Origin: a phage | Direction: 5' to 3' (one strand) | Sequence record: PZ540767.1 | DNA length: 64,000 nt | In this document: positions 1 through 64,000 of the stretch, in pieces | How the letters are laid out: each line of letters begins with the position of its first letter | Position numbering within the stretch: position 1 is the first letter of the stretch | Translations under genes and position numbers: made by a program | Notes under the pieces: model-generated | The model's input: the letters and a program-made list of their open reading frames with translations, nothing else | Told to the model about the DNA's origin: nothing | Databases searched by the model: none

Positions 1-5
1 ATTTA

Positions 6-239
6 TTACTTATCATCATCATCCAGTGATACACCAAGTGCAGCCAGCTGATTCTCCAGCTGCTTCTTGGTGCTGATGTATTCAGCTTTATCCTTCAGCT
101 CTACCATCTCACTGAAGCGCTTGGCTTTGTTATCCGCTACTTCAGCCAGACGTTTACCAGCTGATGCAAGCAGACCAGCAGTATCAATGGTATCAGTGAT
201 AGTCTTGGTTGCTGAGTCATACACTGCGCGAATACCCAT
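6..239 (-). CDS. hypothetical protein (77 aa), helical, acidic C-terminus
   Basis: Complete ORF; ATG at 239 preceded by AGAGGAA RBS-like motif; no recognisable family. Confidence 0.45.
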   Translation of the reverse strand: MGIRAVYDSATKTITDTIDTAGLLASAGKRLAEVADNKAKRFSEMVELKDKAEYISTKKQLENQLAALGVSLDDDDK

Positions 240-456
240 GGTTTAATTCCTCTTAGCTAAGTTATGAATGCATCATTGCATCCAATCAATGAGCGTGCTC
301 AGAGATGTGTAAGAAGAATGGTAATGGACATGAGTAAGAATTCTTTTTTATCGTTCAGCTCCGGGGGTAGATTCCCCTCTGTGTATCAGCCAGGTAGTAA
401 GTACTACCTCCATACCCAAATGAGCGAAAATTCCATATAGCGAGAAAATGTATCAA

Positions 457-639
457 TTATAGGTGAAATAGCACTTTTACTACTGCACCTACTAGTACTC
501 CCACTATCACTACGCCTATAACATCCCCTATAAAGCTGGGTAAAAGGTAGCTAAAACTATAGGACTTAAGGCAGTTAAACCAATAGAAACCTAGTAGCAA
601 AGATGTAGCAACTATGTAGATAATTATAAAGATTGTCAT
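457..639 (-). CDS. small hydrophobic membrane protein (about 60 aa)
   Basis: ORF track 457..669 begins at a non-ATG codon; first ATG is at 639; product almost entirely hydrophobic. Confidence 0.3.
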   Translation of the reverse strand: MTIFIIIYIVATSLLLGFYWFNCLKSYSFSYLLPSFIGDVIGVVIVGVLVGAVVKVLFHL

Positions 640-702
640 TTTCTGTACCCAAATTAGAAAAATTACCACAACCTGTAAGTTGAAACCGAATGCACCTATA
701 TC

Positions 703-731
703 TTGCTTATGTTTTAACTCTCATATATAAA
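703..731 (+). promoter_or_regulatory. candidate sigma70-like promoter upstream of 763..1023
   Basis: TTGCTT at 703..708, then TATATA/TATAAA about 15-17 nt downstream in an AT-rich stretch; by-eye only. Confidence 0.25.
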
Positions 732-762
732 ATATATAAATTTCACTATAGGCGGGTAGGTC

Positions 763-1023
763 ATGTTTACATTCACGAAAGCATTGGAAGAACTTAAAGC
801 AGGTAACAAGGTAGCTCGTAAAGGCTGGAATGGCGCTAATCAGTTTATCTGGTATGTACCTCCTGGTTTATACCCTGCACGTATGGAAGCCATCAAAGGA
901 TACTTTGCTGAAGATAAAGTTCCCTATGCTGGTTACATTGCACTTAAGAATGCTCAAGATCAGGTAGTACCTTGGCTACCATCACAGGGTGACTTACTGG
1001 CAGAAGACTGGGTTAAAGTTTAA
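763..1023 (+). CDS. DUF2829-family small protein, Tad2-like candidate anti-Thoeris signal sponge
   Basis: 86 aa; N-terminal ALEELKAGNKVARKGWNG signature resembles DUF2829 as recalled; followed by hairpin 1036..1054. Confidence 0.6.
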   Translation: MFTFTKALEELKAGNKVARKGWNGANQFIWYVPPGLYPARMEAIKGYFAEDKVPYAGYIALKNAQDQVVPWLPSQGDLLAEDWVKV

Positions 1024-1035
1024 AAGTAAAGACAA

Positions 1036-1054
1036 GAGGGGCTTAATGCCCCTC
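1036..1054. terminator. GC-rich hairpin between convergent ORFs
   Basis: GAGGGGC-TTAAT-GCCCCTC inverted repeat; sits right after the stop of 763..1023 and spans the stop of minus ORF 1053..1229; no clear T-tract. Confidence 0.4.
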
Positions 1055-1229
1055 AGTCAATTGGGAAGTACTTGTTGAAGAAAGGTACATACTTATCCCT
1101 GCACCACTCTGCCACTCTCTGTAACCAGTCACCAAACCACTCCAGTGCATTGCCTATCGCAAACAGTACCCAACAGCAGAAGACAAAGGGAAAGCAGAGA
1201 TAGCGTACTGTCCAGTTAAAATATTTCAT
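1053..1229 (-). CDS. small Cys/Trp-rich hydrophobic protein (58 aa), absent from ORF track
   Basis: Hand-translated minus ORF MKYFNWTVRYLCFPFVFCCWVLFAIGNALEWFGDW...; ATG at 1229, TGA at 1053..1055. Confidence 0.3.
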   Translation of the reverse strand: MKYFNWTVRYLCFPFVFCCWVLFAIGNALEWFGDWLQRVAEWCRDKYVPFFNKYFPID

Positions 1230-1285
1230 GATGTTTACCTAAAGTGACCTATAGCTTAAACTCCAGCTATCAACTGGAGGTGTTT

Positions 1286-1981
1286 ATGTCAAAGATTACG
1301 CTAGAAGAATTTAAGAATGCTTTGCCGAGTAACCTGGGTAAGAAAGCCAGTACCAAACTGGTAGATAAGATTAATGATATCTTAACTAATGACCCTGGTT
1401 TTGCAGAGCAGTATGCAAACAATCTATTTCAGTACACTAATGTACTGTCCAATGGTAAGTACAGACTCAGTAACTATGTAGAAGCTGTGCAGTTTGTAAG
1501 TTATCTGTCTATGGGTATGTCAAACCAGGATGCCTGGATTAAGACTTTCCCTGATCGCTATAAATATTATCTGAGTAAAGGACTGTCTTCGAAGGAGGTC
1601 AGTGCTTATGTCAGTATGTATTCTAACTCTAAACTGGTATCCAGCCTTAAAGAGGTAGCGTATATTCCTGTTCATATTATGTACAGGCATGTATTCCATG
1701 ATGCTGTGATGCATCAGGCATTGCTCATGAAGACTGCCACCAGCGAGAAGGTACAGAGTGATGCAGCAACTGCATTGATGAACTACCTGCGGCCTCCTGA
1801 AGCTAAGAAGGTGGAGCTGGATGTTTCTGTGAAACAGGATACCACCTTAACCGAGCTGAGACAGGTTATGGAAGGTTTGAGCCGTGAACAGCAACAAGTC
1901 ATTGCCAGTGGCATGAGAACAGCCAAGGAGATTGCTGAGGGCCGTATTATCGAAGGTGAGGTAATAGGCGATGACGATTAA
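1286..1981 (+). CDS. hypothetical protein; candidate terminase small subunit by position
   Basis: ATG at 1286 with GGAGG RBS 5 nt upstream (ORF track begins at 1244); immediately upstream of terminase large subunit. Confidence 0.5.
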   Translation: MSKITLEEFKNALPSNLGKKASTKLVDKINDILTNDPGFAEQYANNLFQYTNVLSNGKYRLSNYVEAVQFVSYLSMGMSNQDAWIKTFPDRYKYYLSKGLSSKEVSAYVSMYSNSKLVSSLKEVAYIPVHIMYRHVFHDAVMHQALLMKTATSEKVQSDAATALMNYLRPPEAKKVELDVSVKQDTTLTELRQVMEGLSREQQQVIASGMRTAKEIAEGRIIEGEVIGDDD

Positions 1982-2082
1982 CCAATGGTATGCCTGGTTA
2001 TTTCTAACATACCTTATGTGCTGGATAGCAGTGATTATATTGCCACGTAAGAAGCGCCCAGCACTGGGAGAGGAGAAAGGTT

Positions 2083-3687
2083 ATGAGTAATATTTTTGAC
2101 GTTGAACAGCCAAAGAAAACGGTAATAGATTGGCTAAACGGGGTGTCTTATGCAGAAGATCCTACGTATAAGCCGAGTCTGTTTGCTTTGCAGTTCGTTA
2201 ACTTTATCAAGCTGGTCAATGGTGGTCAGGGCGAGGAGCATAAGACTCCGGTGCTTCACTACAAAATGCTGGACACTGTTGTATCGGGTGATCGGCGTAT
2301 TGCTAATATGGTACACCGTGGTGCTGCTAAAACTACTGTGATGGCTGAATACCTATTCTTGTACTTAGGTGTGTTTGGTAGTCTGCCTGAGTTCGGACGT
2401 ATTGAACTGGCCCTGTATGTTTCTGACTCCGTGGATAACGGTGTGAAGAACATGCGTAAGAACTTAGAATTCCGTTGGGAAAACTCAGAATTCCTGAAGC
2501 GAATGATCCCTAAAGCCAAGTTTACGGATATTCGTTGGGAGTTTACCAACCTGGAAGGTCAAACCACAGTAATCAAAGGCTATGGTGCTAAGACGGGTGT
2601 TCGTGGTACGAAAGAGATGGGTAAACGTCCTAAGCTGGCGATCCTTGATGACCTGGTATCGGATGAGGATGCACGTTCACCTACCATCATTGCTGCTATC
2701 GAAGATACGGTATACAAGGCAGTAGAGTACGCATTGCACCCATCCAATAACATGATGATCTGGTCTGGTACTCCCTTTAACGCAGGTGACCCCCTGTATA
2801 AAGCAGTAGAGTCTGGAGCATGGACTGTCAACGTCTACCCAGTGTGTGAGATGTTCCCCTGTGAAGAATCAGAGTTCAGGGGCAGCTGGCCTGATCGTTT
2901 TGATTATCGTTATGTCAAACAGCAGTATGAGAAAGCATTACTGGGTGGCAAGATTGCCATGTTTAACCAGGAACTGATGCTTAAGATCATGTCTGATGAA
3001 GATCGCCTGATCGCTGATGGGGATATTCGTTACTACTCTCGTGCTGCCCTGTTGAAGAACAAGAGCAACTACAACTTCTACATCACCACTGACTTTGCCA
3101 CCAGTGACAAGCAGTCTGCTGACTTCTCTGTCATCTCTGTGTGGGCACTGAACAATAATGGTGACTGGTTCTACGTGGACGGTATCTGTGAACGCCAGCA
3201 CATGGGGCAAAATATCAGAGACTTGTTCCGTCTGGTTTCTCAGTACAACCCGCAGGAAGTTGGTATTGAAGTTACTGGTCAGCAATCTGGTTTCATTCCA
3301 TGGATTATTGAACAGCAGATCGATAAGAACGTATTCTTTAATCTGGCTTCCAGTAACAACTCAAGCCAGCCTGGTATTCGTCCTACCACTGATAAGTTAC
3401 AACGCTTTAACGTAGTGGTGCCCTGGTTTAAAGCTGGGAAGATGTATTTCCCTTCAGAGCTGAGAACCAGTAAAGCAATGATCGAGATGATGGAAGAACT
3501 TCGCCTTGCTTCATTGGGTGGTTTCAAATCCAAACACGATGATGCCATCGATACCATTTCTCAGCTGGCACTGTTGAAAACCTTTAAGCCAGGAACAGCT
3601 GCACCTGTATACTACAACGAAGAGAAAGACGTGTGGTACGAGCCAGACGTTGAAGTAGATACTCGACTCAGTAGCTATCTGGTTTAA
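2083..3687 (+). CDS. terL: terminase large subunit
   Basis: 534 aa; P-loop-like HRGAAKTT and ILDDLVSDEDA ATPase motifs in N-terminal half, acidic nuclease-type residues in C-terminal half; GGAGAAAGG RBS. Confidence 0.85.
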   Translation: MSNIFDVEQPKKTVIDWLNGVSYAEDPTYKPSLFALQFVNFIKLVNGGQGEEHKTPVLHYKMLDTVVSGDRRIANMVHRGAAKTTVMAEYLFLYLGVFGSLPEFGRIELALYVSDSVDNGVKNMRKNLEFRWENSEFLKRMIPKAKFTDIRWEFTNLEGQTTVIKGYGAKTGVRGTKEMGKRPKLAILDDLVSDEDARSPTIIAAIEDTVYKAVEYALHPSNNMMIWSGTPFNAGDPLYKAVESGAWTVNVYPVCEMFPCEESEFRGSWPDRFDYRYVKQQYEKALLGGKIAMFNQELMLKIMSDEDRLIADGDIRYYSRAALLKNKSNYNFYITTDFATSDKQSADFSVISVWALNNNGDWFYVDGICERQHMGQNIRDLFRLVSQYNPQEVGIEVTGQQSGFIPWIIEQQIDKNVFFNLASSNNSSQPGIRPTTDKLQRFNVVVPWFKAGKMYFPSELRTSKAMIEMMEELRLASLGGFKSKHDDAIDTISQLALLKTFKPGTAAPVYYNEEKDVWYEPDVEVDTRLSSYLV

Positions 3688-3696
3688 GGATCCTGT

Positions 3697-4578
3697 ATGA
3701 AACTGAAATTATCAGATGTGTTAGAGAACCTGGCAGCGGGTGAGTTATCTCACCTCTCCTTGTTTGAGAATGGGGCGGATATCCCATTTGAAACTTTTAA
3801 TAAACGACTGTTGCCCATTATCAATGCTGGTTTAACTGATATCCATATGCGTTTCTTTGTGAAACAGAAAGAGGTATGGCTCAAGCATTGTTGTGGTGAT
3901 ACTAAACTGGTACTGGATAGAAAGAATGCAGCAAGTGCTCACAGACTTCGTGGCAATGCTTTTATTCAGGATTGTGATGATCCCTTTAAGGATGATGTGG
4001 TAGAGATCCTCTCTATCTATAACCGGGATGGGCAACAATACCCGCTGAACATGGACACAGACCACACCCAGCCGAGAGGCTGTGGGTGTGGGCGTGGACA
4101 TGGATGCAACTGTACACCACCAAACTCATGGGCACGATATGACAGCACATTGGACTACCCGGCAACCATCACCACCAGAACCCCCTATGGCAGCTATGGT
4201 AGTTGTGGGCCTGGCTTGCCTGTGCTGTATACTCCTGCTGTTAATGTGATCAGACTGCCGGAGAATATGCCTTCTGGTTTCATGAAGGTATTCTATAAAG
4301 CTGCACCTGCTCGTATTCCTAAGCTGGAGGATAACGGGGTAACTACCTATGATCGTATCGATCTGGATTTACCCTTTACTTATCTGGATGCACTGGTTTA
4401 CTACATCTCATCCCGTCTGACTGCACCTACCAATGGTGGGCTGCAAGCAGGGACTAATGAGACAACCCAGTACTACAATAAGTATCTGTCTGCTTGTGCA
4501 GTGCTTACTGATCAAGGGGTGGATGTTTCTACTCAGGGATCTGGTTACAGCAGGTTTGCTAAGTCAGACTTCAGATAA
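3697..4578 (+). CDS. hypothetical protein with Cys/Gly/His-rich motif
   Basis: 293 aa; AAGGA RBS; contains HTQPRGCGCGRGHGCNC; followed by terminator. Confidence 0.6.
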   Translation: MKLKLSDVLENLAAGELSHLSLFENGADIPFETFNKRLLPIINAGLTDIHMRFFVKQKEVWLKHCCGDTKLVLDRKNAASAHRLRGNAFIQDCDDPFKDDVVEILSIYNRDGQQYPLNMDTDHTQPRGCGCGRGHGCNCTPPNSWARYDSTLDYPATITTRTPYGSYGSCGPGLPVLYTPAVNVIRLPENMPSGFMKVFYKAAPARIPKLEDNGVTTYDRIDLDLPFTYLDALVYYISSRLTAPTNGGLQAGTNETTQYYNKYLSACAVLTDQGVDVSTQGSGYSRFAKSDFR

Positions 4579-4583
4579 AAATA

Positions 4584-4610
4584 AAGCCCCTTAACCGGGG
4601 CTTTTCTTTA
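4584..4610. terminator. rho-independent terminator, likely bidirectional
   Basis: AGCCCC-TTAACC-GGGGCT hairpin followed by TTTCTTT on plus and preceded by A-run; lies between convergent genes 3697..4578 and 4608..5027. Confidence 0.7.
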
Positions 4611-5027
4611 GTACACCATATCAGGAGTATATTCCAGGAACCGTGTGACAATGGTTCGTTTAGTGTACGTCTTGCCCTTCATATTAGCCAAAGCCTCCTG
4701 CAAAGCCTGGCTTTCTAACTCGGACACTTTAATGTAGTTGGGGGTTTCCTTTTCCCGAGGGAACTCATGTTCCACCTTGTGCCCACTAATTACACCATTA
4801 GCTTCTACATAAAGTGAGACAGCGATGCACCCATTACCTTTCTTAAGTGCTTCAATAACAAGAGCACTAGGGTTACGTTTGGTAAAAGGATCTGCAAACT
4901 CATGGGCTAAGAATTGATCAGCTTTTTGCAGCATGTGGTGCATATCAGCAGATTCAGCCATCACTGCTTGGGCAGCATTGAGAATTCGTTCACGAACAGG
5001 CCCATCATTCATTTCTGTAATTTTCAT
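4608..5027 (-). CDS. hypothetical protein (139 aa)
   Basis: ATG at 5027 overlaps the stop of the upstream gene (ATGA); last gene of a three-gene minus-strand operon. Confidence 0.55.
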   Translation of the reverse strand: MKITEMNDGPVRERILNAAQAVMAESADMHHMLQKADQFLAHEFADPFTKRNPSALVIEALKKGNGCIAVSLYVEANGVISGHKVEHEFPREKETPNYIKVSELESQALQEALANMKGKTYTKRTIVTRFLEYTPDMVY

Positions 5028-5335
5028 TTCTGGTTTTCCTCGAACATTTTCTGCTTCAGGAGATAACCTTCTTTCTCCCAGATCTTTTCGAAGGCATTAT
5101 CATAGGCTTCCTTCCGCCCGATAGCTTCATTGTAACGGGAAGGATCCACACAGGCAGAAGTGCCTTCAACCTTGAAACCATTTTCCATGATGATGATACA
5201 GATGGTTACCAGGTTGAGTTCTGCGAGATCACGATCAGTGTATCCACCATTGCTGTTTTTAATGGCCTCACCAGCATTGATGAAGTACACACCACGGATC
5301 TTGGCTTCGATACTGGATTTACTTACGGTAGTCAT
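5024..5335 (-). CDS. hypothetical protein (103 aa)
   Basis: ATGA overlaps with both neighbours; no recognisable motif. Confidence 0.55.
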   Translation of the reverse strand: MTTVSKSSIEAKIRGVYFINAGEAIKNSNGGYTDRDLAELNLVTICIIIMENGFKVEGTSACVDPSRYNEAIGRKEAYDNAFEKIWEKEGYLLKQKMFEENQK

Positions 5336-5580
5336 ATGGATTCCTTTAAATAAATTTCGGGAAGATACTCTACAAAATATCCTAACTTTTGTTTAGTTGA
5401 GGTATCTGTACCTTTTACTAATCTTTCTACTTCAGTCCTTAGATGAGATTCAATCGCCCAAACATCAAGGTCTTCTAAAGAAACACCTTCAGGTGGTCTG
5501 TGAAGAATACTATCTACAGTGATGTAGCCATTGTGAGCAAACACCTTAATGACACTGAAGCCTTGTTTATCTGTATGCAT
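5332..5580 (-). CDS. hypothetical protein (82 aa)
   Basis: ATG at 5580 preceded by GGAGTAAACCA RBS; first gene of the three-gene operon. Confidence 0.5.
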   Translation of the reverse strand: MHTDKQGFSVIKVFAHNGYITVDSILHRPPEGVSLEDLDVWAIESHLRTEVERLVKGTDTSTKQKLGYFVEYLPEIYLKESI

Positions 5581-5596
5581 TGGTTTACTCCAGCTA

Positions 5597-5621
5597 AAGA
5601 AAAGCCCCTCCGAAGAGGGGC
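5597..5621 (-). terminator. rho-independent terminator downstream of tRNA cluster
   Basis: GCCCCTC-CGAA-GAGGGGC hairpin; A-run on plus strand gives a T-tract after the hairpin on the minus strand. Confidence 0.55.
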
Positions 5622-5798
5622 ATCCTAAGCATTTTACGTCTGCTAGACGAGGCAGGCGGTAATAACTAAGTATCTCTTACGAGTAAAGGTTGATAGCCAT
5701 ACTTAGTATTACTAATAACAGATTAGGTTACGGATCATAAACCTTGGTATGACAATTCCATAATCTGTTACACGGTCTTCCGGTAGCGAGTCGGAAGT

Positions 5799-5875
5799 TG
5801 GCTGGAGCATCTGGATTCGAACCAGAGAATGTCGGTATCAAAGACCGATGCCTTAACCTACTTGGCTATGCTCCA
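5799..5875 (-). tRNA. tRNA-Gln (anticodon TTG)
   Basis: Cloverleaf folded by eye on reverse complement: acceptor TGGAGCA/TGCTCCA, anticodon loop CTTTGAT, T-loop TTCGAAT, encoded CCA. Confidence 0.7.
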
Positions 5876-5878
5876 ATT

Positions 5879-5968
5879 TGGTGGAAGGTGAAGGATTCGA
5901 ACCTTCGGGCGCATCTCTGCACCTCCTGATTTCAAGTCAGGTACAATCGGCCTCTCTGACAACCTTCC
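5879..5968 (-). tRNA. tRNA-Ser (anticodon TGA), long variable arm
   Basis: Acceptor GGAAGGT/ACCTTCC, anticodon stem CCTGA/TCAGG with loop CTTGAAA, long variable arm, T-loop TTCGAAT, encoded CCA. Confidence 0.7.
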
Positions 5969-5974
5969 TAAATT

Positions 5975-6061
5975 TGGTGGGGGAAGATGGAGTTGAACCA
6001 CCCGAGCTTCTTAGGCAACAGATTTACAGTCTGTCCCGCTACCTCTACGGTCTATTCCCCC
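5975..6061 (-). tRNA. tRNA-Tyr (anticodon GTA), long variable arm
   Basis: Acceptor GGGGGAA/TTCCCCC, anticodon stem ACAGA/TCTGT with loop CTGTAAA, T-loop TTCAACT, encoded CCA. Confidence 0.6.
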
Positions 6062-6066
6062 GAATT

Positions 6067-6143
6067 TGGTCACCACGTAAGGATTCGAACCTTAGACACC
6101 TTGCTCCCAAAGCAAGTGCTCTACCAGACTGAGCTACGCAGTG
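6067..6143 (-). tRNA. tRNA-Pro (anticodon TGG)
   Basis: D-arm TAGCTCAGTCTGGTAGAGC, anticodon stem CTTGC/GCAAG with loop TTTGGGA, T-loop TTCGAAT, encoded CCA. Confidence 0.7.
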
Positions 6144-6209
6144 TAATTAGCCCTCTACTGTCGCCATCCAGTAATCCAGTTGGAATCGAACCAACACAGA
6201 GGGGTTATT

Positions 6210-6284
6210 TGGCGATGGGACTGGGACTCGAACCCAGCTGTCATAGATTAACAGTCTACCGCTTCACCGTTTAGCTATCCCATC
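6210..6284 (-). tRNA. tRNA-Asn (anticodon GTT)
   Basis: Acceptor GATGGGA/TCCCATC, anticodon loop CTGTTAA, T-arm CTGGG-TTCGAGT-CCCAG, encoded CCA. Confidence 0.6.
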
Positions 6285-6579
6285 TTATTAATTAAGACAC
6301 TCTGTTATCTGCCGATCCGTGTGGCAGTACGGAGTGATAACACATTGAGATTAGGGTATGAACCTGTTCAATGTTGAGTGCCCTAATTAATAAGCCCCTG
6401 TAAAGTAGGGGCTACTCCGAGTTCGATAACCTGGTTCTGGTTCCAGGGTACTCCAGCTTTTAGACCTTTGTACATAACAGGACACTGCCTGTGATCTGAA
6501 ATACCTTGTTGGGGTATGGCAACAGAATCAACATCGCAACACGCTTCTTCTGTTCTAAATACACTCGTGAATGTATTTA

Positions 6580-6605
6580 AAAAAGAAGCCCTAGCGAACT
6601 AGGGC
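6580..6605 (-). terminator. rho-independent terminator after 6660..7280
   Basis: GCCCTAG-CGAA-CTAGGGC hairpin with T-tract on the minus strand (AAAAAGAA on plus). Confidence 0.55.
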
Positions 6606-6659
6606 TAATGCAGGAATCCAATCCGAATCTTCGCTGGATTTAGTTATGCCATAGCTAAC

Positions 6660-7280
6660 TTAGTTAGACAAGTGCATTTGATTAATGATTTTAGCAACAG
6701 ACTGATATTTAGCCGCTTGCTCAGGATCATAGTCAGGAAACAGACTGGAAAAGTCAGGCTCCTTGAAGGTGATCATGTTCTTGAGGAACTTACCTTCTGG
6801 GTACTCCTTACCTTCAATGACAGTGGTTTTAGCTACTTTGATGTAAGCACGAGGGTATTCACCTTCAATGGTGAGTTCATCATCACCAAAGCCCATAGCC
6901 CAGTAGTAAGACAGGGCATCTTCCACTTCATCTTCATGACGAATGAACTTAGTCATATTAGATTCATGAACCAGGTCATAGATCTTATCAGCATCGAAGC
7001 CAGCAACATGAGCCAGACCATAAGCTACGGTAAGAATGTCACCAATAGCATCAGCCAGTTGGATCATGTTTACTGGACCAACATCAGCATTCGTTAGGCG
7101 TTTCTGCAAATGTACCTGTACCATCATGTCAGGATTACTGGCTTCAATGGCTTCAACTGATTCTTCAAGGCACAGCTTTGCCTGTTTTCTGATAGCATTG
7201 ACATTAGGATTGGAGAGATCGCCTTTAGGGTTACCAAAAGCAATATTAAGTTCAGCTACTTTTTCGGCATTGGACTTCAT
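6660..7280 (-). CDS. MazG-like nucleoside triphosphate pyrophosphohydrolase
   Basis: 206 aa; EESVEAIEA (EExxE) and IGDILTVAYGLA motifs resemble MazG-type all-alpha NTP-PPase; AAGAGG RBS. Confidence 0.55.
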   Translation of the reverse strand: MKSNAEKVAELNIAFGNPKGDLSNPNVNAIRKQAKLCLEESVEAIEASNPDMMVQVHLQKRLTNADVGPVNMIQLADAIGDILTVAYGLAHVAGFDADKIYDLVHESNMTKFIRHEDEVEDALSYYWAMGFGDDELTIEGEYPRAYIKVAKTTVIEGKEYPEGKFLKNMITFKEPDFSSLFPDYDPEQAAKYQSVAKIINQMHLSN

Positions 7281-7336
7281 TTGTATGGCCTCTTTCTGGT
7301 TTAATACAACAAATTATTTACTAAGGTTAGAACACT

Positions 7337-9598
7337 ATGAACGATGAAGATCAGAGCGTAAGTGTAGCTTACCATGATCAACCTGTAGGCATCGAGACAG
7401 GATGGAAGAATCCACCTACTCTATCGATTCTTAAACAGGATCTGACCAATGCTACGCCTATTCATGATACTCAGACCGCTAAGATAGCGGAGTGGGAACG
7501 CTACCGTAAAGGTAAGACGACTACCCCTAAAGGTGAGGGGCAATCTAAAATTCAGCCTAAGCTTATTCGTAAGCAGGCTGAGTGGCGTTATGCTGCTTTG
7601 TCTGAGCCATTCTTATCTACCCCGGACTTATACAACATTAACCCAGTAACTTGGGAGGATGTTCCTGGTGCCAGACAAAACAGTTTAATTCTTAATAACC
7701 AATTCCAGACACAAATTGATCGTGTTGCTTTCATTGATGCCTACGTTCGTAGTGCAGTAGATGATGGTACGATCATTGTTCGTGTTGGCTGGGATTTTGA
7801 AGAAAGAGAAGTTCCTAAACAGGAGCCTGTATACTCTTTCTCAGTTGCTGCTGACATGATGGATATCTATCAAAAGATGGCACAGGTTGAGCAGGAAAAT
7901 CCTGTATACCTCTTAAATTATCCTCAGCAATTACAGGATGGTTACGAGATTCTCAAGAGTACAGGGATCCCTTATGCACTGACTCCTATTGGTGTAGCTA
8001 ACACTACCGAGATGAAGACAATTAAGAACTGTCCTACGGTAGAAGTCTGTGATTTAAATAACCTGTATGTAGACCCTTCTTGTAAGGGTGACCTGGATAA
8101 CGCTAAGTTTGTTATCTATTCTTTTGAGACGTCCCTTGCAGAACTTAAAGCAGATGGGCGATACAAGAACCTGGAGCAGATCAATGTCTCGAACAGTTCA
8201 CCTCTCACTGAGCAAAACTATGAAGCACCTAATGACCCCAACTTCCAGCCGGAGGGTAAACCTCGAAAAAGAATTGTTGCTTATGAGTATTGGGGATATT
8301 GGGATACTGATAATTCTGGTTTGTTACGCCCTATTGTAGCAACCTGGGTTAACGGTATATTAATCCGTCTGGAAGAGAACCCTTTCCCGGACAAGAAGAT
8401 TCCGTTTGTCTCAGTTCCTTACCTGCCTGTAAAAAACTCTATCTATGGCGAACCAGATGCAGAACTGCTAAAGGATAACCAGGATATCATCGGTGCAGTA
8501 ACCAGGGGTATGATTGACTTGCTTGGTAAGTCAGCTAACTCTCAAACTGGTTTTGCTAAGAACATGCTGGATGAAACTAACAAGCGTAAATTCCAACGTG
8601 GTGATGATTATGAGTTCAACCCTGGTACTGATCCCCGTGTAGGTATTCATACCCACACCTTCCCTGAGATCCCACAGTCTGCTCAGTTTATGCTTCAGCT
8701 TATGAACACTGATGCTGAATCATTGACTGGGGTTAAATCATTCTCTGGGGCAGAAGGTATTTCTGGTGCTGGTTTAGGTCAAACAGCTGCTGGTGTCCGT
8801 GGTGCATTGGATGCTGCTTCTAAACGTGAGCTTGGTATCCTTCGTCGTTTATCCAATGGCCTCATTAAGATTGGTCGTAAGATCATTGCAATGAATGCTG
8901 AGTTCCTGGATGAGGAAACTGTAGTACGTATTACTGAAGATGAGTTTGTGCCTATTCGTCGTGATGACTTACCAGGTAACTATGATCTTCGTCTTACCAT
9001 CTCTACAGCTGAGGATGATCAGGCTAAAGCTCAACAGCTTGCTTTCATGCTGCAAACCAGTGCTCAGACACTTGGCCCTGACTTCAGTAAGTTGTTCCTT
9101 GCTGAAATTGCACGCCTGAACAAGATGCCTGATATGGTTCGTAAGATTGAGCAGTATCAGCCTCAACCTGATCCGATGCAGCAGATGATGCAGCAGAAAC
9201 AACTTGAACTGCTTCAAGCTCAGATCAACCTTACTAATGCCCAAGCTATGGCTGAAGGTAGTAAAGGTCAGCTTAACCAAGTTAAGCAGGGTACTGAGAT
9301 GGCTAAAGCTGGTCAGATCCAATCCCAGACTGACAAGAATAGTCTCGACTTCTTGCAGACTCAGAATGGTGTCAAACATCAACAGGCTCTGGAGATGGAA
9401 CAAGTTAAGGGTGATACCTTACTTGCTGCCCAAGCTCTTAAACAGCAAGGCACTCTGGATCAGATTCAGGCACAGCATCAATCTGGTTTACTCCAGCAAC
9501 TTGCTAATACCAGGCTGAACCATAATAGCCAGCTTCAGTTGTTAAGAGCACAGAGGGATTTAAATCCTCCTACTCAAAGCACTGGTAATAACTCGTAA
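7337..9598 (+). CDS. portal protein (N4 gp59-like by size and synteny)
   Basis: 753 aa; first gene of the head module, two genes upstream of the capsid gene; Gln-rich C-terminus. Confidence 0.7.
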   Translation: MNDEDQSVSVAYHDQPVGIETGWKNPPTLSILKQDLTNATPIHDTQTAKIAEWERYRKGKTTTPKGEGQSKIQPKLIRKQAEWRYAALSEPFLSTPDLYNINPVTWEDVPGARQNSLILNNQFQTQIDRVAFIDAYVRSAVDDGTIIVRVGWDFEEREVPKQEPVYSFSVAADMMDIYQKMAQVEQENPVYLLNYPQQLQDGYEILKSTGIPYALTPIGVANTTEMKTIKNCPTVEVCDLNNLYVDPSCKGDLDNAKFVIYSFETSLAELKADGRYKNLEQINVSNSSPLTEQNYEAPNDPNFQPEGKPRKRIVAYEYWGYWDTDNSGLLRPIVATWVNGILIRLEENPFPDKKIPFVSVPYLPVKNSIYGEPDAELLKDNQDIIGAVTRGMIDLLGKSANSQTGFAKNMLDETNKRKFQRGDDYEFNPGTDPRVGIHTHTFPEIPQSAQFMLQLMNTDAESLTGVKSFSGAEGISGAGLGQTAAGVRGALDAASKRELGILRRLSNGLIKIGRKIIAMNAEFLDEETVVRITEDEFVPIRRDDLPGNYDLRLTISTAEDDQAKAQQLAFMLQTSAQTLGPDFSKLFLAEIARLNKMPDMVRKIEQYQPQPDPMQQMMQQKQLELLQAQINLTNAQAMAEGSKGQLNQVKQGTEMAKAGQIQSQTDKNSLDFLQTQNGVKHQQALEMEQVKGDTLLAAQALKQQGTLDQIQAQHQSGLLQQLANTRLNHNSQLQLLRAQRDLNPPTQSTGNNS

Positions 9599-9667
9599 TT
9601 TATTTAAAACTATAGGCAGGAAGGGCAATTTGTTGTATTGTCCTCCTGCTTCTTTCATGAGGTTTCT

Positions 9668-9982
9668 ATGAACATCAATAATCTCGACAACGATATAAAA
9701 AAGTATAAGCAACAGGTAGCACTGGGCGAAGCTTTAGAACGTCTGGAGGTTAATCCAGATTTTCGTATGCTCATTGAACTCAACTATCTGGGAACTCATG
9801 CTTTGGATCTGGTTTATTCACGTACTCGTGATATGACCCCAGATAATGAAATCGCTCGTAAGATTGATGCTGTAGCTACCTTTAAGCAATATCTGGATGA
9901 AGTAAAAGATAACCGGGCAACGGCTACTAAATCTCTCAGAGAAGCGGAGCAGACCCGAGATGAATTTTACGACGAGGACTAA
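9668..9982 (+). CDS. hypothetical head-module protein
   Basis: ATG at 9668 with GAGG RBS (ORF track begins at a TTG at 9638); between portal and scaffold candidate. Confidence 0.5.
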   Translation: MNINNLDNDIKKYKQQVALGEALERLEVNPDFRMLIELNYLGTHALDLVYSRTRDMTPDNEIARKIDAVATFKQYLDEVKDNRATATKSLREAEQTRDEFYDED

Positions 9983-9985
9983 CCC

Positions 9986-11146
9986 ATGAGTAATTCAAAT
10001 GAGCAACTAGATCCTAATGACATCTTCTCCATGTCTGAGGATGAATTAAGCAAATTTGATCCTGAACAAGCAGCAGCGGAAGCTGATGCCCTGGCTACAG
10101 CTGAAGAAACTCCTGAAGAACATCAGGAAGAAACCCCTGAGACTGAAGAAGAAACAGAGCAGCCAGAGGAAGAAACCACCACTGAAACTGATCCTGAGCA
10201 GCCGGAAGAAACTTCTGATAATCCAGAAGACACAGATCCTAAAGCACAGCCTCAGCAGACTGATCCTAACTCCAGCAACGAAAACGCACCGGACTACAAA
10301 GCGTTATACGAGCAAATTGTTGGTAAGCCTTTCAAGGCTAACGGTCGTGACCTCACCATTAAATCTGCCGATGAAGCTGTTAAGCTCATGCAGATGGGTG
10401 CCAACTACCATGAGAAGATGGCTGCTCTGAAACCAGTTCGCCGTGTTGCTCAGATGCTTCAGCAAGCCAATGCAATGGATGAATCCACTGTGGCTTTCCT
10501 TCTGGATCTTCATAATAAGAAACCAGAAGCAATTGCAAAGCTCGTCAAGGACAGCGGTATTGATCTGTATGAGTTCGATGTAGCTCAAGCAGATAACTAT
10601 CAAACCAGTTATCAAGCTCCAACTGATGTTCAGATGCAGCTTAATGACACCATTGAAACATTAGCTACTCAACCTGGTTTCCAGGAAATGTTCACTGGTA
10701 TTGCTCAAAGCTGGGATGATGTAAGTCAGAAATTCATTACTGAAAATCCAGGTATTCTGGGTGTGCTTCAGGAAATGAATGCTCGTGGTGAATATCAGCA
10801 GATCATGGATGAAGTTAGTCGTCGTCGGTTGTTCCAACCAGAACTGGCTGCACAACCAATGCTTCAGTTATTCCGTGATACTGAAGTACGTTTACGTGAA
10901 GCTGGCCTTTTAAAAGCTACTGCTACCCCTGAACAAATTCAGCAGGTACAGCAAGCTCAAGCTCCAGCTGTTGCTACTACTACCCAGCTTAAACAGGGCA
11001 CTGCCTCTCAAACTGCTCAAGCACGTCGTGCAGCAGCTGCACCTCGTCAAGCTCCACAAACCAGTCAACGTAAATTAACTCCTGAAGATATCTTTTCCCT
11101 TTCTCCAGAAGAATTTGCTAAGATTGACCCAAGCAAATTTAATTAA
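9986..11146 (+). CDS. putative scaffolding protein (highly acidic N-terminal region)
   Basis: 386 aa; long E/T/P-rich acidic stretch, helical remainder; directly upstream of capsid gene. Confidence 0.5.
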   Translation: MSNSNEQLDPNDIFSMSEDELSKFDPEQAAAEADALATAEETPEEHQEETPETEEETEQPEEETTTETDPEQPEETSDNPEDTDPKAQPQQTDPNSSNENAPDYKALYEQIVGKPFKANGRDLTIKSADEAVKLMQMGANYHEKMAALKPVRRVAQMLQQANAMDESTVAFLLDLHNKKPEAIAKLVKDSGIDLYEFDVAQADNYQTSYQAPTDVQMQLNDTIETLATQPGFQEMFTGIAQSWDDVSQKFITENPGILGVLQEMNARGEYQQIMDEVSRRRLFQPELAAQPMLQLFRDTEVRLREAGLLKATATPEQIQQVQQAQAPAVATTTQLKQGTASQTAQARRAAAAPRQAPQTSQRKLTPEDIFSLSPEEFAKIDPSKFN

Positions 11147-11160
11147 GAGGTTACTGACCT

Positions 11161-12333
11161 ATGGTTATGCAATATAAGGCTCCTGCCCAAGGTAAACCGT
11201 CTAGCATTGGCCCGCAGATTAATACTGCGTATTACCAGCGTAAGGCGATGGAAGATGCTCAGAAAGAGCAATACTTTACTCAGCTGGCTTCTGCTAAAGC
11301 TATTCCGTCTAACTACGGTAAAAAGCTGAAGATGTTCCATTACCTGCCACTGCTTGATGATCGTAACATTAACGATCAGGGTATCGATGCAACTGGTGCT
11401 AAAATCGCTAATGGTAACCTGTATGGTTCCAGCCGTGATATCGGTACTATCCCGGACAAATTCCCTGTACTGGGTGAAAACGGTGGTCGTGTTAACCGTG
11501 TTGGTACTACTCGTATTGAACTGGAAGGTTCTTTCGAGAAGTTCGGTTTCTTCATTGAGTACACCCGTGACTCTCTGAACTTCGATACCGATGCTGAACT
11601 ACTCCAGCATATCAACCGTGAGATCATGATTGCTGCATCTGACATGAACGAAGATGCTCTGCAAATCGACCTGATCAACAACGCTGGTACTATCGTCTAT
11701 GCAGGCGATGCCAACTCTCGTGCTGAACTGGGCCAGGATGACGTCCTGTCTTACAGTAACTTCATGAAGCTGGCTATGGCTCTGGATAAGGCTGATACGC
11801 CGAAGAAAACCACCATCCTGTCGGGTACTCGTAATATCGATACTCGTGTAGTCCCAGCTGCTCGCTATCTGTTCTGTGGCCCTGAACTGCGTCCTACCCT
11901 GGAAGCAATGAAGAACCTGCACGATCAGCCAGCATTCATCTCTGCTGAACACTACGCTGCTGGTACTACTCTGGCTAACGGTGAAGTCGGTTCAGTAGGT
12001 CAGTTCCGTCTGATCGAAAACCAGAAGATGATGAAGTGGTCTGGTGGCGGTGCTACCTTGACTGGTGGTGATGAGTCTGTGTATTACAACGATGGCGAGA
12101 AGTACGATGTATTCCCTCTGCTGTGCGTTGGTGATGACTCCTTCTCTACTATCACCTTCCAGACTTCTGGTAACCGTGTGAAGTTCGAGATCAACAGCCG
12201 CAAACCAGGTGAGAACATCGACCGTACTGACCCGTATGGCGAGACTGGCTTCATCTCTATGCGCTGGTTCTATGGCTTCATGGCTCAACGTCCAGAACGC
12301 ATTGGTCTGATCATGACCACTGCTAAGATGTAA
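11161..12333 (+). CDS. major capsid protein (N4 gp56-like by size and synteny)
   Basis: 390 aa; AGAGG RBS; followed by the strongest terminator in the window, as expected for a highly expressed capsid gene. Confidence 0.7.
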   Translation: MVMQYKAPAQGKPSSIGPQINTAYYQRKAMEDAQKEQYFTQLASAKAIPSNYGKKLKMFHYLPLLDDRNINDQGIDATGAKIANGNLYGSSRDIGTIPDKFPVLGENGGRVNRVGTTRIELEGSFEKFGFFIEYTRDSLNFDTDAELLQHINREIMIAASDMNEDALQIDLINNAGTIVYAGDANSRAELGQDDVLSYSNFMKLAMALDKADTPKKTTILSGTRNIDTRVVPAARYLFCGPELRPTLEAMKNLHDQPAFISAEHYAAGTTLANGEVGSVGQFRLIENQKMMKWSGGGATLTGGDESVYYNDGEKYDVFPLLCVGDDSFSTITFQTSGNRVKFEINSRKPGENIDRTDPYGETGFISMRWFYGFMAQRPERIGLIMTTAKM

Positions 12334-12370
12334 TACTGGTTTATTAAATCAGTTTGCATTAAGCTTAAAG

Positions 12371-12394
12371 CCGGGGAATTCTCCCCGGTTTTTT
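12371..12394 (+). terminator. rho-independent terminator after capsid gene
   Basis: CCGGGGA-ATTC-TCCCCGG hairpin followed by TTTTTT. Confidence 0.8.
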
Positions 12395-12416
12395 ATTAAT
12401 TAAAGGTAGGTAAGAA

Positions 12417-12959
12417 ATGTCACAGTACACTGAACAAGATCGTGAATTATTGGAAGCTCAAGCTAACCAACTGGGTGTAGATTTCCACCCTAATATCAGC
12501 TCTGAAAAACTGGCTGCACGTATTGCAGAAGTTATGGAAGGGCAAGAACCCCAAGAAAAAGAACGCCCTGTTAAAGGGGAAACCAAAGAACAACGTCGTC
12601 AGCGTAAGCATAAAGAAGCTATGGCTCTGGTTCGTTGTCTCATCGTCTGTAATGACCCAAATAAACGTGAGTGGCCTGGTGAATGGTTAGGTGTATCCAA
12701 TGGTGCTGGCGTCCAAGTTCGTAAATTGGTTCCGTATAACCAACCTGATAAACCATTCCACTTACCACGTATCATGGTAAACATGCTTCGTGAAAAACAG
12801 GTTCAGATCTTTGCTTCTAAACCTGGTAAATATGGCACTACTATTCGAGTGCCTAAATCTATTCCAGCCTATACCATTACTGAGCTGCCTCCACTGACCC
12901 AAGCAGAGCTGGATGAATTGGCGCTTAGTCAGCTGCAACGTGGTGCTCTGGACGACTAA
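12417..12959 (+). CDS. hypothetical virion-module protein
   Basis: 180 aa; AGGTAGG RBS; located between capsid and structural genes. Confidence 0.5.
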   Translation: MSQYTEQDRELLEAQANQLGVDFHPNISSEKLAARIAEVMEGQEPQEKERPVKGETKEQRRQRKHKEAMALVRCLIVCNDPNKREWPGEWLGVSNGAGVQVRKLVPYNQPDKPFHLPRIMVNMLREKQVQIFASKPGKYGTTIRVPKSIPAYTITELPPLTQAELDELALSQLQRGALDD

Positions 12960-12968
12960 GGATAAACC

Positions 12969-14198
12969 ATGGCCGATATCACTATTGATCAAGTAGTAGC
13001 TAAAGATCTTCACCTTGAGGATCTGACTACTATTGACCTTCAGGGATCTGGCGTGTGGGATAAGATGCTGCGTAATATGCGTGTTCAACTCAACGATCAG
13101 TTTGAGAAGAATCGCATCACTGGCCCTACTTATGGGCAAGTATACGCAGCTACTTATGAGTCTACTCTTCAAGCTGCTATCACTTTACTTCTGGCTAAAG
13201 AACGTCAGGCATTAGAGATTAAGCAGCTTGAATTGCAGAACCAACTCACTCAAGCTCAGATTGATCAAATCCATGACCAGATGCAGAAGACGCCTTATGA
13301 GATCGAACAGATTAAGGCACAGACAGAGAATATCAAAACTGAGACTGCACAGACGCAGTACAATATTGATCATATTCTCCCACTTCAGGCTACTGGTTTA
13401 GAACTTGAAAACCAGACTCGTGAGTATAATCTCAACACTGTACTGCCTACTCAGGTAGCTCAGACCGAAGCTCAGACTTCACTGACTAAATCTCAGGAAG
13501 AACAGATCCGTGCTGAGATGCAGAAAGTACCATATGAGATTGAAGTACTTCAGTCCCAGGTGGATGAGTCTAAAATCAAGGTTCTGCAAGAGCAATATAA
13601 CCTCGATAACCTCATGCCTGCTCAGCTGGGTCAAATCAATGCTCAGACTGCTGGTGTGGTTAAAGAGACTGAACTTAAGGACTATCAACTGGTTAATCTG
13701 TACCCAGCACAGCTTGCAGGTACATTGGCCCAGACTGAGAATGTCCAACAAGATACTGCTCTCAAAGAGTATCAGGTACAGTTCCTCTACCCTGCTCAAT
13801 TAGCTCAGGCTAATAAGCAGCTTGAGTTAACTGAAGCTCAGATTGCTGTACAAAATAAGCAACTTGATCTACTTCAGGAACAGGTTAACCAGGCTAAAGC
13901 TCAGACTGATTACTATGCTCAGAAGGTTGTTACTGAGAAAGCTCAGACTGATGCTACAGTGATTGGGGATGGGTCAGTAATTAATACCCAGGTTCAGCTG
14001 ATGAATGCGCAGAAGGATGGGTATAAGCGTAATGCTGAACAGCAAGCTGCTCAGATTATGTCTAATACCTGGAATGTCCGTCGTCAAACTGATGAGGATA
14101 CTTCTGCAAACAGTACCAACTTACTGGATGATGCTACTGTGGGTAAAACCATTCAGACCTTGCTGTCTGGTGTAGGCGTAAATGTTAGCCCGTCCTAA
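12969..14198 (+). CDS. virion protein with internal tandem repeats (Q-rich, coiled-coil-like)
   Basis: 409 aa; repeated units such as YNLDNLMPAQLGQINAQT, LVNLYPAQLAGTLAQT, VQFLYPAQLAQANKQL. Confidence 0.55.
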   Translation: MADITIDQVVAKDLHLEDLTTIDLQGSGVWDKMLRNMRVQLNDQFEKNRITGPTYGQVYAATYESTLQAAITLLLAKERQALEIKQLELQNQLTQAQIDQIHDQMQKTPYEIEQIKAQTENIKTETAQTQYNIDHILPLQATGLELENQTREYNLNTVLPTQVAQTEAQTSLTKSQEEQIRAEMQKVPYEIEVLQSQVDESKIKVLQEQYNLDNLMPAQLGQINAQTAGVVKETELKDYQLVNLYPAQLAGTLAQTENVQQDTALKEYQVQFLYPAQLAQANKQLELTEAQIAVQNKQLDLLQEQVNQAKAQTDYYAQKVVTEKAQTDATVIGDGSVINTQVQLMNAQKDGYKRNAEQQAAQIMSNTWNVRRQTDEDTSANSTNLLDDATVGKTIQTLLSGVGVNVSPS

Positions 14199-14217
14199 TC
14201 GACTGGTATACTATATA

Positions 14218-14240
14218 GGGAGCCTTGTGCTCCCTTTTTT
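14218..14240 (+). terminator. rho-independent terminator
   Basis: GGGAGC-CTTGT-GCTCCC hairpin followed by TTTTTT. Confidence 0.7.
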
Positions 14241-14254
14241 ATTATGAGGTCACC

Positions 14255-17002
14255 ATGGGACTCTTTAGCGGAAAGAAGAAAACGTACCGAGACTTTAGCT
14301 ACTCTCGCCTAATTGAAGATGATTACCTGCCTGATGTTATGGGTCAGGCAGTTACTACGTATGTGCTGGATAAAGATAATACCAAATCACTTACTGATCT
14401 GATGCTGGAATATGGGTGGTCAGCTAACAATGTTAAGTGGGATGCTGCATATCGCTGGGCCAAAAAAGGTAAGTATTTTTATGGCCTCCCTACTACCACT
14501 ACTGTTACTGCTACTGACTTCACTGGTTCAGAGTCCTTAGAAGATGTTCTGCAATCACTCACAGGTCGTACAGATCTTACCTATGTATATAGTAAGTTTG
14601 TGCCTGGGAATTTCAGGCATGGTATGTGGCAGCAACTGATCTCAACTCAAAATTATAATGCCACTACTAATATCCTGGGATCTCTGACTTCATCTTTGGG
14701 CACTACGTGCTGGCTTCATAATGCTACTAACTATTTAACCAGTGAAACCAGGGAAGCTGTAGAAGACACCATGCTGGAGCATTGGGGCTTGTCACCTAAG
14801 AGTGGAGCTACCAATATTCGAAGCCAGGATTTGAATGCTGCTGATACTCCTGATGGGGTTAGTGCCACTGGTTCCAATTATGTCCGTGTGGAGTATGCGT
14901 GTAGCTTTGCTGGGGTAGAACGAATTAAGACCGTGGAAACCACTAAGGTAACCACTACAATTAAAACCCCAGATCCCAATGAGGAAGGTAGCTACACAGA
15001 AGAGACTTCATCTACTTCTTCAGATACCACTACTAACACGACTAACTGGAATGGGGTAACTCTACCTAATAACGTGATCAGTGCAGTGGATGTAGGTACA
15101 GGTACTTCAGAGGTTACTGAAAGTGATCCTGTCGATACGCAAACTACAACTGATGAAACTACTGGGGTAATTACAGAAGTCGTTACAGAGGTCACCAGAG
15201 TTATCACAACAAACACTGTTTCGATCAATGTTATTGCTTACTTCAATATGTCGTTTGGGATCTATGACTACAACCCTGATTCTGAAACCATTGACACTAC
15301 CACTGTGTTGGATGACCGAGATTCTGGGGATTATGATCCTACTGCTCCTCTGGTTCCAAGTGGGGAAGATACCGATGATTCCCCAGATTACTTCATGGTG
15401 TGTTATGAATATACCTCAGGGGGTACTCTCCATATTGGTTACTTTACCTATCAATATGGGTCTGGGAATTATCCTGCATTGGATGGGATCACAGGTACTG
15501 AGGTTGCCGACTTCGGACAACACTTCCCTCGTATGTATTTCCGTCTGGATGGTAAACGCCTCATTTCAGATGAGTACTCACAAACTGAAGGCTATAAGAC
15601 CAGTAAAAAGTTAGGTAATAAGCTGGACTTAGGTTGGTTAGATGTAGGAGAAGAAATTTATAATAGCTTGAGTTCTTTGGGCAAAATCAGAGATGTAATG
15701 ATGATTCTTATGGTTCCTGCCAATACTGAAAATGCTATTGAACAGGAATATCTCTATAACTATTTTCATACCCTCTGTATGTTACGTCCCCAGTACACTG
15801 AAAAAAACTGGACAATCTACTCAACTGAGTCTTCACAATCTGGTTCAGCTACAGTACCCCCATCAGATCTGGATACTTTTGATATGCGTTTAGGGGCTTT
15901 CATGGAGTCCTCTGACACATTTATTGCAACATCAAACCAGATGGACTGCCTGGGGTATGCTCGTATCACAGGCTCAATAGGTAACATTGGTGCCGTGGCT
16001 TCAGGGAGGGGTACAGGTAAGCTTCCCTTTAGATATGAATACAGACAGGATAATCAGCTTAAATACCGTTATGGTGTGAAAGATGTAGATTATCATTACT
16101 ACAGAGTTCAGGTATCCAGCACTCAGTATGATGAAGTCAGGGTGTATAACCTAAGCCACCAGGTTCGTGTAGGCGGTAAACAGGTTAACCGGAGTGGTTC
16201 CAGTGATGAACTCATGGTGCCTTTGGATCATGCTTTCAGAAAGCTGTTTAGTACTCATGAAAGAGAAACATTATATGCAAGGGCTGCTCAGATTTTAATC
16301 TGCACTGAGTATACAGTTAAGACTAAGTGGTATCAGACTAGCATTTTCAAGGCAATTACCGTTGTAATAGCTGTAGCTGTTTCTTGGTGGACTGGGGGAG
16401 CTTCTTTATCCATGATTAGTGTGTTAACTGCTGTAGCAACAACGGCAGCAACAATGATAGCTTTCTCACTATTGAGTAAGTATGTGTTCAGTAAACTGGG
16501 AAGTTGGGCTTCTATTCTGGCTACTGTAGTTGCTGTGGTCGCTGCTGTTTATGGGGGATATCTTGCTTATACAGGAACTACAGGCCCATATAGTTTAACT
16601 GCCCAAAATCTTATGCAGGCATCCAATGTTGCATTTAAAACTGCTGATGCTTCCCTAAAAGGACAGCAAATAGCTATGCAGCAAAAGTTTGGATCTCTTC
16701 AGAAAGAGTTAGAAGAAAAGCAGGAAGTACTACAGCAAGCTCAAGATGAGTTAAACCAGGGTTCTAATACTATTTCTGACTGGATATTCCTACAGGCTAC
16801 AAATGGCTATGTTAACTTAGGTGAAACACCTGATCAGATGATAACCCGTACTTTGAATACAAATATTGGAACACTGGCTTTACAGCTACCTGACGTATAC
16901 CTAAGTCAGGCATTGTCTTTACCTTCACCTGTAGAGATCATGCAGTTTATGCAACAAAAACTGTATACTGTTCCAGATGACGAACTCAATCCACTTACAT
17001 GA
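14255..17002 (+). CDS. large virion protein, candidate ejection/channel protein
   Basis: ATG at 14255 with GAGG RBS (ORF track begins at a TTG at 14225); Thr-rich low-complexity linker; long hydrophobic segments near C-terminus. Confidence 0.6.
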   Translation: MGLFSGKKKTYRDFSYSRLIEDDYLPDVMGQAVTTYVLDKDNTKSLTDLMLEYGWSANNVKWDAAYRWAKKGKYFYGLPTTTTVTATDFTGSESLEDVLQSLTGRTDLTYVYSKFVPGNFRHGMWQQLISTQNYNATTNILGSLTSSLGTTCWLHNATNYLTSETREAVEDTMLEHWGLSPKSGATNIRSQDLNAADTPDGVSATGSNYVRVEYACSFAGVERIKTVETTKVTTTIKTPDPNEEGSYTEETSSTSSDTTTNTTNWNGVTLPNNVISAVDVGTGTSEVTESDPVDTQTTTDETTGVITEVVTEVTRVITTNTVSINVIAYFNMSFGIYDYNPDSETIDTTTVLDDRDSGDYDPTAPLVPSGEDTDDSPDYFMVCYEYTSGGTLHIGYFTYQYGSGNYPALDGITGTEVADFGQHFPRMYFRLDGKRLISDEYSQTEGYKTSKKLGNKLDLGWLDVGEEIYNSLSSLGKIRDVMMILMVPANTENAIEQEYLYNYFHTLCMLRPQYTEKNWTIYSTESSQSGSATVPPSDLDTFDMRLGAFMESSDTFIATSNQMDCLGYARITGSIGNIGAVASGRGTGKLPFRYEYRQDNQLKYRYGVKDVDYHYYRVQVSSTQYDEVRVYNLSHQVRVGGKQVNRSGSSDELMVPLDHAFRKLFSTHERETLYARAAQILICTEYTVKTKWYQTSIFKAITVVIAVAVSWWTGGASLSMISVLTAVATTAATMIAFSLLSKYVFSKLGSWASILATVVAVVAAVYGGYLAYTGTTGPYSLTAQNLMQASNVAFKTADASLKGQQIAMQQKFGSLQKELEEKQEVLQQAQDELNQGSNTISDWIFLQATNGYVNLGETPDQMITRTLNTNIGTLALQLPDVYLSQALSLPSPVEIMQFMQQKLYTVPDDELNPLT

Positions 17003-17010
17003 GGTGACTA

Positions 17011-17436
17011 ATGGCTGGATTATCGATGTATCCAAGTCTGTGGGATCAGGGGTCTATGTCCCCATCTCTAGACTCTCTGAGTTCTGGTTTTACCAACTCA
17101 GCAAATACTTTTAACAATACGGCCCTTACTGGTTCAGGTGGTTCAGGTAGTTTCCTGGATAGTATCCTGGGAGGCTCTGGTGAAATGTCTGGTTTGCAGA
17201 TGGGCCAGCTTGGTCTGGGGGGTGTAACCAGTTTGCTTAATGGTTATCTTGGTTTCCAGAACCTGGGCCTTGCTAAGAAACAATACCAGTCTCAGCTTGA
17301 CCAGTTTAATAAGCAGTGGGATGCCAACAAGAAGTTAACCAATGCTTCTCTGGCAGACCGTCAGGCTGCTCGTGTTGCAAGTAACCCTAATGCATATCAG
17401 TCTGTTGATGACTATATGAAAAAATATGGGATCTAA
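17011..17436 (+). CDS. Gly/Ser-rich virion protein
   Basis: 141 aa; GAGG RBS; low-complexity G/S/L-rich composition. Confidence 0.5.
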   Translation: MAGLSMYPSLWDQGSMSPSLDSLSSGFTNSANTFNNTALTGSGGSGSFLDSILGGSGEMSGLQMGQLGLGGVTSLLNGYLGFQNLGLAKKQYQSQLDQFNKQWDANKKLTNASLADRQAARVASNPNAYQSVDDYMKKYGI

Positions 17437-17439
17437 ACC

Positions 17440-18516
17440 ATGGCTATTAGACTGCAACAAATTGCTGCACCTAACTTTGCTGGTTCTAACCAATTACTGC
17501 TGGCAGCAAACCAGCAGATTGGTAATGCTCTCCAGGGGCTACAAGGCACCCTGGGGCAGTATCGTGATGAAGTAGTACGCCGTAATACAGCTCAGGCTGT
17601 AGGACTGCTTACTGGGGCTACAGATGCTAATGATCTGGCCCAGCGTCAACAGCAAGTAGCACAGTTGGTTCAGCAAGGGGATATTGACCCCACTCGTGTA
17701 TCTGAAGTGGCAGCAACCATGCCAGATACTTTGTTAGGACGTCAGACTAATCAGCTAAAGCTGAACCAGATTCAGACTGCACAGCATGATGCACCATTAA
17801 TGGGTGCTTATATGCAAGCTGTTATGTCTGGGGATCAGAATGCAGCTAAAGGTATTTTGTCGCAATTCCAGGGGGATGCTTCAGATGCTCTGAAGTTTGC
17901 CTCTGATTGGGATATCAAAAACCAGCAGTTGAATCTTCAACGGTCTGAACTGGCACAGCGTCAAGCTCAGTTTGCTGCAACTCAGGCAGCAGCTAAGGCA
18001 AGAGCCGGGCAGAGTAATGCACTGCTTAAAGCCTTACCTGGTTTGCTTAACACAGGTAATGATATTCAGGGGAAGGCTGAAGCCAGGGATTTACAGGCTA
18101 ATGCTCAGGATGCTCAACAACGTGTTGCTATGGATCCTATAAACAACCCTAAGCTTAATGTTGCTGGGTGGGCTGATGCTAACAGTGATGTTTGGTTTAG
18201 GGGCTGGGGAAGACAGGCAGACTCTGACAGAATTTTTAATGCTCTGAAGGATCAACCAGCTTTTAAAGCACTTAATCCTCAACAGCAGATAAATATCCTA
18301 GACGGTGCCCTTGCTAATGAAAACTCCCGCGAAGATAAGGGAAATGTTTCTACTGTAAATGCTGCTACTAAGTATCTGACTGATGCAACGAAGCGCTTAA
18401 ATACCCTGAAGATTACTTCACGGCAAGCAGAGGATGCAAAAGATCAGCAATCTGTTATGCAAGAGCAAAGGGATCGTTTAAATAAGCTGCTTCTGCCCTT
18501 ACTTTTCCAACAGTAA
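17440..18516 (+). CDS. virion protein (Gln/Ala-rich)
   Basis: 358 aa; immediately upstream of the giant polymerase gene. Confidence 0.5.
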   Translation: MAIRLQQIAAPNFAGSNQLLLAANQQIGNALQGLQGTLGQYRDEVVRRNTAQAVGLLTGATDANDLAQRQQQVAQLVQQGDIDPTRVSEVAATMPDTLLGRQTNQLKLNQIQTAQHDAPLMGAYMQAVMSGDQNAAKGILSQFQGDASDALKFASDWDIKNQQLNLQRSELAQRQAQFAATQAAAKARAGQSNALLKALPGLLNTGNDIQGKAEARDLQANAQDAQQRVAMDPINNPKLNVAGWADANSDVWFRGWGRQADSDRIFNALKDQPAFKALNPQQQINILDGALANENSREDKGNVSTVNAATKYLTDATKRLNTLKITSRQAEDAKDQQSVMQEQRDRLNKLLLPLLFQQ

Positions 18517-18560
18517 TGAGGTTACAATCTGGGTACTCCACAATACTAAGGAATACTCAG

Positions 18561-21500
18561 ATGGCTGGTAACTCATCTCCTCTGGACAAGTTTCTTGTCC
18601 CACAACAGGTAACAGGTCAGGAAGCTGCTCAGGCACTTCCTGCACCTACCCAACCAACTATCGCCCAGCGTGTGAATGATGCTTCTACTCGTATCCTGAA
18701 TAACCTCACAGGACAGGGTATGTATCCTACAGAAGAAGGCGAGATTGCTCGACTCAAACGAATTAATAACGAACAGTCGGCATATGCTAAAGAAGTAGCT
18801 GCAAAAGATTCAGATTACGGTTGGTCTTCTACCAACTTCTTAGATCCTGAAACGTCTTCATTGACTGATCGTACAGCTTCTACCTTTGTTAACTATGGCA
18901 AAGCTCTTACTGATGCTGTTAATGGTCTTGCAGGCAAAACAGATAAGACTTTCAAAACACTGGGTAATGTGCTGGATCAGGCTTCTATTCCTAACGATGC
19001 ACTGGATGCTTATCGTCGTGTGCAAGCTGGTAAAGGCACCGAAGCTGATAATGCCCTGTTAGATCGTCAGGGTGCCTGGTGGACACAGCCTATTGAAGTA
19101 AATCAATATGGTGTACCAGAGATGGGTAACCAGACTCTTCGTCAACGTCTGGATGCTATCAACGAACGTCAGAAAACCCAAAACCAGAGTAGCTATGACA
19201 ATCTTGAGAAACTAGCTAACCCTGTTCAAATGCAGCAAGCTGCTGCTGATATTGAGAAATCAATTGAAGGTAAATCAGGACTTGATAAATTTGCTGCTGG
19301 TTTAGCTGCTATTGCTCGTAACCCTGGTGCTGCTGGTCAGACTATGGTGGAGTCTGCTCCATACATGGTTGGTGGTATCCCGGGTATGCTTGCTTCCTCT
19401 GCTATGCAGGGTGGCTCAGTATTGTCTCAGTATCTGGATACCCAACGTAAAGCTTCTGATGGTCAGATCCCTACAGCTAAAGATGTAGCTATCGGTACTG
19501 GTTTGGGTGTTGTTGATGGTGCTCTGAACTTTGCAGAAAGTATCATTAACCGTACTGCTATGCTTCCAGGATCTAAAGTATTACCTGCCGGAGTTGCTGA
19601 TCGTCTGGTGAACGCAGCACAGCGCATCGCACCACGCAGCTCTACGGCTGCTGCTGCTCTTGCGCGTGTGACTGCTCCTACCCTTGACCTTGCTAAGAAT
19701 GCCTTAACTGAAGGTCTGGTATCTGGTGCTCAAAACCAGATTGAGGAGAACTATGCGAAGGGTAAAAATGAATGGGATACCAAAGGTAATGATGTTGCTT
19801 TCTTCCAGGGGATTGCTGCTGCTACTGGTTTTGGTGCTCCTCGTGCTGCACTTAGTACTGCTGGTGAAGTAGCTAATACTGCTGCTCAGGCTATGCAGAA
19901 ACGTACTGAAGCACAAGATCCTGTAGGCCAAGCTGCTCGTAATACCACCCCAGAAGACTTAATGAATCCACAGTCAGAAGGATATAACCCAGCTGCTGCA
20001 ATTCGTCGTGCTGGTATGGAGTGGACTCGTAACACTGATGCTACTACTGATGAACAAAAGGCTGAGATTCAATCTCAGGCTCAGTCAGCTATGGATGCTG
20101 CACAGAATGATCACCAGAATAACCTGGATATGATTAACCAGAGGGCTACTGCTGAACGTACTCTTGCTGACGCTGGTAAGTTTATTCCTGCTATTCAGGA
20201 GAGACTGGATCAACTTAGTAATGATCCTAATGCAGATCCTGATGCTGTTAATCAGTTACAAACCATTCTGGCTCAACAGACTGAAGCTCGTGATGCTGCA
20301 CAGCAACAACTGGATGCTATGCCTTCTCAGGAGGAACTGGCACAGTCTGCTACCCGTTCTGCTGAAGTACTGGATCAGGCTAAGTCTGAGTTTGGTAAGT
20401 TCTCGTCAGCTACTGGTATGAATACCAATACAGCTAAACCAGAGAACCCAACAGCTTCTGACATTATCAGCCACCCAATGTCTTATACCAATGAAGACCT
20501 GCAAGAGTTTGTGCGTAATGCTCCTGCTAATGCTACCCCTGCTGAATTGGGTACGCTTCGTGCATTAGCTGATGCCAAAGTTGCAGAGAATGCTGTTAAG
20601 ACTGGTTCTAAGGTTAATAGTGAGATCTTCAAATCCACTTCTAATAACCTGTCACTGGGTGATTACCAACAGGGTATTAACACTGCTGTACAAGCTGGTG
20701 ATACTAACCGTATCCAATCCCTGATGACTGGTATCAACAACTTTGAAACTTCCCATACTGCTAAAGCAGATATTGCTCAACAGTACCTTAATGAAGCTAA
20801 ACAGAATGGTAAGTCTTACCAGATCCTGAAAACTTCTAATGGCTGGGAGTTAAATACTGGCAAACGTCTGGATGCTAAAGCACAGGCTAAGAATGGTGGC
20901 TTTACTATCCACAAAGGCTCTACTGGTCTGGTTAACAATATTGTTAATGAGGCCAAAGCTATTACAGCCACTCGTCAGTATATGGAAGGCATTGCTACCC
21001 CATCTACTAACCAGAATGTGACTGGCTCGACTGAGCAAGTAGCAAGCCCGGAGGCGCAGCCCGAGGGTGCAGCTACTGTAGCAGGAGAGACAGGAGCACA
21101 AGAACAACAAGCACAACCAACAATCAGCCCACTGACCACACGAGATATTCGTGCAATGGATCAGGCAACGCTGGAAAAGGTTATGGCTACTACTCAGCAG
21201 GCTATGTCTTCTGACACTAATCCTGTACTGGCTCGTAACCTGGATGCACTTGACCGTGAGTGGACTCGCCGTGCTGATGTGGCTACTAACCAGAATCGTG
21301 GTGTTGATGCTCCTCACCGTAAACTGGATGACTCCTTTAAGCCTAAAGCTCAGGAGAATGAGATCCAGCGTTCACAGGCTGAGACTACTACTCAAACTGA
21401 GCACACCCAGGCTGACATTGACAATGAGTCTACTGGTTCAGAATCTCAACAAACTGCCCCAGTTAACGTAGATGATGTTGTTACCAACACTGATACTTTG

Positions 21501-24500
21501 ACTGAGACTCAACAAGATAATGTAGCTCATGGTGCTCTGAGTATCTTTGGTAAAGTTGGTGAGTCCCTGAAAGCTCTGCGTGAGAAAGCTTTGGCTGAAC
21601 CTAAAGGCTTACAGAACCTTGTGCTTACTGGTTTCAACCAGCGAGTTCGTCCAGGTTTTGGTAGCCCACTGGTAGCAGTGAAAGACTTTATCAATACTCT
21701 GAAAACTGCTGTGGATACTGGTAGCTTCACTGAAGTTAACCGTTTCCTGAAACAGCATATCAGTGAGTCGAAAGCTGAAGGTGCTAAACAGAAAGCTCTG
21801 CTGAAACAGTTTGTGGAATTCCATGATCACATCACAGCTAACCTGGATAACATCATCCGTACTAAAGCCCCTGAGTATCGTTATCAGGACTTTGCTCAGT
21901 TTATCTTGGATGAGAATGGTAACTTTGACTCCAATACTAAAACTGGTATTGCAGCAGGTATCTTCTCCTGGCTTGGTGAGAATGGGGATAAGATGTTCCT
22001 GAACCAGAGTGAAGTAGCTAAAACTCTGCGTATCAAAGAAGATCAGTTAACTCCACAAGCCATGTCTCGTATGGCTGATATTGGCTATCGCCAAGACTTG
22101 ATCATGTCCCAACTTGGTCAACGTATTTATCAGGCTATGGGCTTTGCTAAACGTGCTGACGTTGATCCTAACCGTGCCAGCAAATTGCAGAATGCTCTGG
22201 GTGCTTATGCTCTCCATGCCATGTATTCCAATGGCTATATGGAACAGTCTTTAATGACTGCTAAAGAGTACTTCGATCTGCAAACCATGGGTCTGGATGA
22301 ACAATCAGCTAAAGAAGCTGCACAAGCTTTCCAGAATGACTTTGGTGTTTCCCCTAACGATGCCAAGCACAAGATTGTGTTTAGCCGTCCTGCACGTAAC
22401 TTTGATGCAGAAGGTAAACCAGTAGCTATTGAAGCTATCTCTGACATTAAGAATGGAATGAAAGATACCCGTTCTCTCATGTCTAAGCTGTTCGGTTATG
22501 ATCCTGCTGTACGTGAGGTTCTGACCACTAAGCCTGCTGGTTTCAAACAGAAAGTCTTCGGTAAAATGAATCGTGAAGTTCCTTCTGTTTTGGCTGCTCG
22601 TATCAGCAAAGCAATGCAATATGACTACACCATTGATCAGGGTGTAGTGAATGCTATGCGTACTATGTCCACTGTAGATAATGCTGCTCTGCAACATATC
22701 TTTGGTGTACGTACTGATGCTGATGTGCCCAATGAAATGGAGATCTTCAAGAAAGGACGTGAAGCCAAGAATGCTGATATCCAACGTTCTATGGAAATGG
22801 GTTTAGACTTTGCTAACCGTAGGGGTACTAACCCATTCTGGATGCCTATGGAAGTCTGGACTAACCAACGTATTGGTGATCTGGCTTCAGAGTTCAACCC
22901 ACAGGGTTCCAAAGTACACCGTGCTATGGGTGGCTTGAGTGCTCACCAGGTAGAGATTTCTGTAGCCCGTAATGCTCCTGTGCTGGACGCAGATGGTAAG
23001 CCTACTCAGTATGGCCTGTTCCTTGTATCCCTGGCTCAGGGTATGGAAGAAGCTCCTGTAATTGGTGCTGATGGTAAGAAACTGAAGTCTGTTGATAAGC
23101 AGACCTATGCTACCTTCTTACCTGCTTTCCAGAATTACCTGCGTAAACCAGAGAACATTAAGGCTGTACGTGCTATGCAGAAAGTGATCGCTGGTTCAGC
23201 TACTACTGCTGATACCAACGTCATTAAGAATGCTGTGGCTGAGTATGGTATGAATGGTCAGTCTTTTGCTGCCCTGCATAACCTGGCTCAGTATGCTACT
23301 GCTCTGGAATCTGGTAAGTCTTCTGTTAAGCTGCTGGCTCAAATGGAATCGGACGGTGTTACTAACGGCCCTATCCTGACTAACATCCTGAATGGCTCTG
23401 CTGACTTCGATCTACTGAAGCGTGGTGGTATTTATCGTGAAGGTGACAATATTACCAACATGCCTACTTATCGTGAGTTGGGTGGTCAGGATTACTACGA
23501 GCTGCTGGGTGATGCTATGCGTCAGCATTGGGCTGATTACAAAACCAATGCACCTGCTAGTCAGCAAGGTCAGATTCAGGCTCTGGAATATTTCTCTACT
23601 GGTTATGGTGCTCGTTCTAAGGCCAAGACTCTGGCTACCCCATTCAACTACTCTGCTGGTATTCCAGCACTGAAAGCTGCTATGGGCCGAGCTACTGTAG
23701 AGGATGTTTACTCTAAGATTGGTTCCCTGATCCCACTGGCTAAAAGCAATAACAAAGCAGACTTTGCCAAGGCTTATGCTGAGGTGAGTAAAAACCTTTC
23801 TGTACTCCTGGGTCAGAAAGTAAATCTGCCACGTACTGCTGATGGTCTGGTTAAGTTCAGCCTTAACCCGGCTCAAACTAAACGCATCATTGATGTGGAT
23901 TCTCAGACTCGCGGTGTTGCTACAGAGACTGCTGTTAATGAGGTTGCTGCTGACTTCATTGCATCTCGTGATGCTAATACCAGTCTGGTTAACACAACCT
24001 TTACCCTGGCTAACCTTCGCTACAATGCTGCTAAAGCTGCACTGCTGAAGAAGCGTATTGCTGAGGGTAAAATCCCTGTGGATGCTAAAGGTGCTCCATT
24101 GGAAGGACTCACTCAGGCAGATCTGGATAAGCTATCCCGCATGATTCCTAACATGCCTTCTGCAACTGGTGTTCTGTCTGAGAATACCAAAGCTTCTGGT
24201 TACCCAATGGCTAAGGTGGAGAAAGCTTTTACTGCTAAGTCTCCTGCCACCAGCATTGATATCTACTTCAAAGAAGCTGCTAACCCTAAACCAGCAATGG
24301 ATGCTAATGGGATGCTGCTGAGTCAAGGTCTGGTAGGTGGATACAAATCTACCCAGTCTACTGTGACTGAGACTAAGCTGACTAACCCTGGTGTTGCTAT
24401 GGGTGCTAACGTTACTCAGGGTACTGATGCTGCAATCAGCTCTGATGTAATCAGCAAGATCGAAAGCCAGAACGTGCATGATGCTAACATCCTGTCTCCT

Positions 24501-27500
24501 GACAATGTGCTGAAAGGTGCTCGTATCCAGAACAAAGCTATGTTTGATGCTGTGGTTTCTTATCATCCTCAACATCTGGCTGCTTCTGCACTGCTGACTG
24601 AAGTTCGTAGTCTGGCTGGTGCTAACCTGTCTACCAACGACAAGGTTGCAGCGAAGAAAGCTCTGGAAGCCATGAAGACTAAGATCCTGGGTAAAGACTT
24701 CAAGGGCAACATGAAAGCTGCTCTGAACACTATCCTTAACCAGGCATATGATCGTGACATTAAGAAACTGGAGACTCTCTCTGAAGTCTATGCTGTTAAC
24801 CAGTATGGTACTGAGGGGGGTGAATACCTGATCACTGATACTGATCGTAAGAAAATTGGTGATGAGATTGCACGTCTGAAACGTAGTCGTGCTGCTGGCT
24901 TACAACGTATCTCTGCTATGTTCTCTAAGGGTAATGCCCCAAAGGCTGAGGCCAACCAGTATCCTGATAAGATGAGACAATACCTGTATGAGGCTTCGGC
25001 CTCTACAGGCTCTGTGTCAGCTTCTGAGGTGATGGCTCGTACCAAAGGTAAGTTTGCTAACCCAGTATATAACGAACTCCACAATCTCATTTCTGGTTTG
25101 ATTCCAGCTGATGCTGTGGTGAACGTACTGGATGGGCAGACTATGCCTAAGAATGTTAAGGGGCAGTCACTGCCCCAGAACCGTGATGCCATTGCATGGT
25201 CTTATCAAGATAAAAACACTGCACAGGTTAACCTGTCACTCAGCAAAGAGGCTTCACCTGAAGTCTTGCTGCATGAACTGACTCACATTGCTCTGGGACG
25301 TGCAATTGCTACTGCTGATTCAAATCCAAAAGTAAAAGCTGTACTGGCCCGTACAGAGAAGCTAATGGGTAGAGTGACCAAGCTGGTTTCAGCTGATCCT
25401 CAATTGACTCAGAAGTTTGCCCCTGCTTTGGCTAACGTGGATGAATTTATCTCCTGGGGTATGACTAACCCAGAATTCCAACGTTACCTTGATACCATCA
25501 CTGGTGTGCCTGAAATCTCAGGTCGTAACCGTGGATGGTTGGGTACTGCCTTTAAACAGTTTGTGGATCAAATGTCAGGCATCTTTGCTGCTGTAACTGG
25601 TCGAGCTATTAATGCTCGGGTTACTACTGCTCTGGAAGCTCTGACCTTCGATACTGCACATCTGGTTCAGGCTATTAATCCTACTGCTATTGAGAGTCCT
25701 GTATCTTCTATCAGCCACCCTATGAGCAACACTAACAGTGCTGCTGATCAGGTAGCTAAGTTTAGCCATGTGGATATCTTTGATAACCTGGCTTCAACAG
25801 GTGGCAAGACTAACTCAGCACAGTTCACAGGTAACCTCCGTAATGTAATATCCACTGTGGCGGATCAGCTTTACGGTGCTTTAGGCTCCAGAGTCACCCA
25901 GAATGCCAATGAGAATTATACTCCTGGTCAAGTCTGGAATGAGGCTGTAGCCACTGGGAAAGCCCCTGTCAGCACCGAAGCACTGAGCAATGGGTTTGTA
26001 CTGACTAATCAGGAAGCCTTTGCTGTGGAGGCCATTGAGGCTGCTGTATCTGAATCTCTGGCTTCTGGTTTCACTTCACCAGTTAACCGGGAGATTCGTC
26101 GTACTTGGCAAGCTGCTAAACAATCCCTGAAACCAGAAGACTTCCATAATGGAAACTGGAATCAGGCAACTCAAGCAGAAAAACGAGCTGCTCAACAGAA
26201 ATGGAATTATCTGTTTGATGTAACGAATGACTCTGGTGAGTCCCAGCATCTGTCTCGTTTCGTTGCTATGGCTATTGGGCATGAAGACACCAGTAACTTA
26301 CTTGGCTTCCAGATGGAAGATGGTAAGGACTCTGGTAATACTGCCTTTGAACAGGCTACTGCTTACTTTAACCAGGCTGTTAATACAGTCTCTGGCATGT
26401 TGACCAATACCCATCAAGGACAAGCTGCAAATGCTCGTGCTCAAGCACTAGCTGAAAAGCTGATCCAGATTGAACTTAAGAACCGTGATACCACCATGAA
26501 TATTCTTACTGGTGGGATCGACAAAGTAGAGAATGCCTTAGATACGGCTGCTGCTAAGTCTAAACAGTTCCTGGGTAAAATCGTTAAAGCTACTGGTATT
26601 GATCAGTCCTCCAACAATGCTCTGAATGCTATGGGCAAAGTTGCAGGATTGGCTGCTCGTGATCAGCTGGGTAGCCTGAAAGAAACTATTAAAGAGTTCC
26701 GGGACTTTAATGCCCCTAGTACTCCAGAAGGTTCTCTGGCTTCCATTCTGACTGAAGCAACGAATGCTGATGATGTTCGTGCTCTGCATGAATCTCTGTT
26801 ACGTTCTACTAAACGTATTGAACAGGATCGTGCAACCTTAGCTGCTGTTACTGCTAAGAACTTAAATGAGATGTTTGATAACAATGGTCAAGACCTGACT
26901 AAAGAAGATCGTACAGCAATGACTTACTCACTGCTTCGTACTGATCTTCAGTCTGTGTTGCACATTGAAGGTATGAACCTGAATAACTTACATAAACTGG
27001 TTTCTAATACTGGTTATCGTAAGCAGCAGATCAATAACCTTGAGAAAACCATTAGCCAGTATGCTAACGGTAATGATAAGATCATTCGTGCCAAGGCTCT
27101 GGGATTCTGGATGGCTACTGGCAGAAATACCCTGGGACGTGATTTAGTTCTGAATGCAAAAGCTATTGCTACCGGAGCTGCTACTCACTATTCCACAGTA
27201 GGTATCGAACCGACTCTTGATGAAGTGAACGCCATTGATGCTCTGGCTTCAATGTACGCTCTAAGCTACACCAAGACCGAAAACCGTGTTCGCACTGCTG
27301 CTGTAATGGAACGTGAGCTTGCACGAGGTAAAGACAATGGCATTAAAATGCTGATGGCTACTTATGCGAACCTGATTGAGGATTCTGCTAATACGCTGTT
27401 TGCTGGTAACCAGTTGTCTCGCATTAAAGGCTATTTGCCTGAAGATACCAATCCTCATCATGACTTACGTGCGGTTGAGTCGGGGAGTGCAGATGAAGCA

Positions 27501-29198
27501 GCACTGGTGAACATGGGATACCAAAAAGTATCCCCACTGTCCCAGGACTCTTTGTCAAAACACTCTGGACGTGTACTGTATGTGACCAAAGAGAATGGGT
27601 ATCAACGAACCGTCTCTGGTACTTTCAGTTTAACTGGAAGCCAGCGTAAAGGTTCTTCCCTAAGTGGGGATCGTGCTGTTGCTGATCGTGTTCGAGCTGA
27701 CGAGTTAGAACAGTTAAGGCAAGCGTCCTATGCAGACGTGCGAGGGCGTGAAGCACTGTCCCACACTGCCTTTGATCCTACTCAGATCCAGGATAACCAT
27801 GTAGTGCCTGTATTAAGCACTGATGGTCATATCATGGACTTCCGTTACATGGCTACCCACAATACTCGTGACACGTTCCTTGATCGTAATAATGACTTTG
27901 CTGACCTTGTTGGTCGTCTGGCTGGTCAGAATATCGATAAGGGTGATGCCCCAAGCCAGAATGCTAAGATCCTGGAAGCTCTGCATGAAGACTCTAAGGC
28001 TAATATCCTGAAGAATCCTAATGCTTACTTTGAGATTGGGCCTAATGCACCTACTGAGCGAGGACGTGAGATCTGGGCAATGATGCCTTATGAAGCACGT
28101 ACTAAAGCTACTTCTCTGTGGGGTGCTGATCGTATGTATATTCGAAACGATCTGGTTAACCTTACTTTTGGCTTCCGTAAGTATTCACTGGCTAACATTT
28201 TTGATGTTGATCCAGAACAGCGTAATATTGCTCAGGGTGTTGCTGCTGGTTTACTTGAAGCTGCTTTTGGTGATAAGGCTAAAGCTTATGTAATTAAGGG
28301 TGAGCGTGGCATTCAGGAATTTATGCAGTCCTATAAGGACGTGATCGTTATTCGTAACCTGAAAACCCAGTTCAGTAATATTATGTCTAATACTGCTCTA
28401 CTGGCTGCTTATGGCGTTAACCCGGTACGTATGGTTAAAGATATCCGTACTGCTCTGGTTGCTGGGATTGACTACCGTAAACAGTACTCGCTGCTACTCA
28501 AGTATCAGCAACAGCAACGTGCTGGTATTGGTAACTTTGCTCAGATGGAGTCCCTGATCAATGAGACGCAGGATCGCTTGAATGCTAACCCTCTGGCTAA
28601 GTTTATTCAGGCAGGTATGATGCCTACCATCGTAGAAGACGTTCAGCCTGATGCTGATGGTTACACTTATGGTTCTAAGATCCGTAAGAAATTTAATGAG
28701 GTATCTGCCCATCTGCCAGCTTCTGCTGTAACAGCTGCTCGCTGGGCTGTGATTGATAAAGGTACTGCACCTCATAAATTCTTAAGTGATGCTGCTCAGT
28801 TCAGTGACTTTGCTGCTAAGTATGCTCTGTATAAGCACCTGACAGAACATGCCCGAGATCGCCTGAGTCATACTGAGGCTTTACAACGTGCATCTGATGC
28901 TTTTGTTAACTATGACATTCCAGCTACAGCTACTCGCCAATATCTGGATGATATGGGGATTACCATGTTTACGAAGTATCGTGTTCGTATCCAACGTGCA
29001 ATGTTCTACTTGATGGATAAACGTCCAGCATCTGTTATGGCACATATGGCAATTACAGGGCAGTTTACTCATGCACCTGATGCTATGGAGCCACTGTTTG
29101 CACGTAACTTAGGTAACCCATTCACACCTTCAGTATTGCAGGGTGGGAGTTTGTTGAATGTCCCAATGCCTTGGAACTTATTCAGAATGGCATACTAA
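18561..29198 (+). CDS. virion-packaged RNA polymerase (N4 vRNAP-like giant protein)
   Basis: Single uninterrupted ORF of about 3,550 aa; ATG at 18561 has an AAGGA RBS (first in-frame ATG at 18516 lacks one); followed by terminator. Confidence 0.85.
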   Translation: MAGNSSPLDKFLVPQQVTGQEAAQALPAPTQPTIAQRVNDASTRILNNLTGQGMYPTEEGEIARLKRINNEQSAYAKEVAAKDSDYGWSSTNFLDPETSSLTDRTASTFVNYGKALTDAVNGLAGKTDKTFKTLGNVLDQASIPNDALDAYRRVQAGKGTEADNALLDRQGAWWTQPIEVNQYGVPEMGNQTLRQRLDAINERQKTQNQSSYDNLEKLANPVQMQQAAADIEKSIEGKSGLDKFAAGLAAIARNPGAAGQTMVESAPYMVGGIPGMLASSAMQGGSVLSQYLDTQRKASDGQIPTAKDVAIGTGLGVVDGALNFAESIINRTAMLPGSKVLPAGVADRLVNAAQRIAPRSSTAAAALARVTAPTLDLAKNALTEGLVSGAQNQIEENYAKGKNEWDTKGNDVAFFQGIAAATGFGAPRAALSTAGEVANTAAQAMQKRTEAQDPVGQAARNTTPEDLMNPQSEGYNPAAAIRRAGMEWTRNTDATTDEQKAEIQSQAQSAMDAAQNDHQNNLDMINQRATAERTLADAGKFIPAIQERLDQLSNDPNADPDAVNQLQTILAQQTEARDAAQQQLDAMPSQEELAQSATRSAEVLDQAKSEFGKFSSATGMNTNTAKPENPTASDIISHPMSYTNEDLQEFVRNAPANATPAELGTLRALADAKVAENAVKTGSKVNSEIFKSTSNNLSLGDYQQGINTAVQAGDTNRIQSLMTGINNFETSHTAKADIAQQYLNEAKQNGKSYQILKTSNGWELNTGKRLDAKAQAKNGGFTIHKGSTGLVNNIVNEAKAITATRQYMEGIATPSTNQNVTGSTEQVASPEAQPEGAATVAGETGAQEQQAQPTISPLTTRDIRAMDQATLEKVMATTQQAMSSDTNPVLARNLDALDREWTRRADVATNQNRGVDAPHRKLDDSFKPKAQENEIQRSQAETTTQTEHTQADIDNESTGSESQQTAPVNVDDVVTNTDTLTETQQDNVAHGALSIFGKVGESLKALREKALAEPKGLQNLVLTGFNQRVRPGFGSPLVAVKDFINTLKTAVDTGSFTEVNRFLKQHISESKAEGAKQKALLKQFVEFHDHITANLDNIIRTKAPEYRYQDFAQFILDENGNFDSNTKTGIAAGIFSWLGENGDKMFLNQSEVAKTLRIKEDQLTPQAMSRMADIGYRQDLIMSQLGQRIYQAMGFAKRADVDPNRASKLQNALGAYALHAMYSNGYMEQSLMTAKEYFDLQTMGLDEQSAKEAAQAFQNDFGVSPNDAKHKIVFSRPARNFDAEGKPVAIEAISDIKNGMKDTRSLMSKLFGYDPAVREVLTTKPAGFKQKVFGKMNREVPSVLAARISKAMQYDYTIDQGVVNAMRTMSTVDNAALQHIFGVRTDADVPNEMEIFKKGREAKNADIQRSMEMGLDFANRRGTNPFWMPMEVWTNQRIGDLASEFNPQGSKVHRAMGGLSAHQVEISVARNAPVLDADGKPTQYGLFLVSLAQGMEEAPVIGADGKKLKSVDKQTYATFLPAFQNYLRKPENIKAVRAMQKVIAGSATTADTNVIKNAVAEYGMNGQSFAALHNLAQYATALESGKSSVKLLAQMESDGVTNGPILTNILNGSADFDLLKRGGIYREGDNITNMPTYRELGGQDYYELLGDAMRQHWADYKTNAPASQQGQIQALEYFSTGYGARSKAKTLATPFNYSAGIPALKAAMGRATVEDVYSKIGSLIPLAKSNNKADFAKAYAEVSKNLSVLLGQKVNLPRTADGLVKFSLNPAQTKRIIDVDSQTRGVATETAVNEVAADFIASRDANTSLVNTTFTLANLRYNAAKAALLKKRIAEGKIPVDAKGAPLEGLTQADLDKLSRMIPNMPSATGVLSENTKASGYPMAKVEKAFTAKSPATSIDIYFKEAANPKPAMDANGMLLSQGLVGGYKSTQSTVTETKLTNPGVAMGANVTQGTDAAISSDVISKIESQNVHDANILSPDNVLKGARIQNKAMFDAVVSYHPQHLAASALLTEVRSLAGANLSTNDKVAAKKALEAMKTKILGKDFKGNMKAALNTILNQAYDRDIKKLETLSEVYAVNQYGTEGGEYLITDTDRKKIGDEIARLKRSRAAGLQRISAMFSKGNAPKAEANQYPDKMRQYLYEASASTGSVSASEVMARTKGKFANPVYNELHNLISGLIPADAVVNVLDGQTMPKNVKGQSLPQNRDAIAWSYQDKNTAQVNLSLSKEASPEVLLHELTHIALGRAIATADSNPKVKAVLARTEKLMGRVTKLVSADPQLTQKFAPALANVDEFISWGMTNPEFQRYLDTITGVPEISGRNRGWLGTAFKQFVDQMSGIFAAVTGRAINARVTTALEALTFDTAHLVQAINPTAIESPVSSISHPMSNTNSAADQVAKFSHVDIFDNLASTGGKTNSAQFTGNLRNVISTVADQLYGALGSRVTQNANENYTPGQVWNEAVATGKAPVSTEALSNGFVLTNQEAFAVEAIEAAVSESLASGFTSPVNREIRRTWQAAKQSLKPEDFHNGNWNQATQAEKRAAQQKWNYLFDVTNDSGESQHLSRFVAMAIGHEDTSNLLGFQMEDGKDSGNTAFEQATAYFNQAVNTVSGMLTNTHQGQAANARAQALAEKLIQIELKNRDTTMNILTGGIDKVENALDTAAAKSKQFLGKIVKATGIDQSSNNALNAMGKVAGLAARDQLGSLKETIKEFRDFNAPSTPEGSLASILTEATNADDVRALHESLLRSTKRIEQDRATLAAVTAKNLNEMFDNNGQDLTKEDRTAMTYSLLRTDLQSVLHIEGMNLNNLHKLVSNTGYRKQQINNLEKTISQYANGNDKIIRAKALGFWMATGRNTLGRDLVLNAKAIATGAATHYSTVGIEPTLDEVNAIDALASMYALSYTKTENRVRTAAVMERELARGKDNGIKMLMATYANLIEDSANTLFAGNQLSRIKGYLPEDTNPHHDLRAVESGSADEAALVNMGYQKVSPLSQDSLSKHSGRVLYVTKENGYQRTVSGTFSLTGSQRKGSSLSGDRAVADRVRADELEQLRQASYADVRGREALSHTAFDPTQIQDNHVVPVLSTDGHIMDFRYMATHNTRDTFLDRNNDFADLVGRLAGQNIDKGDAPSQNAKILEALHEDSKANILKNPNAYFEIGPNAPTERGREIWAMMPYEARTKATSLWGADRMYIRNDLVNLTFGFRKYSLANIFDVDPEQRNIAQGVAAGLLEAAFGDKAKAYVIKGERGIQEFMQSYKDVIVIRNLKTQFSNIMSNTALLAAYGVNPVRMVKDIRTALVAGIDYRKQYSLLLKYQQQQRAGIGNFAQMESLINETQDRLNANPLAKFIQAGMMPTIVEDVQPDADGYTYGSKIRKKFNEVSAHLPASAVTAARWAVIDKGTAPHKFLSDAAQFSDFAAKYALYKHLTEHARDRLSHTEALQRASDAFVNYDIPATATRQYLDDMGITMFTKYRVRIQRAMFYLMDKRPASVMAHMAITGQFTHAPDAMEPLFARNLGNPFTPSVLQGGSLLNVPMPWNLFRMAY

Positions 29199-29203
29199 TA
29201 AAA

Positions 29204-29229
29204 AGCCCCTCAATGAGGGGCTTCTTTTT
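29204..29229 (+). terminator. rho-independent terminator after polymerase gene
   Basis: AGCCCCTC-AAT-GAGGGGCT hairpin followed by TCTTTTT. Confidence 0.75.
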
Positions 29230-29235
29230 GGCTCT

Positions 29236-29408
29236 TATGAGTCACGCTTTTCCTGGATGACTGCTCCAATGAGGCAAGCAATAAAAATTACAGCCACAAA
29301 GAACCAGAAGAAGCTAAGTAACCAGAAAGCTACCTTCATTAAAGCCAGTACAGCAATGGCTGCAATCACACAGAACAGGCCAATAAAGCCATTAATAACG
29401 TGTCTCAT
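29236..29408 (-). CDS. small membrane protein (57 aa), absent from ORF track
   Basis: Hand-translated MRHVINGFIGLFCVIAAIAVLALMKVAFWLLSFFWFFVAVIFIACLIGAVIQEKRDS; AGGTGA RBS; 10 nt downstream of 29419..30123. Confidence 0.35.
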
Positions 29409-29418
29409 AGATCACCTG

Positions 29419-30123
29419 TTAGTCGAAGTTAGCAAATGGGTCGTCTTCAGTATCTGCTGGTTTAGCAAAGCCAGCCTCACTGGTTTCAACTACTTTGGTT
29501 ACCGGAGTATCTGCCTGAGCAAACAGCTCGTCACCTTCAGATGAAGCCAGCCCAGCGTCTGCGAATGGATCGACTTCTTCTGCTACAGCAGCATCTTTGG
29601 CTTCTGGCAGCAGTTCATTTTCAGCACGCAGGTTTGCACCTTCGTCAATGTCGAATGGGGCAGCATTGTCTGCATCACTGGTTTCAGCAAAGAGATCTTC
29701 TTCACTTTCAGTTTGAGTTTCTGCTTCAGCTTTTACTTCAGCCTGTGCTGCGGCTTCTTCGGCAGCTTTATCAGCTTCGATTTCAGCTTTAGTACGACGT
29801 TTACGACGCTTAGGCTTATCGTCACCAGGTTCGTTACTGGTTTCCTCAGCTGAATCTTCTTCAGCCTCTTCCTCTTCCACTACTGGAGGCTCTGCGAAGA
29901 GTTGTTTAGCAACTTCAGACACAGAACCAGAACTAAGAGGGCCAGTTAAATCAGCAACAGATTTCAGGCGGAAGTTATCTTCGCCTACAGCTACAGCTGC
30001 CACGATCTGACCATCCAGAATACCTACTGTAACATCAGCCCCTTTAGCTGTAGGTACGAGACTGGAAAACGCATGTTTGGTCACCAGTTCGATCAGATCT
30101 TCAGTAGAAAGCAAAATACGCAT
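29419..30123 (-). CDS. acidic hypothetical protein with DDPF-type C-terminal tail
   Basis: 234 aa; AAGGA RBS; E/A-rich, basic KRRKRR patch, ends DDPFANFD. Confidence 0.55.
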   Translation of the reverse strand: MRILLSTEDLIELVTKHAFSSLVPTAKGADVTVGILDGQIVAAVAVGEDNFRLKSVADLTGPLSSGSVSEVAKQLFAEPPVVEEEEAEEDSAEETSNEPGDDKPKRRKRRTKAEIEADKAAEEAAAQAEVKAEAETQTESEEDLFAETSDADNAAPFDIDEGANLRAENELLPEAKDAAVAEEVDPFADAGLASSEGDELFAQADTPVTKVVETSEAGFAKPADTEDDPFANFD

Positions 30124-30125
30124 AG

Positions 30126-30689
30126 TTAATCCTTAGTAGCTAACATGGTTAGCATTTTGAAAGTTTCAGTTTTAATTCCAGCATGTACGGCTGCTACAGC
30201 GTCTGCCATGTGCTCTGCTTTACTGGCAATGATCTGGCCATTAAGTTTGGGCCAGTTAGCATCAGGATATAAACCAGATGCCCAATCAATACCTTGCTGC
30301 TTTGTTGCAGAGGATTTACCAGTGATTTCCATTCTGGTTTCAGTAGCATTTACACAGATCACAGGTTTAGCACCATGACTGTTTCGTATGGCTGCTATTA
30401 ACCCAATACAGGCACCTGCACCCAGTGAAGCTCTGGCATTCTGACTGCCATGAGGAACTTCAATACAGATGGCATCTATGTAAGGCATATAGCTCATTAC
30501 CTTCTCAAACAGGTATTCAGCTCTGGCTAAGTCCTGAGAAGATTTCCGTACTTGCTTGGAATTATCTTTGGGTGGTTGGATAACATCCAGCTTGGCAACA
30601 CTAAGAGATCTGGCTTCAGTGTCATATAACATTGCAGCCAGTCCCCAGTTACTAAAGCTTGGATCCATCCCCAGCAGTTTGAGTTTCAT
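30126..30689 (-). CDS. RuvC-like Holliday junction resolvase
   Basis: 187 aa; N-terminal LLGMDPSFSNWG resembles the RuvC motif I; later acidic residues (EVPH, HMADA) in expected order; GAGGA RBS. Confidence 0.55.
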   Translation of the reverse strand: MKLKLLGMDPSFSNWGLAAMLYDTEARSLSVAKLDVIQPPKDNSKQVRKSSQDLARAEYLFEKVMSYMPYIDAICIEVPHGSQNARASLGAGACIGLIAAIRNSHGAKPVICVNATETRMEITGKSSATKQQGIDWASGLYPDANWPKLNGQIIASKAEHMADAVAAVHAGIKTETFKMLTMLATKD

Positions 30690-30975
30690 TAGGATCCTCT
30701 TCCATGGTGAAGGGCAGTTTTAAGAACTGGTTCAGAGCATACTCTACACCCAGTTTAAATAAAGCACGTTCACGAGGATCAGTAATCAACTCAGGTTGAT
30801 CAGCACCATCGAATTGGACGTTAAGATCGATATCGTCCGGGGCTTGAATTACAGCCAACAGGTGATGGCCAATGTTACGATGCCAATCTGCTACCAGGAA
30901 ACCTAACTGAAGGTGGTTCTCTACTGGCAGAATGTTTTCAGGTTGATCCTGTACTACGGTTGAATCTTGGGTCAT
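30652..30975 (-). CDS. hypothetical protein (107 aa)
   Basis: ATG at 30975 with GAGG RBS; 3-prime end overlaps the resolvase start by 38 nt. Confidence 0.4.
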   Translation of the reverse strand: MTQDSTVVQDQPENILPVENHLQLGFLVADWHRNIGHHLLAVIQAPDDIDLNVQFDGADQPELITDPRERALFKLGVEYALNQFLKLPFTMEEDPNETQTAGDGSKL

Positions 30976-31017
30976 GGTAACCTCAGAATAAGCCCCCTGG
31001 TTTAGGGGGCTAAGTTA

Positions 31018-31758
31018 TTACATGGTAAATGGATCATCACCAGTGGTGGCATTGTCAGATCCTGGGTTGAAACCAGCACCTGCAAAGTTACCACCCGGAG
31101 CACCAGCGTTACCCTGACCAGTCACTTCTTTGAAGCGATCCCATACCTGGCCTTTGTTAGCTTCGAGCCACTTATCTTTGAAAGTAGCGACTTCCTGCTT
31201 ACCACGAATTTCCTGTTCAGTCTTATCGTCTTTACTACGGAAGACTTTTGCAATGGCATTGATCTCACGAGCTTCATTGATCGGCTCATACTGACCATCA
31301 TCGTTGCGTTTCTGCTTGTTCTCTTTAATACGCTGGATAGCGAAGGTGATCGGTTTACCACACAGATCCACCAGCATAGGAACATCAGTCGGAACTTCGG
31401 CTTTCTTCTCGAAGTTATACAGGTTGATGGTTTTGGTTTCTGGTTCCAGTTTAACCAGAGGCTTACCGCAGGCCAGCAGGCAGATCGAGTTTGCTTTCAG
31501 GAAGTTCTTGGTGTACTCGCCTTTATCGTTGACGACTTTACCCTGACCGTTCATGAACCAGATCTGCTCTTTGTAGATGCCGTGATCATCTTCGAATTCG
31601 ATGTTCATGGCTTGAGCTTTGGACTTTTCCGACTTGGTGATGTAAGCCAGTTTGATGATGCCCGGATAGACGTCAGTGTCACGAATGCGCATACCAGTGC
31701 CCAGGGTATCTTTCTCTACTGCTTTTTCTGCATCATAGTTAAAATCAAAATAAGACAT
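31018..31758 (-). CDS. ssb: single-stranded DNA-binding protein
   Basis: 246 aa; C-terminal Gly-rich linker ending in acidic GDDPFTM tail, like bacterial/phage SSB tips; AAGGTAA RBS; N4-like position. Confidence 0.6.
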   Translation of the reverse strand: MSYFDFNYDAEKAVEKDTLGTGMRIRDTDVYPGIIKLAYITKSEKSKAQAMNIEFEDDHGIYKEQIWFMNGQGKVVNDKGEYTKNFLKANSICLLACGKPLVKLEPETKTINLYNFEKKAEVPTDVPMLVDLCGKPITFAIQRIKENKQKRNDDGQYEPINEAREINAIAKVFRSKDDKTEQEIRGKQEVATFKDKWLEANKGQVWDRFKEVTGQGNAGAPGGNFAGAGFNPGSDNATTGDDPFTM

Positions 31759-31759
31759 G

Positions 31760-32290
31760 TTAGTTACCTTTTGTTTCTAGGCCATGGTTCTCATGGAAGC
31801 CTAATTCAATTAATTTCTCAGCCCGGCAGATAGCTGCTTCATTGGCTGTTTTGAAGGTACGTTGCCATACCTTCTTACGGTTCATCGTGATTTCTGCTAC
31901 ATAGCGATCACGACGTTTGCAGTACCAAATACCTTGGTGTCCAGTAATGGTATTGCTGATTGCACCCCTGTTTCGCATATTCTGAAGCATCGTAGTGTCC
32001 TTCAGATTTACTGCCCTGTTGTCATCACGAATATGGTTATCGTGGTCTACGTGCCCTTTAGGCCACTGCCTGTTGTGCATGTAGTAACAGATGATATGCT
32101 CTCCATAGGTAGTGCCGAAGATTGTTATATGGCGGTAGCCGCTAGCCTTGTGGAGACTCCCAGCGCGACTACCGATAACAATTCTCTTATTACAAGACTT
32201 GCTAATCCAAGTAAGATGTCCAGTAAGAGCATCATATTTTAGTACCTTTTCAAGCATTTCAAGGGTGAGATCTTTTTTGGGAATTTTCAT
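31760..32290 (-). CDS. HNH homing endonuclease with AP2-type DNA-binding domain
   Basis: 176 aa; HVDHDNHIRDDNRAVNL HNH motif followed by AP2-like GIWYCKRRDRYVAEI...ANEAAICRAEKL. Confidence 0.7.
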   Translation of the reverse strand: MKIPKKDLTLEMLEKVLKYDALTGHLTWISKSCNKRIVIGSRAGSLHKASGYRHITIFGTTYGEHIICYYMHNRQWPKGHVDHDNHIRDDNRAVNLKDTTMLQNMRNRGAISNTITGHQGIWYCKRRDRYVAEITMNRKKVWQRTFKTANEAAICRAEKLIELGFHENHGLETKGN

Positions 32291-33018
32291 GCGTAATACT
32301 CATGCAAACGGTCTAAGACCAACTGCATGTCATTATCGATGAAGGTTTCCTTGATATCAAATAAGTCCTCTGGGCCACGTAAACGCTCGTTAATGGTGTT
32401 CTTAGTAACCTGGGTCTGGTAAACATGCTTGTACCCGAGCATCTCCTCGCGCTCGTTAATGTGAAGTAACCCGTTCTGGTATTCTTCCAGATCCGTAAGC
32501 TTCACTTTCTTACAGGCAATAACCAGACTGAAGTATGACTCAATGCCCTGGTTCTTCAGTGCCCCTTTAACAGGTACACAGGTTTCACGAACCATGTCAT
32601 CGTTAACTTCATCCTTCGTGTGAGCTAAGAAGATCACGTTCTTGGTAGACGTGGCTACCAGCACCTGCATCAGGTGTTTGAACTGCTGGGCAAATTGGCC
32701 CCATGCAGCTTGGGTATTCGAGCTAGTAAGTACGAGCTGGCTCTCTACCATGTCCATGTAGTACGTCAGTGAATCAACTACAATGGTGTGAATATTCGGC
32801 TGGGTTTCAGCCCACTGAAACGCTTTAGGGAGGATATCCCAACGTGCAATGGTACGTTCCAGGAAACCTGATTTGAACGGCAGCTTTTTACCTGATTCAC
32901 AGTTAAGGTACAGCACACCTTCCGGGTTCTTCAGGTTCTTCAGTGACCGTGATTTACCACTTGCTGATTTACCTACAAGCAGTACAAGGTTGTCATTAAC
33001 GCTGATTTGATCGGACAT
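32287..33018 (-). CDS. P-loop ATPase, probably RecA-like recombination/replication ATPase
   Basis: Walker A GKSASGKS near N-terminus; ATG at 33018 with AGAGGT RBS (ORF track begins earlier at a non-ATG codon). Confidence 0.55.
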   Translation of the reverse strand: MSDQISVNDNLVLLVGKSASGKSRSLKNLKNPEGVLYLNCESGKKLPFKSGFLERTIARWDILPKAFQWAETQPNIHTIVVDSLTYYMDMVESQLVLTSSNTQAAWGQFAQQFKHLMQVLVATSTKNVIFLAHTKDEVNDDMVRETCVPVKGALKNQGIESYFSLVIACKKVKLTDLEEYQNGLLHINEREEMLGYKHVYQTQVTKNTINERLRGPEDLFDIKETFIDNDMQLVLDRLHEYYA

Positions 33019-33087
33019 AATTACCTCTTTTGAAATGCCCCCGAAGGGGCAAACCCACAAAGGGAACGGAAGTTCCCCAACACACAA

Positions 33088-35247
33088 TTACTTAACTTTC
33101 TTGGCAATGGTGAGCATGATGCTGCCATCAATTTCACTCTCGTCCAGCTTACCGGGAAGCTTGTTGTTCAGTTCCTTCACCTGGCTTCTGATACGATCCA
33201 GAGAGAACCCTGCATCTACCAGTACCATGGCATAGTTGAACAGCTGCTTATTACGGTTACCATCACCAGTGTTGTTAAGTACCCAACGTTCCAGATTATC
33301 CAGTTGATGCTGATCAGTAAGCATTTGCTTACGATCCTCGTTCTTACTGGTTTTAGGAATGAAGGGGAGCACATCGAATAGCTGACCATCCGTATACTCA
33401 TAATGCCCTTTATGTGTTAACCATTTCTTAGAACGGTGTGAACACTGGTCATCAGCTTTAAATGGCAAGCCTTCAAGGACGTTGTTATAAAACTCCTTGT
33501 AGTCTTTGGCATCCAGCTTCAGCTCATAGTTAATAGGCAAAATGATACGGAAACGGTTAGTCTCTTCGGTATGTCGTTTAGTGGTGTAATACAAAGCCCT
33601 GTAGTCTTTCAGCAGTAACTTAGCTGTAGACAACTGACAGGTTCCATCCACATCAATAACCAGAAGGTTAAAGCCAGGAATGGCATTCTCTTCATTACGA
33701 TAACCGTTCATCACTTTATGGGTCAGCCAGTGAAGATCAGGCTGATTTACCAGTCTGTGCAGTTGATCGAATGGTACGTCTTTAGGTACGAAACCAGTGG
33801 TTAAATCCTTGCTGTATGACAAGATCATCTCATCAAGGTTAGTTGGTTTCAGAGATTCACCACTCAGGAATAAGATGCCATCAGTGTAGCTTCGCTTCAC
33901 AATGATGTTGTTTTTATAACCATAAGCAATAGCCAGGTTAATCATCTCATCCTTCTGGTTTTTACCACCACGGAAATAAGGCAGATCCTCATCCATGTCA
34001 GCCAAAGTAACGTCTGTGCCTACATCAGCTAAATACTTAGCCAACTTGGCATAGTTACGTTCAGGCGTAAGCAGCTTGGCAAAAGCTTCACCACATTCTT
34101 CAGTAAGCTTAATGGCGTTCTCCAGATGATCCTGAGAAAGCACAGGTGAACCATCTACGAAAGCATAAGCAGCAGCCAACTTCATGCACTTAAAGTAACG
34201 GTTCTCAAGTTCACCCTTTTGGATAGTTTGATACTCGTTTAAGTGTTTGGATTTGGCTTCGCAGTCCAGACGGTACTGCAAGATGTTACGTAGTACTTCG
34301 CGTGGGATAGTGATAGCTTTACGAAGGTTAGAGATATCTGCCAGCTTCTCCAGCTTCTTACCTAGATCGGTAATGAAGGTATCAGCATTGGCATCAAACA
34401 TCTGCTTCATAATGTCATCAGCTGTAATCCCTTCTGGTTTCTTAGCTTTCAGCAGGAAACCAAAGTGACAACGACGTGCATAGCCCATCTCCAGCATGTC
34501 ATACAGACGACGTTCAGTTACATCCCCATCAAACAGCTTGGTTGGAGTACCAAACAACAACATGTTAGTTGGAGTACTACCTACCAGCTTCTCATGGCGA
34601 ACGTTTTCAGCAGACGATTTGATCAGCTTATCTTTTACTAAACCGAGGTCATAGAGTTCCAGGAAAGTATCCAGTACCTCAGTCTGACCTACCAGGTTTG
34701 CACCGATTTCATCAATCTGCAAGTTAACAGCACCTGCATTACCCATAAGCAGTTTATGACGCATCTGCTTAACTGCTGGGGTAGTACCAGAGTCAAAGCT
34801 AAACAGAAGACTGCCTAAGCTTTCAAACTCTTTACGCACCTTCTCCAGCTCATCTTCTGGGTCAACCAGATTAGACGCTGTGGATTTACGTTGAGCACGT
34901 TTCTGAGCAAGCTCAAACATGTTCTGTTCAGCTACTGTAGGGAAAGTTACTTCCAGGAATCGTTCACGGAATCCTGCAAGCAATTCACGTTCGATCAGGC
35001 TGGTGGAATAGCCTTTACCAGTACCTGACGGAGACAGGTTCAGAGCGTAGATATTGATAGGCAGATCGTTACGATCATATCCTTTAATGACTGCTCGCAT
35101 AGACGAGGCCATTACACCCCAGTAGTAAGCCAGAACTACCCTGAAAAAGAGTCGTTCTTCGTTAAGGGTTTTAGCATTGAGAAAATCAACGATCTTCTCA
35201 CTGGTGGGATGATATTTCATCTCACTCACTGGTTTGATGGAGATCAT
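33088..35247 (-). CDS. primase-like replication protein (N4 gp43-like by position)
   Basis: 719 aa; N-terminal P-loop-like SPSGTGKGYS, C-terminal acidic LLVIDVDG motif; AAGGA RBS. Confidence 0.5.
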   Translation of the reverse strand: MISIKPVSEMKYHPTSEKIVDFLNAKTLNEERLFFRVVLAYYWGVMASSMRAVIKGYDRNDLPINIYALNLSPSGTGKGYSTSLIERELLAGFRERFLEVTFPTVAEQNMFELAQKRAQRKSTASNLVDPEDELEKVRKEFESLGSLLFSFDSGTTPAVKQMRHKLLMGNAGAVNLQIDEIGANLVGQTEVLDTFLELYDLGLVKDKLIKSSAENVRHEKLVGSTPTNMLLFGTPTKLFDGDVTERRLYDMLEMGYARRCHFGFLLKAKKPEGITADDIMKQMFDANADTFITDLGKKLEKLADISNLRKAITIPREVLRNILQYRLDCEAKSKHLNEYQTIQKGELENRYFKCMKLAAAYAFVDGSPVLSQDHLENAIKLTEECGEAFAKLLTPERNYAKLAKYLADVGTDVTLADMDEDLPYFRGGKNQKDEMINLAIAYGYKNNIIVKRSYTDGILFLSGESLKPTNLDEMILSYSKDLTTGFVPKDVPFDQLHRLVNQPDLHWLTHKVMNGYRNEENAIPGFNLLVIDVDGTCQLSTAKLLLKDYRALYYTTKRHTEETNRFRIILPINYELKLDAKDYKEFYNNVLEGLPFKADDQCSHRSKKWLTHKGHYEYTDGQLFDVLPFIPKTSKNEDRKQMLTDQHQLDNLERWVLNNTGDGNRNKQLFNYAMVLVDAGFSLDRIRSQVKELNNKLPGKLDESEIDGSIMLTIAKKVK

Positions 35248-35255
35248 ACTTGTCC

Positions 35256-36230
35256 TTATACTTCGAGATGACCAGAACGAATTAGCTCATCTTTTTGTTT
35301 ACAGATTGGAAAGGCTGGGCAGTATGCACAAGCTTTAACTTGACCAGGGTTATGTACGATCATACCCACGTTGCCATCGTCAGCTAGACGCTTATAAGCT
35401 TCAGCCTCAGTGTCAAAGTTTTTGGTTGATCGGGTCATGTTTGCCGGGTTCTTGTAGTACTTCCAGACCGGAGCATCACGCCATAACTCTTCATCGGTAC
35501 ATTCAGGAATGTCTTCGTCTTTGGCCTGTTTATATTTCTCATACAGGGCAATACGACCTTCAACATACTTCTGAGTTTCTTCCAGAGAGAGCAACTGATA
35601 ACGCTTGGTTTCAGTCTTTCGCTGTGGGTAGTTAGGGTTAGCTCTGGCTTGAGCACGTTGCCAGTCAGTAAAGATAAACTGGATAGACATTACATCTTTA
35701 GTAATGATATCCGGGTTAAGCCAGCGATAGATACTACCTTGCAGGGCATAGTCCAGATCCTTACTACCCTTCATATAGCTGAAGGTTGAGGTGGACTTAA
35801 AGTCCTCTAAGGCACCATTACCTACAAAGTCAAACTTACCAGTAACACGGTAACCCATGACTTCTTTCTCAGATCGGATTTCCATATACACTGGGATATC
35901 CCCAGCCTTCAATTCCCATGGTTTAGGGTTCACCTTAACCTTGGCAATCAGATCAGGTGAGTAACCTAGCTTCTCCATAGCTTTAGGGAAGTTTTCCGGT
36001 GACCAAGCCAGCTCAATACCCGAGTGAATAGCTGTACCCATACGAGACGCTACCAGGTCTTCCAGGTCAGCTGTTTGCAGCTCTGGAGGAACACGGGGAG
36101 TCAGTATCAACTGACGAATAGGCTTCAGCAGTTTGGTTGCTGAGAAGGTTCCAGGGATATAATCGTAATGATCAGTAGCCAGGAACACTGCCATAGATAA
36201 TGGGATCTTAGTGTTGTTTGTGTAAATCAT
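35256..36230 (-). CDS. PD-(D/E)xK family nuclease with C-terminal Cys cluster (Cas4/RecB-like)
   Basis: GKFDFVGNGALEDFK resembles a D...E.K nuclease core; C-terminal CAYCPAFPIC cluster; first ATG at 36230 (ORF track begins at a GTG at 36239). Confidence 0.5.
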   Translation of the reverse strand: MIYTNNTKIPLSMAVFLATDHYDYIPGTFSATKLLKPIRQLILTPRVPPELQTADLEDLVASRMGTAIHSGIELAWSPENFPKAMEKLGYSPDLIAKVKVNPKPWELKAGDIPVYMEIRSEKEVMGYRVTGKFDFVGNGALEDFKSTSTFSYMKGSKDLDYALQGSIYRWLNPDIITKDVMSIQFIFTDWQRAQARANPNYPQRKTETKRYQLLSLEETQKYVEGRIALYEKYKQAKDEDIPECTDEELWRDAPVWKYYKNPANMTRSTKNFDTEAEAYKRLADDGNVGMIVHNPGQVKACAYCPAFPICKQKDELIRSGHLEV

Positions 36231-36341
36231 AACAACCACCCAGTAAGGTTTGTGATCAGTTTAGCTACACCAAAGTACATGAAGAAACCTGCTGTAGCTC
36301 CCCAGGCTGCAAATGCTGCAAACACAAAGGTAGACATTAAC

Positions 36342-36809
36342 TTACTTAGCATTGGCTGATTCCTCGCCCCATAAGGCTGCATATGCTGCCAGATCTTCAA
36401 AGTTATCCAGCTTAAATTCACCCTGGTTTGCACGGACAATTTTCAGTAGGACTTGAATGAGCCACCCATCAGCCGGGGTAAGATCCTTACCACGAATCTT
36501 ATTGAACAGCTCAATGACCAGTGGAATGGAACGTTCACCTTCTGCATTATCATAGGTAACTGCACGATCCTCTAAATGCCCAGCAGCAGCCAGTAGTACC
36601 TTGTGGGCACTGACTGTTGTATCTACTGGTTTAGGTTTAAGATCTTCAAGCTGTGCCTTTAGGTCAGTTATAGCTTGCTCATACTTTTTAACCTGGTTTC
36701 CCCAGTAAACTTTTTTATGCTCTGCACAAGACATACCTAAGTAGTTCTTAGCCTCATGCAGACACTTTTCTGCATAAGCAAGAGAGCGTTTTAATGATCT
36801 TTTACTCAT
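36342..36809 (-). CDS. hypothetical protein (about 156 aa)
   Basis: ATG at 36809 with AGGAAA RBS (ORF track begins at a GTG at 36866). Confidence 0.45.
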   Translation of the reverse strand: MSKRSLKRSLAYAEKCLHEAKNYLGMSCAEHKKVYWGNQVKKYEQAITDLKAQLEDLKPKPVDTTVSAHKVLLAAAGHLEDRAVTYDNAEGERSIPLVIELFNKIRGKDLTPADGWLIQVLLKIVRANQGEFKLDNFEDLAAYAALWGEESANAK

Positions 36810-36866
36810 TTGGATTTCCTTTGCAAAGAATTCACAGAGTGCCCGGAAGGGCACCCCACAAAACAC

Positions 36867-38597
36867 TTAAGCCTGACAGCTTAAGCATTCATCCTTAACA
36901 ACCACACCACTTCGTGAGTAGACGTAGTAAACAGACAGGATTTCTTCATCCAGTACACAACGAGTCATCAACTCTGAGATCAGATCTTCTGATCCATCTT
37001 CAGGTACGAAGAAGTTCAGGGACTGACCTTGGCAGATATGTTTCTGACGTAAGCTGGCACGACGTAACAGGACTCGCTGATCCATTTCAAAGGCAGTCTT
37101 AAATACCTGCTTCTCGTGGTCATCAAGCCAGTCAACGTGTTGTACTGAGCCTACATGGTTAATGATATCGTTGATGGTTTCTGCTGAGTACACTCCACGT
37201 TCCTGCATGAGTTTGTAAATCTCAGGCACGATACGACTGAGCTGCCCAGCAGCAGAGCTGGCTTCAAATACCATTCCAGGATCCGGGAACCAGGATTCAG
37301 ATACACCACCCATTAACAGGGCTGTGCTCTTGGTAGGTGCAATGGCTGTACGGTGAGTATTACGTACACCATGACCTTCACACCATTCTGGTTCACCCAT
37401 GACTTCTGCCATCCACTGAGAAGCTTTGAGGCTTTCATCATGGATATGCTTGAAGATCTCTTGGTCGATAAATTGAGCTTCCAGTGACTCGTAGGGAATA
37501 CGCTTCGATTGGAAATAGGTACTGAGTCCCATTACACCTAAGCCAATTGCTCGGCCTTTGATGGTAAAGTCTCGTACTTTTTCTAAGCCCTCAATACCAT
37601 CACTAACTTCGATGAACTCTGAGCACAAGCAGTCCAGGAAAATAGTGGAATAGAATACTGCTTTGCTGGTTTTAATCTTATCCCAGTGAACCAGGTTCAA
37701 TGAGGACAGAATACAGCTATAGGTCAGATCCTTGGATGAATGCAGCATGATTTCGGTACACAGATTGCTTGCCTTAAGCATCAGGTCACGGTCTTTGTAC
37801 ATTGCAGGACGATGGCGGTTAGCCTTGTCTATGAAGTACAGATAACCCTTACCTGTCAGCATTTTGACATGCACAGCATCTTCGAATCGCTGGTTTGCTT
37901 CTGCATCACCAGCTTTCAGTTTCTCAACGAAACTATCTTTAATGATCCAGCCATAGTTCTTACCATTAGGATCGGTCTTCAGTGAGTTAAGGCACTCATA
38001 GAAATCCCCATGCTCGATATCGAGATAGGCACCAACAGAACCACGTCTGTTACCTCCCTGGCTTACCTTGCTGGTACAAGTGAAGAAGTCATCAATAACT
38101 TCCTTAGCACCATTAGCAATGCCACCAGTGCTGATCTTGGCACCACGAGGTCGGATATCCGAGAAGTCTGCTGAAGTACCAAATCCATATTTGGACAGGA
38201 TTGCAGTCTCTCGTAAGGCTGAGTAGAAGCCATCAATGCTATCTGCCACTACCTGCCCAGAGCAGGACACAGGCATACCACGATCGGTTCCTGTATTAGC
38301 CAGTGCTGGTGTAGCGGGTGACAAGATGCCATTCCACATAAGATCGAAGAATGCTTTTTCAAGTTCACCACGATAAAGCTGTGGTACATGACGTGCCAGA
38401 GTGTGTGCAATCTTCTGGTGACGTGCTCTTAATGAGCCTTCACTCTCGACGATGTACTTACTCTTGAACATTTGCCATGCTTGAGTTGTATACCAATCAG
38501 GGAGTAATCCCTGTGCTTGTAACTTCTTACGCTCGGCACTAAGTGCTTCGAACTCAGTAGCGACTGAAGTTTCTACTCCTGTAGGTTTAAACGACAT
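36867..38597 (-). CDS. nrdA: ribonucleotide reductase large subunit
   Basis: 576 aa; NLCTEI active-site region, IAPTKS motif, C-terminal ECLSCQA cysteine pair; AGGAGAG RBS. Confidence 0.85.
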   Translation of the reverse strand: MSFKPTGVETSVATEFEALSAERKKLQAQGLLPDWYTTQAWQMFKSKYIVESEGSLRARHQKIAHTLARHVPQLYRGELEKAFFDLMWNGILSPATPALANTGTDRGMPVSCSGQVVADSIDGFYSALRETAILSKYGFGTSADFSDIRPRGAKISTGGIANGAKEVIDDFFTCTSKVSQGGNRRGSVGAYLDIEHGDFYECLNSLKTDPNGKNYGWIIKDSFVEKLKAGDAEANQRFEDAVHVKMLTGKGYLYFIDKANRHRPAMYKDRDLMLKASNLCTEIMLHSSKDLTYSCILSSLNLVHWDKIKTSKAVFYSTIFLDCLCSEFIEVSDGIEGLEKVRDFTIKGRAIGLGVMGLSTYFQSKRIPYESLEAQFIDQEIFKHIHDESLKASQWMAEVMGEPEWCEGHGVRNTHRTAIAPTKSTALLMGGVSESWFPDPGMVFEASSAAGQLSRIVPEIYKLMQERGVYSAETINDIINHVGSVQHVDWLDDHEKQVFKTAFEMDQRVLLRRASLRQKHICQGQSLNFFVPEDGSEDLISELMTRCVLDEEILSVYYVYSRSGVVVKDECLSCQA

Positions 38598-38599
38598 GC

Positions 38600-39664
38600 T
38601 TACTCTCCTGGTTTCAATAAAGCTGACAGATCACGGGCACCAGATAGCTCAGTAGCTAAGTTCTGGTTAAAGCCTAATTTATGCTTGGCCCAGTTACGGG
38701 TGTACTGCAACTGAGTACCAGCAAAGAAATCTGCAAACTTATAGGAAGACAAGGAGGTATAGAACCAACTGGAGATAACGCCTGATTCCTGCTCGAACAT
38801 GTTCGGCATACCCAGACGATTCAGCACCACGTTCACACGATCACGAATGAAGTGCTGCATTTCTTCTTTGGTTACTACACGGATGGTTTCAGGAGCCTTG
38901 GCAAAGATACGTTCGATCATAGCGAACTCATGATCATGAACATCTTTAGCCATCTTCCAGATAGCATCAGCTAATGCTTCCTGTTTGGCTTCATCCATAT
39001 TGCCAGCTTCAATACGTTCCTTTTTACAGGTGTTATGAAGCCAGGCAGAGAACATGCTGTGATAGTTTTCATCTTTGGCTGAACCGTCGATACCTGCCAC
39101 AAAATGGGGGATCAACTTAAAGCCAGGACGGCTGAATGATTTGAAGAATGCAAATGCTGAGAACAGCATCACACCTTCGAGGAATGCTAACGCTGCTGTA
39201 GCTTCCAGAGCATCACCAGAAGACGCTTGTTCGTCGATCCATGCAATATGCTTGGACAGGTCTTCGTCACGCTTCCAGGTGGTGTAGAACTCATCTGTAG
39301 CCAGATCCAATGACTGATTAATCAGATCATAGAATGGGGCATGAGAGTTAAGCTCAACCATAGCGAATACAGCACAGGCACGTTGAACGTGAGGACGAGG
39401 GAACAGACGCTGGATACGTCCACCCCACATCTCTTCACCACCGATCATTAACTCATACTGAGTCAGGACGGTCTGGAGAGTGAGGATACCTTCACGTTCA
39501 CCTTCAGTTAGTTTGTTGTGGAAGTCACCAACGTCTTCCTCTACACCCAGTTCTTCAGCAGGCCAGAAGATAGCCATCTGGCTAGTGGCTGCTTCGATAG
39601 CTTGGGGGTAGTCGATGACGTAAGACTCTGTTGGAGTCTCAATACGTGAGAGAGGTTTAGTCAT
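38600..39664 (-). CDS. nrdB: ribonucleotide reductase small subunit
   Basis: 354 aa; ferritin-like di-iron carboxylate protein pattern; 2 nt downstream of nrdA. Confidence 0.8.
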   Translation of the reverse strand: MTKPLSRIETPTESYVIDYPQAIEAATSQMAIFWPAEELGVEEDVGDFHNKLTEGEREGILTLQTVLTQYELMIGGEEMWGGRIQRLFPRPHVQRACAVFAMVELNSHAPFYDLINQSLDLATDEFYTTWKRDEDLSKHIAWIDEQASSGDALEATAALAFLEGVMLFSAFAFFKSFSRPGFKLIPHFVAGIDGSAKDENYHSMFSAWLHNTCKKERIEAGNMDEAKQEALADAIWKMAKDVHDHEFAMIERIFAKAPETIRVVTKEEMQHFIRDRVNVVLNRLGMPNMFEQESGVISSWFYTSLSSYKFADFFAGTQLQYTRNWAKHKLGFNQNLATELSGARDLSALLKPGE

Positions 39665-39750
39665 AATTTACCCAAAGAATATTGAGTTGGTTGAAAAGGG
39701 TAGTGAGCATAACTCACTTCCCCGGATTCTGTAATCTGGTTATTTAACCA

Positions 39751-40509
39751 TTATGACTTGGTGAGTGCTGCCCAGCTAACCGGGAACAGAGGTTCCACAA
39801 TAGCTGCTACAGCATGGGCCAGATCCTGAATTTCCTGCTGTGCATGAGAATCAGAACGCTTGTTGAAGAAATTAGCAAAGGCCAGCAAGTTACCTGTCCA
39901 AATCCAGTTAACCATAGCACCTTGAGGCAGTACGAAACGTGCTTGCTCAGGGGCAACACCATCTTCAATCATCTTCTCATAAAGAGCTACTGCCTCTTGA
40001 GTATGGTAGATGTATTGGCGTTTCCAGTAGTCGTTTGCTTCATGGATACCAGCACTACCTTGCTTGATTGAGCCTTCTGGTTTCTGGCGGAATTCAGGGA
40101 TGAAGATCTCAGGAGTACTGCTGATATAACGACGAGACTCTTCATTCTCAACCAGTCCCTGCTTATGTTTGAAGCACTGGGTACGGATAGGAATTGGAGC
40201 CTTCATACGCAACGTGATTGCAGTATGGGCAAATGGTGTCCAGTGAACAGCCTGATGACGGATACGATCATAAAGCCATTCTGCTTCTTCTTTGCCAGAA
40301 GTAGAGTAGTTATCTGATCCCTCTTGGATCATGTTGATAATTACAGCTTTATCTTTACTGGTTACACCATTAGCCAGGAAACGGATAAGACTGGCATCCT
40401 GTTCAGGGGTAGTGACCTTTTTCAGTGGGCCAAATGAAATACGAGCTACATCTACTACACGTTGATCATCACCCATGTGATCAATGTACTCTGCTACTTG
40501 TTGGATCAT
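39751..40509 (-). CDS. thyX: flavin-dependent thymidylate synthase
   Basis: 252 aa; ESRRYISS and FFNKRSDSHAQQEIQDLA segments match ThyX signature regions; GAGGTAAG RBS. Confidence 0.7.
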   Translation of the reverse strand: MIQQVAEYIDHMGDDQRVVDVARISFGPLKKVTTPEQDASLIRFLANGVTSKDKAVIINMIQEGSDNYSTSGKEEAEWLYDRIRHQAVHWTPFAHTAITLRMKAPIPIRTQCFKHKQGLVENEESRRYISSTPEIFIPEFRQKPEGSIKQGSAGIHEANDYWKRQYIYHTQEAVALYEKMIEDGVAPEQARFVLPQGAMVNWIWTGNLLAFANFFNKRSDSHAQQEIQDLAHAVAAIVEPLFPVSWAALTKS

Positions 40510-40591
40510 TATACTTACCTCAGTAAAGGGCTATGCTGCCCATTGTTTAAAAAACAGTTATCATGTCTGTATTCATATACAGGAGACTCCC

Positions 40592-41311
40592 ATGAATATT
40601 CGAACCACTAAGGTAGATGTGTACCTGGTTAATCCAGATGGATCGCCAGCTACTAATTTACGTTTTTACGTTAAACCATTGCGAGCAAGCTTCTGGTCAA
40701 CCTACCCAGGGGTTGCTATAGATGTGGAGCTTTGTGAAACTACGGACAGTACAGGGCATTGTATTTTAGATCTCGTTGCTCTGCCTTATCCATATGAGCT
40801 TACCTATGATGACTCTGATGATTCAATCCCTGGTAGCTTCTTGTTCTATGTCCCGGATGTAGACTTCACAGTTAATTTCCAGGATCTGATCGTTACCCGA
40901 GCTGATTCTCAGGATAAGTATGTAGATAATGCTCTTAACCAGATTATTGATGGTGTGGTTAAATCTAAGCATTATAGCGAAGTGGCTCAAGCAGCTTCTG
41001 AAGCTGCGAAGCAAGCGGAAGAAGCCATTGAGACACAAGCTCAAGTACTCGCACCACAGATTACACAAACTGAACAGATGTTAACAGAAGCTCAAGAGGC
41101 TTTGACTGAAGTTCAGCAAGCCAAATCAGACTTTGAAAGTACCAATGCTTCCATTGTTACTGCTGCGGGTATTATTCAAAACAGTGCTATTACTGGAAAG
41201 TTACCTATTGGGGAATACACCCTCTGGGTTGATGCTGATGGATTACTTCGTATTATCCATGGCAACCCAACAGGGGACAAAGATGGGGTTGTTGTGGGAT
41301 CTCAATCATAA
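40592..41311 (+). CDS. hypothetical tail-associated protein
   Basis: ATG at 40592 with AGGAG RBS; ORF-track start at 40484 would overlap thyX on the other strand; first gene of the plus-strand island. Confidence 0.5.
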   Translation: MNIRTTKVDVYLVNPDGSPATNLRFYVKPLRASFWSTYPGVAIDVELCETTDSTGHCILDLVALPYPYELTYDDSDDSIPGSFLFYVPDVDFTVNFQDLIVTRADSQDKYVDNALNQIIDGVVKSKHYSEVAQAASEAAKQAEEAIETQAQVLAPQITQTEQMLTEAQEALTEVQQAKSDFESTNASIVTAAGIIQNSAITGKLPIGEYTLWVDADGLLRIIHGNPTGDKDGVVVGSQS

Positions 41312-41389
41312 CGGGTAATTTCGATAGCCTTATAGTAAGATCTTCCATTAAGATTAGGGTAGTGACTTATTTTTGATGGGAGATCTTCT

Positions 41390-43627
41390 ATGTCTTGTAA
41401 TTGCACCAACAATTGCAATTGTGGTGATCCATGTTCAGATACCCAGATTCGTCGCATTGTTGATGATGCTGTAGCAGACCGCGTAGAGGACTTGGAAGGT
41501 ATTGCTTCTGACGCCCAAGGTTCTGCTACTGCTTCTGCAAACTCTGCAAACCAATCTGCACAATCTGCTACACAATCACAGCAATTTGCAACCACTGCTG
41601 GTAACAATGCCACTTCTGCTGCCCAGTCAGCACAGCAAGCTGCTGTATCTGCTACTGCTGCGGCTGAATCCGCGTCAGCAGCTGTTCAGGTTACTACTGG
41701 TTTAAAACAAGTAGCTGATGAGCTGACTGCTACTGCTTCTGGTTTATCTTCTAAGGTTGATCAGGCAAACCAGAATGCTGAATTAGCTGAGACTGCTCGT
41801 GATGAGGCTGTTGCTGCTGCTTCCAGTGCTCAAAATAGTGCTGCTACTTCCACAGCATCTGCCAGTGCTGCTAATGTGGCTGCTTCGGCTGCTGCTTCGT
41901 CGTCAGGCACTGCACAAACTGCTGCGGGTCAAGCAGGTGAGTACGCTGTACAAGCTGCTGAGTTAGTTTCTAATCTTGATACTAAGATTGATACTGCTGT
42001 ATCTACTGCACTGGATAATGCAACCGAAGATGTAATTAATGCTGCTACTGAACAGGCTACTTCAGCTGCAAACTCTGCATCTGCTGCTGCCAGTTCTTTA
42101 GAAACTATGTCCAGCACTCTCGCAGCTGCAACTACTAGTGCGGTTGCTCAAGCTACTGAAGATGCTGAAGCTGCACGAGATGCTGCTGAGTTAGCTCGTG
42201 ATCAGGCTAATGCAATAGCAACCTCTGTGGGACTGGTGCCTGATGAGGCTACTGGTTTAGCAAATACCACTGAAGGGCAGTATTTTACTGTAGGTCAGGG
42301 TACAGAATCTGATGCTGCAACTATCACCTACCGTAATGTTGGCGGGGTTGCTGTGCCAGTATTTACTTCTGTGGGTACGGCTGCTTTTACCAAACTGTCT
42401 ACTAAGTTCTTAAACCTGGTAACCCAGGTAGACTATGGAAATGCTGTTGCTGGTTTTATCGATGATGCAAACATGTCTCCTCTGTTTATTAATCCAGAAG
42501 GGTATGTGATCATTAACAACCTCAATTTCCTTGAGCAAGTGCAAGCTCTGCTTAATAAAATTGATGCTTTCTATAACTTCTTTAATAGCTATCCATCTGA
42601 TGAGTATGTCCAGAAGGGTGGCTTTATTGATGATGAAGGCAAACTTCCCCTGTACTTTGACCAGTATGGGGATGTTTGGTTGGGTGATGGCCCGGTTAAC
42701 CTCAGCAAATTTGTGCAGGATTACTCAGCACTGGTTACTAAGGTTAATGATGCAGTTTATGAGATCAATGGAACAGGTAATATTGTCTGTCATGGTGACT
42801 CATTAACTGCTGGTGCAGGTTCTGCTACAGGTCGTGGGTATGTTGAACGTTTACGTACTCGTCTTGCCCCACAGGGTATTACTGTAACTAAACGTGCTGT
42901 AGGTGGGCAGGGTGCCCAGGCTATCGCTACTCGACAAGGTGGTTATGTTAACCTGTTAACGCTGGAGAATAACATTCTTCCTGCTGCTGTTCAGCCAGTT
43001 AACATTGTATCCAGTTCCCAAAATCCAATCACCAGCCAAGGTGGTGGGCCTATCTCAGGTATGCTTAATGGTATTCGTGGTACTGTAGCTGCTACTTTCA
43101 ATGGCACTACCCGCCTTACTTATACCTTTACCCGAGCAGAGGCTGGAACTGCTGATGTCTATATTGATCCTGAATCTCCGTTTATCAAAACTGAAGACGG
43201 TCATGAATACGATATTGACATTATCTGGCTTGGTCGTAATAACACCTCAAGCCCTGACTTGGCTCAAATTTGTTTAGATGCTCTGGATGCTTGTGTTAAG
43301 CATCTTAAAGCTAAAAATAAACGTTTTGTGGTAATGTCCATCCTCAATGGTGCGTACTCCACTGAGTACAAGGGAGGCGAGGTTTACCAGCGTATTATTA
43401 ATGCAAACAATGCCATTAAGTACAAATACCCTGAGAACTATTTGGAAGTTCGTGGGCCATTGGTGCGTTCTTATAACCCATCTGTTCCTCAAGATGTGGT
43501 TGATTTTAACAATGATATTGTTCCTTCAAGTCTCCGTAATGATGCTATCCACTTAAATGACAGTGGGTATGATATCCTTGAAGAACTGGTTTACAACTTT
43601 TTGAAAAGTAAAGGATGGGTAGCCTAA
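41390..43627 (+). CDS. tail fibre/spike protein with C-terminal SGNH (GDSL) esterase domain
   Basis: 745 aa; Cys-rich N-terminus, long Ala/Ser/Thr-rich helical repeat region, then IVCHGDSLTAGAG GDSL block with downstream D/H residues. Confidence 0.7.
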   Translation: MSCNCTNNCNCGDPCSDTQIRRIVDDAVADRVEDLEGIASDAQGSATASANSANQSAQSATQSQQFATTAGNNATSAAQSAQQAAVSATAAAESASAAVQVTTGLKQVADELTATASGLSSKVDQANQNAELAETARDEAVAAASSAQNSAATSTASASAANVAASAAASSSGTAQTAAGQAGEYAVQAAELVSNLDTKIDTAVSTALDNATEDVINAATEQATSAANSASAAASSLETMSSTLAAATTSAVAQATEDAEAARDAAELARDQANAIATSVGLVPDEATGLANTTEGQYFTVGQGTESDAATITYRNVGGVAVPVFTSVGTAAFTKLSTKFLNLVTQVDYGNAVAGFIDDANMSPLFINPEGYVIINNLNFLEQVQALLNKIDAFYNFFNSYPSDEYVQKGGFIDDEGKLPLYFDQYGDVWLGDGPVNLSKFVQDYSALVTKVNDAVYEINGTGNIVCHGDSLTAGAGSATGRGYVERLRTRLAPQGITVTKRAVGGQGAQAIATRQGGYVNLLTLENNILPAAVQPVNIVSSSQNPITSQGGGPISGMLNGIRGTVAATFNGTTRLTYTFTRAEAGTADVYIDPESPFIKTEDGHEYDIDIIWLGRNNTSSPDLAQICLDALDACVKHLKAKNKRFVVMSILNGAYSTEYKGGEVYQRIINANNAIKYKYPENYLEVRGPLVRSYNPSVPQDVVDFNNDIVPSSLRNDAIHLNDSGYDILEELVYNFLKSKGWVA

Positions 43628-44403
43628 TGGGTAACTTCATTAAAATGGGCACTACGCTGAGTAATGCCAACCTGACTAAATTAACTGCTGATGCGACCAT
43701 CGATAACAGCACTGTAATGCTGATTGACTTTGGGCGTAAAACTTCAGTGCCTAACCAAACAGATCTGGTTAACGGTGATACTGTTGGCAACCTGGTTGAA
43801 GGTCAAGCAGGGGGTTCTGTAATTACCGGAACCAAATTCCTCTTCTCTGCTGCTGGTAAGTACATTACTAAGCAAGAAGGCGATATCTCAACCCGAATCC
43901 AGTTGCCTGATGTTTGTAAGGTTAAATCTACTGATCGTAGCTTCCAATTTAGCCTGTGGTTTACCCACATTGATAAAACGGATACTCAGGGTAGCCAAGC
44001 ATTGGGTGGTTATGCATCTAACTCCAGTAACCAGATGCCTTTTGCATTTTACTGGTATGATGGTCAATACAACTTGGGTTGTGCTGGTTCACGTACTGCA
44101 TTTGCTACTCCAGCGGCGGGAACAGTACACCAGTTGTCTGTTGCTTGTGACCTAGATCTGGGTATTCGTAAGTTCTATCACAACAATGAACTGATCCGTA
44201 CTGAGACTAATATTGGTCTTAGTGAAATGACTCAGCCTGCTGCTGGATCTCTGCCTTGGTTGTTCTACCTGGGTGGTGGTTTTAACAGCCGTGGTAACGT
44301 TAAGATGCACCGAGCATGGCTTGATATTAACGGTGGTGGTGCTAAGTTCGATGCAAAAGTAGCTGCGGACTACAACACCAACTACAGCCGATTTGCGGCT
44401 TAA
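43627..44403 (+). CDS. tail fibre-associated protein, possible receptor-binding jelly-roll domain
   Basis: ATG at 43627 overlaps the upstream stop (TAATG); Gly/aromatic-rich beta-type composition; followed by terminator. Confidence 0.45.
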   Translation: MGNFIKMGTTLSNANLTKLTADATIDNSTVMLIDFGRKTSVPNQTDLVNGDTVGNLVEGQAGGSVITGTKFLFSAAGKYITKQEGDISTRIQLPDVCKVKSTDRSFQFSLWFTHIDKTDTQGSQALGGYASNSSNQMPFAFYWYDGQYNLGCAGSRTAFATPAAGTVHQLSVACDLDLGIRKFYHNNELIRTETNIGLSEMTQPAAGSLPWLFYLGGGFNSRGNVKMHRAWLDINGGGAKFDAKVAADYNTNYSRFAA

Positions 44404-44420
44404 GTTAGTAACTTAGAACT

Positions 44421-44446
44421 AAGCCCCTTTATTAGGGGCTTTTTTA
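44421..44446 (+). terminator. rho-independent terminator
   Basis: AAGCCCCT-TTATT-AGGGGCTT hairpin followed by TTTTT. Confidence 0.8.
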
Positions 44447-44461
44447 TATATGAGGTTTATT

Positions 44462-44950
44462 ATGAAAATGTCGAATGAAGGACGCAAAGTAACTAAGTAT
44501 TTTGAGTCCCTTAAATTACGTGCTTACCCTGATCCTGCTACTGGGGGTAAACCATGGACTATTGGGTATGGTCATACTGGCCCAGATGTTTATCCTGGTT
44601 TGGCAATTTCGCAAACCAGAGCTGAACAGTTGCTTGATGCTGACCTTGCTAAGGCTGAAGCAGAAGTAAACAAGTATGGGCATAACCTTACCCAAGGTCA
44701 GTTCGATTGCCTTGTGGACATGGTATTTAATATGGGATCTGGTTTTATCCGGCCTGACAACATCAAGGGTGATTTTGATGACTTTGTTGCATCGGGTAAT
44801 ACTGCTGAGATGCGTAAACGTATTCCTCAATTCCGTATGGCCAACGGTAAAGTTATGAGAGGTTTAGTACGTCGTCGTGCTGCTAACCTTGCTACATGGG
44901 ACGGTAAGTCTGGTGATGAAGCAATTAAAATAGGGGTAAATGCTGCATGA
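44462..44950 (+). CDS. endolysin, GH24 T4-type lysozyme
   Basis: FESLKL...YPDPATGG...TIGYGHT catalytic E/D/T triad pattern and DCLVDMVFNMG motif; GAGG RBS before ATG 44462. Confidence 0.85.
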   Translation: MKMSNEGRKVTKYFESLKLRAYPDPATGGKPWTIGYGHTGPDVYPGLAISQTRAEQLLDADLAKAEAEVNKYGHNLTQGQFDCLVDMVFNMGSGFIRPDNIKGDFDDFVASGNTAEMRKRIPQFRMANGKVMRGLVRRRAANLATWDGKSGDEAIKIGVNAA

Positions 44951-45168
44951 AACTTGTAGAAAACTGGAAGTCAGCATGGAAGTGGTATTCTGTGCATATT
45001 ATGGTAGTGATCGTTGCACTTCCTGAAATCTGGAGTTACTTTCCACAGGAGTTTAAGGATTCATTACCTCCACATGCTCTTGCTGGATTAACAACTTTCC
45101 TGGGTATCTCAGCGATTGTTGCTCGTCTGGTTTCTCAGGAGAAACGTAATGATCAAGGATCTAATTAA
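44947..45168 (+). CDS. small membrane protein, candidate holin
   Basis: 73 aa; start overlaps endolysin stop (ATGA); two hydrophobic segments; inside lysis cassette. Confidence 0.45.
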   Translation: MKLVENWKSAWKWYSVHIMVVIVALPEIWSYFPQEFKDSLPPHALAGLTTFLGISAIVARLVSQEKRNDQGSN

Positions 45169-45658
45169 ACAGTATGCTGTTTTGTTAGGTTCTGTTCTGG
45201 CCCTGGCTTTACTTGCCGGGGCTTGTTACTTAACCTATGTTGTAACAGATAACCACTGGTCTGCTAAGTATTCTGGATTAGAACAGAAGTATAGTGATGC
45301 TTCTGCCAAAGCTACTCAGGAGGCCAGAGTCAAAGAATGGGAGTACCAAAACAATGTTGATGCAATCGCACAGCAAGGGGCTAAAGACCTCGCACAAGCT
45401 CGCTCTGACGCTGATATTGCCAATGCTTCTGTTAGCAGGTTGCAGCAACGGATCAACCGTTTACTTGCCAACACCAGCTCCGAAGATTCCGGCACTACCC
45501 AAAGAGGCAAGACAGCCAGAGAAGCCCTCGATCTGCTTGCCAACGTGCTCGAAAAATCTCTCGAACGAAACAGACAGTTGGCTGACTACGCCGACAAAGC
45601 CAGTAGTGCTGGATTCACCTGTGAAAAAGCCTACGACGCCATCCAATCAGGCAAGTAA
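45149..45658 (+). CDS. i-spanin (Rz-like)
   Basis: AGGAG RBS before ATG 45149; N-terminal TM helix then periplasmic coiled-coil region; an o-spanin-like ORF overlaps in another frame. Confidence 0.6.
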   Translation: MIKDLIKQYAVLLGSVLALALLAGACYLTYVVTDNHWSAKYSGLEQKYSDASAKATQEARVKEWEYQNNVDAIAQQGAKDLAQARSDADIANASVSRLQQRINRLLANTSSEDSGTTQRGKTAREALDLLANVLEKSLERNRQLADYADKASSAGFTCEKAYDAIQSGK

Positions 45659-45683
45659 TACTAAGTTGGTTTATTTCGTATAA
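45354..45683 (+). CDS. o-spanin (Rz1-like outer-membrane lipoprotein), out of frame within and past i-spanin
   Basis: Signal peptide ending in lipobox LLAGC, Pro-rich mature region; start is my best guess among in-frame ATGs. Confidence 0.5.
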   Translation: MLMQSHSKGLKTSHKLALTLILPMLLLAGCSNGSTVYLPTPAPKIPALPKEARQPEKPSICLPTCSKNLSNETDSWLTTPTKPVVLDSPVKKPTTPSNQASNTKLVYFV

Positions 45684-45734
45684 ACCAGTAGAATGATGTA
45701 CATTAACTAGACTTTTCATGAAGAGGAAACACCT

Positions 45735-46178
45735 ATGTCTAAAGTCCCCTCTATCGGTGCTGGTGTTATCACTACCGATGATGTGCTGGCACAAGGCTAT
45801 GATTTTATCCCCCTGAAAATGGGTGGTATGGCTAAAGTGCCTGCTGATGTAGCCGCTGCTCAATCTAAAGACGTCACTGGTGCTGCTTATACTAAACCAG
45901 CAGCTCTGAGTCTGACTACTGATCTGACTGCTACTAAATCTGTTGCTGAAGGTGCTGCCCTGGAACTGAAAGTAGTTCCTGCTGGCGGTGTTGCACCTTA
46001 CAGCGTTACCTGGTTTAAAGGTGGCTCTGCTATCCAGACTCTGGGTAGTTCTACCCTTAACCTGGGTGCAGCTACTCTGGATATGGCTGGCTCTTACCAT
46101 GCTGAAGTCTACGACGCAGCTGGTAAAGAGATTCAGTCTACTACCTGCGTAGTGACTGTCACTGAAGCTGGTGGTTAA
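45735..46178 (+). CDS. Ig-like domain capsid decoration protein (N4 gp17-like)
   Basis: 147 aa; GAGGAAA RBS; beta-sandwich-type pattern YSVTWFKGG...GSYHAEVYD...CVVTV; followed by terminator. Confidence 0.55.
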   Translation: MSKVPSIGAGVITTDDVLAQGYDFIPLKMGGMAKVPADVAAAQSKDVTGAAYTKPAALSLTTDLTATKSVAEGAALELKVVPAGGVAPYSVTWFKGGSAIQTLGSSTLNLGAATLDMAGSYHAEVYDAAGKEIQSTTCVVTVTEAGG

Positions 46179-46196
46179 TAGCTACCAGCATGAATA

Positions 46197-46220
46197 AGCC
46201 CCCATTTGGGGGCTTTTTTA
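46197..46220. terminator. rho-independent terminator, likely bidirectional
   Basis: AGCCCCC-ATTT-GGGGGCT hairpin followed by TTTTTT; lies between convergent plus and minus genes. Confidence 0.8.
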
Positions 46221-46406
46221 TTACCCTGTTAAACCTAAAAGGTTATCAGGATCCTTTACCGCCGTATCTTTGATAAAGGCAAAGGGAACGATGATCTTCC
46301 CGAAATGGAAGGCATTAGCACTTTCTACAATTTTATTTGCTTTGAAAGTGAGTGCACCATTATTTCTGAAAAAGATAGTTATCTCAGCTGGAATTTTGTC
46401 TGTCAT
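46221..46406 (-). CDS. small hypothetical protein (61 aa)
   Basis: Translationally coupled (ATGA overlap) to the upstream small ORF. Confidence 0.35.
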   Translation of the reverse strand: MTDKIPAEITIFFRNNGALTFKANKIVESANAFHFGKIIVPFAFIKDTAVKDPDNLLGLTG

Positions 46407-46633
46407 AGAGAGGCAATCCTGTGAGTTGCAGCCCTGATACGACTAATACGCTTAGTGTGTATTGTCTCATTTCTGTCGTAGCCTCGGGCATTTCTACGAA
46501 TGGTTTCACACTCTGCCCTATAGGCAGGAGTCTGAGTTTGTTTTTGTAGGATCTTAGAACATTTAGAGTGAACTCGTTTATTTCGTAAGATCCCACAGAT
46601 TGGACATACGTTAAATGTTGGACTGAAAATCAT
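46403..46633 (-). CDS. small basic Cys-containing protein, possible zinc ribbon
   Basis: 76 aa; CPICG near N-terminus, Arg/Lys-rich; start overlaps methyltransferase stop (ATGA); competing frame 46384..46596 judged less likely. Confidence 0.4.
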   Translation of the reverse strand: MIFSPTFNVCPICGILRNKRVHSKCSKILQKQTQTPAYRAECETIRRNARGYDRNETIHTKRISRIRAATHRIASL

Positions 46634-47436
46634 GGTTTTAGTACAGCAATGATATCTTTGGCTACTTCTCGTGATTCAGCTTTAGCTGAGATGCTACGAG
46701 TTGCAGTTAATGGGTGAATGTCAAAACCAGCTTTGGTATAGAGATCAACTAAACGTGGAGCACTACTATTTGTAATGACCACTCTTACACCTCTGGCTTT
46801 AAGCTCAAGAGCTTTACCTACCAGACGTTTCTGATCTCCCCACTTAAAGCTGGTGCCACTATAGCTTGTGAACCCCTGATGTTTAGGCATAGGCTCATAA
46901 GGTGGATCACAAAATACAACATTACCTTCCTCAGCAGTGTTCATAAATAACATGAAGTCTGTATTTGCTACTGTTGGTTTCAAACCAGAATTGATGAAAT
47001 CTCTGAGTTCCTGTTCAGGGAAGTAAGGTTGTTCTTTCTGGCCCCAAGGAACATTGAATTCCTTTTTCTTGTTGTAACGACACAGGCCATTAAAGCCAGT
47101 ACGATTGAGCACCAGGAAGAACACGGCTTTAGACAGGGAATTGAACTTACCACTGTTAAAGTTAGCCCTGAGCTGATTGTAGCGAGCTTCTGAGTTACAC
47201 CACTCATGCAGTTTCTTTGCCTGGTTCAATACATAATCACCATTATGGATGAGGGCTAAGTAGAGCTGGCATAGATCAGGATTTACATCATTGATAGCCA
47301 CCTTATCGAAACCAGCATTCATAAATACTGATCCTGCACCCACAAAAGGTTCAATGAGACGATTACCAACTAAGAATGGTTGGATTTGAGGAAGCTGGCG
47401 ATACTTGCCACCTGCCCACTTAAGCCAAGGTTTCAT
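46630..47436 (-). CDS. dam: Dam-like N6-adenine DNA methyltransferase
   Basis: 268 aa; N-terminal WAGGKYRQL, FVGAGSVF AdoMet-binding motif and catalytic DPPY motif. Confidence 0.85.
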   Translation of the reverse strand: MKPWLKWAGGKYRQLPQIQPFLVGNRLIEPFVGAGSVFMNAGFDKVAINDVNPDLCQLYLALIHNGDYVLNQAKKLHEWCNSEARYNQLRANFNSGKFNSLSKAVFFLVLNRTGFNGLCRYNKKKEFNVPWGQKEQPYFPEQELRDFINSGLKPTVANTDFMLFMNTAEEGNVVFCDPPYEPMPKHQGFTSYSGTSFKWGDQKRLVGKALELKARGVRVVITNSSAPRLVDLYTKAGFDIHPLTATRSISAKAESREVAKDIIAVLKP

Positions 47437-47545
47437 TTGAGCACCAATGCTAACAGGTTCATAACGAGTTCATTGGCTTGATAGGCCAAGAACCAGAAGG
47501 CACCCAGCAGTATTGCCAGTATGCACCACACTTTTCCGCGAAAGC

Positions 47546-47884
47546 TCATAAAATTCCTATCCTCTTTTTGAGTAAAATTTCAGCAGTTAAAGGGACTGAT
47601 ACTTGAACTTTGATGGGTAATACAACATCATCATAGATATCCCAGGCATCCCCTTCAGTAAGTGCTATCGTCCCTTCCCCTAACTCATTTAATACAATGA
47701 CTTGATCATGAGGGCAGTACCAGCTATCACTACGTTCTCGGAACATAATTACTGTTTTTTCTACTTCAATGAATTGGTCATTGAATATTGTAAAAGTGTC
47801 GTCTACCTCTACTCCTACTTCCCTGTTATTTAGCAGGATGATAATACCTGTAATAGTAGTTAGATCCATTGCAGTAATCTGCAT
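47546..47884 (-). CDS. hypothetical protein
   Basis: ATG at 47884 with GGAGGGG RBS (ORF track begins at a TTG at 47896). Confidence 0.45.
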   Translation of the reverse strand: MQITAMDLTTITGIIILLNNREVGVEVDDTFTIFNDQFIEVEKTVIMFRERSDSWYCPHDQVIVLNELGEGTIALTEGDAWDIYDDVVLPIKVQVSVPLTAEILLKKRIGIL

Positions 47885-47896
47885 GATCCCCTCCAA

Positions 47897-47920
47897 TGAA
47901 AAAGCCCTCCGAAGAGGGCT
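47897..47920 (-). terminator. rho-independent terminator
   Basis: AGCCCTC-CGAA-GAGGGCT hairpin with T-tract on the minus strand. Confidence 0.55.
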
Positions 47921-47925
47921 TGAGG

Positions 47926-48249
47926 TTACTTAGGTGAACCTGTGTAGGACGTCTTGCCTTCAAACAGCCTTTCTACATACTGGAAGATCTTAATCCCCAG
48001 ATAGGCAGATGCTGAAGTGAATATGGGTTGCGTAATCCCAGTAGGCAACTGACTTGCCACTACAGGGTAGGCATCCCATGCCAAATAGCCTGCGAGTAGA
48101 GCTGCTGACATTTCTGTAGCTGCTGCAACGAAGGTTACCTGACCATAGCGTAGGATTCGTCTCCCAACGGAGATTGCACCACTGACAGTACTAATCAGGA
48201 GAGCACCCAGTAGCTGAACATAAAAGTTCTGTTGCTGATCTGGGGTCAT
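47926..48249 (-). CDS. membrane protein with three predicted TM segments
   Basis: ATG at 48249 with GGAG RBS; hydrophobic segments throughout. Confidence 0.45.
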   Translation of the reverse strand: MTPDQQQNFYVQLLGALLISTVSGAISVGRRILRYGQVTFVAAATEMSAALLAGYLAWDAYPVVASQLPTGITQPIFTSASAYLGIKIFQYVERLFEGKTSYTGSPK

Positions 48250-48294
48250 GACACTACTCCAATTCACTTACATGAAATGGATTGTAACGTTAAT

Positions 48295-48669
48295 TTACTT
48301 TGAATGCTCAGAATTATCTGACCATAAACTAGCAAATTTAGCGTTGATCGCTTTCATGAACCCTTTCTGGTTATGGTTACGAAGACGTAGACGACTAAAG
48401 TTAATCTCATGAAGACCTTTAGTAATCCCTTTAAGGTTCTCAACAAAGATAGCCTTGTCAGGTTCTTCTTGTACCAATGTGACTTTCTGGTTTAGAAAGT
48501 ACAACTGACCATTAAGCAACGTCCAGAAACCAGTGCATTGATACACACTCTCAGCCACTGGAGCACCCATAATTATCTGGCTTGCCAGTGATGTGATGCT
48601 CTCAGGGCATTCAAGGTATAACCCTACCTCTGGTTTAAGGTACTTGAGTTCAATGTTAAGTTTTACCAT
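48295..48669 (-). CDS. hypothetical protein (124 aa)
   Basis: GAGGA RBS; start overlaps stop of the HAD-like gene. Confidence 0.45.
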   Translation of the reverse strand: MVKLNIELKYLKPEVGLYLECPESITSLASQIIMGAPVAESVYQCTGFWTLLNGQLYFLNQKVTLVQEEPDKAIFVENLKGITKGLHEINFSRLRLRNHNQKGFMKAINAKFASLWSDNSEHSK

Positions 48670-49163
48670 GGATCCTCTACGCTAAACTTGGGCACCAAGA
48701 TAGCGCTGACGTTAGGCAGGTATTTTCTGACTTTATTAATGACAGATTTGTCATCATCGATCAGGAAAATTTCTACTTTATCCATCGTAGTCATGGCACC
48801 CATGCAAAACATTGGGATCAGTGACAGCAATGCTTCCAGTTTGAAGTTAGCTGCACTTCCACCCAGATTTTCACTGCGGTTATGGAGTAAGTCGAAGATA
48901 AGATTACCTTCTTCTTTGAAACGATCGTTTGTTTCTTTATCCAGAACTTTGCTACGGTTAGACAGACTAATCAGAACTGAATCCTGATTAATCAGCGATT
49001 TAACCATTTCAATACCTTTATGGTTCAAAGGCTCTAAGATCCAGGCTTTATGCCAATCAAGCCACTCGTGCTGGTTTGATGGGTCTTTGGGGATGTACTG
49101 CTTTCGAAACTCACTGTTACCGTTTAGAACTCCGTCCAGGTCACAGAAGATCAGTCTACGCAT
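48663..49163 (-). CDS. HAD-superfamily phosphatase, possibly deoxyribonucleotidase-like
   Basis: N-terminal IFCDLDGVLNG matches HAD motif I (DxDGV); AGAGG RBS; start overlaps DNA polymerase stop. Confidence 0.55.
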   Translation of the reverse strand: MRRLIFCDLDGVLNGNSEFRKQYIPKDPSNQHEWLDWHKAWILEPLNHKGIEMVKSLINQDSVLISLSNRSKVLDKETNDRFKEEGNLIFDLLHNRSENLGGSAANFKLEALLSLIPMFCMGAMTTMDKVEIFLIDDDKSVINKVRKYLPNVSAILVPKFSVEDPW

Positions 49164-51780
49164 GTGATGCCTCTTTTTGTTTTAGCTTATCCAGTGCTTT
49201 AGCCACAAAGGGCTTTATATCATCTTCTGCGAGGTTGTTAGGCAGAGTGATAGCATTGGCCCAGTTGGGATAATACAAGTCCAGTTCAGCTGGCAGAGGG
49301 ATTCGTGGATCAGCAATTTCAGGTAAACCTTTCCATGCCATACACTCGATCAAGTTGTCATTAACAAACTTGATTACCCTTACGTTGTTACGCATCAGCA
49401 CATAGATAGCATCATGAATCAGAGCCACAGGCAGAATGTCATAACGAAACTCTGAAGCCCACACACGCTCCATGAACTCATTAGCAGCACGGTTGGTTAA
49501 CAGACCATAAGACTGACCTGAGATAGCATTGCCTAATGTACGTCCCTCAGCTTCAGCTTCACGTAGCGTCTTGGTGGTATCCAGGATCGAACGTGCAAGG
49601 AGCGGGGTACGAATACGCAGCCCAAAGGCAGCAGTGGCATAGCCGTCATTACAGGCTTGTCTGATGCGTTCTTTAACCCATTCACCCGATACAGCATAGA
49701 GTGCATGGAAACTGGCTTCAGTTTCTTTGGCTTCCTCTTCAGAGAAACCACAGTTCTTAACCAGGGTAATCCAGGTGCCTTGATACTGAAGTGCAAAGCT
49801 TGGTGCTTTAGACTTATTACGTAGCGGGTAGTATGGGTGATCCTTTTCAGCTATCTGGTTTACAGAAGCTGGATCATTAATGTCGATATCCGGCATTAAC
49901 TTGGCACCCCAATAGCCCACAGCACGTAACGAGTGACCGTCGAAGCCATCCGTGAACACTTTGACCTTGTTAGGATCTTGTGTTAACAGTGCATTGATAC
50001 GATCTTCCAGAGCATTAAAGTCTGCTCCACCGAATACCCAACCATCGGGTGCAGCAAAGCATTTCTTGATGAGTTTACCGAAGGTACTCCCAGAAGGTAG
50101 CTGCTGTAGGTTTGGATCCGATGAGCTTAATCGCCCTGATACTGTACCACCCAGGTTGAAGTTACCATGAAGGTAAGATCTTCCATTACCTTTGTTGAAG
50201 GCATTTTTAAAGGTGGGTATAAAACTGGTGAGGATCTTCTCACCGTCTCCAAACTCACGAAGAGTTTTGAGTACTATCTTTCCACTTTCAGTAGCATGGT
50301 TTTCCAGCTTCTTAAGTGTTGCACCAGCCGTAGATGGCTGCTTGGTTTTGGTTCTGTCCAGCACAGGAAGTTTCATCACTTCATAAAGTAAAGTGATCAG
50401 ATGGTTGCCACTATTAGGGTTAAACTTAAGGTGACTGAAAGCACTGAGAGGGTACTGTTTAGTCTTCAGAGTGGCATTCTTAGCTTCCATTGCTCTGGTT
50501 TGAATAAGCAATTCTGCTTTCTGAACCAGGGGGTGTGCATACAAAGTTTTAAGACTTCGATCATGCAATTCCTGTAATTGCTTCTCTGCCTTATCCACCA
50601 TAGCGGGGATCATAGGCATACCAGTAAGTTCAATCTGGGTGATTGTCTTCTGGCTTGGCATCATCAGGTATTTATACAGCTCAAGCTGCATATCACGAAC
50701 CATAACAGGGTAATACTTGTTATAGACGTACCAGGTAGACATGGTATCGATGATGTTATAGCGGAGCAGTTCAGGCAGGGGGATCACCAGGATATTGGTA
50801 ATATCAGACATAGCCCAGTTACCTGCAAATTCATGAGCAAGCTGTTTCAAGCTCAGTTCATTTTTTGCAGTATTGTTCAGTGCGAGATAAGCAATGATGC
50901 GAGTATCATCACAATCTCGATAGAGACAATCCAGGCCACGCAGTAAACCTTCATTATCCAGGGGATCTTTCATCCAGAGGTTATAGATCAGGACTTTGGT
51001 ATCAAAGTTAGCCCTGTGGAATTTCAGGTTACCCTTATATTCCTCAAAGAACTTACGCAGCTTAATACGAAAGCCTTCGTTAAACCAACGGTAGTTTTCC
51101 CCTTCACTTACTGCAAGGTCACAGGTAAATGCTATACCGCCTGTATTATCAGGGCTGAAAGCAATAGTACCAATGCCAGCAGTAAAGATATCAAGACTGA
51201 AAGTTTCGATATCACAGGTCAGCTTAGGGTAAGACATTAACTTGGCAAATGCCTCGTCAATTTCCTTTTCAGTCTGGGGATACAAAGCCCATTTCAGGAT
51301 ATCAGCACCCAAAGCTTTATAGCTGTTGGTTACCTTACCTGCTAAGGCTTGCACAGACATTTCCAGTTTATCTGCCTGGTTTGGGTTATAGAGTAGAGCC
51401 TGATAGTTAATACCTACCAGTATTTCAATATCCTCGTACCCCGGTATTGAACAGGGAGTGCCATAACCGATCATTGCATCGATCTTGGCATTCTTAACCA
51501 GACACTTAAAGTAAGTGGAGTCAGCACAGTAAATGTACTTAACACCCATCTTCTTAAGCTGAGGGAGAATTTTAGCCAGATAATCCTTACAGAACTTGGC
51601 TGGAGCTTTACCATTGGATTCATACTCTAGCGAAAACGCCAGAATGTTCTCTTTGGCATAGCCAGCTTCGACTAAAGGATTAACGTAGTGACGCTCAATC
51701 TGATCCTGATAGAAAGCAGACTCTTTGATGAGTATTGCTGTCTCGAATTCAGGTTTATGAGCGAACATGATATGACGCAT
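49156..51780 (-). CDS. DNA polymerase, family A
   Basis: 874 aa; exonuclease-like CDIETFSLD near N-terminal half; polymerase-type FGGADFNALEDR, KAPSFALQYQG and HDAIY in C-terminal half. Confidence 0.85.
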   Translation of the reverse strand: MRHIMFAHKPEFETAILIKESAFYQDQIERHYVNPLVEAGYAKENILAFSLEYESNGKAPAKFCKDYLAKILPQLKKMGVKYIYCADSTYFKCLVKNAKIDAMIGYGTPCSIPGYEDIEILVGINYQALLYNPNQADKLEMSVQALAGKVTNSYKALGADILKWALYPQTEKEIDEAFAKLMSYPKLTCDIETFSLDIFTAGIGTIAFSPDNTGGIAFTCDLAVSEGENYRWFNEGFRIKLRKFFEEYKGNLKFHRANFDTKVLIYNLWMKDPLDNEGLLRGLDCLYRDCDDTRIIAYLALNNTAKNELSLKQLAHEFAGNWAMSDITNILVIPLPELLRYNIIDTMSTWYVYNKYYPVMVRDMQLELYKYLMMPSQKTITQIELTGMPMIPAMVDKAEKQLQELHDRSLKTLYAHPLVQKAELLIQTRAMEAKNATLKTKQYPLSAFSHLKFNPNSGNHLITLLYEVMKLPVLDRTKTKQPSTAGATLKKLENHATESGKIVLKTLREFGDGEKILTSFIPTFKNAFNKGNGRSYLHGNFNLGGTVSGRLSSSDPNLQQLPSGSTFGKLIKKCFAAPDGWVFGGADFNALEDRINALLTQDPNKVKVFTDGFDGHSLRAVGYWGAKLMPDIDINDPASVNQIAEKDHPYYPLRNKSKAPSFALQYQGTWITLVKNCGFSEEEAKETEASFHALYAVSGEWVKERIRQACNDGYATAAFGLRIRTPLLARSILDTTKTLREAEAEGRTLGNAISGQSYGLLTNRAANEFMERVWASEFRYDILPVALIHDAIYVLMRNNVRVIKFVNDNLIECMAWKGLPEIADPRIPLPAELDLYYPNWANAITLPNNLAEDDIKPFVAKALDKLKQKEASHA

Positions 51781-51803
51781 AGCCTACCTCTCTAGTGGCA
51801 TAC

Positions 51804-51827
51804 GAAAGAAAAGGGGCCGAAGCCCCT
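51804..51827 (-). terminator. rho-independent terminator
   Basis: AGGGGC-CGAA-GCCCCT hairpin with T-tract on the minus strand. Confidence 0.55.
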
Positions 51828-51832
51828 CGGTA

Positions 51833-53710
51833 CTACTTAAGCCAGGTTTTCAGTTCATCACTGACTTTCGGATCAAGTCCGAATGCTTTTGGCCCTTTCT
51901 TACGAGAGGACATGAAGAACTGGAGTTCCCCTGCTGCATCTTTGGTGTCAGCACGGTTACCTTTGGCTTTAGTCTCTTTGAAGACACGATACAGCTCTTG
52001 TGCCTGCTCTTTGACTGTCATAGCCTTACCTTCTGGTTTAGCTGGAGATTCAGCTTTTGTTTCAGGAGTAGTGACTTTGATATCACTGGCTTCACGAATG
52101 GACAGGATCAGCTCTGCATCTTCATCAGAGATGCCCAGTTTAGCCCAGCCTTTCTTAGCTTTCTGTTTGGCAGAGATTAATTCCTCTGCAAACTTCTGGG
52201 CAGTAGCCAGATCTTCAGCCAGATAAGCAGCTTCAAATTGCTCCCAAAGGAGGTCAATTTTAGTCTTCTTGATTTCAGGGGCAATAACTGGGGCAGGTTC
52301 TTTCAGATCAGCAGCCAACACTGGCGATACTTTTTCAGTAGGTGCTGCTTCTGACAGATCAGATTGTTCCAGTGTTTCCTTAACCAGATCTACTTTTACT
52401 TCTTCAGCTTTTGCTGTTTCAGTATTTTCGACCTTGGTATAGGTTACATTGCTGCCATTGTGACCACCCACTTCAACCAGTTCAGTAATGCCCACATGAG
52501 CACCACGCAGAACTTTGTTCAGCAGCTCTTTACCCTCTGGGATAGAAGAAATAGAGCCACCACTGTTAACGTGGTTACGCAGCGATTCAGGCAGTACAGC
52601 AAGGATGTGGTAACCACATACACGCATTTTAGTGCGGCTGTATTCTGGTACAGCAAAGACGTCTTCAGGACGTACTTTAGCCATCACAGTGACGTTACCA
52701 GGGAAGCTGCTGAGATAGCCCAGGGAAGCTACATGGAGGCCATTAGAGCAGTCCTGACGGCGGTTAGGATCTACCAGACCTGGTTTCATGAAGACATAGG
52801 AACCCACATTCTGTTTGATGTTCCCGGAATGAACATCCACGAAAGTTCCATGCTTCTCTTTGAGACGTTTGTAGATAACGATACAGCCGTCATCTGCAAT
52901 AGGAAGATCACCATGTTCGATGAACTTCATCAGGTCTTCAGCAGAGTGACCACGATCTTTCAGAACAGGTTCCAGACGGTTCAGGAAGTTTACGAAGCCA
53001 CGGAAATCCTTCAGCTTACTTGCTGCTTTCATCTGAGATGATAGCTTGTGAGCATGAGGAATCACACTACCTGTCTTGGTGTTGACTGCCACAATGGTAT
53101 CAGGATCTTCATCCGTGATAGGTTTGTGGAAATCAGGATCATCAACAGTACTACCTTTGCCTGCAAGCTCGCGCATACGGGCTGTAGCCAGATCGATTTT
53201 CTGATCATTGGTGAGTTCTGCTGGTTTGGTTACCTCATTTGCAGGGGCTTCAACTACTTCTTTCAATGCTTCTAGGGCTTCTTCTGCTTCTACTGCCGCA
53301 GATGGAGCTTCCAAAGCATAAGTGAGGTCATCAGCTTCCTCTACATCCAGAATGGTCTGGCCTGGCTTGATACCCAGTTCCAGTGGCGAGATGTGAGCAA
53401 CACTCTCATCCACCTTTTCAGGGGATTCAGTGTCGATGAACTTTTTGACGAAACTTTTGGCAACACGGAAGAACTTGATAAGTCCCCCAGTGCCTTCTTC
53501 AGTTTCTTTGAACTCATTGCGTACCTTGATAGGTTCTGCAATGTCTACAACCGCAGAGCCATCCACAGGGATGTACTTTTTGGCTGTTTCGACGATGTTC
53601 GGCAAACGAGGATCACCCTGTGCAATGGTCACAGTACTGCCATCCTCTAAATAGAGGACAGCATTCTGAGCATCGACAGAGATTCCTACGATGGTCACTA
53701 GTTTTTTCAT
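51833..53710 (-). CDS. rIIB: rIIB-like protein
   Basis: 625 aa; start overlaps stop of rIIA-like gene (ATGA); assignment by position and pairing, no diagnostic motif recognised. Confidence 0.45.
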   Translation of the reverse strand: MKKLVTIVGISVDAQNAVLYLEDGSTVTIAQGDPRLPNIVETAKKYIPVDGSAVVDIAEPIKVRNEFKETEEGTGGLIKFFRVAKSFVKKFIDTESPEKVDESVAHISPLELGIKPGQTILDVEEADDLTYALEAPSAAVEAEEALEALKEVVEAPANEVTKPAELTNDQKIDLATARMRELAGKGSTVDDPDFHKPITDEDPDTIVAVNTKTGSVIPHAHKLSSQMKAASKLKDFRGFVNFLNRLEPVLKDRGHSAEDLMKFIEHGDLPIADDGCIVIYKRLKEKHGTFVDVHSGNIKQNVGSYVFMKPGLVDPNRRQDCSNGLHVASLGYLSSFPGNVTVMAKVRPEDVFAVPEYSRTKMRVCGYHILAVLPESLRNHVNSGGSISSIPEGKELLNKVLRGAHVGITELVEVGGHNGSNVTYTKVENTETAKAEEVKVDLVKETLEQSDLSEAAPTEKVSPVLAADLKEPAPVIAPEIKKTKIDLLWEQFEAAYLAEDLATAQKFAEELISAKQKAKKGWAKLGISDEDAELILSIREASDIKVTTPETKAESPAKPEGKAMTVKEQAQELYRVFKETKAKGNRADTKDAAGELQFFMSSRKKGPKAFGLDPKVSDELKTWLK

Positions 53711-56184
53711 GGTTTAGTTCCGTTTTTGAGTGCACTTAAAACGATGGTTTTCAGAGCAGAAGCTCGCTCTGGGTATTGAATGAGCCACTGAAGGACACTT
53801 CCGTCACCATGCCCAAGGGCACGTAACATAGGGTCTTTACGCAGCACTTTCAATTTCTTGATAAAGGGTAACTCTTCCAGCCTACCCCGCATGATGGTTT
53901 GGATAGGATCCCAGTTTTCATCTGCGTTGAGTTTCTCATACTCTTCTGGAGTATAAGCATAGACAGCCACCACAGACGGAGTAAGAGTGAGAATACGCTC
54001 AAAGTAAGGATCATACCGTAGTTTCTCTAAACCAGGCAGTTTAATGCCGAGTTTAGTACACAGCTTGATATCCTGAGATGAGATACGATGCTGAGTAGCC
54101 AAGGCTTTCTGGCGTTCTTTGGTAACATACTTTGCAAATGCTTTACTCAATACCACTTGTTTAACACGCGGTATAAAATAGGCATCTACATCGATAGCAC
54201 CACGGTTCTCAGCCATACGGCGTTCGATACCATTACGAACAACTACCCCATCAAACAAGTCCTCTGGTGTAGCATCCTTCAGATGAATAAAGCTTCCCAG
54301 CATACCCCCATGGATATCATCAATAGAGATGAAATACTTAGGGTTTTGGTTCACCTGGGTTGGCTCTTTACAGGCAGTAATTTCACCTTTAAGTTTCCAG
54401 TTACCGTTTTTCAGATAAGCAGAGACAGTACCCAGATTATTGCCTGGTTTTTCAGCTTTAATCTTGGCTTTTTTCTCACGCTTTTCCTTTGCTTCAAGGA
54501 TTTCTTGATAGGCAGGATCCCATTCTACACCTGGGGTTAGATCCACTACAGTAAACCCAAGCTTTTCCAGTTTTGCTGTGACAGCAGCAATCTCAGGAGC
54601 TTTAGCTCGTGGATCCACTTTCAGTGCCCATGCAGCATTGGAAGTTCCCTGAACATAACCCTTATATGCTGACTTACTCGCAGCAATACCTTTCAAACGG
54701 GAAGTAAGAAACACTACCTGGTTTTCAAGGTAAGTTACGATTTGAGTTCCTGAGAATGGAATACGACGCATAAAGCCATCGCTATAGACATTACGGCCCC
54801 ACCAGGTATTTTCCTGGGTACTAAAGCGTAAACTCTTAACCGAGATAAAATCAGCCCCAGCAATACCTCGCATAATACGTTTGATAGTATGTTTGCGAAG
54901 GAATGCATAGATAGCTTCACGGGTTCTGTGAGTGCCATATGTGGTAGCTTTACGTAAATCCCACAGAGCCTGGTTAGCATATAGCCATTCTGGATTAGTA
55001 AACTGGTATAACTTTTTGAAGCCAACATGTTCGGCTTCTTTGAGTTCTTTCCAGTACTTCATACGAATAGAGGATCCCAGGTTACTACCAAGATAGCGTT
55101 TAACTACGTTAGGTTGGATTTCCTCCAGAATGTTGGCAGTACTGCCAATAGCAGGTTGTCCCTTATAAAACTTACCTTCACGCATACGCTTGCAAGTAGC
55201 AGCAATAGAAGAAGGAATCTGAGCAATGATATCCTTTTCCATGGTTGCAACTAATTGCACACAGAGATCGGTAAGACCATCTTCAGTCAGTTTCTGACTG
55301 GAGAGGGCTTCACGAGCTGGGGTTAATGCCAGAGTATCAGGGGCTGCTTGAACCAGCAGACGTTGAATACCAACGATCTCCATAAACTCTGAGAGCATTC
55401 CAGTGGCTTTGCTGGTGGCTTCTGTAAACAGCATTGGGTAGATGACAGCACCATAACGCACAAAGATTCTGTGGTTACCCATGTACTTGTTGTACCAGAC
55501 TTCATCATCTGTATTCCATGAACCAGGCTCCTGGGACATACCCAGTTTAGCCATAGGCTCAAATTCGCCACCCATCCAACTGAGTTCTGCATTCATTTCA
55601 CCATGCATAACCAGATACTTCAGGTAGGTATGAGCTGTCTGGGCCTGATCCAGGGTTAAACGAAAGCTGACAGTTAAACCAGAGCGGGTAGTAGGGACGC
55701 TAACCATAGGTGTAATACCTGGTTTGCCCCGGTTCTCTACTACTGAACGAGCCATGTTATAGACTGTCTTCGTTCCGTTGTGCTCAGAAGTCACACGGAA
55801 GGCATCCACAAGTGCCCATGGAGCTTTACTACCCAAACCAAAGCCACCGGTAGTCTTACTGTCGTTACGCTTGGTGGAAGCACCATAGGTGCCATAGATT
55901 TGGGCGATCTTCTCCGGGGGAATACCCAGACCGTTATCCTGAATGATCAGTTCACCATCAGTGGTGATGGAGATCTTCAGGGGTTGATCGGTAGTACCAG
56001 CTTCGATATTAGCATCCCATGCATTACACAGTGGCTCACGAATAGCTGCCAGCAGCTGGTTTGAATACAGGTTAGATGACAGCATCATCAGAAATGCAGC
56101 ATCCTCTACCATAGATACAGCGAGAGTTTCCCCAGCACCCAGAGAGGCAGAGGTCGATTTGTTTTGCATATCCGCAACTTGCAT
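53707..56184 (-). CDS. rIIA: rIIA-like protein with GHKL (histidine kinase-like) ATPase domain
   Basis: 825 aa; N-terminal EPLCNAWDA (N box), DNGLGI (G1) and GGFGLGSKA (G2) ATP-binding motifs; GAGGA RBS. Confidence 0.7.
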   Translation of the reverse strand: MQVADMQNKSTSASLGAGETLAVSMVEDAAFLMMLSSNLYSNQLLAAIREPLCNAWDANIEAGTTDQPLKISITTDGELIIQDNGLGIPPEKIAQIYGTYGASTKRNDSKTTGGFGLGSKAPWALVDAFRVTSEHNGTKTVYNMARSVVENRGKPGITPMVSVPTTRSGLTVSFRLTLDQAQTAHTYLKYLVMHGEMNAELSWMGGEFEPMAKLGMSQEPGSWNTDDEVWYNKYMGNHRIFVRYGAVIYPMLFTEATSKATGMLSEFMEIVGIQRLLVQAAPDTLALTPAREALSSQKLTEDGLTDLCVQLVATMEKDIIAQIPSSIAATCKRMREGKFYKGQPAIGSTANILEEIQPNVVKRYLGSNLGSSIRMKYWKELKEAEHVGFKKLYQFTNPEWLYANQALWDLRKATTYGTHRTREAIYAFLRKHTIKRIMRGIAGADFISVKSLRFSTQENTWWGRNVYSDGFMRRIPFSGTQIVTYLENQVVFLTSRLKGIAASKSAYKGYVQGTSNAAWALKVDPRAKAPEIAAVTAKLEKLGFTVVDLTPGVEWDPAYQEILEAKEKREKKAKIKAEKPGNNLGTVSAYLKNGNWKLKGEITACKEPTQVNQNPKYFISIDDIHGGMLGSFIHLKDATPEDLFDGVVVRNGIERRMAENRGAIDVDAYFIPRVKQVVLSKAFAKYVTKERQKALATQHRISSQDIKLCTKLGIKLPGLEKLRYDPYFERILTLTPSVVAVYAYTPEEYEKLNADENWDPIQTIMRGRLEELPFIKKLKVLRKDPMLRALGHGDGSVLQWLIQYPERASALKTIVLSALKNGTKP

Positions 56185-56223
56185 TTGAATATCCTCAAGT
56201 AAGATTTACTAAGACTTTTAATA

Positions 56224-56248
56224 AGAAAAAGCCAGAATAAATCTGGCT
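56224..56248 (-). terminator. rho-independent terminator
   Basis: AGCCAGA-ATAAA-TCTGGCT hairpin with T-tract on the minus strand. Confidence 0.5.
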
Positions 56249-56390
56249 TATTTGTTAGGCAGCTTGATTTAAGGCTTCAATACCTTGTGGTGTGAGGTGC
56301 CAGCCATACATCTGATTAAACTTGATAAGGCCAGCTTTAGCTAAAGCAGTCCCTGTACGGTTTTTATTAGAACGAGGGGCAGTACCAGAC

Positions 56391-56759
56391 TTAGCCATCT
56401 TGAGGAAGACGACTTGTTGCTTCGAGAGCGGCATTTCTTTTCCTTTCAAAACGTAGGTTTTTGAGTCCTCCCGGATAGCTATCAGCTATACGTCTGGCAA
56501 GACGATGGGAGATATTAAAGTGAGCTTCGGCCTGTTCCAGCGTGTGATCAAAGAGATAATCCAGGATTTTAATTCTGGTTTCATCTCTGATCTCTTTACG
56601 CAATTCAGAAAGTCCAAGCACCCTGATTGCAGAGTCTATTGAGTTAATAGATCTCCCCAAACAGACAGCAAGTCTTTTAATGGGCATACCTCGTAGGTAG
56701 TTATCAATCAGGAAGCTTTTTTCTTCTTTAGTCCATGGCCTCCTAATTGATGAGGCCAT
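56391..56759 (-). CDS. putative DNA-binding regulator (helix-turn-helix)
   Basis: 122 aa; WTKEEKSFLIDNYLRGMPIKRLAVCLGRSINSIDSAI resembles an HTH module; 3-prime end overlaps the uncertain ORF 56255..56449. Confidence 0.4.
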   Translation of the reverse strand: MASSIRRPWTKEEKSFLIDNYLRGMPIKRLAVCLGRSINSIDSAIRVLGLSELRKEIRDETRIKILDYLFDHTLEQAEAHFNISHRLARRIADSYPGGLKNLRFERKRNAALEATSRLPQDG

Positions 56760-57124
56760 TAGTCAGGCTCTTTAGGCAACTTGCTTGCCATAGCTTGCAG
56801 GGTGAATACAGCCATATCAGATGCCTGATCATCGCTGATTTCAGCTAAATCAAAGTCCCAGGATTCATCCCACTCTTCAGCGATTCGTTGAACTTCACCT
56901 AGACCGGCATTCACCATGTCTTTGGTAGGCTCTATCCAGAGCTTTTCCAACTGTTCAATACGATCCAGCAAGACTGTGATCATTGCTGGTGAAGTGAGTT
57001 CACGCCATTGACTGATAGCTGTAACACGCTCATCCAGTTTCATGGTTTGAGTACTCAATGCCTGTTCAGCTACTGGAAGCAGCTTACGAAGGTCATGCAT
57101 AACATCTTTGACTACTGGTTTCAT
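56759..57124 (-). CDS. hypothetical protein (121 aa)
   Basis: Acidic helical protein; translationally coupled to both neighbours. Confidence 0.45.
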   Translation of the reverse strand: MKPVVKDVMHDLRKLLPVAEQALSTQTMKLDERVTAISQWRELTSPAMITVLLDRIEQLEKLWIEPTKDMVNAGLGEVQRIAEEWDESWDFDLAEISDDQASDMAVFTLQAMASKLPKEPD

Positions 57125-57642
57125 ATGATTGATCCTTTGTTAACCCCAATGCTTTCCATCGTTTTACGACGTTTAAACATTGAGATTGCTTTTGCATGTT
57201 CTTTACGGAATTCTACGATTTGCTCTGAAGATACCGAAGTGGGTTCATCATGAGCTTTTAATCCTATTGACCTGATAGTTTCATGCATAGCTTCAGGCAG
57301 AAGGACAAAAAAGTCAGATAGACTGCCACTATTAGCTACGAGATCCCTCAGAAGGTATTCGTAGTAATTACCCTCAAGTTCTTCCATTTGACGTAACTGG
57401 TCATACCGTTCGTCAAAGGCTTCACATAATGAAGGGTGTAGTTGAACTACAGGGGCATCCTCTATTACGTAAGTTGGGTGATGCTCCCCATTTCTGGTGA
57501 AATACTTAGAACCTGTTAAAGCTGTGTGTTTAGGCACTATCTCTTCGAACACCCAAACTTTAAAGTCTGTTTTGGCTTTATCAAACATAGCCTGTTTGAA
57601 ACACCGACAAAAAAGATCCATTTCAGTGGTCTTAATTATCAT
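57121..57642 (-). CDS. hypothetical protein (about 173 aa)
   Basis: ATG at 57642 overlaps helicase stop (ATGA); ORF-track start at 57729 would overlap the helicase. Confidence 0.45.
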   Translation of the reverse strand: MIIKTTEMDLFCRCFKQAMFDKAKTDFKVWVFEEIVPKHTALTGSKYFTRNGEHHPTYVIEDAPVVQLHPSLCEAFDERYDQLRQMEELEGNYYEYLLRDLVANSGSLSDFFVLLPEAMHETIRSIGLKAHDEPTSVSSEQIVEFRKEHAKAISMFKRRKTMESIGVNKGSII

Positions 57643-59036
57643 GGTATATCCCCCGTAAGTACTACCTGCAAACGAGCACGAGAAATAGCTACGTAGAGCA
57701 GGCGACGAAGCTGATCGATATCCCGGCAACGATTGAGGTCACCCAAGTCCACATAGACACGACGGAAGGTGGAACCTTGTGCTTTATGGATAGTGCATCC
57801 GAACACTGGACGTAGATCGATCCAGGTACTTTTAACCTTATCCAAGGCATTTTTGATTGCGGTGAACTCTTCTGGGTTTTCTGCGAAAACCATTCCCTGA
57901 AGCTTCTTGGAGTAACGTCTTAACAGCTTATCTTTGGCCTTTTTATCATTAGGCATAAAATAAGCTTGAACTTTCTCACCTGATTTAAAATCCTTTGAAC
58001 CTTTACGGTTACGGTCGGTATAAACCCAGTGCCCTTCTTCCCCCAACTGTTTACCTCGTTCTAAACCAGTAAGGTAAACGAGACGGTCTGTGCCAATAGC
58101 AGGTAGGACATTCTTAATGCCCCCTACATAGCTGTTACAGATCGCATAGTCACCTTCTCTGAGCGTCTGAGAGCCAGTAACCTGAGAATAAATCTTATGG
58201 TTTACTTCGTTCACACGCTTGTTGGTAAAGGCCAGGAATTTGCTGGTGGAGTATTCCCATTCATCACGGGACATATCCCTGATCATCCCTGCTTCGAACT
58301 TACTACGTTCTACCCAGATGATGTTCTTACCGTCCACATTACATGGAGGAGTAGGGCCACCTTCAAGCACCCATTGACGAAGACGCTTAGATAACGCCTG
58401 TACAGGGTTATCGTCAGACTGTCTCATGATCTGGGTTAACTCGACCATGGGGAAGCGTCCTTCTTCGAATACAGGCAAGTCACCTTCAGCAGTCTTACAT
58501 TGGGCTTTGTCACCCATGAAGATTACTTTGGTGCCTTTACCCAGCTTCATATAGATATGCTCTAACAAGGTCATATCGATGTAGCTGGCTTCATCAACAA
58601 AGACGAAGGTATTCCACAGCAATTCATCTGGTTTATGGGATACGAGAACATCCTTATAAGTCTTAGGATCTTCTTCCATACCCAACCGAAGCAAGCTATG
58701 GATCGTCTTTGCAGTACAACCCATAGCATGTTCGAAGGCTTCAGCAGCCTTATTGGTGGTAGCTGTGAATTCGACGCGGGGATTACGCTGTACTTTAATC
58801 CCCAGTGCTTCCATCGTCTTTTGTACTTTTTCCAGATGTTCAAGCACATACTTAATGACGGTGGTTTTCCCTGTACCAGCAGCACCAGATAAGACCATTA
58901 CCTGATTACTGTTGAATATCATGGGATCTTCATCCCCCTTAAAGCGGGGGACATAGATATCATGAGGTTGATGTTTGTTAAGCAGAAAGTCCGTGATGAA
59001 CTCACAGGCTTTCTGTTGACCTTGGGATAGCTGCAT
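57639..59036 (-). CDS. Dda/RecD-like superfamily 1 DNA helicase
   Basis: 465 aa; Walker A SGAAGTGKTT, C-terminal CTIHKAQGSTF motif typical of RecD/Dda-type helicases; AGGAG RBS. Confidence 0.8.
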   Translation of the reverse strand: MQLSQGQQKACEFITDFLLNKHQPHDIYVPRFKGDEDPMIFNSNQVMVLSGAAGTGKTTVIKYVLEHLEKVQKTMEALGIKVQRNPRVEFTATTNKAAEAFEHAMGCTAKTIHSLLRLGMEEDPKTYKDVLVSHKPDELLWNTFVFVDEASYIDMTLLEHIYMKLGKGTKVIFMGDKAQCKTAEGDLPVFEEGRFPMVELTQIMRQSDDNPVQALSKRLRQWVLEGGPTPPCNVDGKNIIWVERSKFEAGMIRDMSRDEWEYSTSKFLAFTNKRVNEVNHKIYSQVTGSQTLREGDYAICNSYVGGIKNVLPAIGTDRLVYLTGLERGKQLGEEGHWVYTDRNRKGSKDFKSGEKVQAYFMPNDKKAKDKLLRRYSKKLQGMVFAENPEEFTAIKNALDKVKSTWIDLRPVFGCTIHKAQGSTFRRVYVDLGDLNRCRDIDQLRRLLYVAISRARLQVVLTGDIP

Positions 59037-59060
59037 AAATGCTCCTGGTTAAGGGGGCTT

Positions 59061-60242
59061 CTATACAAGCCCTTCCATTGTAAAGTGAACCACTTTGCCA
59101 AATTTTGGTACAAAGTTGGGGTTATCATAAACGAACCAGATTACAGGACGTTTAGGATCTACCAGATTGTGCTGGCTGAGGTAACCATCAGTCAGGATAA
59201 ACATCCCCAGTGATGCTTTATCACGGGCGAAGTCTTCGATGGTACTGTCGATGCAAGTACCGCCACCACCACTGAATTTAACATTGAGCAGATCACGTAC
59301 TGTACATATACGAGAGATATCCTTGATATCAGTATCAAACTGATACAGCTTTATCTCGTCTGGTTTAAACAGTTTCAGTACCTGATAAACACCACCTAAG
59401 AAGATGGTGAACTCTTTCTTGCCAATGGAACCAGATACGTCAATAGCCCATGAAATACGTCCCAGGGACTTACCACGGCGTTCTGGAGCAGTGATATCGT
59501 GTACCAGCATACGACGACGAAGACGTGACCATGTACGGCCAGGCTTACGTGTGACCTTCTCACAGAAGATCTTCAGATAGTGCTGCCAAGGAATTGGAGG
59601 ATTCAGGAGATCCTCAATACGGCGAGCCATATCCTTAGTACCACGCCCAAACTGTTTACCAGTCTGGTTTGCCTCAGCCATTTCAGCTGCCATGTTAGCA
59701 CCCAGTAAGATGCTATCAATTTGCTGCTTCTGGCTATCCTGTTCTTCTTGGGTCAGGGACTGTTTATTGAAATCAGGCATAGGGTTTTTACCCTTGTGAG
59801 TGCCTGGTTTCTTAGCCTCTTCCTGTTGAAGAATCCGGTATACCTGCATGGTGGTCATACCATCAAAGCGGGAGTCTACCAATACCTTAATAGTTGTAGG
59901 CATTGGCATTCCAGACTTTTTCAATTCCAGGTTGATTACATAGTCACCAGCCTGGTTCCACAGATCTTCATCCAGATCGGCAGGGAAAGTAGTGCAGTGT
60001 TCATGCACAATATGCCCAACTTCATGAGCCACCACAAAAGGGTGTTCAGCAGGTTTGAGCATCTCCATGAATTTCTGGTTGTAATACACGGTTAAAGAAT
60101 CCGTGTAAGCAGAATCACAAGGGTGCCCAGCGGGCACTTCCTTATGTTTTAATCTGAGGATCATTGAAGCCCAGAACACATACTTCTCATCCAAAGCCAG
60201 GGTAGTAAAGGCTTTGTCGAGGATCTTCTCAAGTGGTGACAT
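59061..60242 (-). CDS. metallopeptidase-motif protein with probable VWA-like C-terminal domain
   Basis: 393 aa; HExxH-type motif AHEVGHIVHEH in N-terminal half; adjacent to AAA+ ATPase; AAGGAA RBS. Confidence 0.5.
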   Translation of the reverse strand: MSPLEKILDKAFTTLALDEKYVFWASMILRLKHKEVPAGHPCDSAYTDSLTVYYNQKFMEMLKPAEHPFVVAHEVGHIVHEHCTTFPADLDEDLWNQAGDYVINLELKKSGMPMPTTIKVLVDSRFDGMTTMQVYRILQQEEAKKPGTHKGKNPMPDFNKQSLTQEEQDSQKQQIDSILLGANMAAEMAEANQTGKQFGRGTKDMARRIEDLLNPPIPWQHYLKIFCEKVTRKPGRTWSRLRRRMLVHDITAPERRGKSLGRISWAIDVSGSIGKKEFTIFLGGVYQVLKLFKPDEIKLYQFDTDIKDISRICTVRDLLNVKFSGGGGTCIDSTIEDFARDKASLGMFILTDGYLSQHNLVDPKRPVIWFVYDNPNFVPKFGKVVHFTMEGLV

Positions 60243-60251
60243 TGTAATTCC

Positions 60252-61304
60252 TTAGAAAAGTTCGTCAGCGTGGCGAGTACACCAGTTGCTTACCTCAGCA
60301 TTACTGCCGAGTTTAGGGTTACGTGCAATGATGCTGCGCATTGAGATTACCTGGTAGGACGCTGGCATACGCTCAATGAAGGTCATTGCTTTAGCAATGT
60401 TATCTTCAGCTACACCACGAGCCAGTACACCAGTCAGCGCATACATCCAGGATGGTTCATTAGTAGGGATACGAGCACCTTCAGGATCTTTGAGGATCTG
60501 TTCCATAGTTACTACTTTAGAGAAGTAGGTAACGAAGGTACGGAAGCTACGTCCAGTGGCTACACCTACAGTGCCGTCGATCATCGGTTCCCAGCCTTCA
60601 ATAGATTCCAGCGGGGTGATGAGCTTGGACAGCATAGACCAGGTACGAGCACACGCATGGGTATACTCGTTGGCATCCGGGTTGAATTTGTTGAATGCAT
60701 CTGGCTCGTAGTTGAGGAATGCCACAATACGAGGATCCAGAGTTGCAGTGAACAGTTTCAGCCAGTACTTCAGGTTTTCTTTGATGGTCAGGTTGACCAC
60801 ACGAGAACCCAGAGCAGTACCCAGAGAGGATGCAATTGCACCATCATCTTCACGGTTACCAGCAGCCATGATCCACATACGTTTGTGTACGTGTTTCTGG
60901 CCTACTTTCTTGTCCAGAATGAACTTGTAGCTTGCAGCTTTGGTGTCGTCAGCAGCAGAGGTCAGTTCGTCCAGCAGTACCAGGAAACCAGCGTACTGCT
61001 TGCCAGTTTTAGGGTTAACCGGGATAGGATCACCTTCCAGCGGGATTTCATCCAGAGGGATGTATTTACCCTTGGTTTTGTCATCGTTGAAGCCCAGTAC
61101 GCCATTCATGTCTACTGGTTCCATACCAGCCAAACGCAGGTCGATCAGCAGCAGGTTGTAAGTATCAGCTACTTCCTGCGCAATAGAGGATTTACCGAAG
61201 CCAGGAGCACCATACAGCATTGGTACAAGACCCTGCTTCATGATGTGGGCTACGGTAGTAGCAGCTTTGGAAATGTCGAGCGGAGTTGTCAGAGTCGTTG
61301 CCAT
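60252..61304 (-). CDS. AAA+ ATPase, MoxR-like
   Basis: 350 aa; Walker A GAPGFGKS, Walker B-like LLLIDL and LVLLDEL segments. Confidence 0.65.
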   Translation of the reverse strand: MATTLTTPLDISKAATTVAHIMKQGLVPMLYGAPGFGKSSIAQEVADTYNLLLIDLRLAGMEPVDMNGVLGFNDDKTKGKYIPLDEIPLEGDPIPVNPKTGKQYAGFLVLLDELTSAADDTKAASYKFILDKKVGQKHVHKRMWIMAAGNREDDGAIASSLGTALGSRVVNLTIKENLKYWLKLFTATLDPRIVAFLNYEPDAFNKFNPDANEYTHACARTWSMLSKLITPLESIEGWEPMIDGTVGVATGRSFRTFVTYFSKVVTMEQILKDPEGARIPTNEPSWMYALTGVLARGVAEDNIAKAMTFIERMPASYQVISMRSIIARNPKLGSNAEVSNWCTRHADELF

Positions 61305-61305
61305 G

Positions 61306-61545
61306 TTAGATAGTCTCTACTTTAGATGCGGTGAATTTAATACGGTCGCCTAAGCTACCGTCTTTATTGATCATATAACCAATACCCTTACCACCTTGGG
61401 CAAGGATCTTGTTTGATACAGCAGACATTACTTCAGCAGTAATGACTTGAGGATCCATGATAGGCACACCATCAAGGATCACTTGAACAGTAATTTCTGG
61501 GGTAGTGTCGGTAGTGACACCGATTGCTAATGCAACATCGAACAT
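61306..61545 (-). CDS. hypothetical protein (79 aa)
   Basis: AAGGAA RBS; tightly packed with neighbours. Confidence 0.4.
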   Translation of the reverse strand: MFDVALAIGVTTDTTPEITVQVILDGVPIMDPQVITAEVMSAVSNKILAQGGKGIGYMINKDGSLGDRIKFTASKVETI

Positions 61546-61554
61546 GTGAATTCC

Positions 61555-62238
61555 TTAGCAGGAGCAGGAGAAGAAGTTAGGTTTCTCAACATTAGTGAGA
61601 TCACGATTAAGCAATACAGACATTGCTTCCCAAAATTCAGCAGAAGGTCGTTCACCTTCCATAGAGGAACCACCCACCAGGTAGTTATATCCGTTAGGAT
61701 CCTCAATGGCTTCTAACCCCTGATCAAAAAGTTGTTCAGCAGTTATGTCACCCTCATAGTCTGAGAGTTCTTCAGCATAGTTTTCCATGAACTCCCATGC
61801 TTTACCTAACTCAGTACCGATAGCTACATGGGTTTTACGTTCAGCATCATTGAGATCATCCCATGCTTTGGATACTGCTACTTCATGGCTGGTTTCACGA
61901 GAATCAGGAAAATCAGGATGTTCCCAGACGTGGCGAAGGGAAGTGATCATACGTGGGGCCATGACGAACCAAAACGCTTCCCCTGGTAATGGGCCTTTAG
62001 GAAGGAATGGGTCAACAATACCGTGATACGGTACAATTTTACCATCCCATTCAATACCAGTGGCATATGCATGACCGTCAATAATGCCAATACGCTGACC
62101 TGGGTATAGGCCAGCACTTGCTGCTATTACTGGCTCAACACCCAAGTGAATAGCATCACGTTTTTCATCGTGTTGATGGATCATGCCCAGAGTTTCCAGA
62201 GCATCAGTATGGGGAGTACGTTTGTCATTATGGGACAT
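61555..62238 (-). CDS. hypothetical protein (227 aa)
   Basis: AAGGAA RBS; acidic, ends in CSC; no recognisable family. Confidence 0.5.
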   Translation of the reverse strand: MSHNDKRTPHTDALETLGMIHQHDEKRDAIHLGVEPVIAASAGLYPGQRIGIIDGHAYATGIEWDGKIVPYHGIVDPFLPKGPLPGEAFWFVMAPRMITSLRHVWEHPDFPDSRETSHEVAVSKAWDDLNDAERKTHVAIGTELGKAWEFMENYAEELSDYEGDITAEQLFDQGLEAIEDPNGYNYLVGGSSMEGERPSAEFWEAMSVLLNRDLTNVEKPNFFSCSC

Positions 62239-62262
62239 GATTAATTCCTTAATAGGTTGAAG

Positions 62263-62448
62263 TTACTTAATAGGTTTAAACGCATTAGCAGGTAATTTTT
62301 TAGCTCCTGCTACAGCATTCTGAATTGCTTTGATTCTCCCAAATAGGGTGTCAGGTTCACCTGGATAGGATCGGGCAAATTCAAAGCCAGAATGTTCAAG
62401 TTGCCCCTCTTTGGTAACAACCATGTATCCGAATTTAGTTACGATCAT
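62263..62448 (-). CDS. hypothetical protein (61 aa)
   Basis: Strong GGAGGA RBS before ATG at 62448. Confidence 0.45.
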   Translation of the reverse strand: MIVTKFGYMVVTKEGQLEHSGFEFARSYPGEPDTLFGRIKAIQNAVAGAKKLPANAFKPIK

Positions 62449-62532
62449 TAATCCTCCAGATTTTCTGAATAATTAGGGAATAGTGTGAATAACTTTCACA
62501 AACCTGGCTTACATGAAACCAGGTTTAGGAAG

Positions 62533-63369
62533 TTACTTAACAGGGACGAAAGGTACAGAAGCACCTGGCACCATAGTGGTAGGCATTACACCGTTCCACT
62601 TAGCAATGGCATCCAGTTGAATTACGTTCGGGTTAGCAGCGAGTGCTTCACCACGCAATTTGATAGCATCAGCTTCACCTTGGGCACGGATACGTGCAGA
62701 GTCGGATTCACCACGAGCTTTCGCACGTTCTTTCTCCGCTTCAGCTTCAGATTGTTTGATCTCTTGTTCACGCTGCAATGTAACCTGGTTTGCAGTTACT
62801 TTGGCGTTAATGGAAGCAATGACGGTTGGTGGGTATTCAGGCTTGCCCACATAGGACAGACTGATCACCTCAATACCAACTGGGGTCATTTCAGCCTGGA
62901 TCATACTGAGTGCTTGGGTCAAGAGATCAGATTTACCACCATCAATGAACTTGTCAGTAGTCATACGTGAGGCCAGACGGTTCAGGCTGTCAGCAATCTT
63001 CTGTTGCAGATCGCTGTCGGTGATTTCATCCACACCTTTACGATAGGTCTGGAAGACTGTCGCTACTTTAGTCGGGTTGACTTTATAAGCCACACCGATG
63101 TGATAGCCGATGGTTGTACCGTCAGACATTTGGAACGTAAAGATCCCGTCGTAGGTTTTCATCTGCTTGAAGGTCGGGAACGTGTACAGGTCTTCGTTCC
63201 AGCCGATCCAGTAACGGCCTACACCTTTCACTTGCTGTTCAACACCCTTCTCGTCACCGAGACGGTTAACGATAATACCCACGTTACCTGGTTCGACACG
63301 CTCATAGCAGCCTGTCAGCGAGGTCATTGCAACGACTGCCAGAATGCAGCCCATGATAAATTTACGCAT
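62533..63369 (-). CDS. SPFH/band-7 (stomatin/prohibitin-like) domain lipoprotein
   Basis: Signal peptide MRKFIMGCILAVVAMTSLTGC with lipobox LTGC, then SPFH-like core and C-terminal Ala/Glu-rich coiled coil; ORF-track start at 63510 is a non-ATG extension. Confidence 0.55.
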   Translation of the reverse strand: MRKFIMGCILAVVAMTSLTGCYERVEPGNVGIIVNRLGDEKGVEQQVKGVGRYWIGWNEDLYTFPTFKQMKTYDGIFTFQMSDGTTIGYHIGVAYKVNPTKVATVFQTYRKGVDEITDSDLQQKIADSLNRLASRMTTDKFIDGGKSDLLTQALSMIQAEMTPVGIEVISLSYVGKPEYPPTVIASINAKVTANQVTLQREQEIKQSEAEAEKERAKARGESDSARIRAQGEADAIKLRGEALAANPNVIQLDAIAKWNGVMPTTMVPGASVPFVPVK

Positions 63370-63565
63370 GTTTGATCTTCTTTTTGATTTGACGATAAAC
63401 GAAAGTGACCACCAGAGCAGGCCACACCAGAGCACCAGCAATGCCGATGAACACGAGGATGGTATCTTTAGCTGATACCAATGAAGGCAATATGCCTCCA
63501 TACAGGACACCTGACAGGAGTAAGATCACTACTCCATACAGGTAGAGTTTCAGATATTTATTCAT
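63362..63565 (-). CDS. small two-TM membrane protein, possible partner of SPFH protein
   Basis: 67 aa; two hydrophobic segments and basic C-terminus; 8-nt overlap with SPFH gene start. Confidence 0.45.
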   Translation of the reverse strand: MNKYLKLYLYGVVILLLSGVLYGGILPSLVSAKDTILVFIGIAGALVWPALVVTFVYRQIKKKIKHA

Positions 63566-63884
63566 CTGTTTTGCGATTCCTTAAACCAGGGATTGTGTAG
63601 GCTTTGGAGATATACTCCCCAATATAGAAATACTCATGAATTTCACTTTCAATCATTCGTACTTCAGAGCCTGCATCAGTCAGTACGGTGTAACAGGGTT
63701 CTGGCTTAAAGTCGGCAATGCTCATTGTGGATCCGATTTTGGTAATGAAAGCATTACCTAACCGACGTCCATCTTTTGTGCATAGCTGACGATGTAATTC
63801 CAGAGTCCCGGACGGATCGTAACGTTCAGCCCAGTCAGGCAGGACTTCACGTTTAAACTGTTCGTCATACTCTTCGTCTGTCAT
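63558..63884 (-). CDS. hypothetical protein (108 aa)
   Basis: Strong AAGGAGG RBS; start overlaps stop of a partial upstream ORF (ATGA). Confidence 0.45.
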   Translation of the reverse strand: MTDEEYDEQFKREVLPDWAERYDPSGTLELHRQLCTKDGRRLGNAFITKIGSTMSIADFKPEPCYTVLTDAGSEVRMIESEIHEYFYIGEYISKAYTIPGLRNRKTDE

Positions 63885-64000
63885 GAAGCCTCCTTTAAAG
63901 CTTTGTCACGACGCTTACAGTTTTCTTTCTGGCTTACCATTTCCAGATGTGCAGGGTTACAGCACAAGCGATTACGACACTTATGGTCTATCTGCTTCTT
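63881..64000 (-). CDS. partial ORF (C-terminus only), Cys/His-rich nuclease-like motif
   Basis: Hand-translated ...KKQIDHKCRNRLCCNPAHLEMVSQKENCKRRDKALKEAS; truncated by window edge. Confidence 0.3.
   Translation of the reverse strand, partial: KKQIDHKCRNRLCCNPAHLEMVSQKENCKRRDKALKEAS

Follow-up and report, generated by a model that had tools for sequence, protein, structure and literature searches.

The question raised by this locus is what an AAA+ ATPase, encoded next to a protein with a metallopeptidase-type motif and a VWA-like domain, may be doing for a phage. In the window (the whole stretch of 64,000 nucleotides that we analysed), both open reading frames are found on the minus strand, exactly at the coordinates proposed by the initial annotation and each with an ATG start. 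The gap between them, given there as 10 nt, has to be corrected to 9 nt (GGAATTACA, 60243-60251). So short a gap would fit co-translation of the pair, which is arranged as follows:

60252..61304, minus strand: gene of the gp24-like AAA+ ATPase, 350 aa (open reading frame with ATG start)
60243..60254, minus strand: stop codon of the ATPase gene and the 9-nt spacer (TAAGGAATTACA, then ATG), with an AGGA ribosome-binding site overlapping the stop
59061..60242, minus strand: gene of the gp25-like partner, 393 aa, with a predicted zincin-type peptidase domain, a linker and a VWA domain (open reading frame, Pfam matches, homology to N4 gp25)

The gp24/gp25 pair of an N4-like phage

The window belongs to an N4-like Klebsiella phage (Schitoviridae, Efbeekayvirus), as given by its taxonomy and by 95-97% identity to Efbeekayvirus phages. 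It encodes a virion RNA polymerase of 3560 aa (phrog_2206, E 0), rIIA/rIIB, a Dda-like helicase and a DNA polymerase, and the pair sits in a co-directional block of middle genes together with replication genes. A scan of 56-64 kb for sigma-70 promoters and terminators gives fewer promoter-like sites than shuffled sequence does; the middle promoters of N4 are not of the sigma-70 type.

The two genes are orthologues of N4 gp24 and gp25. By BLASTP the homology is full-length for both proteins: the ATPase aligns with gp24 over aa 18-341 (34% identity, E 4e-70) and the partner with gp25 over aa 4-388 (26% identity, E 3e-31). Gene order, strand, phage family and the place between the RNAPII genes and the replication genes are the same in the two phages. 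The spacer, however, is 167 nt in N4, and the Dda-like helicase that directly follows the pair in the Klebsiella phage is replaced in N4 by the dCTP deaminase (gp26), with the helicase located about 9 kb downstream. According to PMC4193335 and PMC2784036, gp24 and gp25 are core genes and middle genes of the N4-like phages; in the literature, they are two of a core set of about 14 genes and carry the label "function unknown".

Since the two genes are homologues of N4 gp24 and gp25, which are described core genes, the pair and its domains are already known. The copy in the window is an ordinary, strongly conserved version with nothing unusual about it, and it is under purifying selection (dN/dS against one 97%-identical phage: ATPase 0.058, partner 0.027). 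What is new here are the linkage counts, the occurrence of the pair beyond the N4-like phages, a third gene of about 285 aa, and the lack of support for the label "HNH endonuclease". The searchable literature yields no experiments on gp24/gp25 or on DUF2201 proteins of any kind, and no functional or essentiality data for gp24/gp25 or for DUF2201/COG3864. A search for N4-like or Schitoviridae terms in the text of CRISPRi-ART, HIDEN-SEQ and phage Tn-seq studies comes back empty. The transposon study that mentions gp24/gp25 concerns the phage PhiKZ.

Domains and active-site residues

We turn to the proteins themselves. The residues of the ATPase that matter for the argument are:

61188..61211, minus strand: Walker A/P-loop GAPGFGKS, aa 32-39, after strand 27-31 in the model; K38 and S39 invariant
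60966..60971, minus strand: Walker B acidic pair D112-E113, invariant, at the end of strand 106-112
60855..60857, minus strand: sensor-1 asparagine N150 (AAGN), invariant, at the end of strand 143-149
60801..60803, minus strand: candidate arginine finger R168, invariant, directly before strand 169-175

The ATPase thus contains Walker A, Walker B (LLDE, 110-113), sensor-1 and a candidate arginine finger, and its AF2 model has the strand order expected of an AAA+ protein. All six residues (K38, S39, D112, E113, N150 and R168) are invariant in the alignment of 35 homologues. R168 corresponds to the position of the MoxR arginine finger in PMC7159879 and probably plays the same role. The protein matches phrog_1297 (E 1.4e-96), and its family is large, with about 18,000 clusters at 50% identity.

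Is this ATPase MoxR-like, as was initially proposed? The structural matches and the neighbouring gene speak for it: the nearest structures are modules of the MoxR/dynein/midasin type, with a helix-2 insert and a pre-sensor-1 hairpin; NorQ, CbbQ and the VWA domain of NorD are among the structural matches; and a gene for a VWA partner is adjacent, only the 9-nt spacer away. The Pfam scores speak against it, as the ATPase stays under the gathering cutoffs of both AAA_5 (17.0 bits, cutoff 22) and AAA (19 bits, cutoff 21.2). A plasmid homologue just clears AAA_5 with 22.3 bits, and a chromosomal homologue from Catenulispora does so with 43.5 bits. In its low AAA_5 score the phage protein differs from NorQ and CbbQ, as it does in having an extra helical region of about 130 aa at the C-terminus of the model.

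The partner has the following features:

59502..60194, minus strand: DUF2201_N putative metallopeptidase domain, aa 17-247 (Pfam, E 2.5e-31)
59997..60026, minus strand: HEVGHIVHEH, aa 73-82, the HExxH zinc/catalytic motif plus H82; conserved, with the motif in helix 64-79
59931..59960, minus strand: WNQAGDYVIN, aa 95-104, located in the next helix after that of the active site, with the candidate third metal ligand D100
59085..59450, minus strand: VWA-like domain, aa 265-386 (Pfam DUF2201)
59427..59441, minus strand: MIDAS motif DVSGS, D268-S272, which aligns with DGSGS of the integrin I-domain
59256..59258, minus strand: MIDAS threonine T329 (GGGGT), invariant
59187..59189, minus strand: MIDAS aspartate D352 (TDG), invariant, at the end of strand 344-351

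Pfam places DUF2201_N (109.8 bits, cutoff 23.2) ahead of DUF2201, described as "VWA-like" (62.6 bits, cutoff 26.4, E 5e-17), an architecture found in 61/61 database homologues. In the AF2 model of the partner (pLDDT 89), the fold searches recover a Rossmann-like VWA fold; the initial annotation had made its reading depend on a VWA or a peptidase fold. The MIDAS site is complete, with D268, S270, G271, S272, T329 and D352 invariant in 40 partner homologues.

The N-terminal domain requires more caution. Among the same 40 homologues (22-63% identity), H77 and H82 are invariant, with conservation of at least 90% for H73 and E74, and one homologue (P0012) has lost the H and the E of HExxH; in alignment A4 all four residues are invariant. 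In the following segment, A98, D100 and N104 are invariant, and N96 and I103 are at least 90% conserved. The HExxH helix comes after strands 32-35, 45-47 and 51-54 in the model. Peptidase_M48 of Pfam matches aa 50-84 just above its cutoff (20.7 bits against 20.3), and the profile of the domain matches the minigluzincin MJ1213 (E 6.4e-5) and BepA (E about 0.05), with HExxH aligned in both. Fold searches with the full-length model give only VWA matches among the best 50-60, so the evidence for a peptidase fold consists of profile matches that span about 45 residues around HExxH. In the M48 peptidases (BepA, HtpX type) and the minigluzincins (MJ1213 projannalysin), a beta-strand and the HExxH helix are what aligns over this length. 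The domain is most likely an M48/minigluzincin-like zinc-peptidase domain with an intact HExxH, for which hydrolysis is predicted. D100 is a candidate third metal ligand, and the invariant H82, D100 and N104 suggest an arrangement of the metal site distinct from that of the M48 peptidases and minigluzincins. We know of no fusion to a VWA domain in either of these families.

The two motifs that first drew attention to the locus are present as described, GAPGFGKS as residues 32-39 of the ATPase and AHEVGHIVHEH as residues 72-82 of the partner. The Pfam and PHROG matches, the invariant residues and the low dN/dS indicate that the motifs of both proteins are not there by chance, and the matches together with the conservation bear out an AAA+ ATPase paired with a partner that has an HExxH-type motif and a VWA domain.

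Several other identities are rejected. In PADLOC, the ATPase matches IetA and DolB only at the level of the P-loop (E around 1e-3, about 30 residues) and the partner has no match, and an NCBIfam scan of both proteins is similar; as these searches give only P-loop noise, we do not regard the pair as a defence system. A CobS/CobT-like cobaltochelatase finds no support in Pfam or NCBIfam.

Linkage and distribution

The next question is whether the two genes belong together. In a search for related loci built on an alignment of eight sequences (A3), the ATPase gene lies upstream of the partner gene and on the same strand in 73/73 viral loci with enough flanking sequence and in 49/52 bacterial loci. 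The pair is found, beyond the N4-like phages, in jumbo phages, on conjugative plasmids and in actinomycete chromosomes, and gene order and strand are kept between phages, plasmids and chromosomes even at identities of just 22-35%. On the conjugative plasmids the ATPase gene is upstream, and in the jumbo phage Atu_ph07 directly upstream, of the partner gene. In phage KpS8, a gene annotated as an ATPase is about 5 kb away on the opposite strand. The spacer can be as short as 5 nt or as long as 5.4 kb, and unrelated genes are often inserted in it.

The plasmid copies adjoin T4SS, primase and DnaN-like genes, and the actinomycete copies have no virion genes nearby. The non-N4 versions are often accompanied by a third conserved gene, for a "middle" protein of about 285 aa that has no Pfam or PHROG match and no detected homologue in the window, N4 or DSS3phi2. 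In some phages, homing endonucleases and inteins are located next to the ATPase gene or within it, and the GenBank record of the jumbo phage PA5oct has the note "ESI-MS/MS" on its ATPase CDS.

A probable remodelling machine and its alternatives

The best-known relatives provide a template. In NorQ/NorD, a NorQ hexamer works with a single NorD, whose MIDAS binds the target and whose VWA finger lies in the pore (PMC9976466; PMC13036017). Following this template, we consider it probable, though well short of certain, that the orthologues of gp24 and gp25 are an AAA+ ring and a VWA/zinc-peptidase partner that remodel, and probably cleave, a client around replication. The gp24-like protein would be an active ATPase of the MoxR/CbbQ/NorQ/Midasin/dynein structural group, most likely a hexameric ring, and the gp25-like protein its dedicated partner. 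If the pair works like NorQ-NorD and CbbQ-CbbO, a single partner molecule would dock on the ring; the MIDAS of its C-terminal VWA domain should clamp an acidic residue of the client through a bound metal ion, and ATP hydrolysis would pull or twist the partner so that the client held there is remodelled. Cleavage of the client, or of the partner itself, is probable as well, given that the peptidase residues are conserved as strictly as those of the MIDAS. Since its genes are in the middle-gene block with the replication genes, the machine would be expected to work before the genome is replicated or while this happens.

This machine would share with NorQ/NorD and CbbQ/CbbO the MoxR-type AAA+ ring and the VWA-MIDAS adaptor. 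In NorD and CbbO, however, the N-terminal part is a target-binding domain, whereas in the gp25-like protein it is the putative zincin-type peptidase domain, and the clients of the two bacterial systems are known (cNOR and Rubisco) and are not cleaved. To our knowledge, the known MoxR-VWA systems are remodellers and not proteases, which counts against proteolysis. Midasin/Rea1 differs in being a single giant eukaryotic polypeptide of six fused AAA modules, with a role in ribosome biogenesis and no peptidase. Virus-encoded AAA+/VWA pairs also occur as p618 (MoxR-type) and p892 (VWA) of the Acidianus two-tailed virus (ATV) and in haloarchaeal siphoviruses (AAA/vWA-MIDAS). The haloarchaeal pair sits in a replication/accessory module, the ATV pair has its role in extracellular tail development, and the VWA partners are larger (711-892 aa) with no zincin domain reported.

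The same families suggest other roles. The pair may be a chaperone that opens a phage or host metalloenzyme, for example of nucleotide metabolism, for metal insertion, as do NorQ/NorD, CoxD/CoxE, BchI/BchD and CobS/CobT, with the HExxH domain as a metal-binding or hand-off site instead of a protease. The best-characterised MoxR-VWA pairs do just that (PMC13036017; PMC9976466), the structural matches include NorQ, CbbQ and the VWA domain of NorD, and in N4 the pair adjoins nucleotide-metabolism genes (gp26). We nevertheless find this role unlikely: the N4-like phages, jumbo phages, plasmids and actinomycete chromosomes have no conserved metalloenzyme neighbour in common, the Pfam and PDB matches are peptidases, and the conserved glutamate of HExxH is expected for hydrolysis but not needed for mere metal binding. 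A virion-assembly chaperone, which would help with the folding or loading of a structural protein, for example the virion RNA polymerase of 3560 aa, has its viral precedent in ATV p618/p892 (Scheele 2011). The giant polymerase and the pair both occur in all Schitoviridae, and the PA5oct note may point the same way. This role is quite improbable, as the same pair is present on conjugative plasmids and in actinomycete chromosomes without virion genes nearby, N4 gp24 and gp25 are middle and not late genes, and neither is in the table of virion proteins that a text search of PMC4193335 brings up.

That the two genes are mere neighbours with independent functions, forming no complex, could be argued from the variable and often interrupted spacer. 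The linkage at such low identity, together with the fact that adjacency of AAA+ and VWA genes is the defining signature of MoxR systems (PMC7159879), makes this very hard to maintain. The identification of the 393-aa protein as an HNH endonuclease comes from database labels only (RefSeq N4, many phage records, PHROG 1314). Pfam gives it no HNH or beta-beta-alpha-metal domain at E up to 0.1, DUF2201_N and DUF2201 cover its whole length, and the fold searches give VWA domains; we regard the label as almost certainly wrong.

A wider role for the AAA+/peptidase machine can also be imagined, which we offer as speculation and think rather doubtful. The module might be a general "establishment" machine of mobile DNA, common to N4-like phages, jumbo phages and conjugative plasmids, with the protein of about 285 aa as a third subunit in the non-N4 versions. 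It would be an AAA+-powered and MIDAS-targeted protease which, shortly after entry, removes or destroys one specific protein of the host; this target could be a defence or restriction factor, or else something that blocks the replisome or the incoming DNA. If true, this would make the module a counter-defence or takeover device of a new class, with a purpose analogous to that of ArdC of plasmid R388, a ssDNA-binding protein with a metalloprotease domain that is needed in the recipient to pass the host barrier (PMC7213743). Like ArdC, the gp25-like partner is a mobile-element protein, with a putative metalloprotease domain, but ArdC has no AAA+ or VWA partner, and we detect no sequence relationship, as Pfam gives the partner only DUF2201_N, DUF2201 and M48.

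The functions of gp24 and gp25 are among the least understood in the core of the N4-like phages, a family (Schitoviridae) whose members are isolated widely for therapeutic use against Klebsiella, Pseudomonas, Acinetobacter and E. coli. Given the copies in jumbo phages, megaplasmids and actinomycetes and the size of the ATPase family, solving one member would annotate very many genes now called "hypothetical" or mislabelled as "HNH endonuclease". We know of no demonstration, so far, of proteolysis coupled to a motor of the MoxR-VWA class; one solved member would show whether such coupling is possible.

The gene pair and its N4 counterparts

Window 59061-61304 contains exactly two open reading frames (ORFs), both on the minus strand:

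60252-61304, minus strand: ATPase gene, 350 aa, with GAPGFGKS at residues 32-39
59061-60242, minus strand: partner gene, 393 aa, with AHEVGHIVHEH at residues 72-82

The initial annotation had described these as a MoxR-like AAA+ ATPase paired with a metallopeptidase-motif/VWA-like protein. Both genes and both motifs are located as it placed them, while the spacer, GGAATTACA, is 9 nt rather than 10 nt. An AGGA ribosome-binding site overlaps the ATPase stop codon, a 79-aa ORF upstream ends 1 nt short of the ATPase start codon, and the gene for a Dda-like helicase starts 24 nt past the partner stop codon. With 1 nt before the pair, 9 nt within it and 24 nt after it, the two genes form part of a compact block of co-directional genes. 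The ATPase annotated in phage GADU21 (L002, the fetched locus, 9253-10221) is 28 codons shorter than that of window 60252-61304; we prefer the longer start because the N-terminal residues are conserved in homologues and the structural model has a confident helix at residues 11-23.

The 2.4-kb pair region shares 95-97% identity with 12 Klebsiella phage records (including P19-618, HS106, Tribble_ER49, P184, FBKp27 and GADU21, the last classified in Schitoviridae; Efbeekayvirus) and 88.7% with a thirteenth, Halo_KS_7. The window carries the N4-like hallmarks: a 3560-aa virion RNA polymerase (phrog_2206, E 0), rIIA-like and rIIB-like proteins, a Dda-like helicase and a DNA polymerase. In close relatives the genes for RNAPII subunits come first, then small genes, the ATPase and the partner, followed by those for helicase, rIIA, rIIB and DNA polymerase. 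The ATPase aligns over residues 18-341 with N4 gp24 (34% identity, E 4e-70) and the partner over residues 4-388 with N4 gp25 (26% identity, E 3e-31); gp24 and gp25 are likewise consecutive on one strand in N4.

In comparative genomics papers, gp24 ("unknown" or putative AAA ATPase) and gp25 (vWFA domain) are among 14 N4-like core genes and are described as middle transcripts of unknown function (PMC4193335; PMC2784036), so the pair and its domain content are already known from the literature. A functional study of gp24/gp25 was not found in the searched literature, including the texts of phage functional-genomics papers. Compared with phage Tribble_ER49, the ATPase has a dN/dS of 0.058 and the partner one of 0.027. 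The window pair is an ordinary, strongly constrained copy of the N4 gp24/gp25 pair already described.

Two further features of the window may be recorded here. A hairpin with a GC-rich, perfectly paired 6-bp stem and a 3-nt loop (GTGCCC-GCT-GGGCAC; window 60121-60139, both strands) lies in the partner gene, spans the codons for VPAGHPC and was flagged in a terminator scan; it is probably a coding coincidence. The promoters of the N4 virion RNA polymerase are small hairpins of a similar shape. Five clustered tRNA genes (Gln-TTG, Ser-TGA, Tyr-GTA, Pro-TGG, Asn-GTT) occupy window 5799-6284 on the minus strand.

Domain architecture of the two proteins

Against Pfam, the ATPase gives only sub-threshold matches to AAA and AAA_5; PHROG 1297, "ATPase", spans the whole protein (E 1.4e-96). 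Walker A K38 and S39, Walker B D112 and E113, N150 (sensor 1), R168 and R220 are invariant in 35/35 homologues of 34-76% identity. The AF2 model is confident (pLDDT 92.4, pTM 0.85) and has the AAA+ strand order, with R168 directly preceding the fifth core strand; Kaur et al. place the MoxR arginine finger just before this strand (PMC7159879). The model also has additional strands between beta2 and beta3 and before beta4, which we infer to be the helix-2 insert and the pre-sensor-1 insert of AAA+ clade 7. A sequence profile matches the Midasin AAA modules (E 1.4e-11), and a chromosomal homologue from Catenulispora clears the Pfam AAA_5 cutoff (43.5 bits). The term "MoxR-like" is thus supported by structure and transitive homology, although the phage protein itself falls below the curated Pfam cutoff. 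This is a large family: at 50% identity clustering, a profile search places 18,258 clusters in the family at E <=1e-3 and 4,996 at E <=1e-30.

The partner matches DUF2201_N, "putative metallopeptidase" (residues 17-247, E 2.5e-31), and DUF2201, "VWA-like" (residues 265-386, E 5e-17), an architecture found in 61/61 of its database homologues; a Peptidase_M48 match at residues 50-84 is barely over the cutoff. Among 40 homologues, H77, H82, A98, D100 and N104 of the N-domain are invariant and H73 and E74 are at least 90% conserved. The invariant residues of the C-domain (D268, S270, G271, S272, G327, T329 and D352) form a complete MIDAS motif, DxSxS...T...D, the metal site of a VWA domain. The AF2 model has a pLDDT of 89 and a pTM of 0.61, with the mutual placement of the two domains uncertain, and in fold searches with it VWA domains fill the matches listed, with no peptidase among them. 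A profile of residues 1-150 matches MJ1213, a minigluzincin, at E 6.4e-5 and BepA, an M48 protease, at E about 0.05, and both matches align the HExxH helix and the strand before it. There is good reason, at the level of motif and profile rather than whole fold, to regard the N-domain as a putative zincin, for which H82 and D100 are candidates for the third zinc ligand. The conserved HExxH and complete MIDAS in a DUF2201_N/DUF2201 protein agree with the metallopeptidase-motif/VWA-like description of the partner, and with the AAA+ evidence they support the initial domain interpretation of the pair, which is of the N4 gp24/gp25 type.

Many gp25 homologues are labelled "HNH endonuclease", including those of RefSeq N4 (NC_008720; 6165-7307 in the fetched locus L006), P184, FBKp27 and many Vibrio and Pseudomonas phages. 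PHROG 1314 bears a matching name. In the partner, Pfam detects no HNH domain, and DUF2201_N and VWA explain the full protein; the label looks like a propagated misannotation.

Linkage across phages, plasmids and chromosomes

With tblastn, 569 phage records match the partner and 816 match the ATPase, mostly Schitoviridae; outside that family the matches include Vequintavirinae and the jumbo phages PA5oct, SCTP-2, Atu_ph07, Sharanji and phage G. The ATPase is directly upstream of the partner homologue in Atu_ph07, four genes (one a homing endonuclease) separate the two in PA5oct, and an ATPase-annotated gene lies about 5 kb from the partner homologue on the opposite strand in KpS8. When 80 IMG/VR loci are scanned with our own HMMs, the ATPase is upstream of the partner on the same strand in 73/73 loci whose upstream flank is 1.7 kb or longer, at a gap of 5 nt to 5.4 kb (median 875 nt). 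It is directly upstream in 49/52 loci from bacterial genome assemblies, which include chromosomes of Catenulispora (where the pair forms a cassette of its own, surrounded by unrelated genes), Catellatospora, Salinispora, Lentzea and Phytohabitans; Chloroflexi, Deinococcales and Proteobacteria are also represented.

The partner homologue is also present in 59 plasmid records, and the module is carried by conjugative megaplasmids of Burkholderia, Cupriavidus and Ralstonia. On B. gladioli pls1 and a Rhodovastum plasmid a full-length gp24-like ATPase (24% identity over 313 aa, E 2e-26) is encoded upstream of the partner, and the plasmid modules neighbour DnaN-like, DUF3991/toprim and type IV secretion genes:

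NZ_CP022007 190382-194483 (locus L010): module of B. gladioli plasmid pls1 (MOBH, MPF_T)
Locus L011: module of Rhodovastum plasmid RHOApb

Our main argument that the ATPase and partner act together is this order, conserved at low identity, combined with the rule that MoxR ATPases generally function with a VWA protein encoded next to them (PMC7159879; PMC9976466).

A third gene marks many loci outside the N4-like phages. An ORF of about 283-290 aa fills the ATPase-partner gap in 22 viral loci and is homologous to the "hypothetical" genes of 299 and 309 aa that occupy this position on the two plasmids above; counting copies before the ATPase or after the partner, the gene (about 283-310 aa) occurs in 33 viral and 9 genomic loci. 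Examples are:

Loci L046-L090 (7136-8008 in L048)
Plasmid loci L010, 6064-6990, and L011, 6033-6929
Genome loci L094-L104

It has no Pfam or PHROG match and is absent from the window, N4 and DSS3phi2. The 28 viral loci with a nearby N4-type RNAPII and the 33 with the third gene do not overlap; both features are present in one MAG locus (L117). N4-like phages therefore carry a two-gene version of a module that has three genes elsewhere, in which the third may be a subunit or a client.

Several observations concern individual loci. Actinomycete chromosomes (L110, 4457-7434; other loci in L109-L144) carry a stand-alone version whose ATPase matches only profile positions of about 5-285 and whose larger DUF2201 protein (610 aa) is extended at the N-terminus by about 220 aa; this agrees with the old N4 record notes on gp24 and gp25, "similar to S. 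coel. protein 1" and "protein 2". An A. baumannii "plasmid" (NZ_CP110465.1, 75,126 bp; H134) encodes a gp25 homologue with 32% identity across 99% of the query, much closer than any other plasmid match; as 75 kb is a typical size for N4-like phages, the record may represent a phage genome deposited under the heading of a plasmid. The PA5oct ATPase (EST35_0335; L003, 984-2099) bears the GenBank note "ESI-MS/MS", as do neighbouring "structural protein" genes, which would mean that it was detected by mass spectrometry. Selfish elements target the locus: a 695-aa ORF with Intein_splicing and HNH_3 domains directly upstream of a DUF2201 gene (L007, 3857-5944), an HNH endonuclease splitting the ATPase gene of phage Pollock (H102), the PA5oct homing endonuclease (L003, 3434-4930), and ATPase homologues of about 680 aa (P0115, P0146) with the profile match divided in two.

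Proposed mechanism and role

The best-studied relatives are NorQ/NorD and CbbQ/CbbO. One NorD is bound per NorQ hexamer. A VWA-domain finger reaches into the pore of the ring, the MIDAS site of NorD is required for target engagement and not for NorQ binding, and ATP hydrolysis twists the NorD linker so that the target is remodelled (PMC9976466; PMC13036017). By analogy, a gp24-like ring would drive a gp25-like adaptor, whose MIDAS-bound metal would grip an acidic residue of the client. Unlike in these relatives, the gp24/gp25-type pair has a putative zincin domain as a new element. Because the catalytic motif of this domain is conserved to the same degree as the MIDAS motif, we infer that client cleavage, or self-processing, is probably part of the cycle.

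The gene position and the N4 literature (PMC4193335) suggest that the pair would be expressed with the middle/replication genes. That phages, conjugative plasmids and chromosomes all carry the module speaks against a virion-specific role, and likewise against one conserved metalloenzyme as the only client. The same distribution would allow the module to help mobile DNA become established in a new cell, a reading that we regard as improbable and that has a functional precedent in ArdC, a metalloprotease of R388 (PMC7213743). The window pair belongs to the MoxR-VWA kind, with a DUF2201 (zincin-VWA) architecture that is catalogued in Pfam and uncharacterised, and gp24/gp25 is universally conserved in Schitoviridae.

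Follow-up and report, generated by a model that had tools for sequence, protein, structure and literature searches.

The DNA analysed here, a window of 64,000 nucleotides from sequence record PZ540767.1, belongs to a Klebsiella N4-like phage, which bore out the phage origin assumed in the initial annotation. It carries two overlapping genes that, by sequence comparison, are orthologous to gp19 and gp20 of coliphage N4, and we are highly confident that they constitute an SPFH-plus-partner module. We propose, with a probability of roughly 45%, that this gp19/gp20-type unit is a phage-made, periplasm-facing SPFH scaffold which would form on the host inner membrane during lytic growth. Both reading frames, the SPFH frame and that of a 67-aa protein with two transmembrane (TM) segments, were confirmed on the minus strand at the following coordinates:

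63362..63565, minus strand: partner gene, coding for a 67-aa two-TM hairpin protein (ORF and translation; N4 gp19 orthologue; PHROG 1130)
62533..63369, minus strand: gene of the SPFH/Band-7 lipoprotein precursor, 278 aa (N4 gp20 orthologue; PHROG 200)
63362..63369, minus strand: 8-nt overlap, ATGCGTAA on the coding strand, with the partner stop codon lying over the SPFH start codon (sequence; identical arrangement in N4)

The translation of the partner gene is MNKYLKLYLYGVVILLLSGVLYGGILPSLVSAKDTILVFIGIAGALVWPALVVTFVYRQIKKKIKHA. The mechanical list of reading frames runs the SPFH frame on to a GTG at 63510; we took the ATG at 63369, the biologically sensible start of this gene. With this start, the two-TM gene runs 8 nt into the beginning of the lipoprotein gene, exactly as the initial annotation had described. 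A single message encodes both proteins, the stop codon of one lying over the start codon of the other, and the genes are translationally coupled through this overlap. The small ORF matched PHROG 1130 (E 2.1e-18) and the large one PHROG 200 (E 1.3e-98), and comparison of the small gene with one orthologue gave 9, 2 and 23 differences at codon positions 1, 2 and 3, thus mostly at the third. Because of these matches and of this third-position bias, both ORFs look like genuine genes.

The similarity to N4 extends to the surroundings of the pair. The SPFH lipoprotein was 64% identical to N4 gp20 over 278 aa, without gaps (E 1e-139), and the partner matched N4 gp19 with 41% identity (tblastn, E 2e-8). 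In N4, gp19 (8057..8263) and gp20 (8256..9092) share the same 8-nt overlap, the lipobox of gp20 is followed by Tyr as in the window protein, and the pair has the RNAPII genes on one side and AAA/VWA-like and replication genes on the other, likewise as in the window. The upstream neighbours differ: N4 carries a P22 gp17-like gene, gp18, directly before the pair, and the window an unrelated 108-aa gene (63558..63884). We found no gp18 homologue within the window, about 12 kb of the genome lying outside it. We considered whether the 108-aa gene might be the third gene of the module, or stand in for gp18, and rejected both ideas, since it shows no similarity to gp18; the upstream neighbour was different in each phage family examined, which argues against its being part of the module. 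The literature searched yielded no published function for N4 gp19 or gp20.

The precursor of the SPFH protein starts with MRKFIMGCILAVVAMTSLTGC, in which a basic n-region (MRK) and a hydrophobic core lead to a lipobox L-T-G-C. Its features are:

63310..63369, minus strand: lipoprotein signal peptide, aa 1-20 (sequence)
63307..63318, minus strand: lipobox L18-T-G-C21; lipidation is predicted at Cys21, with Tyr at +2 and Glu at +3
62737..63300, minus strand: alpha/beta domain of SPFH (Band_7) type, Pfam PF01145 match at aa 24-211; model strands and helices at 21-178
62602..62829, minus strand: long Ala/Glu/Arg-rich helix, aa 181-245, and short helix, aa 247-256 (AlphaFold model); the 'wall' helices of SPFH cages
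62536..62601, minus strand: C-terminal tail, conserved as K257-W-N-G..P..M.PG...PF..VK and containing two short strands (alignment and model)

The lipobox noticed earlier is thus present, its G20 and C21 were invariant across 38 aligned SPFH homologues, and the precursor agrees with the bacterial lipoprotein pattern [LVI][ASTVI][GAS]C with conserved Cys. The SPFH-like core was confirmed over the whole domain by Pfam Band_7 (PF01145; score 104.2 bits with the cut-off at 23.6, E 1.1e-29, alignment from position 2 to 176 of the 176-position profile), and its fold was backed by an AlphaFold model and by Foldseek. The monomer model (mean pLDDT 75) comprised the SPFH domain, a helix of 65 residues and C-terminal strands at 264-266 and 274-276, residues 241-278 being of low confidence (pLDDT 54-63). 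What had been called an Ala/Glu-rich coiled coil appeared there as one long helix, rich in Ala, Glu and Arg (residues 181-245). Residues K257, W258, G260, P263 and P273 of the tail were invariant in the homologue alignment, and by analogy with related assemblies this tail is a candidate cap which might close a cage.

Foldseek alignments (E 1e-13 to 1e-8, 240-310 aligned columns) gave full-length matches to prohibitin (1.6e-13), HflK/C (2.6e-13 for 7vhq; also 7wi3 and 9cz2), erlin, stomatin, flotillin and QmcA (8z5g, 1.3e-8). The model and these matches thus agree on an SPFH fold with long helices, as in the solved full-length relatives. At the sequence level, the prohibitin-2 coiled coil gave a hit (E 1.5e-4), and QmcA a weak one. 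By its predicted fold the lipoprotein may assemble as a membrane-attached ring or cage, the model being that of a monomer, which does not give the size of an oligomer. The best NCBIfam matches were HflC (TIGR01932, 24.3 bits against a cut-off of 134.4) and HflK (TIGR01933, 20.4 against 159.4); orthology to HflK/HflC was rejected because these scores are far under the cut-offs, there is one SPFH gene and a lipobox takes the place of the TM anchor. Membership of a catalogued anti-phage defence system was rejected as well, neither protein having matched the PADLOC-DB 2.0 defence models at E<=0.01.

The partner protein has two hydrophobic segments, with hydropathy peaks at aa 5-21 and aa 36-52, arranged as follows:

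63488..63547, minus strand: partner TM helix 1 (about aa 7-26), with a basic N-terminus before it (K3, K6); hydropathy, boundaries set by eye from the alignment
63461..63487, minus strand: conserved turn P27-S-L-V-S-A-K-D-T35 (alignment of 11 partners), probably on the periplasmic side
63395..63460, minus strand: partner TM helix 2 (about aa 36-57), hydropathy peak at aa 36-52
63365..63394, minus strand: basic C-terminal tail RQIKKKIKHA (sequence), probably on the cytoplasmic side

A word-indexed protein search with the 67-aa sequence reached close relatives only (57 matches, 72-98% identical), and distant partners were gathered by gene context rather than by sequence search. The 11 aligned partners, from N4-like, lambdoid, P1-like, rV5-like, Pseudomonas and Burkholderia phages, share the motif LYG..(L/V)P.(L/M)(V/I)S..D(T/S)..V..G, in which P27 and G41 were invariant and S31 and V38 at least 90% conserved. 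The turn motif is present again in single-chain fused proteins.

The initial annotation had compared the two genes to a bacterial pair of an SPFH and an NfeD-like membrane protein. The adjacency of an SPFH gene and a membrane-partner gene stood; the NfeD part did not. Neither the window partner nor any of the 11 diverse partners matched NfeD (Pfam PF01957) at E<=1, and a PDB sequence search with the 67-aa protein gave no match. The NfeD family is defined by a soluble domain, for which a protein of 67 aa made up almost wholly of two TM helices leaves no space. NfeD identity was rejected on these grounds. A holin identity was equally rejected, since the window partner matched no holin family in Pfam and the lysis cassette lies elsewhere on the other strand; one of the 11 partners had a weak holin-family match (E 0.038).

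That the SPFH and two-TM proteins work as a functional pair, as had been suggested, is supported by synteny across phage families, by close linkage in viral loci and by natural fusions. SPFH relatives were found in 689 of about 50,700 phage records, Gram-positive and Bacteroidota phages included, and, by blastn with an E. coli prophage copy, in 720 of 5,426 complete E. coli genomes (13%). The two-TM ORF ends 1-20 nt inside the SPFH start in 78 of 80 IMG/VR viral loci. This arrangement recurs in N4, Erwinia S6, a lambdoid E. coli prophage, P2-like P88, P1-like RCS47, Pseudomonas U2 and Burkholderia BcepF1, and a membrane-protein gene also lies directly upstream of the SPFH gene in phiCbK, Staphylococcus Kayvirus and PhiSH19. 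Single-chain fusions, running from partner through linker and signal peptide or lipobox to SPFH, account for at least 13 of the 150 distant representatives (clustered at 50% identity); P0053 is a further one. One fusion gene stands two genes away from an Acb2/Tad1-type gene. Among 114 distant relatives whose N-termini were parsed, 87 have a lipobox and 27 a plain N-terminal TM anchor in its place.

By gene order, the pair sits in what we take as the early-lytic operons of four phage types, N4, lambdoid, P2-like and P1-like. The lambdoid prophage carries it co-directionally, flanked by the S24 repressor and integrase; P88 has it between cox and the replication endonuclease, and RCS47 in place of tciABC within the C1-operator-controlled ban operon of P1. 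In both N4 and the Vi01-like PhiSH19 the pair comes after a P22 gp17-like protein annotated 'superinfection exclusion'. Klebsiella phage P184 (annotated genus Efbeekayvirus), with flanks about 95% identical, has three unrelated small ORFs in the slot instead; the slot is therefore exchangeable and the module dispensable. This context is compatible with an accessory, conflict-type role. In Staphylococcus Kayvirus the corresponding pair, MbpV/MbpS, is immediately downstream of the endolysin LysK; MbpS and MbpV are not involved in the results of a Kayvirus escape-mutant paper. The window has its own complete lysis cassette (44450..45683), 17 kb from the pair:

44450..44950, opposite strand to the pair: Phage_lysozyme endolysin of the lysis cassette
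44947..45168, opposite strand to the pair: gp62-like DUF7940 of the lysis cassette
45116..45658, opposite strand to the pair: DUF2514 spanin of the lysis cassette, with an embedded ORF carrying a LAGC lipobox

A separate and complete cassette on the other strand disfavours a direct part of the pair in the lysis cassette.

On which side of the membrane the SPFH domain lies is best seen from the relatives. Basic flanks of TM helices stay cytoplasmic by the positive-inside rule; the basic tail of the partner thus suggests a cytoplasmic C-terminus, and so do the fused homologues, which continue at this point into a linker and an in-to-out signal peptide. In such fused chains the order is forced, from a hairpin ending inside through the signal peptide to an SPFH domain on the outside. 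Asp at +2, the classical signal for Lol avoidance and inner-membrane retention, was found in 73 of 80 close relatives, and Tyr (C-Y-E) in the other 7, the window phage and other N4-likes. The fusions, the TM-anchored relatives and this predominance of Asp+2 together point to the periplasmic face of the inner membrane, as for HflK/C. Against this location, the textbook +2 rule would have Tyr+2 send the lipoprotein to the outer membrane; aromatic residues at +2 are, however, said to give retention, reportedly a finding of Seydel et al. in 1999, and our literature search on Tyr+2 lipoprotein sorting found no paper. On balance, a periplasm-facing inner-membrane scaffold is probable.

A simple model of the module would then run as follows. 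The 67-aa protein would insert as a hairpin with both termini inside and its P-x-L-V-S-x-x-D-T turn in the periplasm. The 278-aa precursor, judging from its conserved lipobox, would be exported and lipidated at Cys21, and the mature lipoprotein, as its relatives suggest, kept on the outer leaflet of the inner membrane and not moved to the outer membrane. Through its 65-residue helix and C-terminal strands it could oligomerise into a ring or cage like those of the matched SPFH assemblies, to which the hairpin partner might dock or by which it might be enclosed. More speculatively, the membrane patch fenced off in this manner could render the infected cell refractory to further envelope insults, mainly the entry of DNA from superinfecting phages, or else lysis from without, on the analogy of T4 Imm and Sp. 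An early role in envelope shielding or superinfection exclusion is our best guess and a tentative one; exclusion in particular is speculative and argued from guilt by association. To our knowledge, phage exclusion has never been demonstrated for an SPFH protein. Any exclusion mechanism would have to be generic, given that members of the family are known from phages using widely differing receptors and from Gram-positive hosts. The superinfection-exclusion system of N4 is still to be identified (PMC12642591), and the pair is a concrete candidate for it.

We also considered a wider version of this proposal, which we hold doubtful: gp19/gp20-type pairs could be a distinct new viral SPFH class acting as an early, generic inner-membrane shield, and in N4 they would be the missing exclusion component that feeds lysis inhibition. 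The phages of such a class would be N4-like, lambdoid, P1-like, P2-like, rV5-like, Vi01-like, Kayvirus, jumbo and Lak phages. Its cage would be lipid-anchored or fused to its own two-helix partner, and the shield directed against superinfecting phages or membrane-depolarising abortive-infection effectors.

The main rival to a shielding scaffold, unlikely in our judgement, is mimicry of HflK/C: on the periplasmic side, FtsH hexamers would be taken into the phage cage or kept out of it, and membrane or phage proteins would be turned over differently as a result; the hairpin partner would provide the TM contact for which HflK/C use N-terminal helices of their own. Phage lambda targets FtsH with CIII, encoded in its early-left operon, and the lambdoid copies of the pair sit in this very operon; the universality of FtsH would also suit a family that reaches Gram-positive and Bacteroidota phages. 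Some of the best structural matches are to HflK/C (7vhq, 7wi3, 9cz2), HflC and HflK are the best NCBIfam matches, and theirs is the sole matched bacterial SPFH complex known to reach into the periplasm (PMC12048511). However, the bit scores of 24 against 134 and 20 against 159 are far too low, prohibitin and erlin match equally well, so that nothing is specific to HflK/C, and a single SPFH gene without an N-terminal TM helix is not a heteromeric pair. Contact with FtsH is moreover hypothetical, and a strictly virulent phage makes no lysogeny decision that could be tuned. Quite improbable, in turn, is a device for lysis timing or membrane integrity, which would stabilise the energised membrane or restrain a holin-like hairpin, delay lysis and raise the burst, and so play a part in the lysis inhibition that N4 typically shows. 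Class II holins and pinholins are of similar size and two-TM layout, and the partner resembles them in both; the position of MbpV/MbpS directly after LysK would also suit such a device, and N4 lysis inhibition is unexplained (PMC12642591). The complete lysis cassette elsewhere in the window speaks against it, as do the single weak holin match among 11 partners and the existence of P184 without the pair. More than 60 rapid-lysis mutants of N4 fall into four classes, lysis-cassette (gp61, gp63), vRNAP gp50, DTR and miscellaneous (PMC12642591), and the terms gp19 and gp20 are absent from the main text of that preprint.

A still smaller chance, very low in our estimate, goes to an outer-membrane lipoprotein that blocks receptors like T5 Llp or phi80 Cor, carried by Lol transport so that SPFH lies beneath the outer membrane and the phage's own receptor is masked. 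Its best arguments are Tyr instead of Asp at +2 in the window phage and other N4-likes, and the Pasteurella prophage protein PM0222, reported in outer-membrane vesicles (PMC9872710). Yet Asp+2 prevails in 73 of 80 close relatives, fused and TM-anchored relatives are unable to leave the inner membrane, the conserved partner is an integral membrane hairpin, and the family is common to phages with unrelated receptors and to Gram-positive phages, which have no outer membrane. Capture of a bacterial SPFH-NfeD operon, cytoplasm-facing like QmcA-YbbJ, is hardly credible and already contradicted by the tests reported here: an SPFH gene does adjoin a small membrane-protein gene, and QmcA (8z5g) is both a structural and a weak sequence match, but none of the 11 partners matched NfeD at E<=1, the small protein had no PDB match, and signal peptide and lipobox place the SPFH domain outside the cytoplasm. 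A role in the virion or in adsorption, hypothesised in PMC13239085, is unlikely for an exported lipoprotein in a replication-type gene neighbourhood, of which just 3 peptides appeared in a Vi01-like virion proteome. Lysogenic conversion or virulence, as for PM0222, was rejected because the N4-like phage is virulent and temperate relatives carry the pair in repressor-controlled early-lytic operons.

The interest of a phage-made SPFH scaffold lies partly in its size and partly in N4 biology. We found no functional study of the phage SPFH pair in the searchable literature, and a 2026 paper states that SPFH presence in phages "remains unclear". Structures of the matched SPFH cages (HflK/C, prohibitin, stomatin, flotillin, erlin) were released from 2022 to 2026, and the effect of these cages on the enclosed membrane is debated. 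The phage version is compact, with about 280 residues and a dedicated partner of 60-70 residues, at times fused to it. Being small, dispensable and found in tractable N4, P1-like and lambdoid phages, the module offers an accessible system for SPFH-cage function. For N4 itself, an exclusion system is the key missing piece for lysis inhibition, according to the 2025 N4 lysis preprint (PMC12642591).

Among known systems, the E. coli HflK/HflC-FtsH complex is alike in its SPFH domain, long wall helix, C-terminal cap region and full-length structural matches. HflK/C assembles as a hetero-oligomer from two paralogues that each carry an N-terminal TM helix, whereas the phage encodes a single SPFH protein with a predicted lipid anchor and, separately, the hairpin. 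QmcA-YbbJ (8z5g) similarly combines an SPFH gene beside a membrane-partner gene with a cage-type fold; unlike it, the phage partner has no NfeD domain and the phage SPFH protein carries an export signal. In E. coli QmcA-YbbJ the SPFH orientation is the opposite, cytoplasm-facing, and the soluble domain of YbbJ is inside the cage. T4 Imm is a small two-TM inner-membrane protein and Sp a membrane-anchored, periplasmic one; both are early and protect the infected cell from secondary phages, and their genes are neither adjacent nor coupled. The likeness to Imm and Sp is a functional analogy only, with no relationship in sequence or fold and no SPFH domain. HflK/C lies in the inner membrane with SPFH reaching into the periplasm (PMC12048511), the side that is also probable for the phage protein. 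Periplasmic and membrane-bound exclusion proteins are mentioned in PMC12642591. In Bacillus subtilis, small membrane proteins of the pspA operon recruit an SPFH protein in the envelope-stress module YdjG/YdjH-YdjI (SamGHI), as bioRxiv 10.64898/2026.02.06.704340 describes; this system is cellular and its SPFH protein cytosolic, and the likeness is one of description only. Finally, PM0222 of Pasteurella multocida, an HflK/C-like protein of a prophage island, is a virulence factor secreted via outer-membrane vesicles that signals through TLR1/2 (PMC9872710); that study addresses virulence and not a role for the phage. PM0222, compared here by description and not by sequence, is the sole prophage-island SPFH protein with experimental data that we found.

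The two genes of the pair lie on the minus strand and overlap by 8 nt, exactly as the initial annotation had it:

63362..63565, minus: small partner ORF, 67 aa, MNKYLKLYLYGVVILLLSGVLYGGILPSLVSAKDTILVFIGIAGALVWPALVVTFVYRQIKKKIKHA
62533..63369, minus: SPFH gene, 278-aa product from the ATG at 63369, beginning MRKFIMGCILAVVAMTSLTGC-YERVEPGNVG
63362..63369, minus: overlap of the two genes, 8 nt, ATGCGTAA

The mechanical ORF call for the SPFH gene opens at GTG 63510; we took the gene as 62533..63369 because ATG 63369 is the start that yields a signal peptide. Simple hydropathy gave two TM segments for the partner. With two lysines in its N-terminus and a strongly basic C-terminus (RQIKKKIKHA), the partner would have both ends in the cytoplasm under the positive-inside rule and its short turn PSLVSAKDT in the periplasm. 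We also observed a perfect 8-bp inverted repeat with an 11-nt loop (AAACCTGG ... CCAGGTTT, 62500..62526), which opens 7 nt past the SPFH stop codon and precedes the GGAGG ribosome-binding site of the next gene; the terminator scan did not report it because it has no T-run.

The larger product had been proposed to be a lipoprotein with an SPFH-like core, and the SPFH fold and the lipobox were borne out. Pfam Band_7 matched over its entire profile (score 104 bits, cut-off 23.6, E 1.1e-29) and PHROG 200 ("lipoprotein") at E 1.3e-98. The AlphaFold2 model, obtained from 38 homologues (mean pLDDT 75), showed an alpha/beta SPFH domain (21-178), an unbroken helix (181-245), a second, short one (247-256) and a pair of short strands at the C-terminus. 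By Foldseek against the PDB, this model aligned over 240-310 columns to subunits of solved SPFH complexes: prohibitin 8rrh (1.6e-13), HflK/C (7vhq, 7wi3, 9cz2), erlin1/2, stomatin, flotillin and QmcA 8z5g (1.3e-8). Lipobox residues G20 and C21 and a C-terminal K-W-N-G..P motif were invariant in the alignment of homologues. The nearest NCBIfam models were HflC (24 bits, cut-off 134) and HflK (20 bits, cut-off 159), and orthology to HflK/C was ruled out because these scores lie far under the cut-offs.

By database match the region resembles 76-kb Klebsiella and Enterobacter N4-like phages; the window also carries a 3,560-aa ORF, by its length a candidate for the virion RNA polymerase that N4-like phages encode. 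Phage Tribble_ER49 annotates both genes, as "membrane protein" and "lipoprotein". The N4 counterparts, gp19 (8057..8263) and gp20 (8256..9092), share the identical 8-nt overlap, and gp20 is 64% identical to the window protein over 278 residues without gaps; the pair is thus the orthologue of an N4 gene pair already catalogued. Comparison of 62533..63565 with PP738785 (locus L001) and OY979417 revealed that the junction of the two genes is mosaic: the small protein is 98.5% identical to that of Tribble_ER49 but the SPFH gene only ~71%, whereas in phage K17alpha62 SPFH is the closer of the two (99.3%) and the small protein the more distant (77.6%). Alleles of partner and scaffold are therefore reshuffled by recombination. 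Further along, the N4 gp25-like gene of the window (59061..61304, minus) is called 'HNH endonuclease' in RefSeq records; its product instead combines a DUF2201 putative metallopeptidase (HExxH) with a VWA-like domain. An AAA ATPase gene (weak match) adjoins it, and this ATPase also gave weak PADLOC IetA hits.

The pairing of the two proteins, also part of the first interpretation, is real on three independent grounds: synteny, a common partner motif and Rosetta-stone fusions. The gene of a small membrane protein adjoins the SPFH start or overlaps it in Erwinia S6, a lambdoid E. coli prophage (61-aa partner), P2-like P88, Pseudomonas U2, Burkholderia BcepF1, phiCbK and Staphylococcus Staph1N (MbpV/MbpS). 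Small unannotated two-TM ORFs likewise lie directly 5′ of the SPFH gene in P1-like RCS47 (locus L011, 2501..2689) and Vi01-like PhiSH19 (72 aa; locus L093, 1932..2150, minus), and in PVP-SE1 a motif-bearing two-TM gene is one gene away. In 78 of 80 IMG/VR loci, the end of a two-TM ORF falls within the SPFH gene, 1-20 nt past its start. The turn motif LYG..(L/V)P.(L/M)(V/I)S..D(T/S)..V..G is common to partners of N4-like, lambdoid, P1-like, rV5-like, Pseudomonas and Burkholderia phages, with P27 and G41 invariant in their alignment. The inter-helix loop of the PhiSH19 ORF is very basic, which suggests a topology opposite to that of the N4-type partner.

Among the best 150 representatives at 50% identity, at least 13 single-chain fusions were found by script (17 by eye), including P0182, P0189, P0197, P0206, P0222 and others (loci L097, L098, L100); P0053, on a 94-kb contig, is a further one. 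Their layout runs from motif-bearing hairpin through a linker and a signal peptide with lipobox to the SPFH domain, and those looked up have phage-type early, replication or recombination genes as neighbours. An Acb2/Tad1-hairpin gene (anti-CBASS/Thoeris sponge family) is found two genes away from P0197. As the fusions keep the lipobox, signal peptidase II might cleave them into two proteins again.

Since such fusions need a cytoplasmic hairpin C-terminus followed by an outward-crossing signal peptide, the SPFH domain would be extracytoplasmic and initially tethered to the inner membrane. In 27 of 114 parsed relatives the lipobox gives way to a plain TM anchor at the N-terminus; MbpS of Staphylococcus, a host without an outer membrane, is likewise TM-anchored at its N-terminus. 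Of the 80 closest viral relatives, 73 have Asp directly after the lipid-modified Cys, and Asp at +2 is the classical Lol-avoidance (inner-membrane retention) signal in Enterobacteriaceae. The N4-like clade, including the window, has C-Y-(E/D) instead (7/80); by the textbook rule Tyr+2 is ambiguous, and Seydel et al. reportedly noted in 1999 that aromatic +2 residues may also retain lipoproteins. Taken together, fusions, TM-anchored relatives and Asp+2 point to a family that acts at the inner membrane, on its periplasmic face. In the best-supported mechanism, an architecture to which we give a probability of about 0.65, the SPFH protein would form a phage-built, periplasm-facing ring or cage on the inner membrane, and the hairpin partner would work together with it.

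What such an assembly would do is read from gene context. In N4 and the window, the pair lies between RNAPII genes and AAA/VWA-like and replication genes, a position in N4 that we take to be of the middle class. It is found between S24 repressor and integrase, in the same direction, in the lambdoid prophage, between cox and a replication endonuclease in P88, and in RCS47 at the exact place of tciABC in P1's C1-operator-controlled ban operon. All these settings are early-lytic rather than those of prophage-expressed morons. P1 itself (locus L096, 1634..2330) has a TerB-like tciA/tciB/tciC cassette flanked by upl and by the tRNA gene that precedes ban, and in P1-like phage-plasmids the pair takes the place of this cassette, position unchanged. 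In Klebsiella phage P184 (annotated genus Efbeekayvirus), with flanking genes ~95% identical to those of the window, three unrelated small ORFs (61, 57 and 59 aa), of which two encode membrane proteins, stand in for the two-TM, SPFH and 61-aa genes (locus L102, 2285..2894 vs window 62263..63565). This slot, bounded by conserved genes for 108-aa and 227-aa products, is an exchangeable hotspot, and the pair is dispensable. In N4 and PhiSH19 the pair comes after a P22 gp17-like protein annotated "superinfection exclusion" (N4 gp18, locus L003 2669..2983, vs L093 2138..2458: 56% identical, E 7e-36), a three-gene synteny common to Schitoviridae and Ackermannviridae; no gp18 homologue was found in the window.

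From this context we tentatively favour an early accessory envelope shield, which would exclude superinfecting phages or protect against lysis from without. A somewhat weaker candidate on the same grounds is a modulator of FtsH that resembles HflK/C. A lysis-timing or membrane-stabilising device is improbable, for the window has its complete lysis cassette elsewhere (44450..45683, plus):

44450..44950, plus: Phage_lysozyme endolysin
44947..45168, plus: gp62-like DUF7940 protein, 73 aa
45116..45658, plus: DUF2514 i-spanin, with an embedded ORF in another frame carrying an LAGC lipobox

By tblastn, no homologues of N4 gp63 (pinholin) and gp61 were detected in the window. In Kayvirus Staph1N (locus L006, 1193..2292), MbpV (one TM and a charged tail) and MbpS (an SPFH protein whose N-terminus bears a TM) lie directly 3′ of endolysin LysK; no other gene context seen points to lysis. 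A blocker at the outer membrane, as Llp is, also judged from context, is very unlikely.

By tblastn, the SPFH protein matched 689 phage records, from Staphylococcus Kayvirus, Pseudomonas, Erwinia, Klebsiella, Escherichia, Burkholderia, Caulobacter phiCbK-like and Salmonella phages to Prevotella Lak megaphages, jumbo, P1-like and Stx phages. A word-indexed protein search returned 825 matches at E<=0.001; of the best 120, many are 65-73% identical copies in Enterobacterales genome assemblies. An exhaustive HMMER scan of 1.84 billion representatives gave 2,777 at E<=1e-3, 955 at <=1e-10 and 192 at <=1e-30. The E. coli prophage copy was present in 720 of 5,426 complete E. coli genomes by blastn, at 418 chromosomal and 394 plasmid places. 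The product names that public records give to this family are in places wrong or inconsistent: 'serine protease', 'peptidyl-tRNA hydrolase', 'putative transposase', 'tail length tape measure protein | portal protein'.

In the searchable literature, phage SPFH genes appear as annotations only, and the experimental work found is limited to a Pasteurella prophage-island protein investigated as a TLR1/2 agonist (PMC9872710). According to a June 2026 paper on an N4-like phage, the reason for the gene's presence "remains unclear". The main text of a November 2025 N4 lysis preprint (PMC12642591) contains neither "gp19" nor "gp20" and describes the N4 superinfection-exclusion system as uncharacterised. 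The window pair is an ordinary instance of a catalogued phage family, one that would be tractable to study.

The partner had been labelled NfeD-like, a part of the initial annotation that did not stand beside SPFH fold, lipobox and pairing: neither it nor 11 diverse partners matched NfeD at E<=1, the 67-aa protein has no room for a soluble domain, and no PDB sequence match was found for it. QmcA-YbbJ, an SPFH-NfeD pair, faces the cytoplasm, the side opposite to that proposed here for the phage family. HflK/C, in contrast, extends to the periplasmic side of the inner membrane, according to PMC12048511, and would share its side with the phage SPFH proteins.

Follow-up and report, generated by a model that had tools for sequence, protein, structure and literature searches.

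An N4 gp22-like HNH_3 nuclease gene, probably long fixed in its lineage, at the edge of an N4-like Klebsiella phage sequence

The last 120 bases of the window (the whole 64,000-nucleotide stretch of phage DNA analyzed, sequence record PZ540767.1) are the 3′ end of an orthologue of phage N4 gp22, a nuclease of the HNH_3 / His-Me finger type that is probably long fixed and not actively homing. The complete gene would encode a free-standing protein of about 121 aa with the His-Me finger (beta-beta-alpha-metal) fold, and lies on the minus strand, in a block bounded on one side by the genes for the phage RNA polymerase and on the other by those for a gp24-like ATPase and a gp25-like vWA protein. 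Its family membership and fold, the conservation of its motif residues, its synteny and its fixation under purifying selection are established by the comparisons described here. The motif at the window edge, to which a first-pass annotation of the sequence had drawn attention, is a genuine gene and an already known one, being annotated in close relatives and belonging to a named orthologue group.

Translation of the reverse complement of 63881-64000 yields 39 codons, KKQIDHKCRNRLCCNPAHLEMVSQKENCKRRDKALKEAS, followed by a TGA stop; the other two minus-strand frames are interrupted by stops. The TGA occupies 63881-63883, and therefore the window contains the true C-terminus of the HNH protein, with its genuine final 39 residues. 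The first-pass annotation had described a truncated C-terminus; it is instead the N-terminus that the window edge removes, about 82 codons past base 64000 as estimated from relatives, and the fragment is the C-terminal third of the protein. Its placing of the enzyme just outside the window is thus correct for the N-terminal two thirds and incorrect for the catalytic C-terminal part, which is inside. The HNH-like Cys/His motif that it reported is present at 63881-64000 on the minus strand and reads H-x-C-x4-C-x-NP-x-HL-x7-N, and the corresponding pattern, H.C.{4}C.NP.HL.{7}N, has a single occurrence when all 64 kb of the window are translated in six frames. Against Pfam HNH_3 (PF13392), which has a curated gathering cut-off of 24.8 bits, the 39 aa by themselves reach 35.7 bits (E 6.8e-9), and at the level of sequence a chance match of the fragment to the HNH_3 motif is excluded. 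Three of the four putative zinc ligands (Cys, Cys, His) are encoded inside the window, and the fourth, Cys40, outside. The features of the locus are as follows.

63881..64000, minus strand: 3′ end of the N4 gp22-like HNH_3 / His-Me finger nuclease gene (translation, Pfam HNH_3, 100% amino acid identity to relatives)
63920..63985, minus strand: core motif HKCRNRLCCNPAHLEMVSQKEN (codons read directly; spacing as in I-PpoI 98-119)
63983-63988, minus strand: Asp-His, putatively catalytic (codons read directly)
63983-63985, minus strand: His, putative general base (role transferred from published I-PpoI structures)
63977-63979, minus strand: Cys, putative Zn ligand (role transferred from I-PpoI)
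63962-63964, minus strand: Cys, putative Zn ligand (role transferred from I-PpoI)
63947-63949, minus strand: His, putative Zn ligand (role transferred from I-PpoI)
63920-63922, minus strand: Asn, putatively Mg-binding (role transferred from I-PpoI)
63889..63895, minus strand: Shine-Dalgarno sequence AAGGAGG for the next gene, inside the last HNH codons (K-E-A) and 4 nt upstream of the ATG
63558..63884, minus strand: 108-aa gene, phrog_9905, first of a variable island (ORF list, PHROG match)

The window derives from an N4-like Klebsiella phage (Schitoviridae, Efbeekayvirus-like). Over its last 3 kb it is 90-95% identical to N4-like Klebsiella phages from the genus Efbeekayvirus (Tribble_ER49, FBKp27, P184, HS106 and others), with at most 78% of the length covered by any record of the GenBank phage collection, and a 366-nt gene annotated as an endonuclease in the Efbeekayvirus records terminates exactly at the end of the window fragment. 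Endonucleases of 121 aa annotated in related phages share all 39 residues (100% identity) at their C-terminus, as seen in Tribble_ER49 and in metagenomic contigs. The locus was read in 14 relatives, comprising six GenBank records (the five Efbeekayvirus phages Tribble, FBKp27, GADU21, HS106 and K17alpha62, and the Cbunavirus Kc283) and eight metagenomic Logan/ENA contigs (L003, L012 and L014-L019). An intact gene of 119-122 aa was found in the same place in all 14, and its C-terminal 39 residues equal those of the window in 10. Exact-match look-ups with three proteins of the window recovered relatives only, 94-98% identical to the window in DNA around the gene, and from these relatives the full-length window protein is predicted with high confidence to comprise about 121 aa, beginning MLDKILEELPNRREE...PSPCFIWTGPDSGTGRGGGYGRMSLNSQTVATH... 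and ending with the window fragment. A full-length homologue scores 59.8 bits against Pfam HNH_3, and its best PHROG is phrog_1872, 'endonuclease' (E 3.9e-43).

Alignment of 50 homologues revealed that C40, W43, H69, D87, H88, C90, C95, P98, H100 and L101 are invariant and that N109 is conserved in at least 90%; the N-terminal ~10 residues, and the tail beyond N109, differ between lineages of the gp22-like protein. The first-pass annotation had made its nuclease reading depend on the catalytic His and Asn; both residues lie within the window and are invariant or nearly so among the 50 homologues, leaving that reading in place. In the homing endonuclease I-PpoI, H98 is the general base, N119 binds Mg2+, and the first structural zinc is held by C41, C100, C105 and H110. 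The His/Cys/Cys/His/Asn spacing of residues 88-109 of the phage protein (HKCRNRLCCNPAHLEMVSQKEN) is identical to that of I-PpoI H98/C100/C105/H110/N119 (residues 98-119; I-PpoI sequence checked against PDB 1A73 before the comparison), and an upstream Cys (I-PpoI 41 versus phage 40) and Arg (61 versus 58) occupy comparable positions. The first zinc site is matched in I-PpoI spacing by C40, C90, C95 and H100, C40 being taken from relatives. In sequence searches of the PDB, neither the single protein nor a profile built from 50 sequences gave a match even at E = 10; it is fold and motif spacing that connect the phage protein with I-PpoI and I-HmuI.

For a full-length homologue that is nearly identical, a confidently predicted structure gave as its best structural matches I-PpoI (7.2) and I-HmuI (6.8), followed by the NFI DNA-binding domain (6.2) and the SMAD MH1 domain (5.6), the latter two being degenerate His-Me fingers in the literature. 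The protein shows the hairpin-and-helix arrangement of the His-Me finger fold, in which a His closes the first beta strand and the helix provides an Asn/His metal ligand. The Pfam family zf-His_Me_endon (PF05551, cut-off 27) gives sub-threshold scores of 22.2 bits for the fragment and 17.4 bits for the full-length homologue, and precomputed PF05551 matches are present in a minority of homologues. The zinc-binding His-Me finger nuclease loop proposed in the first-pass annotation is thus borne out by the Pfam HNH_3 match, the identical I-PpoI spacing and the best folds of the model; the identity as a zinc-binding His-Me finger nuclease is supported by sequence profile, motif and fold, and catalysis is presumed by analogy.

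If I-PpoI and I-HmuI are taken as guides, Cys40, Cys90, Cys95 and His100 would together hold one structural Zn2+, His88 would activate a water molecule, and Asn109 would hold the catalytic Mg2+ at the scissile phosphate, such that the protein would nick or cut double-stranded DNA. The likeness to either enzyme is partial. I-PpoI (a His-Cys box homing endonuclease from Physarum) shows no detectable sequence homology to the phage protein by phmmer or hmmsearch, and its second zinc site (C125/C132/H134/C138) and C-terminal dimer-swapping tail are missing from the phage protein, in which only 12 residues, one of them a Cys, follow the Asn. The phage gene, unlike that of I-PpoI, is not intron-encoded. 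I-HmuI (an HNH_3 nicking homing endonuclease from Bacillus phage SPO1, PDB 1U3E) is likewise intron-encoded, carries extra DNA-binding modules that give it a long target site, and is without a Cys3His zinc site. Pfam detects no such extra modules in the 121-aa phage protein, which matches HNH_3 only and neither NUMOD, AP2 nor any other DNA-recognition module, although its N-terminal helix could still recognize DNA.

The closest counterpart is N4 gp22 itself. N4 gp22 and the 'N4 gp22-like' Schitoviridae proteins have the same motif as the window protein, and the gp22 reading frame of an Enquatrovirus (Escherichia phage Jura) shows 56% identity to the window-type protein over 108 aa with no gaps (E 2e-51). 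Gene order is shared as well, with gp22 between RNAP2 and the gp24 ATPase / gp25 genes in both the window and N4-type phages: the window and contig L003 read RNA_pol ... HNH ... ATPase, DUF2201, and Jura reads RNAP2, gp17-21, gp22, gp23, gp24, gp25. Database records label the homologues 'gp22' or 'N4 gp22-like', and close relatives annotate 'endonuclease'. No difference of substance from N4 gp22 was found, apart from the position of a gp19/gp20-like pair (a membrane protein and a Band_7 protein), which is downstream here and upstream in N4. N4 gp22 has been called a putative homing/HNH endonuclease since at least 2009 (PMC2784036). In the literature on N4 gp22 and its clade we found annotation-level mentions only and no experimental or biochemical work. 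In Jura, gp22 is flagged as a pseudogene at 3985-4342, with annotated coordinates that are out of frame; a stop-free translation at 4001-4324 gives the 108-aa match to the gp22-like protein, and the flag may be an artefact of annotation or sequencing.

By tblastn, each of the 13 GenBank records of the genus contains the gene with an identity of at least 87%, and the records with a 95-99% identical gp24 ATPase also number 13. Presence among close relatives is not sporadic, the gene being carried by 13/13 GenBank and 8/8 metagenomic relatives, and dN/dS values of 0.05-0.25 among them indicate purifying selection. Toward distant N4-like phages, identity of the HNH protein is 54-73% versus 30-42% for the gp24 ATPase, and that of the capsid protein is mostly 45-56%, reaching 72% only for the nearest genus; judged by these identities, the gp22-like gene is conserved equally to or above the capsid and ATPase genes. 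The conservation spans phages of alpha-, beta- and gamma-proteobacteria. Of the small proteins found in N4-like phages, the N4 gp22 family is among the best conserved. The gene is patchy only between subfamilies: some 255-259 records carry it (at least 80% coverage) versus 477 with the N4-type capsid gene, and it is rare in Vibrio and most Escherichia N4-like phages. Its position also differs elsewhere, adjoining rIIA in Litunavirus and rIIB in roseophages in place of the RNAP2-gp24/gp25 setting.

Identity to the window's gene tracks ATPase divergence (Spearman 0.90, n = 8), which suggests mostly vertical descent. A 68%-identical copy occurs in an unrelated 37.6-kb Vibrio phage, and because of this copy the lineage is taken to have been mobile at some earlier time, in the manner of a selfish element. 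Single comparisons are discordant (HNH 72% and capsid 48% identical in Pseudomonas phage CL; 68% and 72% in Pectobacterium CB1), and for a protein of this small size and strong constraint, percentage identity carries little phylogenetic weight; we do not lean on it.

Downstream, the gene borders a recombination-prone region. The last HNH codons, AAG GAG GCT TCA TGA (63881-63895, minus strand), contain the Shine-Dalgarno sequence of the 108-aa gene as well as its ATG (63884-63882), so that start and stop overlap as ATGA, and the 108-aa gene is probably translationally coupled to the HNH gene. The C-terminal tail KEAS followed by the stop is kept wherever a 108-aa-type gene follows, including in the Cbunavirus Kc283, because these codons provide the ribosome-binding site and start of that gene; before other genes the tail differs, and HS106 and GADU21 have other genes in place of the 108-aa gene. 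It opens a hypervariable island (61555-63884, minus strand) extending from the gp22-like HNH gene to the 79-aa and gp24-like ATPase genes, which in the window encodes proteins of 108 aa, 67 aa (a membrane protein), 278 aa (a Band_7 lipoprotein), 61 aa and 227 aa. This combination was not found in any relative compared (L001, L002, L006, L007 and L012-L019). Other combinations occupy the island in relatives, and GADU21 has an extra 208-aa HNH gene there. The nuclease tail after Asn109 changes together with the downstream gene, and therefore recombination junctions lie inside the conserved 3′ part of the HNH gene. Simple mosaicism at conserved sequence would fit such a pattern, and so, more speculatively, would repair of breaks made near the HNH gene.

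Two island genes resemble genes of N4-type phages. The 278-aa Band_7/SPFH lipoprotein (62533-63369, minus strand) is 64% identical, over its full length and with no gaps, to gp20 of the N4-type Enquatrovirus, a value exceeding those of the capsid (about 50%) and the gp24 ATPase (34%). It is preceded by the gene of the 67-aa membrane protein (63362-63565, minus strand), which is nearly the size of gp19 (68 aa, Enquatrovirus). This gp19/gp20-like pair is upstream of gp22 in N4-type phages and downstream here, and only some members of the genus carry it; it looks like a mobile two-gene cassette.

What the nuclease does for the phage can be read in several ways. A present-day homing element, which is how N4 gp22 has been annotated, would be an active selfish free-standing endonuclease that cuts the locus of phages lacking the gene or carrying another allele and spreads by recombinational repair. 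The HNH_3 family is rich in homing endonucleases and the best folds are I-PpoI and I-HmuI; moreover, at family level the gene is patchy (about half of N4-like records), its genomic position varies between subfamilies, a near copy resides in the unrelated Vibrio phage, and a hypervariable island lies immediately downstream with which the C-terminal tail switches, the pattern expected of co-conversion around a cut site. We nonetheless regard active homing as unlikely, a minority possibility, since close relatives show no presence/absence polymorphism, purifying selection is strong with conservation at or above that of core genes, identity falls as the ATPase diverges, and Pfam detects none of the modules (NUMOD, AP2 or other) that give free-standing HNH homing enzymes their long targets. 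A long-fixed nuclease serving phage DNA metabolism or competition would be the more likely role, because the protein lacks a separate domain for DNA recognition, occurs in all close relatives and matches the capsid protein in conservation. The first-pass annotation had offered a second homing endonuclease or a DNA-processing enzyme; the window does hold a second HNH gene (the other at 31763-32299), and the DNA-processing alternative suits the gp22-like gene at least as well as homing, because the gene is fixed in close relatives and is the conserved N4 gp22 orthologue. We thus favor an old free-standing HNH gene, long fixed in several N4-like lineages and probably useful to the phage.

A more adventurous version, to which we give quite a low probability, is that the gp22-like nuclease, rather than being a mere passenger or a homing enzyme of the classical kind, itself keeps the adjacent locus hypervariable, cutting the genomes of competing N4-like phages close to its own locus in co-infected cells so that repair swaps the downstream island with breakpoints in the conserved 3′ end, or else that it has an essential role in N4-type DNA processing. 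If true, either would explain why a 121-aa gene of selfish appearance, bordering a recombination-prone island, is conserved at the level of the capsid. It is very improbable that the protein is a catalytically dead His-Me finger with a DNA-binding or regulatory function only, like the SMAD MH1 and NFI domains found among the structural matches. Degenerate His-Me fingers have typically lost the His that serves as general base, its preceding Asp and the Asn that binds the metal; here all three putative equivalents are invariant or nearly so in the 50 homologues, and the two best structural matches are active nucleases. Least credible of all, to the point of being negligible, is a pseudogene in this genome or a chance ORF at the window edge. 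Only 39 codons are visible, yet the first 30 of them differ from the three closest relatives almost exclusively by synonymous changes (synonymous to nonsynonymous-type differences of 3:0, 2:1 and 2:0), the stop codon, Shine-Dalgarno sequence and ATGA overlap are intact, the gene is intact in 14 of 14 relatives, and the Pfam E value is 6.8e-9. A packaging function like that of the HNH protein gp74 of HK97 was also considered and rejected, there being no terminase among the neighbors within ~6 kb (small ORFs, RNAP, ATPase, vWA, helicase).

The other HNH gene of the window, presumably the 'first' homing endonuclease that the first-pass annotation had in mind, is a 179-aa ORF at 31763-32299 (minus strand) with an HNH_3 score of 31.4 bits and a sub-threshold AP2 match. 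It lies directly downstream of a Sak4-like AAA_24 gene (32290-33087), with a 10-nt overlap. Like the gp22-like gene it passes HNH_3 and is conserved in the genus; in contrast to the gp22-like protein, to which it has no significant pairwise similarity, it has an AP2-like DNA-binding domain, and its aligned motif lacks a Cys/His zinc loop. Of the 13 genus records 12 carry it, and its family has matches in more than 2,000 records from diverse phages, frequently with multiple copies. As a control for a sporadic mobile endonuclease it offered an uninformative contrast, being carried by those 12 of 13 records.

Both phrog_1314 and related GenBank records label a 393-aa gene at 59061-60242 (minus strand) as 'HNH endonuclease'. 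The equivalent genes of related contigs match Pfam DUF2201_N and DUF2201 (N4 gp25-like vWA protein), and in the window the protein carries HEVGH, a motif like that of metalloproteases, but lacks an HNH motif; the label has probably been propagated as a misannotation. Lastly, a D12-class N6-adenine DNA methyltransferase is encoded at 46633-47469 (minus strand; Pfam E 3.8e-47), near a phage lysozyme (44423-44947) and a DUF2514 protein (45092-45655).
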